Origin: the human T2T-CHM13v2.0 reference genome, Homo sapiens | Strand: one strand, 5' to 3' | Length of the DNA: 64,000 nt | NCBI RefSeq assembly: GCF_009914755.1 | Contig: NC_060933.1 | The notes under the pieces: model-generated | What the model was told of the DNA's origin: nothing | Databases searched by the model: none | Seen by the model: the letters and a program-made list of their open reading frames with translations, nothing else | In this document: one piece after another, positions 1 to 64,000 of the stretch | Layout: every line of letters starts with the position of its first letter | How positions within the stretch are numbered: position 1 is the first letter of the stretch | Translations under genes and position numbers: made by a program

Positions 1-96
1 AGCAGTGAATCGATTCTTTTCAGAGGTTTGTTTGAAAATTTTAAAGTAGAAGTCAAAGGGGAAGTCAAGGGTTGATTCAGTCAAAGTTAGATCTCA

Positions 97-258
<162 letters not shown>

Positions 259-607
259 CTAAGAGCAGAAGAAAAAGTATAATGGCTTTTGGTCACAGAA
301 ATTCTCAGGGTATAGATAAGAAGTCATTCTATTTATAAGTTCATTTACCCATCCATTCACTTACTTACTGGACAAGAATTCATTGAGTACCCACTCTCTA
401 CCAGGCTCCATGTGCACTGCTGAGATATCAGAGATGGGGAGAGTACAGCACAAGCAAAGGTCCTTGGGCCAGAAGGTGCAGAGCAAGTTAAAATAATATA
501 AGGAGGGAGAGACCGCATCTGGTAAGGATGAGAGCACTGCTGTAGACTCCAGGGCTAAGGCTACCACCTGCCCAAGGCCCTGCCAAACTATATTGGGAGA
601 ATGGGAT

Positions 608-750
608 TGTAATGGTTAATTTTATGTGTTAAATTGGCTGAGCCATGGGGCCCAGATATTTGGTCAAATATTATTCTATGTTTCTGTGAAGGGGGTTTTT
701 TTTTGGATGAGATTAATATTTAAATCAGTAAACTTTGAATAAAGCAGATT
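608..750 (+). mobile_element. MLT2-type (ERVL) LTR 5' fragment
   Basis: TGTAATGGTTAATTTTATGTG...CCAGATATTTGGTCAAA...GATGAGATTAATATTTAAATC...AAAGCAGATT resembles the MLT2 5' end. Confidence 0.7.
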
Positions 751-1079
751 TAAAACATAAAATGAAATAATATAAGGAGGCAATAAGCGACCTCAACCAT
801 ACTTAGCTTCAGGTGTTAGAACAGTGGAAAATGTTACTAGATTATGAAGGGCCTTTAAATGACAAGCTTTGAAACTTAAAGTTTATCATTAAACGGAGTG
901 AGGAGCCCTGTAAGGTATAAATGCTAAGCTTTGGAACTTGAAGTTTATCATCACAAGAAATGGGGAGCCTTGAAAGATGTTTGGACATGCCAATGACATA
1001 AACCAAGCTGTGCTTTAAGAAGCTTAATCTGGTAGCAAGATGAATCACACAGGGTAAGGGACTTTGAGGTCAGTTAGGT

Positions 1080-1245
1080 CAGTGGTCCCTAAATATAGCT
1101 CTTTATCACTCTCAGAAGCTTTAAAACAATATGATGCCTGGGCCTCATCTCAGACTGATGGAATCATCAGAGCCAGAAGTTGGGCCTGGCTATATTTAAG
1201 AAACTTCCCAAGTGATTTGAATGTGCAGTCAGTTTGGGGATCTCT
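1080..1245. mobile_element. MER5-like hAT-Charlie MITE, degraded
   Basis: CAGTGGTCCCTAAA start; GATGCCTGGGCCTC and TCCCAAGTGATTTGAATGTGCAG blocks. Confidence 0.55.
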
Positions 1246-2254
1246 TGAGTTAGGAGATGATTATAATAGCCCCATAGGCATGGTAGGATTAAAACTTAAG
1301 CTGACCTCACATGTCTCTCTTCTAGAACAGAGATATCCATGACAGACAGATGTTGACCAACTCTAACTACACTTGTAGTCTGTGGCTGGTCTCTGTGCTG
1401 CTGTACAGAGGAGGTCATTGGTTTCAGTTTGCAGGAAATCCTCTTTCCACACCCTCTTGCTAGCTTCCAATTCTTTTCAGCAAATGACCTTAGTGTCTGG
1501 GATTGGAATTCAACCTACACTCCTAGTAAACCAAGCACAACGATCTTCTCTACAACCTGCAAACAGCCAGCTTAGTTTGGGCAGTCATGCATCAGTGCAG
1601 AAGCCCCTGGAAGGTTCTCCTGCATCCTGGGAACTGGGAAGGTACCTTATCCTGTTTTCTTCAATGGGAGAATTGAGTTTCAGAGAAGCTAAAAGACTTG
1701 CTCTCATTCCATAAATTGTTGGAGGCAGAGGATGATCTTGCATGCGGGTTTCCCAACACCCTGTCCAGGACTCTTTTCTCCTATACCAGGTTGATTTTTT
1801 TTCTAAGACATGTAAAGCTGGTGAATGGACATGCAGAAAAGTAAACTGGGATGAGTGCTCATTTAATACCCAGAGGCCTTTTTGCAGCCCCCCAGTTCTA
1901 GTCCCTGGGGGAAAGATCAACTGTCAGGGATAAAGCTGGGTTCATTGAATTACTTAGGAATACAATTACCTGTCAGTTCTCTAGGCTTCTGTGCAAAGCC
2001 ATTTTCTAGGCAATTAGGGTACTCTAGATCAAAATGAGACTCATGATTCAGGTAAACACAGAATCCTAGAATGCCTGACAAGGAGAAGACCTTAAAGATG
2101 GATAAGTCCAAGGCATTCATTTTACAGATGGGAACACTGACACCCAGAGAAGATAAAGGATTTGCTTCAGCTCACACAGTGAGATAGTTCATTGTTATAT
2201 CAATTCCAGGAAGGGGCATGATAGTTATTAGCAATGTGTCCAGTTCTGGTTAAA

Positions 2255-3270
2255 TATGACAGATTGGATACAGCCACTCATCTCTACTTGCTTCTAAAAC
2301 CCACTAAAAAGAGAGCAAGAGAATGTAAGGTATAAATCCATGAAGATGAGGGGAATGGGAGAGGAGACAGCAACAGGTGTGCCAGAAACTTGGTAGATAG
2401 AAAGTGAGTGGTAGAGAGACCATGGAGGGGAATGAATGAAGAAGGCTGAGGTTAACTAAGGAGCATGGGCAGAGCTAGTCAGAGGCTGCTTGGTGCAAGT
2501 CACAGAGTCCAGCAAGTTCAGTAAAGGAATGTGTACAAAAGCAGAGATGTCTTTAAAGGCCAATGTGGAGTGTGGTTGAACAAAGGTTTGGTTTGTTTAG
2601 AAGCTTTTTTGTAAGAAACAGACTCTAAGATCTCTTCATTCCCTCCAACAGTCTAAATGACTGCCCTTTCCCATTCAGATGGTAGGCTGAGGTTTACTCT
2701 CTGGAAAGGTTGAGCCAGAGAGGAAGTCCGGATTCAAATCCACCAGGCTCAGCCTTCAAGGAGGCCGAGGTGCTACACTGGAAACATAATAAGATGAAAG
2801 TTTGTACACAGTGAGAGGCCAGGTTTTATGGCACTGTTATTTGGGGGTCCCCCAAGAAAACTGTGGGTACTTGCCCAATCATTCTGCAGGGAGCCACAAA
2901 GTTGACAAGCCCTGCCTGAGCTAACTCCCTATTAGCTCTTTCATTCCTAGTTCAAATACAAAAAGACAGACCATGATCAACAGACATTGGGTGGATGTCT
3001 CCAACATGAAAGACAGAAACCCAAACCAAACCAAACTCAACAACAGCAGCAAAACAAAGAAACTTGTAACAAACACTGTGCAGGATATAGAATAAAATAC
3101 CAGCAACATATTCTTAGAGATAAAGAGATGATGATATAGGAAGCACAAACAAAATGCCAGAAAAAGATCAATGTGTGGAGAACAAGCAAAAGATCTTGGA
3201 AATATAAAGTGAGATAACCAAAATGAAAAATTCAATAACAAGTTTGGAAGGTAAAGTTTAGGAAATCTCC
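2255..3270 (+). mobile_element. Old L1/HAL1-like fragment (5'/ORF1 region)
   Basis: A-rich plus strand with degraded ORF1-like sequence (AAAATGAAAAATTCAATAACAAGTTTGGAAGGTAAAG); no intact ORF. Confidence 0.45.
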
Positions 3271-3771
3271 TTCGCTTGTTTGAAGATCTAAAGTTATTTC
3301 AAATTAAAAGGTAAAAGAAAGAAAATTCTTGGGTAGCGAATATAAATAATATAAACACTGGATAAAAATGGTATTAACAGTTGATATCATAAGAACACGG
3401 TGAAACATATTACAATATATAATATAAAGATACCATCTGTGAGATAATACATATGGCAAACATGCAGAGAAACCTTTTGGCCTTTGTTCAACAAAATATT
3501 AAAGGATCAAGATTCCAGCTCCTAAAATGTCCTCAAGTCTTGTAAGCAGTGGTTCTTGATCTTGGCTGCCTATCAGAACTGGAGTCTGGTTAAAATGAAA
3601 GAGGCTGGAGAGTATGATTCAGAAGGTCTGGCATGCCATCCAGTCTCTACTAATTTTTTTTTTTCAGCTCCCCAGATGCACTGGGGTAGAAAAACAGCAT
3701 CAGGTAATTCTTCCATACTTTGAAGATCATGCAAATGCTTCAACTAGCATTGAGGAGTTGTTATATACTTA

Positions 3772-3942
<171 letters not shown>

Positions 3943-4609
3943 TCAGCAAATGTAGGGCAGAAATTCGGGCTGGGTATCAAGAAGACTGGGTTCAAGTCCT
4001 TTCCCTACCACTGAACTACGTGACCTTTGGCAAGAACTTCCTCTGTATAAATAAGGTGGTTGAGCCAGATGATCTCCAAAGACAAATTCTCTATGGTTTA
4101 TCTCATCCTAAGGGCTGGATGTTTCTAACTGGCCTTGGTTGGATTTAGAGAGAAGTATACAGCTGTGAACATCATTATCAAGCCCCTTGTTTCTAAGTAA
4201 GAGGATGGATGAATGCTAATATCAATACTCACCCTGACAGAGAGGATGGTTCCTCTGTTTCCCTGCTTGCTATAGTTTGTAAAAAGCTCTCAATGTATAG
4301 AAACCTAACAAACATCTAGGAAAAATTGCCTAAAAAATATGCCTCTTCAAAAATATTTTCCTGCCTGGAACGTGGATCATTAAATACTAGGTTTAGGGCC
4401 AGTGGGAACTGTTTTTCCACTTACAAAGCCCTCCTCTTAAAATCTTTTCCTTCCCCGTGGGGAGACCAAGGTCATTTCAGTTCAAAAGGAAATAGTGTGT
4501 TTCTTCAGGCCTTGACTGAGTGGGCACTGGTGAATTTAAGTGATGCTGATGTAATCACATTGCAAGGCCCTGACTTAAGAAAGAAGAACTGGCTAGCGGT
4601 TCCTGTTTA

Positions 4610-5065
<456 letters not shown>

Positions 5066-5391
5066 TCAGGAGATTTTTTTCCCACATGGTACTGGCTGGA
5101 ATCGCTTTGCCACTGAGACCGAGGTAGAGGACGGTCGGAGGGGACATCCCCAAGCCTGCTGCCCATGCTTAATTTGTCCTGATGCATGCTCTCCTCTCTT
5201 TGTCACTTTTTCACATGCCCTTTTATAATTTACTAAGTGTCATCAAGTCATTAGGCTGAGGGGTCACAAAAACTGGACAGCAGTAGCTGCACCAGAGCCT
5301 GGCCACTATCTCTCAGGCCTGCTGGGTCATGTCCAGTGGTGGAAAGCAATACTGATCACATTGCTTGGGGGCATGTGTTTATTTCCTATTC

Positions 5392-5504
5392 ACAGGTGAC
5401 CAACCATCCTGGTTTGCCAGGGACTGCGGGATTTCCTAGGTGTGGAACTTCTGGTGCTAAAACTGAGACAGTACCAGGCAAGCGGGGACAAGTTGGTCAA
5501 CTTA
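5392..5504. mobile_element. MER81-like hAT-Blackjack MITE
   Basis: About 113 bp with imperfect terminal inverted repeats GGTGACCAAC...GTTGGTCAAC and internal CCTGGTTTGCCAGGGAC / CTAAAACTGAGACAGTACCAGGCAA. Confidence 0.75.
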
Positions 5505-5978
5505 CCTCATCATTTGTGAGCACCACCCCCTCTTCTGAACCAAGCCCCTTGTTTGCCCTGAATCTACAATCTCCATGGTTCCCATGAACTATACCTGATT
5601 CATTTTAGGTGCAACACCATCTTTCCTGACTCAGAAGAGTTTGCTCACAGGGACTATTTAAGAATTAAAGAGTAAAAAGAATAAACCCAACATCCCTCCT
5701 CCCCATCAGTTCCCCACCCCTACCTGTGCTCTGTCCTCAAAAAGACCTCTCTTAGTTGGTTACCATAACTGAATGAAAATTTTCAGAGGCTCCAGGCACA
5801 GACGCTGGTGCCTGCTCATATTGTCACTGAGAGCAAAACAATACCAAACCATAAAATATGAAACTTACCTATACCTGGAAATTGAAATTACACAATTATT
5901 TCTAGAGTAGCTCATTACAAAATGGAGGGGTTCATTGAAAAGCACTCTCTCTTTCTCCAGTCTCTTACTTATATTTGA

Positions 5979-6400
<422 letters not shown>

Positions 6401-6715
6401 TAAAATTTCAGACTTTTTAATTAAATCTGCTAAAACTAGCTTCTTTTGTGGTCTCTGAAAAGTTGAGACTGCTCAGTATGGCCTGAAGCGGTCTGGTTAA
6501 GATTTTAGATTCTGGTTTTCTTCTTTGTAAAAGATGACAACTGTTTCCTAAACGGGGTGTCTCACACTGGTAGGCAGAGATACTAACAGGAGAGGAGGAA
6601 TGGGCCAGGAAAACATGTAGAGGCTGGAGATGTATTTTTATTTTTATTTTAAATGACCTACCAGACTCCCTTGAGGTTTCAGTTGGGAGCCACATGAACA
6701 TTACTGGCCTTTTCA

Positions 6716-6985
<270 letters not shown>

Positions 6986-7354
6986 TCATTGGGTGGGACA
7001 TCAGACTCTAGCTGCTCTGCTGTCCACACTGCTTATGGAGTCCTGATGTTAGGACAGTGTCAGCTGCATGGAATGGTTCAGAGACCTAAGCCTGGAGCCA
7101 GCCTGACCTGGCTTTGAGTAATGACTCCCTCCCTTGCTGGCTCAGTTACTTTGGGCCTCTATATCCTCATGTGTAAAATAGGGATAGTAATTCTGGCTGG
7201 TTTCATCTTCAGTGTTATTTTGATTTTTCCATTATATTATGGGTGGAAAGGAGCTGTGTAAACTGAACAAGGCTGAACACATGACAAGAATTATTATTGT
7301 TTATATTACTTTCCCCAGAGAAAGAACTTACACAGAGGGGACTTGCATAGTTAA

Positions 7355-7703
<349 letters not shown>

Positions 7704-8759
7704 CCGAGCCTTTTCTGAGCTTTGAGTGGTATTTCTCCTTAGATGGCTTGCAGAGAACATAAAGCCAGGCTCTGGAGGCCGGTGGTCCCGGGTTCTACCA
7801 TGGCTTCTCTGCCTGGTGCCTCTGTGCCCTGGGAAAATTCATTTCCCTTCTCCAAACTTCACTTTCTTCAGCTGCCAAAGGGTGACTGTTTAGTTAATAA
7901 AGACTAGCTAAGCAATGTGTGATGTGTAAGATGTACTAGGGAAAGCTCTCAATACTTGCAGTTGTTATTAAGATCTCTATTAAAGGTATTTGAAGTCTTA
8001 AGTATGGTTTTCAAATGACTTGTTCTGAGAAAGGATGGATATTCAAAGGATATTTATCCCTGGCCTCTTTTAACTGACCTCTCCTACTACCCAACATCAC
8101 TTTCTCAGAAGCCAGCATGAATCTGACCATTTCCTCTTGCTTTTGCACTTACTACTCAATTGTGCCCATGCCAGCAGCCCTGGCGAGGGTGGAGGGAAGC
8201 TATCCTCAGCTCATTTCACAGAGAGGCACCTGAGCCTTGAGGGATGAAATGACTGGTCTGAGAGCCAGGATGTGGCAGGGCAACTGGGGAGCCCACATTG
8301 TCCACTCTGAGTTCCTTCCTGCTTCACTGTGCATGGACAGAATCTCCTTTAACTGGTGATGACAATGGGGCATTGGGAGGAACTACGTTCAGCTTTTGCC
8401 ATCTGTTGCCGTGGAGAATCCACTGATGAAAGATTTCTTTGGGGAAATAAGGGCCTGTGAGGCAGGGTGGACGGGACTCTGGGTTCAGATGGGATATTTT
8501 AATTGTGTGTTGTCAACTCTTTCAGGCTATGAGGATATTTTAAAAATTTCCTATGAGGTCTATTCTTTGTATCCCTTAATGAGTTGGACTGGATAATTGC
8601 TCACATATCAAAGGATAAATTGTTTTGAGACATGGCTGTCTGAAGAGAAATTTTCCACTTCATTCTCCTTCAATGCAATTCATTATTTTCCCCTCTTTAC
8701 AGTGTACTGTACAAATCAGGTTACACTAGGAAAGGAACTCTTTATTTTAGAAGGATAGA

Positions 8760-8935
8760 GAGTTTGGAGTCAGACCGACCTATGTTCAAATTTGGTTCCA
8801 GCATTTACTAATTATGTGGGCTTGGCCAAGGTATTTCATTTGTCTCAGTTGTCTCCTCTGTAAAATGGGGATGATAATAGCTGTGGGGATTAAATGTGAA
8901 GGGTTTAGTAACAGTGCCTGGAATGCAAGAGCCAC
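8760..8935. mobile_element. MIR SINE
   Basis: TTTGGAGTCAGAC...CTCAGTTGTCTCCTCTGTAAAATGGGGATGATAATAG core. Confidence 0.7.
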
Positions 8936-9417
8936 CAAATAGAGAGGAGCTGTTTTGTAGCTGTCACCATCACATGCTCATGTGAAACACCTGCTTTGAG
9001 GGACACTCACAAGGGTTCCAGGCAATAGGCGGGGAGGTGAAGGTGATGGTGGGCTAACATGAACAATTGTATTTCAGGATGCTTTACAAACACAGCTTCA
9101 TGTGATCCTTACCATACCCTGTGAGGGAAGCAGAATTGTGTCTGTTTTACAGAGAAGGAAAGTGGACCCTAGTAAAATGGACTGATAGCTCATGTAGTTG
9201 GTAGAATTTGGATTTAAATTCAGGTAAGTATGACTCCCAAACTTGGACTTTTTCTTTCACAATAGTCCAGGAAATGGAGTCCCAACAAGGTTAAGGTCAC
9301 CCAGCTCACCAGAGGCTGGGATGGGCCAGAAGAGAGGCCTCTGGCACTCTAAATCCAGTTCACTTTCCACTAGGATCTCATAAATAAAACCCCCCTTTTT
9401 TTCCAGCTGCTGAGTCA

Positions 9418-9714
<297 letters not shown>

Positions 9715-10793
9715 TCACTGTTGCCCCCAAAAAGAGTGTATCTGATTTAGAAATGAAACTATATCTTCATCAAACACCACTTTCTTGACTTCTCATTTGC
9801 TCCTACCCTCTGGCATAAGGGAAGAAGGCTTACTTTTTGTATGCTTTTTCTATTGGTGCAGATGCCAAAAACAAAGCCGGGGCGGGGGGGGAACATGAAG
9901 TCACAACGTACTAAAAATGGCAAGTTTCCGTTCAGTAGAGAGCTGGCACGTTGTGCAAATTTTATCTTATTATTTTTCCCCACAAACAATATGGGAAGCT
10001 TACTATGTAATGTATATCAGATCTATTGCACCCATTGTCTTGGCTTAGGATTATAGACTCCCTTACTAGAGGAAATTCTACTTAAGAAAAGAAAGTTGAT
10101 TATAGTCAAGTTTGTGCTGCAGTGTTTATTAATAAACACAGAAATTGTATTTCTTAGAATTTGGGGGCTAGTGAAGAGCTTGCACATCAGCTGGTCAGAC
10201 TTCCTATAGAGACAAAACAGCATTCCTGTGAAGAGGTTATTAACCATCCTCTCTTTATACACTTTCAGCAACAGGTAGCTTACTACCTGCCAGAGTGTCT
10301 TTAGGCAGATTTGACTGGGCTTCCTCCTTGTGGTCTCTATTATAGCCCATGCGCTTTGAGTTAGAACTCACAAATTTTCTAAGGCACAGCTTGCCATCAT
10401 TTGCTGAGACAGACAGATTTGGTACCCAAAGGTAAAACTTCACATATATCCAAGACTAGCTTTTCAGATGAGTGTGCGCAGGGAGAGAAATGCCAATATA
10501 TTTAGAATCTTTTGCCATTGTGTGCAAACAATACTAGAGATCTATTTCTCATAGAATTTTATAATTTCAAGGTTAAAAAAGGTCTTGTTCAAGTGACCCT
10601 TCACAAGAAAGTTTCTTCTAAGAACCTCATAGCACTTTACAAATGAGTTCTCTTCTCTCCAGATGGTCTCACAAATAAAGAATTCATTTTCTTTGATCAT
10701 GATGTTAGAGGATGAAAATTATCAGGGTCTTTTTCATGAATCCATCCAAACCCACAACACTCCTCCTCTCTCTCCCCTTTCCGAGTCTCCTAC

Positions 10794-10916
10794 CTCCTGT
10801 AATGGGCACATAGGTAATCCGGAAGCTCTCCACTTGGGCCGTGGGTGCCCTCCAGCTGACAGTAGCCGAATTTTCAGTGATGTCTGAGAAAATGACTTCC
10901 TTTGGGGAGCCCATGG
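10794..10916 (-). CDS. TNC: TNC exon 18, FNIII-6 N-terminal half (123 nt)
   Basis: ACAG|CCATGG...GGAG|GTAGGA; (A)[40 protein letters not shown]. Confidence 0.97.
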
Positions 10917-12024
10917 CTGTCAAGAAGAAAGCACAAGAGAAGCCCAGAAACAGTTAACTGTCTTGTTCATCAATGGTTCTTCCTGAATTCCTTATTTAGG
11001 AAAACTCAGTGCCTAGAATTTGTGTCTGAGCCAAGCCTTTAGGATGGAGAATGTGGTGATCTGTGGTTAAGTTGTGACTTGCTAGGACCAATTGTTTCAT
11101 TTCAGGTACAGGGCCCAGGGTTGTAGAAAAGTCATTTGGTCTAATTCAAGGGGAGTGATAGGACCATAGCTGACTTCCAAGGAATCGTGGGAGAATGGTT
11201 TCCCAGATTGGAATGTGACCCCCGTTCATTTTTGATTTTTAACATTTTCTTAAATCTTTGCTTTCTAGTTCCTTTTATTAAATAATACTAAGACTTGACA
11301 ACTGTACAGTTCTTTGCAATTTATAAGGCTTAATCCTCCTGTAGAAGCCCCCAAAAAGATGTGATTATAGCCATTTTACAGAGAACCAAACCAAGGCTTC
11401 CATGAACATTCTTGTGATGTGATCTTTCTGGGTCCCAGGAGTAGGCAGCAGAGCCAAGCACAGCCTGGAATCCTGGAAATAACGTTCACACAAACACTGA
11501 CCTGGGCAAACCCATTCCTAGAACTGGAAGGAGGTCCAAAGCCAAGAGAACAACCTCAGGCTCATCACCAAAGCAAACACCCAGTGGACACTGGGTCTAC
11601 CTGTGAGAAAAGCCATGCCCAGGGGGAGTTTCTGCCTCCCAAAATACCTCCCCTCAAAACCCAGTTTCCTTTGGCTTTTCTCTGTGTATTTTTTGGCTGC
11701 GATTTTTGCCCTCTTCAGCTAACCATGCCTACCCAGAGAATTCAGGAAACAATTTTCAGGCTCTAGGGAACTCACTTCCTCATCTTTTCCCCTCTCCAAC
11801 CCACAGGGATTATTACATGCTGAAACCCACAGAAATTCAGCAAGGGTTTTTTTTTCTTCCTCTTTCTGCATTTTTCTCTCATCTAAGACATCTCCTCCTA
11901 CAGCTTTCTTCTGTGGCCTGGTAGCCACCCCCAGACTCTGTGGCTGCCTGGGTTTTTGCCCTGCCCATGGAAAGTTTCAGAAACCACATGGGTCTCTGGA
12001 GCCTGAAAGAGCTTAATTGTCCAA

Positions 12025-12205
12025 ATACCACTGAGAGGCTGGGTGACCTTGGGCAGGTCCCTTCACTTCTGTGAACCTCAGTTTCTCCATCTGTCCAGAG
12101 GGAAAAGTGGTACCCACCCACAGGGATGTTTTGAGGATTAGCAGAGATAACAAATGTGAAACTCCCAGCACAGCATCTGGCATGCAGTGAGAATTCAGTA
12201 AATAT
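12025..12205. mobile_element. MIR SINE
   Basis: GTGACCTTGGGCAGG...CTTCTGTGAACCTCAGTTTCTCCATCTGT core. Confidence 0.7.
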
Positions 12206-12962
12206 GATTGCCCTCTCTTTATTTTCTTTCCAATGTCCCTCTTTCCTCCATGGGCCATACTAGACTTTAAGGTGTCCCCTAGGAAAGATCGAGATGAGTC
12301 TAACTGGGAAAAAACAAACAAACAAACAAACAAACAAAAAACAGTGAGGTGTATAAACTCAGGCACTGAGGACTTCCCTCTGCCAACCTGGTGTACTCGC
12401 ACTATTGCTTTGACTGAAAACCTCATTGGTGTAGGTACATTTTAGTAGGTGTATCTTATGGCCAAACACATTAATAGCTAATATGGTTACTGTGGGTAAA
12501 GAAATTCTGCTAAATACTTGACATTCATGATCTTATGTAAACCTCGTGGCTGACCTTTGAGTTAAATTCTATTTTCCAGATGAAGGAATTGAGGTAGAGC
12601 CATGATGAAACTCCAAGGACACTGTCCCATGGTTGTTGGCTTAACCACCAGGCAACACTGTCTCCCACTGCCCTTTCTACTGCCCTGGGCACCCAGGGCT
12701 GGCAGCTTGTGCTATGGAGAGGTACCTTGTGAGTGAGAGGAGGAGCTACAGCAGGGCCTTCTCAGGAGGAAGAGGGATAGGACATTACAGAGAAGAGTTT
12801 ACAATGGTATGAGGGAGGAAGAGAGGAGAGGAGAAAGGATTAAAAAAAAAAAACAAAAGGGGAAATTTATAAACTTGATGAGGTGAAGATAGAAATTAGG
12901 CATCTTCTGTGCTCAAGAGCCCCCTTTCCTGTCTTCTCCTGGTCCTGGAGCACAGGCATGTA

Positions 12963-12963
<1 letters not shown>

Positions 12964-12994
<31 letters not shown>
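12964..12994. repeat. (AC)15 microsatellite followed by GCACGCACGCGCATG
   Basis: Direct read. Confidence 0.95.
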
Positions 12995-12995
<1 letters not shown>

Positions 12996-13934
12996 GCACG
13001 CACGCGCATGGGCACCTCTCTTTGGCTATAAGCTACTAGGCTCTAGAGAAGAAAATCAAAGAGAGGGCTTTCCAAAAGAGCAGGGTCTGCCTTGCCTTTT
13101 TTTTTTGTTGTTCTTAAAAAAAATTCAATTCATGATTATTCATTCTCTTTTTTGCTTTAGAACTGCAGGGCTTCTAGAAAAAAAAGATCAGCAAAACAAA
13201 TCAATGATCAGAAGAAGTAAACTTCGAAGAACACTGTTTATAAACCAAGATCAAAATCAAGGCTCTGCCTCTGATCTGGAGTCGTTTTATGGGCAGCCAC
13301 AGGGAGGAGGAGACTGAGACCTGCATCCCAGGATAGGGTGTCCCTGTTAATAAGAAACAGGGTTTTTCCCTCTTACTAGGTTGCTGCCTGGATTCTAGCA
13401 TTTTCTCCAAGCCTACAAATACTGATTATTATTTTTACATGGGTGATTTCTTGCCACTTATTAGGTCCTGAAAACTTAACAATATAAAATATCTATCTTT
13501 AGACAAAAAGGAGAGGTTTTGGCAAATGTCATGCCTATGCCTGTCAGAGATGGCAAGTAGCTATATGCATTGGTTTTCTCTCATCCAGACTGCTCATTTT
13601 AAATAGTATTAGAATAAGCTGGTCATTGGGCTTTACTCCAAATCTAGCTCTATGATCATAGAAAAATCATTTCACCATTCTGGTCCTCAGAGTCTTCATG
13701 CACAAACAGAAGAGGTTGAGCTACATCATCTCTCAGGTCCCTTTTATCTCTCCTGGTGATTTTGTGGTTCTGTCCCCTGGTTCCCTTTGAAGCAGCCATC
13801 TCCAGTGAATGCTATGTCTCTGCATCTCCCTCAGTTTCATGAAATAATTTACTTGACTTGTTGGAGGTTTTTCCTTTTCTCTTTAAAAAGTCATGTTCAT
13901 CTTAGTATTATTATTATTACAAAGAGTCATATTA

Positions 13935-14259
13935 TTACTACTGTTATTATTATCATTATTTGAGACAGAGTCTTGCTCTGTCGTCCAGGTGGGAATGCAG
14001 TGGCACGAACACAGCTCACCACAGCCTTAACCTCCTGGGCTCAAGAGATCTTCCTGCCTCAGCCTGCAGAGTAGCTGGTACTACGGGCATGAGGCACCAC
14101 ACCTGGCTAAGTTTTTGATTTTTTTTTTTTTTTTTTTTTTGTACAGGTAGGGTCTTACTATGTTGCCTAGGCTGGTCTCAAACTCCTGGACTCAAGTGAT
14201 CCTCCTGTCTCAGCCTCCTGAAATGCTGGGATTACAGGTGTGAGCCATCACTCTGGGCC
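13935..14259 (-). mobile_element. Alu (AluJ-like) with target-site duplication and expanded middle linker
   Basis: AAGAGTCATATTATTA flanks both ends; divergent dimer. Confidence 0.9.
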
Positions 14260-14579
14260 TAAGAGTCATATTATTAACCATCTTTTTTTTTTTTCTCCTT
14301 GAAACAGCTCCTATGGAAAAAGGTAATTAAACTCCAAGGACACTCTAGGTGCCTTTCAGAGTTGTTATGAGTATCAAAATTAGAGAGCTTCATAAACAGT
14401 AGCATGTTAATCTTGCCAGCTCTCTCCTTTATCCTTGCTGATCACCGTACTGATTATTCACATGTAGCATTTTATAAATATTAATGTGTATAGATAGACG
14501 TGCTGCTTCTCCATTATCTCCCTACTTGGTATAGCTCGAACATTTGGCCAAAGAACAAGGAAGTGTATCTCTGGATAAA

Positions 14580-14628
14580 ATGATGAGATATGATATGATG
14601 AGATGAGATATGATGAGATAATAGATAG
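14580..14628. repeat. Degenerate (GATGA/GATAT)n pentamer repeat
   Basis: TGATGAGATATGATATGATGAGATGAGATATGATGAGATA. Confidence 0.8.
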
Positions 14629-14699
14629 AAGGAAGAATCTTTGGAACGTAAAAAAAAAAGATGATAATTGTAACGATGATGATGCATTAATGGCAACGT

Positions 14700-14915
14700 G
14701 AATAGCTCTCATTTGCTGGGCCCTTGCTACCTGCCAGGCCTTCCGCTATGGGCTTTATATGAATTATCTCATTTAATCCTCACAACCCTATTAAGTAAAT
14801 GGCATCATACTTTTTTTGCATAAGGACTTAGCCAAATTGTCCAAGGTAACACAGTCTGTAATTGAAAGAGTCAGGATCAGAGCGCCAGCCTGCCTGCATC
14901 CAAAGCTCCTGTGAT
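14700..14915. mobile_element. MIR SINE
   Basis: ATTATCTCATTTAATCCTCACAACCCTA...TTGTCCAAGGTAACACAG. Confidence 0.7.
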
Positions 14916-14921
14916 TACTCA

Positions 14922-15305
<384 letters not shown>

Positions 15306-15984
15306 TTACCAGTCCGTGCAATCTTCTCTCCAGTAGGGGTATCAATATGTAGTGATGCCCCGGCTTTCAGAGATAGAAGTGTCCTGAGATACCAAAAATA
15401 AAATCATTCAACATTAACAAGTCCAGTAGAGTCAGGAGAGGGGAAAGATGGAGTAGACACATTCAATACAAGTCAAGCATATGTTTGCATATGTGAGTTT
15501 TGTCTAAAAGCAATTCAGTAAATCCACATCTGGACTCAGCATTGGCCCGTCCCACATATTATTAAATAAGTTCAAAGCCAGTAAATTGTTTACATTTGCT
15601 CTCTGTCTTCCAGTGGCTGAGTGCCCATCCCCTGCAAGACCTTTTTCTTTTCTTTTTGAAAAGACAAATAAACCAGCATTAATGATCTGTAGAGCTGCTC
15701 ATGATGATACTGCTGATTACATTCTCCTTGAGCCTGCCCAAAATGGCTTTTAAAATGTTATGGTCTTTTTGCTTTGTTCTTAGTGCTGTTTCACTAAAGA
15801 AGGCTCCTACCCTTGACTTTTTTTTTTTTTTTTTTGCATTCTTTCTTGTTATTTTATTAACTATTAGATAAATGTTCAGATGGTAGAACTGAGGTTGGAA
15901 CCTTTTGTGCTACATACTGTGGACCCAGGGTTTCATCTTGCATTGCCTTAACTAGACAAAACTCAATGTCAATGTAGATTTAGA

Positions 15985-16268
15985 GCTGAGTTTCCCAAAG
16001 TGTGCTCACAGTGAACTATTCCTGTTTGATCCTCTTCCTTAAAAAGTATCCTTTGTCAAATAAGTTTGGAAAATACTGCCTGGATAAGTACTTCTTGGAG
16101 ATGATGCACGTTAGGGTGTTCTGAAAAGCCGTGCAGTTAAAGATCCTCTTTAACTTTGTTTAACTCAGTCTTTCCAAACTTATTTGAACGTGGAATTTCC
16201 TCACCGAGTAGGACCTTTGAACATTCTGTGGAGCTAGTAATCTCTAGAAAGACTTTGGGAAACACAGA
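15985..16268. mobile_element. hAT-Charlie-type MITE (MER102/MER112-like; subfamily uncertain)
   Basis: Terminal inverted repeats GTTTCCCAAAGT...ACTTTGGGAAAC and an internal inverted pair TCAAATAAGTTTGGAAA / TTTCCAAACTTATTTGA. Confidence 0.7.
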
Positions 16269-16670
16269 TGTTTGACTATTCCGTTGTTAATTTCTGTAGG
16301 AATCATTAGTCTTGAGAAAATTATGGATTTAGTCCGTGTTGCAGAGTCTCTCTGATATTAGTGATTACCGATAAAATAAGTTCACATTTGGTTTTCCAAT
16401 GACGAGCCCACTGGGTAAGTTTGTTAAGATCATGGTTGAGATTTTGAGATGGCAAAGGTTTTAAATACGTTTTGGAAATATACTCATTGGTATATTTCTT
16501 TTGAGAAGGCTGAAATGTAGCTGGGGACCAGCCAGGTTGATCACAAGGGACGATGATATGAGGTAAGCACACAAGAGCTATGGACAAGACAAGGTCTAAA
16601 GGATTTTGAATACAAAGCAGAAATATTTCGACCTTCTCATTTCTGGGGTGGGAGTGGGGAGTGTTCATTA

Positions 16671-17207
<537 letters not shown>

Positions 17208-17997
17208 TCATTCAATTTGTGTTATATGCTTAGAAAATGAAAATTCAGTAAGAACTTATTGGGTGCCAGATAGTGTTATCTTGTGCAATTCTCTTAATAG
17301 CCCATGAGGTAGGTATTATTCTAATTTCACACGTGAGCAAACTGAGTTTCAAAGAAGTTGATTGACTTAGCTAAAGTTACAAGCTTGTAAGAAGAGATAG
17401 AGCGAAGATTTTAGTCAGGTTTGACTCCAAAGGCCATGTAGTTCTTTATACAAATAGGTTGCATTTTGTTGAGTTTGGATCCCGTTGTCTACTTCCCACT
17501 GCCTTCAGCTCTTTTTTTTTTTTCGAGTATAATTTCTTTCCGGTATACTTCATGTGTTTCTATCCCACTTCTAGTGCACAGTTTGAATCAAATTAATGAA
17601 GTCAATTAGTGACATATCCTCACAAGCTGAAATAAAGGGAGGAGGTAAGTTTTTTTTTGTGTCAAAATTAATAGCTCATGGTTATAACCCACTAAGAAAT
17701 GATAAGATTTGCTAAATCTTTTGCTGTTTATTTTCCTGGATAAAGTTAGAAAACAAGAACACATCTGGGTCTTAGTAAATTCTGTCACCATCTCTCCTTC
17801 ATTCGTTCACCAAACATGTATGTCCCAGGCATTCTGATTTCTCAGGTGCTAAAGGGCCTTTTCACACATTGGGATATCCAAAAGGAGTGAGCTTATGTTG
17901 GCTAAGTTTCCATTGATACTTGCCAACTGACAAGGCTTCACATTGTTATCCTAGTTAGTCTTCAAAATGATACAGTAAGGTAGATATTGCTACCTGC

Positions 17998-18313
17998 CTT
18001 CCAACCCCGATCACATCTAAAAAAACCAGAGAGGTTAATGACTTATCCTAGGTCATACATCTGCTAGGTGCCTAAGCTGAGATACAATCAGGTCCTCCGA
18101 CTCCAAGTTCTATGTTCTTTCCATACCCAAAGCCAACCCCAATCAGTGATGGCAATCCTGAGGGATAAGGAGGATTAGTGGAGAAGGTTCAGCGTCTCTT
18201 TTCTAGGTGTTTTTTCTTTTTTCTTTTTTTTTTTCTGACAGTACTGGTAAATGCATTTTTTTTTTAATCAGAAGAAAAAAAGGAGACAGGAATTTCAAAT
18301 TAGCTGCATCTAG
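17998..18313 (+). repeat. Local duplication, copy 1 (~315 bp; partly MIR-derived)
   Basis: Near-identical to 19878-20206. Confidence 0.95.
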
Positions 18314-19877
18314 TTTAGACACTTCTTTTCCATTACAGCTAAATGGAAACTTACAAAGAGATAAATGCTCTTGCATTAATTCACTAATGCCTAGGGTCTA
18401 ATCCATGAGACATAAAGAAAAATGTTTTAAAAAGAAGTGTTTGGTGACTGAATGAATAAGGGAATGAATACCTTCATTTTGTAAATAGAGATTTAAATTT
18501 TGCTGTGGCTTGGACTTCCTGTAGTTATTTTGAAACACTTGGTGTTTATTCTGAGGCAGTTTTTTCCACGTAAAGATTTCCCAAGAATCATAATTCTATC
18601 AAAAGCGAGGATGAAATCTCTTATACTGGGCAAACAATCTTCGTCTGAGAGACAAGGGTCTCGAATTCTGTTCCTGGATTTTGTTTAGATAAGTGGCGTC
18701 TCTCTTTGATAGCTGGCCTCTTTGCACCTCCACACCATCAAAGCAGTGAATTCCAATGAAAGTGAGGGCATTCAGGCTAATTAGGCAATCAAGGGCTTGT
18801 TATTTAAGAGTCCCTCCTGTTTTGTTTTTTTCTTTTTTAATATGCTTCTTTTAAAACGCAATCTTTTCACATCATGGATTAGCTGAGACAATGCTGTAAC
18901 TGGATCTAGGATTCCCAAGACTGGGTCTCTCAGCTTCCTTTTCTTCTGTTATGTGGGAGGTCCTGCAAGCCGCTACAAGCAATGGCCTGATGGGATCTGT
19001 GGCCATTTCTCCCCTCCTGAGGAGTGAGAATCTCATCTCGTTCCTCCTTGTCTCAGTCCCTTAAGAAATTACCATGTTCTGCATTTGAAGACTCATCTGA
19101 ATGATTTAATTCACATTAGGTAACTGGATAGGAAAAAATACTCATTTTTTAATCTTACATTAAAACACATCCAAAGTTCTCTTAAAAACGAGAGGGAGTT
19201 CATGATTGCATAGGTCTATTGTTCTATCTAGCCTTATTGGTTATTTTTAAGAAAGCCACTTTCCTAATAATGTTGGGAGACAGCAGAAAGAACCTAGCAT
19301 GTATAAAATTCCTACTGGATGCTAGGCAGTTAAATTTCACCAACTCTATTTAATCTATGAGACAAGGCTCCCAGAAGTGCCTGTGGTATCCTCTCTCCAT
19401 GCATAAGGAAATTAGGGTTCAAACAAGTTAAGAACTTGCTAAAATTATGTAGCTAAAAAGCTGTGGGAGAGGTTTAGAAACCACAAAAGCTTGATCTCAA
19501 AATCCTCACTCTTCCAGGACACCATGCTGCCTATAATTAAATATTTAATTGTACTAATTGACATGTCTTAGTGATGGCAATTTAGACCCTGGGAGAGACC
19601 TGGTTTAATGTGAAAATCAGATGGCAAAGTCCATCTTCTGAAAATTATCACTAATGAAAAGGAAGAGACTTCTAAATATTTTCTGAGGCTTTTTGGGCTA
19701 GAATTTAGTAAACTGACACCATGTGCAGCCTTTGCCATTGAAGTTTTTGCTGTCACCATTTGGCAGCATTTGCCAAATTGAACATTGGCAAATGTTCAAG
19801 AAGTCAAGTTGAGTGAATGGGTAGGGCTTAATTAAACTTGAAATTTATCTGCCATCTGAGGTTGAACCTTCATCAAT

Positions 19878-20206
19878 CTTCCAACCCCTATCACATCTAA
19901 AAAAACCAGAGAAGTTAATGACTTATCCTAGGTCATACATCTGCTAGGTGCCTAAGCTGAGATATACAACCAGGTCTTCCGACTCCAAGTTCTACGTTCT
20001 TTCCATACCCAAAGCCAACCCCAATCAGTGATGGCAATCCTGAGGGATAAGGAGGATTAGTGGAGAAGGTTCAGCGTCTCTTTTCTAGGTGATTTTTCTT
20101 TTTTCTTTTTTTTCTTTTTTTTTTTTTCTGACAGTACTGGTAAATGCATTTTTTTTTTAATCAGAAGAAAAAAAGGAGACAGGAATTTCAAATTAGCTGC
20201 ATCTAG
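19878..20206 (+). repeat. Local duplication, copy 2 (~329 bp)
   Basis: Near-identical to 17998-18313; about 6 substitutions plus indels, mostly in T runs. Confidence 0.95.
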
Positions 20207-20552
20207 CTGCATCTGTGTTGTCAGTTTTAAGAATAATTATTTTTTAAAGAAAAAGATGGTTATACTTTTGGCACATATATGAACTGTGTTACCTAGCATG
20301 ATTTATGAACAGGATTTCGATCTTAGGCCTTTACTAACTTAGGAGTCACTTTTTAGGCAGAATCTCTAAACTAGGGATAAAACAGCCAATAAAACTGGGC
20401 ACAAAAAACCCTAAAAGCTTTATACAACTCTTGAGAACGTTCTCTCCACTTCCTAAGAGCAGCTGTGAAAGTCCTCTCCTTTATAATAGTATCTGCTTTC
20501 TCTTTACTTAGAAGTTTACATATATTATCTTGGCTATCATGAGTAATGTATT

Positions 20553-21057
20553 GTAACCTGTGTCTGTCAATGGATGAATGGATAAAGAAAATGTGGTGTA
20601 TAGATAGATAGATCATATTTATATATAAATATATACATTCCATATGTGTGTATATATACATATATATATATATACACATATATATATAATGGAATACTTT
20701 ATAGCCTTAAAAAAGAGGAAAATTCTGTCATTTTCAACAACACGGATGAACCCAGAAGACATTGTACAGAGTGAAATAATCGAGGCACAGAAAGACAAAT
20801 ACTGCGTGATCTCATTTGTGTAATCTAAGAAAGCTGAACACATAGAAGCACAGAGAAGACTGGTGGTTACCGGTGACTGGGGTTGGGGAGATGAAGAAAG
20901 GGGAGATGTTGGTCAAGGAGTACAAAGTTCAGTTAGACAGAAGGAATAAGTTTTAGTGATCTACTGCACAGCATGGTGACTGGCCATAGTTAATAATAAC
21001 ATATTGAATACTTCAAAATTCCTAAAAGAGTAGATTTTAAATGTTCTCACAGCACAA

Positions 21058-21092
<35 letters not shown>

Positions 21093-21211
21093 GGTGAGGT
21101 GATTGATATGTTAATTAGGTTGATTCAATCAATCCACAATGTATATGTATATCAAAACAACACACTATTCTCCATAAATATATACAATTACTATTTGTCA
21201 ATTAAAAATAA
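20553..21211 (+). mobile_element. L1 3' end (L1MA/MB-like) with internal (TA)n and (TAAA)n
   Basis: GATGAATGGATAAAGAAAATGTGG...ACAGAAAGACAAATACTGC...AGAGTAGATTTTAAATGTTCTCAC...TTTGTCAATTAAAAATAA. Confidence 0.9.
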
Positions 21212-21319
21212 GAGAGTACACATTTGCAGTGAAGATTGTATTTTTGTTGAATTTTCCTTTAAGATGACTTATCTCCTTTTCTCTCTGTGTTAGACAAGTG
21301 AGAACCTCTGATTGAGTAC

Positions 21320-21595
21320 CTGTAATGACAAAGGCAGTGAGGGGTCTGGTGGGATCCCCAGCCAAGGTGGTTCCTGCCACACTGACGTCATAGCCAGTGT
21401 TCTCCACCAAGCCTGTGATGTGAGCTTGCTTTGCATCTCCTGAGACTGTGAATTGCTGGGACTCATGCAGTGAGTGAGCGTCACTCACATTGATAACAAT
21501 CTTTGCAAAAAGCCCAGCTTGAGTGGTCCATGACATGTTGAAGCTTTTTGGAGTAATATTGCTAAAGATTAGCGTGCCCAACTGTGGCTTTGGTT
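21320..21595 (-). CDS. TNC: TNC cassette exon AD1 (additional FNIII domain 1; 276 nt, in frame)
   Basis: TTAG|AACCAA...ACAG|GTACTC; (E)PKPQLGTLIFSNITPKSFNMSWTTQAG...ITGLVENTGYDVSVAG...PLTAFVIT has the FNIII W/L/Y signature; lies between B and C. Confidence 0.93.
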
Positions 21596-21932
21596 CTAAA
21601 GAAGGAATATGGGCAGAGAGAAAGAGAGAGACATTATTAGAGGAAGCAGTGGATTTTTCCAGAATGTAGCCATAGAACATGAAAGCATCAATATCTCCAA
21701 ATACATACAGAAGAGACAGTATGTTAGGCTGTGTCTACACCTGCATTGAATATGATGATAGAAAATATATTGCTTTCTCTGCAGGTGTATATTTGTGTTC
21801 TTTATTTTTATTTTATTTTTTAGATCTGTGTTCTTTTAAAGCATAAACACCACCATTTGCTAGTCATGTATGAAGAAGAGTAGACAAGCCATTAGAGTGG
21901 TAGATTGGAGTAATGTGAAGGGTATTAAGGCT

Positions 21933-22224
21933 ACATTTTCTAAAGTTTGTACTGGGGACACAAGCCCTGTAAGATGTTCCAAGAAAAGACAGCTTTATGA
22001 TTAAGTATGCATGGTAAACACCGAATATTATGTCTTACCATAGAGATTCACAAGGTGGGTTTGCATTTTAAAGGCTCTGACAGGCTGGTTCTGTCAGTAA
22101 ACCTGTTTAATTTTGTTTGGCCCAAATTTCATAAACTTATTGATCAATGTATACCCTATCTGAGGAATATCCTTTGAACATCTCAAGGAGCTGGTGTTCC
22201 ATTGAACATGTTTTAGAAAATGCT
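21933..22224. mobile_element. hAT-Charlie-type MITE, apparently the same family as 15985-16268
   Basis: TIR-like ends CATTTTCTAAA...TTTAGAAAATG; shared internal block (CAGTAAA..C.TGTTTAA.TTTGTTT...AAACTTATT). Confidence 0.6.
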
Positions 22225-23088
22225 TCTTTGGAGTTTCCTCATTTAGTATTCTTTTTTAGTATCTACTGTTTGCACAAATTAAAGGCTAATACCCATACAA
22301 GAGAAATTTTTACAGTACTTAATATGCATTGTAGGAAAATCTATATTTTACCATTTAATACCGTAAAGGTGAAGATGGCTTCCATTAAAAATTCCCAGTG
22401 AATGCAAAGGTGAAAGAAAAACTTGAAGTTAGGCATTGAATTTTCTGCTTAGGAAACTCAATTATTGGATAATTTGGACAGATAGATGGTTTCCCTGAGG
22501 TTAAGTATCTCTTTTCTGTTAAAGTCTAGACATTCAGTTTTGAGAGCAACTCATTTAATGTTAAGGGGTCTATATGGCTAGATGTTTATGGGGCTGGCCT
22601 CCTAAATGCTCATTTATCAAATAAAACTAATTTTAAAGTAAGTGCGGCCCAGACTGTATTTTAGAGAGAGGCAACAGTACTGGAGGATTCAGATATTAAG
22701 ATCAGGATTTAGGGTTGGGAAGAGGCACAATATTTCTTCCAAGGACTTGGGAGTTATTTTGCTTCAGCTCCAAAGTTTGGAGGAAAGAAGGGGCTCATTT
22801 GGATAAACTTTAATGGCACAATTATACAGCATAATTCGATGTCATAAAATCTCTAAGAACAAAAAGGATTTGGTTCAGAAGCAGAATATAGCCATTAGCA
22901 TTGACATGGGATATCCTCCTTATCAATTAGTTTCAGAAGGTAACAATGCAATCATTTGCAGCTATAGCTTTGACAAATTCCCTCAACCACACAAAAGATT
23001 AAAATGTTCCAAGTGGAACTCTGTTATTTCCCTATATTTTGCTGTAGAAACAATCTCCCAAATTAAGGATGCACGCTGGGATTCTTCT

Positions 23089-23670
23089 CATGCTACCAGA
23101 CAGACTATCAATGCCAACAGATTCACCATGCAGAATAAGACTCAGGTTCTTGAGGTCAGCTTTACCTCCAGCTGCCTCTCAAAGGGTGCAACCAAGCTGA
23201 GAAATGAGATGCAAGAAAAAACAGAGAAAGATAGTGGTAGTTAGGGTATGGTCAATGTTCCATGCAAAATGAGGGGCATTTTTCTCCCACCACTTTAAAC
23301 CTTCTGAAATGACTCATGGACATGCTAGCTGCTTCCAGGAAAAAGAAACATTTTCAAAATTTAATGCTCTGAATATTCACCACATGCACCAAGATTTGGA
23401 CAAGATGATGGCTTGAAAGAAGAGCCTGAGACTTTGTGACAGCTATCAGTGGGTGACAAAATGTGCTTGACAAAGTACATGTCAAAAAAGAGTAGTCTTC
23501 AGACAAAAATCACGAGAACAAGATAAGACTACTGGGTCCTCTCATGCAATTCTTGGGTTGTGATTCAGAGTCTATTCTCAGCATGCTCAGGGCACCTTTA
23601 TTTTTTAAAATCCTGCTAGAGAGAAAGAGAGTGTAGATCTTTCTGACCAAGTCACCAGAAATGGCATGCA
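23089..23670 (-). promoter_or_regulatory. Cluster of RBFOX-type splicing elements downstream of exon AD2
   Basis: TGCATG on the transcript strand at 23127, 23261, 23383, 23543, 23665; additional GCATG at 23089, 23321, 23582. Function is inferred. Confidence 0.6.
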
Positions 23671-24055
23671 CATACCTCTTTGAACATGACATAGGCAAAC
23701 TTTGATTAGAACGACCACAGGCAGATGATAATGGGTGGGATTGAAAAAGATTATTCAAGATCAGATGAAAAGATGATTTAGAAATTCAACCAAAGCAAGT
23801 CAGGTTAACTTTATACAAACAAACAGAACAACTCCAGATGTGAATGGATATTTAGGAAAAAGAGGTTTGACACTGAAATTCTTTAATTTGGGGTGAGAGT
23901 TATTTTAAAGCTTTAAAGCTTTGATTTGGATGGCTCTATCAAATTTGAGAAGGATTGGGAGCAACTAGGAGGGTGAAAAGTGGGTAGCGGGTGATTTTTG
24001 GAAAGCTATTCAGAGGAAATTCAATGAAGAGTGAAGAAGCCATAATAGGAAATAC

Positions 24056-24329
24056 CTGTGGTTGCTTGGACCATCAGGGTCTGAGCACGCTGCCCGCCAA
24101 TCAAGCCCATGAAGGTGGGCAGTGTAATTAGAAGAAGCTTTGAGGTTGGTGATGACAGAGCTGCGAGACACCCCAGGCACAGACAGCACCATGGTCTCAT
24201 GGGGGTGATCGGAATTACTAACTTCTATAAGAAAGCTATCAAAGGCAGACTCCTGAGCTTCCCACGAGATGGACACACTGCCCCAGGTCATGTTTGAGAC
24301 AGTGAGGTGGCTAAGAAGAGGTTTGGCTA
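24056..24329 (-). pseudogene. TNC: TNC cassette exon AD2 (FNIII), 274 nt, frameshifted by one extra base
   Basis: Long T tract then TTTAG|TAGCCA...ACAG|GTATTT. Reads (V)AKPLLSHLTVSNMTWGSVSISWEAQ...ITNLKASSNYTAHLHGL; the FNIII tail IGGQRAQTLMVQATT continues only in the shifted frame (extra base near 24103-24104). Confidence 0.88.
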
Positions 24330-24759
24330 CTAAAGCAAGAAAAAAAAGAAAAAAGAAAGTGTGTCAATTTAAAACACCATTGTAGAGTCAAAATCAAAAC
24401 ACATAAGACTAAATCCATAAAGTTTTAGACTTTACCCTTTGTTAATGGTAAAATAATTTGTCCCTTGTTGAAAATCGGTTGGAGCCATGAGAAACAAACA
24501 TATATGTTTGCCTAATTTTCTCCTCTAAGTTTTTTTATACTTGAACCTGGCTGAGATAGCAACTGGATAATGTTGGCTCTCTCTGCCTTATCCATGGATC
24601 ACCCTGACGACAATTTGTAGCCTCATGTAGAATGAGGACAGACCCTCTCTCAACCATGGGTGACCTAAATGACAGGCAATTTTGATGCTACGATGTCAAC
24701 CCTTTTCTTGGATTTCCCAGACCATGAGTCCCCTTTTTGTAAACTATAAGGAAAAATTA

Positions 24760-24875
24760 TCCTGTGTTTGTTCTGTAGACAATATTTTTTTTTTCTAGTT
24801 TGTGATTTCTTCATTTCTCCTGTGTTTGTTCTGTAGATATTGTTTCTTTTTTTCTAGTTTGTGATTTCTTCATTT
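24760..24875. repeat. Tandem duplication, 2 x ~58 bp
   Basis: TCCTGTGTTTGTTCTGTAGA...TTTTTTCTAGTTTGTGATTTCTTCATTT twice. Confidence 0.9.
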
Positions 24876-25711
24876 ACCTCTCCAGAGAAGGCACTGTCTA
24901 AATTGTGCTAAGAATGCTACTTTGAATGTAGCATTAGAAAGGGGGGCTCCCCTTTCTAAATTCACATAGGGTTGTCTTTTACTGCATGGCAAAGAGCATC
25001 TGACTTAGTGCACATCTCACAGACACCACAAATTTAAAGTGAGAGCAGTTTATTCTTTTGTTTTTTAAACTAAGTCCCTTGTTTGAACACAACTATTCTA
25101 CTTTTATTTTTGCCATTTATCATTCACTATTCTGAGGGCAAGACAGCATGTTCTGATCTTCTAGAGGTGGTGTTGGAACTGGGGTGGTCTGAATGGCATG
25201 GCTGCCTCCTGCACTCATCTGATAAGTAATCTTTGCTGTTTCCCTTTACTTTCCCAGTTGGAAAAAAATACCCAACACCATCAACATGATTATTAAATCA
25301 CTGGGATATTTGGGTATTGCGAGGTCCAAGAGACTAGGAAGACAAAGACACTAAGATAATACAAAATAAAATTTACAAGACCTCTTTGACTGAGGCAGAC
25401 ATCTTTCAAAGTCAAGAACAGGTCTAGTTATATAGCTTTTTAGTTATGAGAGGTTAGAATTCTTTTCTCTAGATTCCATATGGCAAATTAGACTGAACTA
25501 CATTTTATGCTGTAAACATCCTGGTCAGTGATAAATCAGGCACATGTCTTTATGGCAATGCATTATTTGGGCTGCTGTTGGAAAAGAGTTATGTTAAACA
25601 GCACCCCAGCCTAGCACCATGGAAGAGTTAGTGCCCTGTGGCTTGTACATCAATGGGAGAGGAGAAGGAGAGGCTTCACCCTGCAAAGAAGACTGTGGAG
25701 AGAGTGCGTTA

Positions 25712-26122
<411 letters not shown>

Positions 26123-28222
26123 TCAGGGCTATGATGGAAGGAAGCAATGTTACCAATTAGTGCCAAAGGGAGAGAAAAAGCAGTTTTGTTAAAAGAAATT
26201 AGAAAAAGGAAGGTATGGCAATTAGATTTCTCTACATGCAGTTGCCACATATAATCAGGCCCTGGCCAAGAAGATGTGCTGAATGATCTTATCAGGAACT
26301 GTTGCATCTTAACCACACTTGCCTCTGGGAGCCCTACCTCAGGGTTGCTGGCCACTGGTCAAAAGATATGAGTCCTGGCAACTTCCAGTCTCTTGAATTG
26401 CATTAAGGAAACCAAGATTACTTGGATGCCTTCCACAGACATTCTTTACTTTGAAGGAGCTCCCATCTATTCAAATGAGGGCTAAATAATTCTGATGCCA
26501 TTACCTTCCCAAGGTGGTAACTTGAGGCTTCTGATTTTGTGACTTAATGGTAATTACCAATTTCTCAGTGTAATTCTTGGTATTTTTTTCATACTTTAGA
26601 GAAGGACCAGCCAGCCATTCTCATATTCTGTTAAAATAGCTTGTCCTCTCTTAACTGCTGCTATGTGGGCCAAAAAGGCTAGTATTGCATTGCCAACCAA
26701 GAGGGCTAAGCCAAGGCAAGGCAGTTTAGGCCATCCCTTTCAGCGAAGAAATAACATTTTGTCTTGAAGATGGTCCTGCCAGTGCTTTCCCCAACCATAA
26801 GAATAAAACATGCAGAGGGCAGGTAGGAGCAGGGTTTGAAAAGCTAGTACTGTCTCTTTAGCAAGAAAGAAGGCTCCTGGTCTCTGAGATCCTTCTAATA
26901 GATTTGTTGAGATACAGATCAGATGGGATTATGGAACTTCCTGCACATAGGCCAATTCATCAGTGGCAAGAATGTTGCTATTGTTAAGAAGAAAAACACA
27001 CACACATAAAAATACTGAGGACACCCAAGCCACAAGATCTGCAGAAAAGATCAGAAGTGGTGGGTGATTACTTTGCCTTCTGGGAAGGGATGGTTTATGG
27101 GTCTCAGAAAAAGGAGGTCCGGGTGCCTTCAGAGTAGCCTCGGCTGCAAATTCTAGGCATTTCAGGGTCACCGTCCTGGCAGTGGTTGCCTGTGCTTTAT
27201 GTTTCTTTATCTCAGTGAAAATTAGTGAAATGACTGAGGTTAAAATGCAGAGCTATGCTCTTGCTAGATTCAACTGGGATGTACAGGTATGCATTAAAGT
27301 TTAGTTGCAATAATTATTTAAAAAGGGGGGCAGTCATATGCAAAATGAAGCGATAGTCTCTACCGAGCTTCAAACCCATGGAGGCACATAATAAAGATGA
27401 GCAACGGAAAACTGTGTCAGAGGAAGGCTGCTGACTTTGGCAGGCCCCCGGGAAACACTGAAGTCTTGTAACAGGGGTAGAGTGACGAGTAAACTATAAT
27501 GCACCCTCCTGGGTCTGGGGCTGGGAGTTTGCCATCCAAAGGCCAACACTCCAGAGAGAAACTCTTGATTAAAAGAGCAAAAAGGGTATCAGTTCTTTGA
27601 CATTCATAGCCCAGGACATTCCTTGTTCCAAAAGCTGCTGTGTGTACTTGTGCTAATGAATGGCTTTCTCTTTGGTACAGTCTCCAGTCATAATTGTGTA
27701 ATTTCTTTTTTTTTCCTTCTGGTCTAGCTATTTGCTAATTTGATGTTCTAACAATGACTCAGTATCTGAGAGAACTGCCCGGAGGAGGGTAATTCAGTTC
27801 TCTTATTATACTGGGTGCATTTTAAAGAAACATTTCTTACATGCAAGAACCACACTACCCATATCCTTGAGGGATTTAGAGATAGAAAAGCACCATTTCC
27901 AACTAGCAAAAGACTCTCAGCAGTAAATAATCTGTGTTCCACCAGAACTCATATATAGGGAGGGAAGCTTTTAGTTATCTCCAAGCACTGGAGAAGTGAA
28001 TTAAAACCATCAGGCTGATTCCTGAAACAAAAATTCATCATTCAAAAAAGATGTAGAATCAGCCAGGTAAAGTATGAAAGGCTGGGGGGCTGGAGATCAG
28101 AAAGGGCAACACCTGCATCATTCACCATCCACATGGCAAAGGCATGAGGACAAAGTCATAGCCCACAGGGAGGTCTCTGAGCATGCACAGCCGGCCACTG
28201 AAAGGCACATGAAAAGGATTCA

Positions 28223-28609
<387 letters not shown>

Positions 28610-28929
28610 TCAGTTCTATAAACCAAAAATGAGGAAACCAAACATCCCACAGCCCAACTCTAGGAAAGAGAGAAAGGGGAAAGATAATTTTTTTTTTTAA
28701 TTCTTGGTCTCTGAGCATTTGCAATTTGAACTGTGGTTCCCTGGCCACAGTTGTCTTCAGGAGTTGAAAATGGCCAGAAAGGGAAATATCTACATGGTTT
28801 ATCCTTGAGATGGCAAAGACATCTGCACCAATGCACAACCCACCGGGAGCATGCATTGCTAGCAGGTGAAATTCACATGGAAAAGTAGGATTGTGGGTTA
28901 GGGTAAGAGATACAGCGATGGTTACAAGT

Positions 28930-29160
28930 GCAGAATTTGGAGGCAAGTAGTCCTTGATTAGAATCCCAATACTAGCATTTGCTAGCTGCATAATCTTGGG
29001 CATGTCACTCAGCTTCTCTCTGAGCCACCCTCTCTTTACCTTTAAATGGAGTTGATGGTACTGTTTCATGGGATTGCGTGATGATTAAATGGTAATATTT
29101 ATCAACTTCTTAGTATCATACCTGATACATGGCGAGTGCCCAATAAGTGTCAGCTTAATA
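28930..29160. mobile_element. MIR SINE
   Basis: CTAGCTGCATAATCTTGGGCATGTCACTCAGCTTCTCTCTGAGCC...GATTAAATG. Confidence 0.65.
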
Positions 29161-30905
29161 AAGAAATCATTGTTCAAGTGTTTTCCCTTGGAATTTCTTA
29201 CTCATGTCAGGGAGAAATCCCTGCTTTATTTCATTATTTATAATTAGAAAGATTATCTCATCACTAGCCACTGGCTACCTGCCTGGGTTGATAAAGTGTA
29301 TGCTGTCTCAGGTGTGAACAAGTATGATGTTTTTTCTTTGGTCTTCTATCAGCTTTCAGGGATCAAAAGTTGTGTACTGGGTTCTCAGCTTGTTTCTTCT
29401 TCCACCTTTTTCTGCTTGTACTTTATGTCTAAAGGAAGAATGGCTGTATCACAGAGCAAAGCTGTTTGTGTGAAATGAGTGTGCCTACTTTTAATTAAAA
29501 GAAAGGAGATTTTTCTCAGTAAATGGTGCAGAACAGAACCCACTATTACTGCTTCTACAATGTAGAAAGGAAATTTAACGTAGTTGTTATTGGTGATTTA
29601 GAAAGTTTGGATTTAGGATATGGAAAAACCCATTGTTTTGTGGGATGCTTCTGAGGGTTAAATGCAGTCTCTCAGCCACTGTTTTGAAGGCTGAAGTGGC
29701 CATGGGTTAGAAGTTAGGGAGGAGAATATCTGCAGGGATTTCAACCAAAAATAGTTGAAAGATATAGATACTTGCTCTTGGGTATCCAAGGATTCAATGC
29801 CCTGTGAGAGTCTGAGCAACCTCTGAGCAACCTCTTGCTTTTAAGAGGGGTTATTTTCAAACTGTGTTCCACATAGATCTGGGGCTTTTCTAGAAGAACT
29901 GTGTTGAGAACATGGGTGGAGGTATCCCCCTCTTACTTCCAGGCACACCAAGAACAGCTGTTCACTTATCTGTCAAATAGTAGGGTTCCTTGGAAGATTT
30001 CATTTGCAAAAGGAGTTGTACTGCTAAAAACAAAAGTTTGCGGACTACAGAGGAAGATATGAGCATCTTGCACACAGGCCACACCTGTCTCAAAGGCCCT
30101 TTTTGCTCTTGTTTGATCTGAAGATATTCCAGGCAACACAGGAATAAAACCTGGCCCCCTTATTTTTGGAATTTTATGTAGTTTCTAGCAACCACCAAGT
30201 TTATCTGTTATATAAGAGCAAGGAAAACAATTGTTTTGAATTGAGTGATTTGGATTGCATTATCAAAAGGCAGCATATGTAGAGTGGGGCATGGGCTTAG
30301 GGCTCAGCACAGAAACCCTATCACCAAAAAGTTGGCCCTTTTTCCCATAGCCCTTTTTGAAGCTATTTCTAGAAACCTCATGTACAGCACAGTTTTTTAT
30401 AACAGATGGAGCAGCTCATTTTTGGTGGAAAATTGAGAGGAATTGTTTTTCCTTCCCAAATTGAATGAAAAGCATTGAAGTCAAAGGTGGCTGTCCTTTC
30501 TTGGAAATGTCCCTGCTTTTTGTATCTGTTGAGGAGAGAGTCCTAGATAGTTTCAGCAGAAGCTAACTGCATCATTTCTAAAGGTTATTATGTAGAGATC
30601 TGCCTATCAGTTGGGTGTTAGTTGGTGGCTCTGAAGCTAGTAATAAGGTTTTTCTAGAAAGTTCTGATCTTATTTTTGTGCCACAGCCCTAACGTTTGTG
30701 CTATTTTAAAAATCATGACTCTGTTGCTGTATGATAAATTTAGCTATTTGCTATTCAGTATTTACTACGTGATGGGCGCTTTACTAAGCACTGACATTCA
30801 TTAACTTATTTATTGCTCACGACAGTTTCCTGAAGTAGGGTTCATTGCTGATTTAAAGATACAAAAAGGAGGCTCAGGGATGTAAAGAAATATACCCAAG
30901 AATAG

Positions 30906-31320
<415 letters not shown>

Positions 31321-31492
31321 AGTCCCAAGAATATTTAGCTAGTGAGGTGGAATTCCAACACAGACCTTCCTGAGTTAGAGATTCACGCTGTCTGTCAACA
31401 ACATTGGGGTAGGATTCTGCCACACGGGTGAATTTTCTCTATTTCAATGACATGCTGGCTCCTATCATGTCTCCAGTCTGGGAGGAGGGTCA

Positions 31493-31918
<426 letters not shown>

Positions 31919-32260
31919 TCAAACTGTTGGCACTAAAGCCAGGGTTTTTCTATTCAGCTTTTGGGAATGAAAAGTAGTTTTAGGAATTGTTCACAATTTC
32001 TATTCTTGACATACAAATAGGGCTATGGGGAGTCCTTTGGTGTTCTTAAAATGAGCTCATGAGCTCAGAGCTATTTTTTCTTCATTTACAGGTTGGGCTT
32101 TCCAACTTTTTAGATATTGTGACTGAAACTTACTTTGAAAGAAAAGCCACCTCTCACTTTTTTAAAGGAGGAGTAGGTGGAATTTTCCATGGAACTGGGC
32201 TACAACTAGGACTTAGCCAAATAAGGGATGTGACATTTAGGAAGAAGCAGAGATGATTCA

Positions 32261-32761
<501 letters not shown>

Positions 32762-33168
32762 TTAGATAAACATGCATCATGCAACTCTTTAAATTTTAGA
32801 AATGGAGCAAAGAGAGGAAAGTGCAGGAAAATATTTGTTTTTGTTTGTTTTTTAAATCTTAAAGAATTGCCTTAACCCTCAGTAGATGAGAGAATTTTGT
32901 GATTTTCTTTCCCTTTCATATATAGTGCCTTAACGTCCTTTAACAGGAGGGAGGCTGTTTATGGAGCTAAAGGCCCTCTGCATGGGAGCTGTGTGTTTAG
33001 TCCTGCAGGTTGAGCTCTGTACAACTCCCAAGGGTGTCATTCATGTGGAGTGAAGTATTAAAAGTTGCCTTGGGGTTCTGTAGCGTGATGGCCTCTTGTC
33101 ACAATTAGACCCCATAGACATAAGTAGTGGCAGAACAAGTCCATTCCAAAGCTAGTCGTGTCTGATTA

Positions 33169-33522
<354 letters not shown>

Positions 33523-33657
33523 TCAGTTAAACTATTCCTCAGAAAGTTTTGCTTCTGAGAACCTGGGAATGGCAAACCCAATGCCACATCTATAGGCCAT
33601 TGCAGTCCAAGTGCCAGGCTTTGTTCACTGCATCCCCTACTGGTGCTGTCCCTATTA

Positions 33658-33995
<338 letters not shown>

Positions 33996-34112
33996 TTTCT
34001 TTTGCCTTCATGCATATTTGGGTTTTTCTCTTGGAAATGGTATTTTCCTATTGATCAGTGTCCTGCAGATTTAGAAAACTATATGTCTATGTTAGCGATG
34101 CTCTGAGCTTCA

Positions 34113-34535
<423 letters not shown>

Positions 34536-35198
34536 CTATGGGAGGTCTGTTGTATAGTTTATATTGGGATTTCATCAGTTTCTAGCGTTCAAATCATTTA
34601 CATAGATCATATTAGTAAAGATCAGAGACACATTGACACAGTATTATTAAGGCTGAGCTAAGGAAGGTGATAAGGCTTTGAAAAACTGTTCCTTAATAGA
34701 AAAAAGAAAGAGGTCCTGGGAGAAGCAGATCTTATGAAGCTCAAGTAAAACTGAATGCACCCTGTTCATTCATCTCGCGAATGCACGAAATTCCGTAAAA
34801 ACTCACTGGTCTCAACCTGACTTAAGGGAGATAATTTGCCCAGGGCTGAGCTTAAGTGGACTTTGCATAGTTTAGGAAGGAAAGTATTTCTCTGGAAATG
34901 GATCCTGTAAACTAGAGAGTAGAAACTGACTTTAAATCATTTAAAAGAACAAACTGTTTTTTTCTATTTATACTTCACATTGCTGCTAATTTCAAATGAG
35001 CCTTATGTGTCCATTAGAGCAGGCTACTAAGTTGAAAATCTTAGCTTGGAATTTGATTGAGGATATCCTTTCAGAGGAGAAAACATTTCTTTTCTGGAAT
35101 TGATTTAACTCAGACATTTCTAAGTTCTGGGGAACATTCTTCCTGCTTGTTTCATATTGTCAGAGCATACACTCCTTCAAATTTTGTTTGATCGAGAA

Positions 35199-35540
35199 CA
35201 GAGGTCCGCAAACTGTTACCCGAGGCCCACATCTGGCCAGCTGCTTATTTTGGTAGTCAGCAAGCTAACAACAGTTTTTCTTACTTTTTTACATGGTCGG
35301 GAAATAAATCCAAAGAAGAATATTATTTCATGGTGCATGCAAGTCATATAAAATTCCAATTCTGGTGCCACAGATAAAGTTTTATTGGAGCATAGCCATG
35401 CTTGTTCACTTATATATTGTTGATGGCTGCTTTTGTGTTACAAAATGTGCAGTTGAATAATTGTAATGGAAACTCTCTGGCCTATAAAGTCTAAAATATT
35501 TACCATCTGGCCCTTTACAGAAAATGTTTGCAATACTTGA
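35199..35540. mobile_element. MER58B-like hAT-Charlie MITE
   Basis: CAGAGGTCCGCAAAC...TAAAGTTTTATTGGA...CTAAAATATTTACCATCTGGCCCTTTACAGAAAATGTTTGC; ~340 bp. Confidence 0.8.
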
Positions 35541-37971
35541 TCTTGAATACAGACTCCTCTTTAACCCCGACTCATATCCTAAAGCTTACACCAGAGGCTC
35601 CAAAGCAGTTCTTAACCACCTAAACATGGTCTTTATGAGAAAGGGAGGACCCCAAACTGCAAGTGATGTATCTAGATTTAGGAAAAGAAAGGAGGTGTCA
35701 ACTACCTTTAATCCTGCTGGGCCTTGTGAGGCCAGAAACAGTTCCCTGGATATAGTGATTATACCCTTGACATTGGGATTTAAGCACAACTAAACTCAAG
35801 AGCATGTCCTTCTCAAATATTTCAGCAGTCCTGATACAGAAAGAGATATAGGACAAAAACAGAGCTAAGTGAAAATTAAATCAACCCTATGTCTTCTTAG
35901 CTCTCCTTCTTATCCCACTTTCCTGTTTTTCTCTGCTGTCCACCTGTCAGGAACTAATCTGTCATTGACAACGTACCCCTTCGTGTGAATTAAGTTACTG
36001 TCTTTTTTCTACGGGTGTCTATCTTTTAATCCTTATGTCTAATTGTTACATAAAACATTTTTTTCTATAAAATAAATTTTAAATGCCCCCTTGAAAGAGA
36101 TATTGGGAAAGTTACCTTACGGGGGGTGGGGGAATGAGATTGTGGATTGCCCATTAAGCTGTGGCAAAAGATGGATGGAGAGAAAAGATGCACGTTGGAA
36201 AATGTCTCTTCCTAATGAGAATCATCTTATCTCTTTGAATCGGATATTTAGTATGCCACTGATACTTTCATCTAATTGTCCCCAAATCCTGTTTCATCTG
36301 TTCATATAGTTGATAGAGTGATTTTTTTTTTACATAATGTCATGTTGTTCAGTAAATAGTAATAGTGATGGTGTTGGTACTTCTGCTAACACTTTTGGCT
36401 ATTTCTCTACTATTTTTTTTTTTTGGTAGGCAAATCAAGAAAGAGCATTGGTTTATAACTCAGAGAGGCAGTACTGTGGCCATGTCAGTAGTGGATGCTA
36501 CGTGTGCCCCATCCAGATCCCTTTATTAAATAAATGCTAGCCAAGTGAGTAAAAGGTACAACTTCCACAAATAAAATCAGTAGCTAAATTAAAGAGAGAG
36601 GGGGTCAGAATTATGAAAGAAGGGGGAATATTATGAATAAAAAATACAGTGGACAATAGTTGAGATGAGGACCAAGAGGCTTCACATAAATGCTGGCTCC
36701 ACATTTCAACTGCAAATGACATACTGTGGACTTACTGCCCTAGAAGCCAAGTGTTTCCATTATAGATTCCACACTGAATTTCTTGGCATTTCTTTATCAA
36801 AAGGCTGTTGTCTTCTTCTTACAGCTGTGCACTGGAATCTACCCTTGAACAATGTCAGTGGGCCTGGGAAATCAGAATTTTGAAACCCATTGCTGTGCTC
36901 CTGGTGGGTTGAGCAGCTGGTCTGGAGGAATTTCTGACAGTGCCAACTTAAAAATCTGTAGATTGTTACCATCTTCTAGATAGTGATTACCAAGTGCTGG
37001 CTTGATGAGGAACTCACTTCAGCGTCCACTTAGGGGAGAAAGAGTGATTCTCCCACAGCAGGGGCATGGTCACATCCAAGCCTGACAACCCCAAAGGGTA
37101 TCTTCAGTCACTTTACTCTCATCTCTCAGAGATAAGACAATTGAAATGAGAAGCCTTGGCTGCCTTAAAACATTCGGTGATTTCTTTGTAACTGCCAAGA
37201 ACCAAGCCCCTTTGCAGATGCCCCTGATGATGTCTCTAGCCTCCTACCCTACTGTTTTCCCACTCTATCATATAGCAGGACTGTATAGCTTGCAGTTCAC
37301 TAAGGTAAAGTTTCTCATGCTTTTCAGCTTTTCAGATGCTATTCCCTTTGCTGGAAATGTCATTACTCTTTCTCCACTTGCCCAGCCCCTTTTCTTTTTC
37401 AGAACTCAACCAAACATCACTTCTTCCAAAAAGCCTTCTCCAATGCTTTTCATTCCCTTTGCTTAGGTCTGTGATGGGTACCTGTCTGTATGCTCCTGCA
37501 GCCTCCCACAAATCCCTCTAAAACAGATAAGCTACAGTGTTATAATTTGGGTTTTGGTTCTCTTTCTTATAGCAACGTGCACCATTTCTTGAGAAGAGAA
37601 GCTGTTTCTTTCTCTTCTATACACCGGCATCGCCTGACCCACAGTAGGTATGAAATAAATATTTGCTGGATGAATAAATATTTGAATAAATTTCAGTTTG
37701 GTCTGTGAGAAAATCAAAATAGCAAATAAGAGCAGAATGTTCTGTATTACTGGTAGCTGTGGCTAAAAACAAAATTCCACCTTTCTTCTTCCAAAATTCC
37801 TGAGAGCTACTGGGTTGTCACTGTCAAGGCTTATGTTGCTATGAAAATATGCTTTGCTGGCTTTATGTTTCTGCCTATCACCCCTGCCTCCTGTCTCTTA
37901 TGGCATGCAGCAAATTCATGGCTTTGACCTTAAGCAGGGTTTAGTTGGGTTTATAAGAGTACAAAAGCAGA

Positions 37972-38090
37972 GAGAAAAGGGAGAGAGAGGAGAGGAGAGA
38001 GAAGAGGGGAGAAGGGAGGAAGGAGAGGGGAGGAGAATAGAGTGGAGGAGAGGGAAAGAGAAGGGAGGGAATGGGAGAGGAGGAGAGGGA
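37972..38090. repeat. GA-rich polypurine tract
   Basis: About 120 nt almost entirely G/A on the plus strand. Confidence 0.9.
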
Positions 38091-38146
38091 ATGATGACTG
38101 GTACACACTAATTTTTTTAAATGCCAACAGACACGGTACCTTTCGT

Positions 38147-38417
38147 TCTTCCCTCCTCCCTTCTTTCCTTCCCTTCCTTCCTCCCTCCCTCCCTCCCTCC
38201 CTCCCTCCCTCCCTCCCTTCCTCCCTCCCTCCCTCCCTTCCTTCCTTCCTTCCTCCCTCCCTCCCTCCCTCTCTCCCTCCCTCCCTCCCTCCCTCCCTCC
38301 CTTCCTCCCTCCCTCCCTCCCTCCCTTCCTTCCTTCCTTCCTTCCTTCCTCCCTTCCTCCCTCCCTCCCTCCCTTCCTTCCTCCCTTCCTTCCTTCTTTC
38401 CTTCCTTCCTTCCTTTT
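38147..38417. repeat. (CCCT)n/(CCTT)n polypyrimidine microsatellite
   Basis: About 270 nt of pure C/T. Confidence 0.97.
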
Positions 38418-38559
38418 CTATCCAGATTAAGCGGAATTGAAGACTTTCCAAGGGAATGATTTCCCTTATGCCTTAAGGAAAGAATTGGGGTGTTAATGCA
38501 GAGGTGGAAGGGAAGAATCAGAAGATTCTATGGAAATGCTGACTCTGAAGTAGCCAGGG

Positions 38560-39060
38560 TCCCTAAACACTCATGAAGCTCATACCACATACTTGTCTGC
38601 CTTCAGGGCACTGGGATTCAGCAGTGGATGATGGAGTCAGTCCTTATATTCTGCTCACTGATGGGGAGGCAGGCCATAGATATTACAGTAAACCAATACT
38701 TGCATAATATCAAGGCAGATAAGTTTCACAAGGAAACCTAGAGCAGCTTGAAGGGGTAGATCAGGATGGGGGTGCCTTTTTAGGCTGGTAGTCAGAGAAG
38801 CCCTCTGTTCTGGGTCATATCTGAGCTGCTGAGTGAAATGAGGGAGCACGCTCTGTGAAGTGCTGGGAAAAGAGTGGTATCCAGGGACTGGGAGCAGCAC
38901 ACTCCAAAGCCCGAGGGTGGGAGCAGGCTCAGCAAGCTTAAGGAACAGTGTGAAGGCCCAAGAGGCCATGGTGAAGTGAGCAAGGGAATGAGTGGCAGGA
39001 CTGAGGTCAGAGGATGGGCTGGCCGTGCCAGATTCTGTAGGGCCCTGTAACCCATGGCTG
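38560..39060 (+). mobile_element. L2 LINE 3' fragment
   Basis: GGTAGTCAGAGAAGCCCTCT...TGAGCTG...GGAACAGTGTGAAGGCC...TGAGGTCAGAGG...AGGGCCCTGTAACCCATGG. Confidence 0.7.
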
Positions 39061-40624
39061 GGTCTTTGGGCGAGAGGTGTGATAGGTGGCCAGGTTATGC
39101 ATATTTTTAGTATGGTGCCACATCAAGAAAAAGACTTACATTATGGCCCAATCCATCAGTAAAACCCTGGAATTCCCCAGGAAAAATTCTTCAGGGCCAC
39201 TGATTCTTCATTTTTCTCTGTAAGCCCCACAGACATTGAGTGGCGCCTGGCAGGCTTCTGCTATTAAGAATCCAGTGATACAGAGCTGGAAGGTTCTTGC
39301 TTCTGATGGTTGAACCTAAAACTCTGCAACATTTCAGGACTTATAGCCACATGGCTCCTTCACCCAAGAGCTCTCACTTTTCCTGTTTTCTTTCTTCCTC
39401 TATGCTTACCAAGGTCAGGTGCCTGGGCTTCTACTTCTTTAGCTATTCCATTTAACACATCTATGTTTGCCTCTTATGTCTCTGTCCAAAAGCGTCTTCC
39501 CATTGTAAGCCTTTCCTGATTCTCTGAAGTTAGATCCAGTGTCTCCTGAGCACTGGCTGCACCCTCTGTACCCTCGATCGTAGTGAGCAGAATGTTATCT
39601 CAGTGTCTGTTTGTTCGCTACACAGTGAGTTCCTTGGAATTAAATACCCGTCTTCTTTGCTCTAGTAACCCCAGAACTTAGCACAGAGCATGGTGATAGT
39701 ATTTTATTGACTGAGTGAATGCAGAAGGCTTTAAAAGTTAGAATTCAAGGAGGGAAAGAAACGTCTGCTTCACCTTAAATGAAACATGTATATTTTTTCC
39801 TGTGGAGAAAGGGATGGGGGAAATAGTCTGTGGACAGTGGAGAAGAACCAATAAAAAGAACTTTGCACATTTTTCCCACACTGAAGAATGTCTTTAAATA
39901 TGAAACATGATATCTTTGAAATGGCATTAAGGAGGCGTGGTGGGGAAATGCAACTGCTGAGGCTTTGGAATGCCAACATGGGGCTCTCATTCAGAAACAG
40001 AATAATTCTAGCTAGTAAATCTCCTGGTTATAGCCACATTACCTCCTTTCTCTAGTGGAGAAGCCCCACACCTCAGGATCTTAGGGAGATAAAACTTCTT
40101 CAGTGACTGCGCCGGTGTGAGGCTTTCTCACTGGAGGAAGGAGGCAATGTGGCCATCACCAGAAGGTGGAATGATTGAGGGGCAATAGGAATCTCTCTTA
40201 GATACAGCATTTATCAAACTCAAGGGAAAGCTAAGGGAGGGGGGCAGAGGAAGGAGGAGGAGGAAGAAGAGCAGGAGTGAGGGAAGAGGGAAGAAAGAGA
40301 GAGAAAGAGAAAGAAAAGAGAGGGATTTCATCTTTTGGGTATTTCTGATTCATTTGTTGCCCCTTGACACTTTATAACAAGCTCATGTTTATAAAGCTGA
40401 AATTTAAATCTCTACTATAGATTTATTTCTTCTTGGTTCTATCCCCGCCCCCCACCTTATTTTTTAATTAAACTATTCTTTCAGAGCATCCTTTATAAAC
40501 ATCTTATAGTTGGGTGGGAAGCAGTCAATGCAGAGTCAACAGAATTGACCACGTAAACTCATTTCAGACTCTGGCAGGGACTGCTCATTGTCTGCCAAAT
40601 TTCTCTCTTACAAATGACCTCAAT

Positions 40625-41025
40625 TTTATGTGGAAGTAACATGTTCAGACAGAAGACTACCTTTCCCTGCCTCCCTTACAGCTAGGAGTGGCCAATGAAC
40701 TATGGGGAGAAGTGATTGGTGGGGTTTCCAGAAAGACTCACCCAGAAGGTGCTCCTCTTTGGGAGTTTTGGTTCTTCCTCCCTTATGCTGCCTAGAACAC
40801 AGATGGAATGGCTGTATTACAGCAGCCATGTTGTGACACTGAGATGACTTTGAGAATGGAAGCCAAGGACTAAAAATGGTGGAAAAGAAAGAAGCAGCCT
40901 GGGTGCCTGACAATTTGAAACTACTAAGTTATCCCTGTACCTCCCAGCTCCAGATTCATTTTATAAGAAAGAAAACCAACTTCTATCTTAAGTAAGTGAC
41001 TGTGATTTGAGACTGAAGATATTGT
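40625..41025 (+). mobile_element. MLT1 (MaLR) LTR, old and degraded
   Basis: TTTCCCTGCCTCCCTTACAGCTAGG...GCAGCCATGTTGTGAC...GAGAATGGAAGCCA blocks. Confidence 0.65.
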
Positions 41026-42116
41026 GAGAAAGACTCTTCAAGCCATTTCCAAATATGTCCACACTTCTAACCCTTTTCTTGCATATCAAGCTTCAACTGG
41101 AATAACATCTCTTGCCATAACACCTTTGCCAGCTCTCCTGATTTCCTTGGATCACTCTTTTTCTCGAGTTCTGTCTAGCATTCTGAGTATCTAGTCTTCC
41201 GCAAGCACTATGAGCAGGCACAGATGAGTCCACATAACAATGCTGACTTTGGGAACTACTTTTCCTCAAATATCAGTACGGTACAATGTATGCAGTAGGT
41301 ACTCAATACATGCTTACTAATTAAATTGGAAGTAAAGACTATTACTTGCCAAACCCTGGAAAAGTAACATTTTCCACCTATACATTTCGAATATTTGGTG
41401 GCCAAAATTGAATAGGCTTATTTTTCATAAAGGAAGAAATATTTTAAAAACCTGGTTGTCTCTTCAGTTTAGCCACCGAGTAAGCATGGCCGCAGGTTCA
41501 GTGAACAGGTTGCATGGGCCAGAATGGACACAAGTTGCATGGGCCGCAATGTCAGGATTAAGCTGTCGTCATAGACAAACTAGGTTAATGTCTTAATGAC
41601 TAAGAGAAAAGAGAAAATGAGAGGGCACCATGGAAGTCTCAAAGGGCCGTGTGCCACTCTTCAGGGGTAACCTTGGCAGAAAGCAAAAGACCTGGAATAA
41701 AAACAGTTTGTAGAAAATAACAACAACAAAAAAAATATTATTACCAACATCTTGGTCATCTTTAAATGAAGTAAAATGAAAAGTAAATTAATTATTAGGC
41801 TAAAAGAAGGAAATAAACAAGAAACAATTGAAAAGATGCTGTGATGCACAGTTAAGAAAAGAAAACAAAAATCATAGGTAAATGCAAACACAAACCCTGA
41901 TGTTTAAAGTTCTCCTAGGAAGAAATATTTTAAAACCCCTATTTCCCAGTGGGGGAAATTTGCTGTATCAGTTGACAGGAGGTAGAAAAGACGAGTAAGC
42001 AGCCCTTTCAAAGTGGTGTTCAGGGGCTTCAGAGATGGAGAAAGTGGCTTGCTTTTGCATTTGGCTTTCTCATGTGAGGACACCCTGGCTGAGGAGATCT
42101 GCTAACCTCAGAATCA

Positions 42117-42482
<366 letters not shown>

Positions 42483-42689
42483 TCAACTGCATCTGGGCTG
42501 GAATCCTAGGTCTGCCACAGAGGAGCTGAGGGACCACAGGAGAGTCACATCTCTGGGTCTCTCTTTTTACTTTTGTAAAATAGGTCTAATTATACATCAC
42601 CCACATGACCCCATCGGAGTCTGAGAAGATTGAAAATAATGTCATGGAATATCCATTCCATAAAATGCTACTCAGATTTAAAGCAGTTA

Positions 42690-43571
42690 AAAGGAACCAA
42701 CTATTGATAAAAGAAGCAATTTAGATGAATCTCGAGAGAATTATGCTGAAGGAAAAAAAGCCAGTTTCAAAATGTTACATGCTGTATTGCTATGCACTGA
42801 ATGTCTGTGCCTCTCTAAAGTTCTTATGTTGAAACCTAATCCCCAATGTGAAGACATTTGGATCTAGGGACCTTTGGGAGGCCTCATGAATGGGAGTGGT
42901 GCCCTTATAAAAGAGACCTTGCCCCTTCTGTCCTGTGAGGACACAGTAAAAAGATGGCCTGCTGTCAGCCAGAAAGCAGGCCTTCATCAGACACCAAATC
43001 TGCTGGCATCTTGATCTTGGACTTCGCAGCCTTCAGAACTGTGAGAAATAAATTTCTTCTGTTTATAAGTTACTTGGTCTAAGGTATTCTTATTCTTGTT
43101 ACAGTAACTCAAATGGACTAATATGTGTAGGATCCCATTTATGCAGCATTCCTTGAAATGGCAAAATCATAGAGATGAAGAACAGATAAATGAATGCCCA
43201 GGGTTAGGCAGAGGGGCAAAGGGAGGGAGGTGGCTGTGGCTGCAAAGGGTAGCATGTGGGATTCTTGTAGTAAGACTGTTCTGTATCTTGACTCTAGTGG
43301 TGCATTCACAAATCTACATGTGTGATAAAATTGCATAGAACTAAGTATATACATACACATACGAATGAGTGTATGCAAAACTGGTGAAATATAAATAGAG
43401 TGGACAGATTACGCCAATGTCAATTTCTCAGTTGTTATATTAGTCTACATTTATGCAAGACGCTACCCTTGGGGGAACCTGGGTGATGGGCACAGGGGAT
43501 CTGTCTGTATGCTTTCTCACAATTGCATGTGAATCTACAATTATCTCAAAATCAAAAGATTAAAAAAAAAG
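42690..43571 (+). mobile_element. L1MC/MB-like 3' end interrupted by a MaLR LTR
   Basis: GATGAATCTCGAGAGAATTATGCTGA...[LTR]...AAATGGCAAAATCATAGAGATGAAGAACAGAT...GTGAATCTACAATTATCTCAAAA. Confidence 0.8.
42788..43122 (+). mobile_element. MLT1A/MST-type solo LTR nested in L1
   Basis: TGCTATG...GTTGAAACCTAATCCCCAATGTG...CTTGATCTTGGACTTC...CAGAACTGTGAGAAATAAATTTC...AATGGACTAATA; TGTAT/TGTGT flanks fit a decayed 5-bp TSD. Confidence 0.85.
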
Positions 43572-44052
43572 AATTGGCATGTAAATGTCCGGCCTTGCAT
43601 CCCGCATAATGTGGAAGCTCAATGATGATCCATCTCCTCTTTACACACTAGCCTCCTTCTTCCTCATAGTGCCTGTGGGGAGGTAAGCTGGGGGCTGGGG
43701 GAGAGGCAGAGGAGGAGTTTTCTTTTTGCAGTGCAAACTTCCCAGAAAAATGGAAAAAAAAATCTTGAGGAAAGAATCAATGACCTCAAATCAGGTAGCC
43801 CCTCAGCATCCTCACCTACAAGCTGCGGCTACAGGATACAACAGGTAAGTGCAGGGCCTGGACTTAAACTACAATCCTGTTACTTATAATCTGCTTGACA
43901 GGGGTATAAAAGTTAGGTGTTTTCTCAGAGAAAACCCCACAGTTGTGTTTGGACTAGATAATGGTTTATTTAAAAGATGCAACTGATTACCAACTTACAC
44001 ATGTTCATGAATTTCTTACAAAGCCTGGTTCCAATTTTTCTTTAAAAAATCC

Positions 44053-44458
<406 letters not shown>

Positions 44459-44551
44459 CTACAGGGCCCTTTTTCCTCCAGGCTTCTACTTTTTCTCTTT
44501 AAATAGGTTTTGGCCACATTGACTCTGTCTCATCTGCCCAGCACCAGCTCA

Positions 44552-44761
<210 letters not shown>

Positions 44762-44888
44762 CTACAACAAATTTTCGGAATGTTTTACAAAAGAACTCAC
44801 TGCAATCCAATAAGCAGTATTTCAGGAAATTGGACTTATTTCTGAGGGTTGCAAATGGGGACATGTGGGAGCAGGTGCCCATCCTTTA

Positions 44889-45158
<270 letters not shown>

Positions 45159-45411
45159 TCAGTCACAAGAGAGCAGGAGTCTTTGACAGCTCAAGCTGAC
45201 ATATGAAACGTGCCTGGAACTGGAGAGAAATTACAAAATTCTCAGCACACTCATCTGTCCCCATAGTGGATGTGCAAATCTAAACAAGTGCTACAGATTT
45301 GGCACCTTTCCCTATTATGGATGAGTGCGACACTTTAGTCATTTGTGTTTTTCTCAGACTTTGTGGTTAAAGAAACAATGCAAAGACTTAAAAATAAGCT
45401 CATGAGTGTAA

Positions 45412-46037
<626 letters not shown>

Positions 46038-46344
46038 TCCTCATCATATTTCTAATAACTCACAAAGTACTTACTGAGCTCTGAAAAATATTTACTGAAT
46101 GAAAAATTGACACTTTTGAACTTTTAAAATAATGCCGTAGGCTAAAGTGTTAGGAGGCTCATTTGTCATATATGTTTTCCATATACCATATTTTACTTTA
46201 AAAATATTTATTTGAACTTTATTTTAACCAGAACTTTTGTCTGAGAATATCAGACCAGCATCTTCTACATATGTCCCCCACCCCCAAAAGTGCTTTGGAA
46301 GGTTATTTGGAATTTTTTTTGAAAAATTAATTAATAAATTGCTA

Positions 46345-46794
<450 letters not shown>

Positions 46795-48526
46795 TTAGGG
46801 CCATTGCCTGAGGCTTAGCAGAGAGAGGACTTTGTAACTCTCCAGACCTGTGGGTGAATACTTATACTAACTGCTTGACTTTACTTTGCCTTTCTGAACC
46901 TTAGTTTTTGGTTTGATAAGCTATAAGTAGGGATAACAGCAGCTACCTCTAGTGTTTTTTGTTTTTGTTTTTTTCAAATCTTAAGAGAGATAAAGCTTGC
47001 AAAGCATCTACCACAGAGACTGGCCCATGGATGTCACATGAAACAAAAAAAGGTTGTTCTTTTGTTATTATTATTATTATTACTGTTCTCATAAGTTGAG
47101 GAAACTTGCTTTGGGGATACTTTATTTGAAAAGATGAACTTAGTCTCTTTAAATTTTTAATTAGGCAAAACTTCCTGGATGTTTCCTGAAAACTTTTCCA
47201 TCAGAATTACCAAGCAGAAAAGTGAGGCAATAGACTGTCTTGACAGTGTATGGAAACTTATTTTTGATAGAAAGAATTCACGCAAGAAAGTCATTGCTAT
47301 TTCAAGCCTTGCCTGTTTTTGCAGGCTCATCTTGACTTTTTCTGCCCCACCTACTCTGGTGTTGTACTCTGATAGATGCTCAGAGCTCTGGAAGCACATT
47401 ATGCTGTTGGGCACCGCCTGGTCTCTGTACATGCTGTTCTCTCATTTCTTCTTTCTAAGATCATACTTCCCTCTAAAAATCTCCTATGCATCCTTCAAAA
47501 TCCCACTTAAATGTTGTCTCCTAATGAGAAGCCTTTTTTTAACCCGGCTTCAGTCAGGTAAACACATATTCCCTCCCTGTGGCTGCCACTGTCCTTGAAG
47601 AGCATTCTAATATCATACGTGTCTCATTGTTTCATAACAGATTTCTGTACAGTTTGAGTCAATTTAGGTAGGGTTATTCATTGATTGAGAGAGTGAGTCT
47701 TTTAAATTCCCAGCAGAGACAGGCATATTCTGGGTATTCAGTGAATCTTTGAATCTTTCTTTCTTCTTCTTCTCCTTTTTTTTTTTTTAAATGTGTTTTC
47801 AGCATTGGTTCAGTAAACAATAACAAGTGACAGGAAGTTGGCTTTATACAGGGAATGAAAAGGAACAATAATTTACAGCAGATTGTGAGAAAACTGCAGA
47901 GTCTGTTTTTGAAGTCTAGGTGTTGACACATCAGTCCCAGCTCACAGATGATGTAAAATGCACAATGAAAATGATGTCGCAAAAATGGACAGAAGCTGCC
48001 TGCTCTGTGTTCTTATAGGTGCTAGCAAGCACCCAAACCGTACCTACTACCTTCCTTAGTACCCCTTGCATTAAAGAAGTTGGGTTTCCGTCAAGGACAC
48101 TGATATCCCCCTAGATTTGGGACCCTTGAATAGCAGAAACTAACAATGCTCTGTATTTATCAGGTGCAAACATGGTGCTTTGTTATTTATGTCTTGAGTC
48201 TTATGACGACCCCACAAGGAGAATACTATAAACCCATTTTTCAGCTGTTGGATCTGGAGCTTAAAGAAATAGATTTTTCCAAGGTGATGGTGAATGGTAA
48301 AGATGGAATTCAAACTCAGAACTGATTGAATCCAAAGCCCATCCTTTTCCCCCTTTACATGACAACACCTCTCAAACATATTGACCTCAAAAGTAAGTAT
48401 AATACCACCTTTATATAGATGCCAGACAGAAGGAGCCAAATGTGTTCTGAACTAGAAGTTTAAGGCCCTTTACATCTGGAAAAAAGGTTAAAGGTTTAAA
48501 GGTTTCAGGTATATGTGGTAAATTGT

Positions 48527-48658
48527 GGCCGGCCGTGGCGGCTCATGCCTGTAATGCCAGCACCTTAGGAGGCCGGGGCGGGTGGATCACTTGAGATCAG
48601 GAGTTCAAAACCAGCCTGGCCAACATGGTGAAATCCTGTCTCTACTAAAAATACAAAA
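48527..48658 (+). mobile_element. Alu left monomer only
   Basis: GGCCGGCCGTGGCGGCTCATGCC...CTACTAAAAATACAAAA, no right arm. Confidence 0.9.
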
Positions 48659-49176
48659 TGAACAGGTAAATATTTGTCCCCCTATGTTGAAATTTATGAT
48701 TATGCAACTTCAAATGTTGGAATGTTTGTTCTAAAATAAGAAGAAATAAAGCAGACAATTCCCAAATTTAGATAAACAAAAGAGCAGTGAAAAAAAAAGT
48801 TCAGTGCACCTCCTCCATAGCAACTAAGCATTTGCTTTGTCTTTTCTTTGTCTTTCTGGTGATCTAATGGATTTTTTTTTCCTGTTGGTACCTGCTTTTC
48901 TACCTACCACAGAGAGGTGGTGTCAGGATGATGGAAAACACTTGCTTATGAAAGAGAAAATCCTTTGAATTGGCTCTGAGCTAGGCAAAATGTGCAAATA
49001 TTTAAATGCAAGATGTTCTTTCTTGTCATTAGCAACTGATTTAATTTTTCCAACAACCCCCTGCCAAGAAGAGTCGATTACTTAAAGAGTTGGCGCATAT
49101 GTTATCTTGAAGAAAATAAAGAGGTTTTCCTATATGGAAGTGCAAAATTATGCATTTTTTTCTTTTTAAAAAATTG

Positions 49177-49486
<310 letters not shown>

Positions 49487-49839
49487 TCAGGTCTTTTTCT
49501 CACCAAATGATCTAGTACTGCTAAATCCTATTCTACTCCCAAGAACTTCTGACATCATTAGTATTGAATGAAATTTTATTTAGGTTCCCATTGAAGAGAT
49601 GGAATCAACATTCTACATAAACCAGAGCCTAGTCAATGTTAGTGGAAATGGGGTTAAAGTTATAAAACTTACCCTGGCTTAAAGTTATGCCCCTGATGGT
49701 GTTAACTATGGGATGTTAAAGTGATTTAGCTTCTTTAAGCCTTAACATTAATATTTTCCCTTCCTCTGTCCTACAACTGGGTGCTAATATTAAACTAGTG
49801 ACATGATGCTAATTAGATTGTTAGCAATGGGCTTAATTA

Positions 49840-50227
49840 TCTTCAGGTAGTCACACCCCTTTGAAAGGAGATTTTGAAACTCCTTTCATCAAGAGATGGA
49901 TCTGTTTCTCTATTCCTTAAATATAAACTGGCCGTGGGATGTGCTTTGATAGAAGTGATCTAATGCCAATTTTGAACCTGTTCAATAGCTGTGTGAACAG
50001 GACCAGCATCCTGGAGAATGAGAGGCTCTGCGAAACAGAAAGACACCATCCTGGCTGAGGCCATCCTAGGCCAATCCACCCCTTAAGCACACAGATACAT
50101 GAGGAGTGCAGTCAAGAACAGATAAGCTGCTCAGCTGAGCCCAAACCCAAATCACCAACATGCAAAGAATTGTTATTTTAAACCACTGTATCTGGATTTT
50201 TAAAAATGCAGCAAAAGTTAAATGATG
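49840..50227 (+). mobile_element. MLT1 (MaLR) LTR fragment
   Basis: CAAGAGATGGA...CAGCTGAGCCCAAACCCAAAT...TTGTTATTTTAAACCACT...GCAGCAAAAG. Confidence 0.6.
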
Positions 50228-50306
50228 TAGATGCTATATGAGAAGGCACTTTCTCAACCAGGAGGTGCTATGAGGTACAATCAGCCTTATCATTCTATAA
50301 GTATTA

Positions 50307-50525
<219 letters not shown>

Positions 50526-51240
50526 TTAATTTATGTGATTCATTCACTCTGCATTCATTCATTCCTCTGTTATTCTTTCATCGATTCATTAGGCACTTAC
50601 TATGCATCAGATCAGTATGTAAGCTACTGAGGATACAGAGATGATAAAGACATTTCTCTAGTTTGTTTCTCCCATTCGTAAACTTTTACCCCTTTGTCAT
50701 GCAAGTCAAATGACAGAATGTGAGAGCCAAAGGAATTCTGAAGGCACAAGCTCAATCCCTCCTTGGGTAGACTGAGGCCAGCATCAGAGGAGTAGGGTGA
50801 TTGTTGGATAGTCACACAGCTGGTTGGTGGCAGAGCCTGGGCTTAAATTCAGAGAACAAGTTCCCTGCTTCACATGTACTTTTGGGCCTGGAGAGAAGGG
50901 TTGCTCAAATCTGAGATGTACCTTTATTTTGAGGGAGAGACTGTTTCTTCTCTTCTTTGCCTCTGAGTAGAGATTTCTAAGGTGATGATGGACAATTGGA
51001 ACCTTGAGGTGACAACTTCTATTTGTCTAGGGTGTCAGCCCTAAGTGCTACACTTACTTATTAAAATCAGGGAAAAACCAACATCCCTTAAAATATAGAT
51101 GCAAACACAAATGATGCTAATGAGAGCCTTGTCCTCCACCAAAAACTAAGGAAAATTAGTTGATACAGAAGTCTTCAGAACCCTTTGGTCATCTTTCAAA
51201 TCCTTGAGATCAAATGGATCTGCTCTTTTGTACTCCTTAC

Positions 51241-51356
51241 CATATTCCGGAAGATGATCTCCCAGGTTTCAAAAGCAATGTCTAGAGGATCCCACTCCAC
51301 TTCCACAGATGTCTCCTTGATGGACTTGAATTTCAGGCCTTCAGGTGCAGGTAAGT
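51241..51356 (-). CDS. TNC: TNC exon 5, FNIII-2 N-terminal half (116 nt)
   Basis: ACAG|ACTTAC...TATG|GTAAGG; (Y)[38 protein letters not shown]. Confidence 0.96.
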
Positions 51357-52150
51357 CTGTAAGTAACAACATAAATAGAACGTAAGGATAGGGCAGGTGT
51401 GTGATTGGGCAACGCGGCCACGATTCCACTAAACCAGACTGGATGTCTGCAACAGTCAGGGGCTGACAACCAGAGCAGGTGTCCTTTTAAAGCTTCTTCT
51501 GGGATGAGGTCTCTATGAGGCTGTATAAAAATTAATATTAGGAAAAATGGTATGATTAATTTTGGCAATTTCATATGTTTAAATCTAAAATGAACGCAGG
51601 CTGTGGAATCAGACAGGCTTGGGGTTAGAATCTAAGCTCTACTATCAATGTGAACTTGAGCAATTGCACACAATGCTCTAAGCCTGAGTTTCTTCACTTG
51701 GAAAAAGAAGATAAATATATCTACTTCTTGGGATGCATTGAGGAGTGAGTGATATACTCCACTCCAGTGTGTAGACTGCTGGGCCTGGTTCGTGGCATGC
51801 AGAACAAGTTGAATAAATGGCAGCCAATGTTATTATTAAGGAAAAAAGGGTCAATTTCTAGCCAGAGCTTGCTTTTTAGATATGAAGGTAATTATACTGA
51901 TGCTAAACTCATAAACCAGAATGTTTCTACTTAAAGAAAAATAGTCAGTGATCTCCACTGAAAAGTAATAGAGTGGTTTAGAACATAAACCTGCCAGGAC
52001 TGCCAGGGTTAAAGTTTTGCCTCTACTCCTTGTTAGCTGCATGACTTGGGATAAGATGCTTAACCATGCAGTCTCAGTTTCCTCATCTGTAAAATGGGGT
52101 TAACAATAGCTCCTATTTCATACATATACTAACTCATATAATGAGGACTC

Positions 52151-52451
52151 TTTTTTTTTTTTTTTTTCTTGAGACAGAGTCTCACTCTGTCACCCAGGCT
52201 GGAGTACAGTGGCATGATCTCAGCTCACTACAAACTCTGCCTCCTGGTTTCAAGCTATTCTCTGCCTCAGCCTCCTGAGTAGCCGGGATTACAGGCATGC
52301 ACCACCAGGCCCGACTAATTTTTGTATTTTTAGTAGAGACAGGGTTTCGCCATGCTGGCCAGGCTGGTCTTGAACTCGTGACCTCAGGTGATCCACCTAC
52401 TTTGGCCTCCCAAAGTGCTAGGATTACGGGCATGAGCCACCATGCCCGGCC
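52151..52451 (-). mobile_element. Alu (AluS-like) inserted in a MIR
   Basis: TSD AATGAGGACTCTT on both sides; MIR core CTCAGTTTCCTCATCTGTAAAATGGGG just before it. Confidence 0.95.
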
Positions 52452-52750
52452 AAATGAGGACTCTTATACTAATATGTAGACTGCTTACAACAAAGTCTGA
52501 TACACAGTAAACACTTGCTAAATGTTACTTGTAATGATTTTCTCTGGCAGGAAGTATATAGGAGAGCAAGGAGAAAGATTTGATGGAAAATGAGGGATTT
52601 CTTTAATAAGTGATTCTATGGACTTAATTCTAGGCTCTTATTTGGTATAACTGTAAAGAACAACTATAGGATTGTAGGGGCCGTGGCGAGGGAGGGTTAT
52701 ACACTGGGTGGGCTGACGTCAGGTGAGGCTGCCCAAAAGAGTTCTGCTCA

Positions 52751-53074
<324 letters not shown>

Positions 53075-54309
53075 CTAGGTTTGTTTGACCTGTCTTTTCC
53101 ACTGTCAGCCACAGAGGTCTGAAGATCTTCTGTTGCCTCTAAAATGCAGATGGCATCAGGGACCCCCTGCTGTGATCCATCTTAAGACCTGTGGTGGCTG
53201 TTCCTTAGTCCATTTCCTTCAGGCTGGAGTCCCAGGTCAGCAGTGTGGCCTTTGGTGTTTCTGGCCTCTCCAACTTTCTGTGCTTCCTGGGTCTTAGCTC
53301 AGATGCAGGCTGTTGGCATGGGAAAGTGCAGTCTGAGCCTCACTCCCTGCTCTGAACTTTGAGTTACGTGTCCCTAGCACTGGGAGGGTATTTTGGGCAT
53401 ATCTGGTCCAACTTTCTTATTTTATAGAGGTGAGTAAGACAGAACGACTTGACCAAGCTTGCTCACCTCATCAAGTTTAGAACTTGTATCTCCTCCCTGC
53501 CAGCCTGGTGTTCTTTCCAACCAGGCTTCCCTGCTTGCGCCACATTGAACACAAAGCCATTTATTTATGTTTAGATACCAATAACTTTAGTAAAGGAAAA
53601 AATTCTCCATTATGACAATGATAATATGGGTAGATGAGAGGAGTACAAAGAAGACACTCATTAAATATGAGCATTAATTTTCTCTCCTGTGTTTTCACTT
53701 AACCAGGGTTTACTAAGCACTTAATATGTACCAGGTCCCATACTAACTGCTAGAAATAGTGCCCTTTTAAGGATAGGAGCTTGCAGTCTTTAGGATTAAA
53801 AAAACAAAACAATCAAAAAAACAAAACCAGTTACAAAAGACAATGAAAAGACAGGTCAATCTTGTAGATAATAGGCATTTGGTCTTTAGCCAAGTATGCA
53901 TTTGAAACAGTTGTTTTTATGTAATCTCACTGCGTATTCAATTTAGCTGAATTTTTACATCCATCCAAATACAGAGATTTTGTTTACTGTTGGTTTGATG
54001 TCAGTGGAGAGTAGGAAATAAAGTTGATATTTAGCAAAAGAGAGAGTATCCCTTTATCTACCTCATCTTGAACACTAGATGTGTTCTGGCCTCTCCAACT
54101 TTATTTTAAACTCTATGTAGATGAGTTAGGCAGACTCGAATACCAGCTCTGTGATGTGTCAGCTGTGTGTCCCTGGGACAATTATATAACCTCTCTGAGC
54201 CCTTCAGCCCTTAAATAGGTCACCTTGTAACAACGGAATGACAGGGCCCCCTTAAAAAGTCATTATGGGTGTGTGTTTAAATGGATATATTAATACGTAC
54301 AAAGAATCA

Positions 54310-55854
<1,545 letters not shown>

Positions 55855-55999
55855 TTAAGCAGCCACATTTTTCTGTATCTACCCAGGGCACCCAGATTCA
55901 AATTCAGCGGAAGGACGGTTGCACCCTCAGGCTCCATCTGGCTTGAGAACCATTTGTTGTAGTGTGTGAAATCAGATGAGACTCACATCCTGTTATACC

Positions 56000-56171
56000 A
56001 GGTAGGAATTCATAACCTGAATTCCCTGAAATTATAGGCTTGTATGCCAAAACAGTGTGTGATTATGCATAGGGGTGTGTGTGTGTGTATTTCCACCCCT
56101 GGGGAGCGGATTCATAGTTTTTGTCACATTTTCAAGAAGTCTTACTATTCCTATGATGATTATGAGTCACT
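56000..56171. mobile_element. MER103-like DNA transposon fragment
   Basis: CTGGGGAGCGGATTCATAGTTTTTGTCACATTTTCAAG resembles the MER103 3' block. Confidence 0.45.
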
Positions 56172-56212
56172 GCCTTGTGAAATGCATTAGGCTGGGGCTA
56201 TGTTACTATTTC

Positions 56213-56524
56213 TTTCTTTTCTTTTTTTTTTTTTTTTTTTGAGACAGAGTCTTGCTCTGTCGCCCAGGCTGGAGTGCAGCGGCGCCATCTTGGCTCACTG
56301 CAAGCTCCGCCTCCTGGGTTCATGCCATTCTCCTGCCTCAGCCTCCTGAGTAGCTGGGACTCCAGGCGCCCGCCACCATGCCTGGCTAATTTTTTTTGCA
56401 TTTTTTGTAGAGATGGGGTTTCACCATGTTAGCCAGGATGGTCTCAATATCCTGACCTCGTGATCTGCCTGCCTTGGCCTCCCAAAGTGCTGGGATTACA
56501 GGTGTGAGCCACCACGACTGGCCA
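56213..56524 (-). mobile_element. Alu (AluY-like)
   Basis: CTGCAAGCTCCGCCTCCTGGGTTCATGCCATTCTCC AluY-type block; TSD CTATGTTAYTATTTCTTT. Confidence 0.95.
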
Positions 56525-57257
56525 CTATGTTATTATTTCTTTAGTGCCTCATCAAGGCCAGGCACATAAAAGATGCCCAAGAAATAGTTGTTGAACTGAA
56601 TGTAATTCTGACTTTTTGATTCAATATCTATGCCACATTTGGCAAGGGATTTAGACTATCTGGAGCTTAGTTTTCTTATACGTGAAGTTGGGCCAATAGC
56701 CCACTTCCCTGGGGTATATCCGAGTTAAGTAAACCCCTTAAGAGCTCACTCTTGTGTCCTTGTTATTTTTTTCTGTTTTATTTTCCAAAGTTTTTTGTGG
56801 AAGGTTGGCTCAAGTTGGTATGTGGGTTTATATAACCAAAACATTCTAATTTTCCGCAACTAAAATGAGGTAGCTAATGGCTTTCTAATTCTATAAGGAC
56901 ACCTTTCAGTTTGGCTCTGTCCCCAGAAAAGTATAGTGCCTTTATCTTTTATTTCTTTCTATCCTGAAGGCTAAGTGGAGGTCAACTTAAAGAATGTGGG
57001 GTCAAGGTTGACATTACTCGAGCCCCTTGAGGCCTAAATATTGCCTTAGCTCAGTTTGCAGAAGTCATTGGTCTGATCTCCATGGAGCTTAAGGAGAAGA
57101 AACAAAACCCAGTTCTATATTCTCTGCACTAGAGTATATTCACTCTGTAGTCTCTGTACGTAGAAACAGCTTGTATTAATATATTTTATCTCATTCTTGA
57201 CAGCAGGAAGAAAGAATTTTTTAAAAAAAGCTGATTTGTAAAGTGAGAGTCTAAGTA

Positions 57258-57568
57258 TGTACTATCTAGTATGGTGGCCCTTGGCCACATGTGGTTATTA
57301 GGCATTGAAACGTGGCTAGTCTAAATTGAGATGTTCTGTAAGTGTAAAATACACATCAGATTCCAAATAGTATAAAATAATAGACTGAGAAGTATCCATT
57401 AATAATTTTGATATTGATTTCAGGCTGAAAAACCAATATTTTGGCTCTGTTGAATTAAATAAGAGATGACTAAAATTATGTTTACTTGTTTCTTTCTCCT
57501 TTCTTTAACATGACTACTAGAAAATTTAAGATTACATGTGTGAGTCATATTTTCATTAGACAGCACTG
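57258..57568. mobile_element. MER33/MER3-like hAT-Charlie element
   Basis: GGCCACATGTGGTTATT...AAACGTGGCTAGT...AGTGTAAAATACACATCAGATT...TAGACAGCACTG; ~310 bp. Confidence 0.75.
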
Positions 57569-58000
57569 CTCTAAACAATCATTTTAACTGACTACTTAGC
57601 ATTACTCCTACTGTGTATTCTCATCTGCATTTTTCCAGGGAGTTGACAGAAGTGGAAGATAAACTAACTTATGCCTAAAGAAAATGTTTTTAAAAATTGC
57701 CTTAGAAACCTAGAGCCTGTCCTGCAGAGCCGTAAGACTATTTCACTTAGGGTGGTTAGGTTTACTCTTGAAATAATTGTTGAAGAACATTTTGGTAATT
57801 TTTTTCTGAGTGGCAGAAACAGATTTTCAGCTCTGATTTGAAGTTGTTGAAACTCATGTAGCTTTATCAACTTTAGTTATTGGAGATAAAGACATAATTC
57901 CAAAGCAGCAAAACTCCTTGAAATAGGATGCATGTGGAAACAGGGCATCCATGGGAGAGTATGAGCTCTGGAGACACACAGGCACATGCAAAATCCCTAT

Positions 58001-58315
<315 letters not shown>

Positions 58316-58983
58316 CAAAGACCCTATCTCTTATTGCTCTTTGTGCCATCTTGTGCCAGTGGGTTAATCCCCTTGAGATTCATTTCTTTGATCTGTAGAA
58401 GAGGACTTATCTTCCCCTCATCTAATCTTTACCTTAAAGGGCTGTTGGGAGGATTAAATGAGATAATACAACAGTGCCTGTTACACAGAGGGAGCTTATA
58501 TGATTGTAATCATTGTAATTGCTATTAAATTGGAACTTTTTTCTAATTCTTATAACTCAGCACTATCACAGGCAGCACTGTGCATTTGTAAGAATACTGA
58601 AATGTGAGGAACTCTACTCCTTATTGGAGGACCTTCAGGAATCCCATCCTCTTTCCAGGCCTCAGTTTCTCTATTTGTAAAATGAGGTGATGGGGCCACA
58701 GCAGTACCTATCAGAGAGTGCTCTCTGGGGTAGAAATTTCATGGCGTACTCGTAGGTTTTGGGGTAGAAAGTGGGTAGATTTCATGGTCAAATACGTTTT
58801 AGAAACTTATAATTAAGGTAAAATAGGGTTTTTCAAAGCAGGACTTATCAGAAGCCTGAAAATTCCTCTGAGAAGCAGTTGTCGCCGTGACTCCTCCAAG
58901 CAGGAGAGAGATGGCTGCAGTCTCCACACTTATTTGAACATAAAATCTCTTTGTAATGAACACTCTGGGAAGCTAGTTTTCTA

Positions 58984-59671
<688 letters not shown>

Positions 59672-61079
59672 CTACAAGCAAAGATGAACAAAAAAATTAT
59701 GAGTATCTACTATTGAATATATTGAATATCTACAATTCCAAGTGAATTTTGATTTTATATCCCTGTATTTGAAGCTCTCCTGATAATTTTTCATTATATA
59801 CCCTTGAAATAACATACAATGGTCTCTAAAAGAACTTTGTCACTTGAAGGAATGATTTCACTCACTATTCAACTTCTGTAAATTTAAGGAGACAGAAAAA
59901 TAGAGAGAAAAAGGTAAAATATTGAAATAAAATAGACATAGGTTTGTATCTTGGCTGTAGCTCTGGTCCCTTGGATACGTTATGTAATTTTTCTTTGCCT
60001 TATTTCACTTTCTGTATAGTGAAGATCATAGTTGCTAATGACAGGGTTAAAAGAATGATGTAGAAGTTATTTGTGTATTCATTAATTCCTTCAGTATTTA
60101 CTATGTCTTCTGAGTGAATTATTATAGTGTTATAAAGGCCCTGGTCCCGGTAGATGTTCAGTAACTCTTGCCTCTTATTGATTTTCAAAACTGATTTCCA
60201 CACCATCTGCTGGTTCTCTTCTGTCATGAGAGGCAGAGGTTAAAATAAAGGACTCTAGGAGGCAAACAGTTTTAATCCCAGCCGAGCTTCTTACTAGTTA
60301 TATGACTGTCAGTATAGCATTCAGTCTACTCCTCTGCACCTCAGTTTCCCTGCTCCTTGATTTATTTCCAAAACCTTCAAAAGTCCAGTTTTTAGAAGAG
60401 CCTGACAGAATATTCTTGAACCAGTTGTCTAAACTGAGGCTCACAGCTCAGAAAGGATGTCTAAGAGCCTCTGATGTCTTCTCCAATCAGCAAGTACTTA
60501 TAGCATTTTTACAGAGGTCTGAGGGTGGTAGAAATAAATATAAGACCAAGTGTATACATACCATCAGGGGACTTAACAATAGAATTAAGAAGAAAATGGA
60601 ATCATCCATCCAGTACTTAAGGAGCAAAGCAAGAAAGAATGTATAGGATTTGTTTTGTGGTATAGTGTATAACTGCCTATGGGGTTTGAAAATAAAAAGG
60701 AATGGTCAAGAGAAAGGTGGGGCATAGCTTATGGGAAAGGGAGGGTAAAATTTAAGCTGAGCCTTAAATAGTGAGAAGAATTAGATGGGAACAGAATATG
60801 GAGGAGAATATGCTACCATGAAGCAATTCTCACTTTGCCAAGTTATCTTATTCATCTCTCTTAGAGCTATTCACCTGTATGAGCAATCAGGTAGCAGAGA
60901 AAAGGGGACTTGTTAGAGGCAGTTGAGAAACTAAATAAAGACAGGAAGAAATGGCAGTTATAATATTTACTAAAACAATGCTATGGAGGCATGTGAGAAT
61001 GATCTATACACGATATGAAGTCATTCATGGTTTTCTTTAATTAGGAGATGCACCCGAGTAAAATTCAAATGATAATTGA

Positions 61080-61400
<321 letters not shown>

Positions 61401-62499
61401 TGCTATTTGGTTTTTAGCATGTCATTTACAAATTGACATTTCCCTATGCCCATGATATTCTTATACTCGCACACTGTAAGTTAGTTATTTATGTCAATTA
61501 GTGGTGGTGCTTGGATTATTCAGCCTATAAGAAGGTTTCTAACTTTTTTTCTGGAAAGATTTTATCCTAATGATAGAATGCATCAACATGATCCCAACTG
61601 ACCATCTCCTTCCTCATGACAGAAAGCCTTTGCAAAACTTAGAGAGGAATTGTGGCAAGGAAAATTGAACTGGGAAGCATTCTATATGACTGATCAGGGG
61701 CCTAAGGACTGAGAAAGCACTAGTGAATTTAACTAAGAAGGTCGTATCCACATACCTACCACATTCTAATTATATTCTTATTGACACTTTACCAACTGTC
61801 CCTGTAATATCTGCAAAAACAAAACAAAACAAAAACAACAACAACAACAAAAACAAAGAAACAAAAAATACCCAACCCTCTTTTGAGCATGCTTTCTCAT
61901 TGAAATTAGCTTCTTAACTAACAATGTGTGGGTCTGTAATGTAGGTAAGGCCACTGAATGAAGATTATTATAAAAAAGGAGACTTGGCATGTTCTCTCCT
62001 TTCAAACCAATTTGGCCATCTTATGTGTTTACTGGACAAATATTTATTGGCTGCATAGTCTACTAGAATGGCTGCTCTAACTCTCTTCACCTTCACAAAG
62101 TTCTACTTTCCTACCCCTTTTCCATCAATTCTTAGCTTTTTTTTTTTTTTTTTAGAAAGGGCCATGGGCCAAGTTTGAAATGTTTTTGGACTTCTCCCCA
62201 ACACTTTTCTGTGTGTTGCTAAATGACTTAAATTTCCATCTAAAAAGCCATTATAGTTGCTGATTGAGACTCCAAGGCAATGAGTTTAGGGTAATAATGA
62301 CCAGAGTGTGAGTAGAGTGAGGATTTCTCACTGTGTGTTTAAGAGACGTACACTGGTACCACCAAATGTTGCATCGTTGGGGGAAAGAGTATGTTATTCT
62401 TGAGCATTGTGTATTTCCTATTGGCTCATGGTGGTCTGAGGGCAGTGGGTGTTTTTGTACTTTGGGAAAAATCCATTATATTTTCAGTGTTGTAGAAAA

Positions 62500-62710
62500 T
62501 GGTTAGGCTTTGGAATTAGGCATACCTGGGTTCAAATGTCACTCACTAGCCCTGTAACTTTGACAAGCTACTTATCCTCTCTAAACCATGACCTCATATA
62601 TAACAAAGGAGTCAAAACCTTTCCAGAGAAAATTAAGGATTAGAGACCTGTACATAAAGTACCCAGCATGGTGTCAAGCTCGTAGTAGGCACTCATTAAA
62701 CAGTAGTTCC
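62500..62710. mobile_element. MIR SINE
   Basis: GGCTTTGGAATTAGG...CCTGGGTTCAAAT...TAGTAGGCACTCATTAAA. Confidence 0.6.
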
Positions 62711-63326
62711 TATTTTGTTGCGATCCTGGAGAACAAAACCTAACAAGAGTCCATGTCAATAGCCTCCTTTTACTTAAGCCTGAGCTTGACCGCCTAGTTG
62801 AATACAGTCCTAAACTCAGCAGCAACTTGGATCTAGATCAAAGAGGAGCTGCAGAAATCACTGGTGGGTGAGGAGGTAAATTTACTAGAACTAGAAATAT
62901 TTATATGAGAGAGGGAAAAAATAGGAAGCAAATAATGACCTTTAAGAATGTAAAATATTCTCATGCAGACAACTGGCTGTTTTAAGTCTCCTTTGTGGAT
63001 GAACCCAGGGAAACTTACTTGAGATTGCAGTTGGAGGTATTTAGGTCAGACATGAAGAATCATGTTCTGATAGTAGGACTTTTATAATTTCAGAATGAGC
63101 AACTTATTCTACAGAGACTCTTTAGAAAACACAGATTCTAATCTTTATAGAAAATTGATCAGCAATAAAAGGTCTGGAAAATATCTTGTAGGAGGAAGGA
63201 CTACAGACCTGGGCAGGTTTATTTTGTAGTTGAGAAAACCAAGGTTGAGTGGGTCAGGGTTACCATGTAGAAATCCTGGCAAAGCAGGCACTGGCTTGCC
63301 TCTTGTAGCCCCTAAGGACAGAACAA

Positions 63327-63330
<4 letters not shown>

Positions 63331-63372
<42 letters not shown>
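63331..63372. repeat. (GT)21 microsatellite in intron 1
   Basis: Direct read. Confidence 0.97.
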
Positions 63373-63373
<1 letters not shown>

Positions 63374-63949
63374 TGTGCGTTTATGTGCTGGGGATGATGC
63401 AGGGAGGGAGGGTTGGTTATGAGAAGACAAATTTCAGCACAACAGGAGAAAGACTTTTCTAGTTGGAATTGGTACCCAATAGAAAGGTCTTCTTTGAGAA
63501 TGTAGCAGGTTCCAAAGCACCAGAATGTAAATAGAATGGCATTGAAGGGCACAAGTTTTATAGGCAAATTGTCTTAGGTTTGAATCACTGTTTGATCACT
63601 TCCTGTTCCTTGTGCAAGGTTATTATCTGTGACCATAAGCCAGAGTACTGTCATCAATAAATGTGTTAAGGGAGTCCTCATAGGATCATTGTGAAAAGTG
63701 CATGAGATAATGTATGCGAAAGAAATGGCAAACAGTCTTTGGTAGCAGTAAGAGCTTAATAAAAGGAAACATTTGTAATGAAAAATATGGACTTTAATGA
63801 ATGTTTTTCTTTTCTAGGATTTTCTTTCTCCTAACCTTTGAAACCCCTACTTTGGCATATGTCTGTTTTTAAGCAAAGACAAGAGTTCTACAGCAAAGTG
63901 AGAACTTTTCCTCTCTCAGTGATCCCAGAAAATATGCATGTCGTGGTAT

Positions 63950-64000
63950 GTGTATATATATACGTATATATATGTATATATATATGTATATATATGTATA
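63950..64000. repeat. (TA)n/(TATATATG)n simple repeat running off the window edge
   Basis: Direct read. Confidence 0.9.

What the first reader, a model, noticed from the sequence alone, without database searches (positions are those of the whole stretch)
24056..24329. The AD2 FNIII exon is frameshifted and looks like a poison exon inside the TNC cassette array
Seen: every other cassette is 273 or 276 nt, but AD2 is 274 nt. The frame is FNIII-like up to ...NYTAHLHGL. The sequence GGG CTTG ATT has one extra base near 24103-24104, and removing it restores IGGQRAQTLMVQATT and the shared phase-1 ACAG|GT end. Manual splicing gives a stop 11 codons into AD1 (TAG, 21562-21564), 14 codons into C (TAA) and 6 codons into D (TGA), all far upstream of the last junction. 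The tandem TAG-TAG acceptor cannot fix the frame. There is no other lesion, and the acceptor has a long U tract. Known: AD2 is described as a protein-coding tenascin-C domain, and such premature stops trigger NMD. Inference: on this haplotype AD2 inclusion cannot yield full-length AD2 protein, so it is a recently disabled exon or a regulated NMD switch. I cannot tell whether the base is fixed, polymorphic or an assembly error.
Basis: partly seen in the sequence, partly recalled or inferred. Interest (0 to 1): 0.85.

Follow-up and report, generated by a model that had tools for sequence, protein, structure and literature searches.

The report
One-base frameshift in TNC exon AD2
The reference copy of the tenascin-C gene carries one extra base in a rarely used optional exon (AD2), so messages that include this exon stop early on this copy; it looks like an ordinary tolerated variant that the public annotation already steps around, not a built-in regulatory switch.

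Summary
The TNC AD2 exon (window 24056-24329, minus strand) is 274 nt. The other eight cassettes are 273 nt, or 276 nt for AD1. The FNIII reading frame fits a profile of the sister cassettes up to residue 75. The last 15 residues fit only in the other frame.

Read from this DNA, all 6 curated AD2-containing mRNAs end after 1537-1631 aa instead of 2201-2384 aa. The stop lies 12-13 junctions before the last junction. No frame-restoring cryptic splice site scores near a real one.

RefSeq aligns those 6 curated mRNAs with a 1-base gap at 24103, so a 273-nt AD2 underlies the curated records. None of the 5 models predicted on this assembly includes AD2.

Best reading: a real 1-bp insertion allele on the CHM13 haplotype. 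It disables only AD2-bearing isoforms, by frameshift, early stop and predicted NMD. The other 38 of 44 annotated transcripts are untouched.

"Regulated poison exon" has no support. Allele frequency, GRCh38 state and ape state could not be checked here. Interest is low to moderate.

The parts
24056..24329 (-). TNC AD2 cassette exon, 274 nt on this assembly
   Evidence: RefSeq exon rows 24056-24102 and 24104-24329. Single copy in the assembly.
24103..24104 (-). Two adjacent T (minus strand), one of them extra relative to the curated mRNAs. RefSeq leaves out 24103.
   Evidence: GGGCTTGATTGG; 1-base gap in 6 of 6 AD2-containing BestRefSeq mRNAs.
24103..24327 (-). 75 codons in the entry frame, covering FNIII strands A to F
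   Evidence: Pfam fn3 35.8 bits (cut-off 25), profile 5-66 of 84. Cassette profile 65.3 bits. PDB best match Tencon, 3e-12, ending at residue 74. AF2 model has strands up to residue 75.
24057..24101 (-). 15 codons of the FNIII G-strand region, readable only in the other frame (IGGQRAQTLMVQATT)
   Evidence: In the genomic frame the tail adds 0.1 bit and is modelled without a G strand, with mean pLDDT 42 over residues 81-90.
24327..24332 (-). Tandem TAG-TAG acceptor. The annotated exon starts at 24329 and the alternative at 24326. The two differ by 3 nt, so neither repairs the frame.
24330..24354 (-). Acceptor with pyrimidine tract (22 of 25 nt)
   Evidence: Crude PWM score 15.0, 4th highest of 24 TNC acceptors in the window.
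24050..24055 (-). Donor gtattt after CAG
   Evidence: Crude PWM score 11.1, tied 2nd of 24.
21562..21564 (-). First in-frame stop (TAG) when AD2 is joined to AD1
   Evidence: 4 curated transcripts.
17068..17070 (-). First in-frame stop (TAA) when AD2 is joined to C
   Evidence: 2 curated transcripts.
15241..15243 (-). First in-frame stop (TGA) when AD2 is joined to D
10874..10876 (-). First in-frame stop (TGA) when AD2 is joined directly to the next constant exon

Best explanation
The CHM13 haplotype carries a real 1-bp insertion, a doubled T on the coding strand, in the optional AD2 exon of TNC. The comparison is with the sequence in RefSeq's curated AD2-containing mRNAs.

When the exon is spliced in, the frame shifts after residue 75 of the repeat and the FNIII G strand is lost. 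A stop follows 6-14 codons into the next exon, and the message is predicted to be degraded by NMD. When the exon is skipped, which is true of most annotated TNC transcripts, nothing changes.

It is therefore an isoform-specific loss-of-function allele of AD2, most likely a tolerated human polymorphism. It is not a designed switch.

Shown: the extra base, the frame break, the stops, the lack of splice rescue and the annotation gap. Inferred: NMD, that the base is real, and that it is polymorphic.
For: The exon is 274 nt against 273 or 276 nt in the sister cassettes. The frame breaks at residue 75.

All 6 curated AD2 mRNAs are aligned with a gap at 24103, and 0 of 5 Gnomon models include AD2. 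Those 6 transcripts truncate at 1537-1631 aa instead of 2201-2384 aa, with 12-13 junctions downstream.

The best frame-restoring cryptic site scores 1.3, against 4.9-18.6 for annotated sites. The locus is single copy, so no paralogue can confuse it.

The extra base sits in a 2-nt run, not a long homopolymer. T2T-CHM13 accuracy is stated as about 1 error per 10 Mbp (passage of PMC9186530).

AD2 is reported as an FNIII repeat found in human cDNA, with 70% amino-acid similarity to chicken AD2 (passages of PMC4422809).
Against: I could not see GRCh38, other haplotypes, reads, population tables or ape orthologues. The frequency and even the polymorphic status are therefore inferred.

The curated mRNAs might have been built from cDNA rather than from a genome. 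In that case the gap does not prove that GRCh38 differs.

NMD was not measured. The AD2 protein search was blank, but it could reach only proteins of 41-131 aa. No paper I found mentions the indel.
Confidence: 0.8

Rival explanations
1. The extra base is fixed, or nearly fixed, in humans. AD2 is then a dead pseudo-exon, and the curated mRNAs represent a corrected or rare form.
For: 0 of 5 models predicted on this assembly use AD2. AD2 mRNA is rarer and lower than AD1 mRNA: 23.1% against 34.9% of 134 carcinomas, and 0.55-8.96% of TNC transcripts in cell lines (PMC2949648). No named short AD2 protein was found. I could not inspect GRCh38.
Against: Six curated NM records encode an intact 273-nt AD2. 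AD2 was first described from human cDNA as a complete FNIII repeat. RefSeq normally marks NMD candidates rather than issuing coding NM records (my recollection of practice, not a call).
Confidence: 0.1
2. AD2 is a regulated poison exon. Its inclusion is used to lower TNC output through NMD.
For: On this haplotype inclusion gives a stop far upstream of the last junction. The splice sites are strong.
Against: The stop comes from one extra base inside an otherwise intact FNIII-coding exon. The curated mRNAs lack that base. Papers treat AD2 as a protein domain, including reviews that report functional effects of AD2AD1-containing isoforms. Inclusion is only a few percent of TNC mRNA, too little to set total TNC dosage. 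I have no conservation data for the stop.
Confidence: 0.04
3. The extra base is an assembly or polishing error in T2T-CHM13.
For: The only other gene on chr9 with the same annotation signature is CEL. Its insertion was said to be possibly an assembly error.
Against: The CEL case lies in a homopolymer inside a VNTR. Here the context is a TT pair in unique, single-copy sequence. Stated accuracy is about 1 error per 10 Mbp, far below the rate of true indel differences between haplotypes (general knowledge).
Confidence: 0.03

Closest known systems
Human tenascin-C FNIII AD2 cassette (Mighell et al. 1997 as described in PMC4422809; Guttery et al. 2010, PMC2949648)
   Same: It lies between B and AD1 and encodes one FNIII repeat in a single exon. 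It has the same phase-1 CAG|GTA exon ends as the sister cassettes.
   Different: It is 274 nt here instead of a multiple of three, so the G strand and everything downstream are lost. The published qPCR primers and probe match exon sequence upstream of the indel, by my reading. That assay therefore cannot tell the two forms apart.
Loss-of-function alleles carried by the T2T-CHM13 reference (bioRxiv 10.1101/2021.07.12.452063, section 23)
   Same: It is a frameshifting difference between the reference haplotype and the standard gene model. Such variants are mostly common and tolerated: 158 of 210 were seen in 1KGP, with median allele frequency 0.47.
   Different: It hits an optional exon, so only 6 of 44 annotated transcripts are affected. 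I could not see whether it is in that paper's Table S5.1, because supplements are closed.
Poison exons (cassette exons coupled to NMD; examples recalled, not from a call)
   Same: It works the same way on this haplotype. Inclusion brings a premature stop more than 50-55 nt before the last junction.
   Different: The stop is allele-specific and arises from an indel in a coding domain exon. It is not a conserved built-in stop, and there is no evidence of regulation or conservation.
CEL 1-base coding gap on the same chromosome
   Same: It has the same signature in RefSeq's alignment to CHM13. CEL and TNC are the only 2 of 748 chr9 genes with curated mRNAs that show it.
   Different: The CEL case lies in a homopolymer of a VNTR and may be an error. 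The TNC case lies in a TT pair in unique sequence.

Membership tests
Fibronectin type III domain (Pfam PF00041) | Sequence match above the curated cut-off | tested here: met
   Residues 1-75 score 35.8 bits against a cut-off of 25, covering profile positions 5-66 of 84. Tencon in the PDB matches at 3e-12.
Fibronectin type III domain (Pfam PF00041) | Complete seven-strand sandwich including the C-terminal G strand | tested here: not met
   In the genomic frame the tail adds 0.1 bit, against 5.8-18.4 bits in the 8 sister cassettes. The AF2 model has six strands up to residue 75, and residues 82-90 have pLDDT below 50.
Fibronectin type III domain (Pfam PF00041) | Conserved core residues shared with the sister repeats | tested here: met
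   P3, W22, L62 and G74 are invariant across all 9 cassettes.
TNC alternatively spliced FNIII cassette exon | One repeat per exon, phase 1 at both ends, length a multiple of three | tested here: not met
   The exon is 274 nt. The other 8 cassettes are 273 or 276 nt.
TNC alternatively spliced FNIII cassette exon | Position between B and AD1, AG acceptor, CAG|GTA donor | tested here: met
Poison exon (regulated splicing coupled to NMD) | Inclusion places a stop more than 50-55 nt upstream of the last exon junction | tested here: met
   The stop lies 1873-2158 nt and 12-13 junctions upstream in 6 of 6 AD2 transcripts read from this DNA.
Poison exon (regulated splicing coupled to NMD) | The stop is a constant feature of the exon, not of one allele | tested here: not met
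   Six curated mRNAs lack the base and read through to 2201-2384 aa. Caveat: the source of those records was not visible to me.
Poison exon (regulated splicing coupled to NMD) | Cross-species conservation of the exon, its stop and its flanks | not testable with these tools
   No vertebrate genomes were available. The protein search reaches only 41-131 aa for this query.
Poison exon (regulated splicing coupled to NMD) | Included transcripts rise when NMD is blocked | not testable with these tools
   This needs an experiment.
Tolerated loss-of-function polymorphism of a reference haplotype | A single disabling lesion against an otherwise intact functional form | tested here: met
   There is one frame break, no stops in either partial frame, and intact splice sites.
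Tolerated loss-of-function polymorphism of a reference haplotype | Both alleles present in the population, with a measurable frequency | not testable with these tools
   Reads, other assemblies and population tables are off. The only evidence is the base rate.
Assembly error | Error-prone context (long homopolymer, repeat, low coverage) | tested here: not met
   The context is a TT pair in unique single-copy sequence. Coverage could not be checked.

The most novel reading that the evidence does not exclude
The 274-nt allele may be common in people. Then AD2 would be a polymorphic exon. Carriers would lose every AD2-bearing tenascin-C isoform to NMD. Genotype would also be an unrecognised confounder behind the patchy, low AD2 signal reported in tumours and normal tissue. 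I give about an even chance to 'common' alone. The probability below is for the full claim that genotype measurably shapes AD2 or TNC expression data.
Probability: 0.2. Interest if true: 0.5.

Novelty: new member of a known kind. Interest (0 to 1): 0.25.

Why it matters
The effect is mainly practical. On T2T-CHM13 the AD2 exon cannot be translated from the genome. Predicted models on this assembly drop it, and curated models need a 1-base gap. People with the intact exon will show up as carrying a 1-bp coding deletion when called against this reference.

For tenascin-C biology, AD2 has been proposed as a tumour-associated domain. A haplotype that cannot make AD2 protein would matter for AD2-directed assays or reagents and for interpreting AD2 mRNA levels.

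It does not affect the main TNC isoforms. It is not evidence of a new regulatory mechanism.

Tried and rejected
- **Short-protein search.** The 75-aa AD2 piece found no named protein. The length rule limited it to 41-131 aa, and 11 unnamed candidates were left out, so the blank says little. Full-length tenascins of humans or apes were out of reach, because a spliced protein may not be typed and a chain of searches would exceed the cap. I left 2 of the 3 searches unused.
- **Literature.** No paper pairs tenascin, AD2 and frameshift in a relevant way. One search gave 1 hit, a hearing-loss review judged from its listing only and not opened. CHM13 + TNC + frameshift gave 0 papers. Neither form of the AD2 tail peptide is printed anywhere (0 papers). 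The large TNC review has no mention of nonsense, NMD or premature. Accession EU295718, given for AD2 in that review, is called the AD1 sequence in the original paper. The primary paper on AD2AD1 function is not held, so I saw only what two later papers say of it.
- **Splice rescue.** I listed all GT and AG sites within 150 nt that would make the exon a multiple of three. The 3 donors score -1.7 to -0.1 and the 6 acceptors -2.9 to 1.3. Annotated sites score 4.9-18.6. The matrix is crude: it uses 23 sites from this gene, 8 of them sister cassettes. I did not look for compensating cryptic acceptors inside AD1, C or D.
- **Dating.** The argument 'no other lesion, so recent' was rejected as too weak.
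- **Surroundings.** No annotated element or masked repeat lies within about 3 kb of AD2.

Full report
**What is there.** The window is part of TNC on the minus strand. The nine alternatively spliced FNIII cassettes lie in the order A1, A2, A3, A4, B, AD2, AD1, C, D. Each is one exon with an AG acceptor and a CAG|GTA donor. Seven are 273 nt and AD1 is 276 nt. AD2 (24056-24329) is 274 nt.

**Where the frame breaks.** Entered in phase 1, like its sisters, AD2 reads as a good FNIII repeat for 75 residues.
- Pfam fn3 scores it 35.8 bits against a cut-off of 25.
- The closest solved structure is Tencon, with E = 3e-12 and an alignment that stops at residue 74.
- A profile built from the 8 other cassettes matches the entry frame over positions 2-75 (65.3 bits). 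It matches positions 73-90 only in the other frame, weakly (1.7 bits).
- In leave-one-out tests the last 15 residues add 5.8-18.4 bits in each of the 8 other cassettes. In AD2 as encoded they add 0.1 bit. AD2's first 75 residues score 65.3 bits, close to AD1 and C at 70.1 bits each.
- The other-frame tail, IGGQRAQTLMVQATT, ends in T like all 8 sisters.
- An AlphaFold2 model of the repeat as encoded has six confident strands up to residue 75 and no G strand. Residues 82-90 have pLDDT below 50. The alignment behind it had only 9 sequences.

The break falls in GGGCTTGATTGG on the minus strand. There is no other lesion: neither partial frame has a stop and the splice sites are intact.

**Consequences for the message.**
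- AD2 joined to AD1: TAG at 21562-21564, codon 11.
- AD2 joined to C: TAA at 17068-17070, codon 14.
- AD2 joined to D: TGA at 15241-15243, codon 6.
- AD2 joined to the next constant exon: TGA at 10874-10876.

The tandem TAG-TAG acceptor shifts the start by 3 nt and changes nothing. For the six curated AD2 transcripts, reading from this DNA ends after 1537-1631 aa instead of the annotated 2201-2384 aa. The stop lies 12-13 junctions and 1873-2158 nt before the last junction. By the established 50-55-nt rule these messages should undergo NMD. That is an inference and was not measured.

Among all GT and AG sites within 150 nt that would restore a multiple of three, the best scores 1.3 on a crude matrix. 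Annotated sites score 4.9-18.6 on the same matrix. AD2's own sites score 15.0 (acceptor) and 11.1 (donor).

**What the annotation already says.** Of 44 annotated TNC mRNAs, 38 are BestRefSeq, 1 is the Select transcript and 5 are Gnomon predictions. Six BestRefSeq records contain AD2: NM_001439065, 66, 67, 69, 71 and 74. All six are aligned with a 1-base gap at window 24103 (chr9:127248103). None of the 5 Gnomon models contains AD2, although 4 of them contain AD1.

The curated records therefore hold a 273-nt AD2, and this assembly has one base more. On chr9 only 2 of 748 genes with curated mRNAs show such a coding gap of 10 nt or less, CEL and TNC. Deletions in the assembly would not show up in this test. 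The exon is single copy in the assembly.

**Real base or error.** I could not see reads. The context is a TT pair in unique sequence. The assembly's accuracy is stated as about 1 error per 10 Mbp (passage of PMC9186530). The CEL case, by contrast, was described as an insertion in a homopolymer of a VNTR that may be an error. I take the TNC base as real, with a probability of about 0.97.

**Allele or fixed.** I could not see GRCh38, other haplotypes, population tables or apes.

Evidence that points to a polymorphism:
- The curated mRNAs lack the base.
- AD2 was first reported from human cDNA as an FNIII repeat with 70% amino-acid similarity to chicken AD2 (passages of PMC4422809).
[quoted passage not shown] Of these, 158 were found in 1KGP, with median allele frequency 0.47 (whole of section 23 of the preprint).

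Evidence that cuts the other way:
- AD2 mRNA is less frequent and less abundant than AD1 mRNA. It was found in 23.1% against 34.9% of 134 carcinomas and made up 0.55-8.96% of TNC transcripts in cell lines (passages of PMC2949648).
- No predicted model on this assembly uses AD2.
- My short-protein search was blank, though the blank means little.

With generic mutation rates (recalled), a second disabling hit in 273 nt would take tens of millions of years on average.

**Poison exon?** On this haplotype the exon behaves like one, but membership fails. The stop depends on one allele-specific base inside an otherwise intact coding domain. Later papers treat AD2 as a protein domain and report functional effects of isoforms with AD2AD1 (the primary paper is not held). 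Inclusion is only a few percent of TNC mRNA. I found no paper on an AD2 frameshift, NMD or poison exon in TNC. Supplementary tables that might list the variant are closed.

**Verdict.** The best explanation is an isoform-specific loss-of-function allele of AD2 on the reference haplotype, already side-stepped by RefSeq's alignment, with predicted NMD of AD2-containing messages (confidence 0.8). Rivals are a fixed pseudo-exon (0.1), a regulated poison exon (0.04) and an assembly error (0.03).

It is a new member of a known kind. Its value is practical, for users of the T2T reference and for AD2-directed assays, rather than conceptual. Interest is 0.25. That would rise if the allele proves common and shapes AD2 expression data.

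Noticed in passing
window 24327-24332 (minus strand): AD2 has a tandem TAG-TAG acceptor. The annotated site gives V-A-K-P at the exon start. The second site would give A-K-P, which resembles the start of cassette B (A-K-E-P). A 3-nt shorter AD2 form may therefore exist.
   Followed up: partly
window 14987-33500, donors of the nine cassettes: All nine cassette exons end in CAG and are followed by GTA plus a pyrimidine. None has G at intron position +5. This uniform, non-consensus donor type is consistent with their origin by tandem duplication and with regulated skipping.
   Followed up: no
chr9:145285666 (outside the window), gene CEL: CEL is the only other chr9 gene whose curated mRNAs are aligned to this assembly with a 1-base coding gap. 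A published passage calls a CEL VNTR homopolymer insertion in CHM13 a possible assembly error.
   Followed up: partly
window 21320-21595 (AD1): AD1 is 276 nt. In the alignment its extra codon falls in the loop after the F strand (TTLAGD against a gap in the others).
   Followed up: no
window 28312-28584 and 33228-33500 (A4 and A1): A1 and A4 are much closer to each other than to any other cassette. Their translations are nearly identical over long stretches, a sign of a later duplication or of gene conversion within the array.
   Followed up: no
window 31744-32943 and 33303-34045: Two annotated enhancer elements overlap the coding cassette exons A1, A2 and A3.
   Followed up: no
literature, not the window: The TNC review gives accession EU295718.1 for AD2, but the paper that deposited it calls it the sequence of AD1. 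This looks like a citation slip, and it leaves the accession of the human AD2 cDNA unclear.
   Followed up: partly
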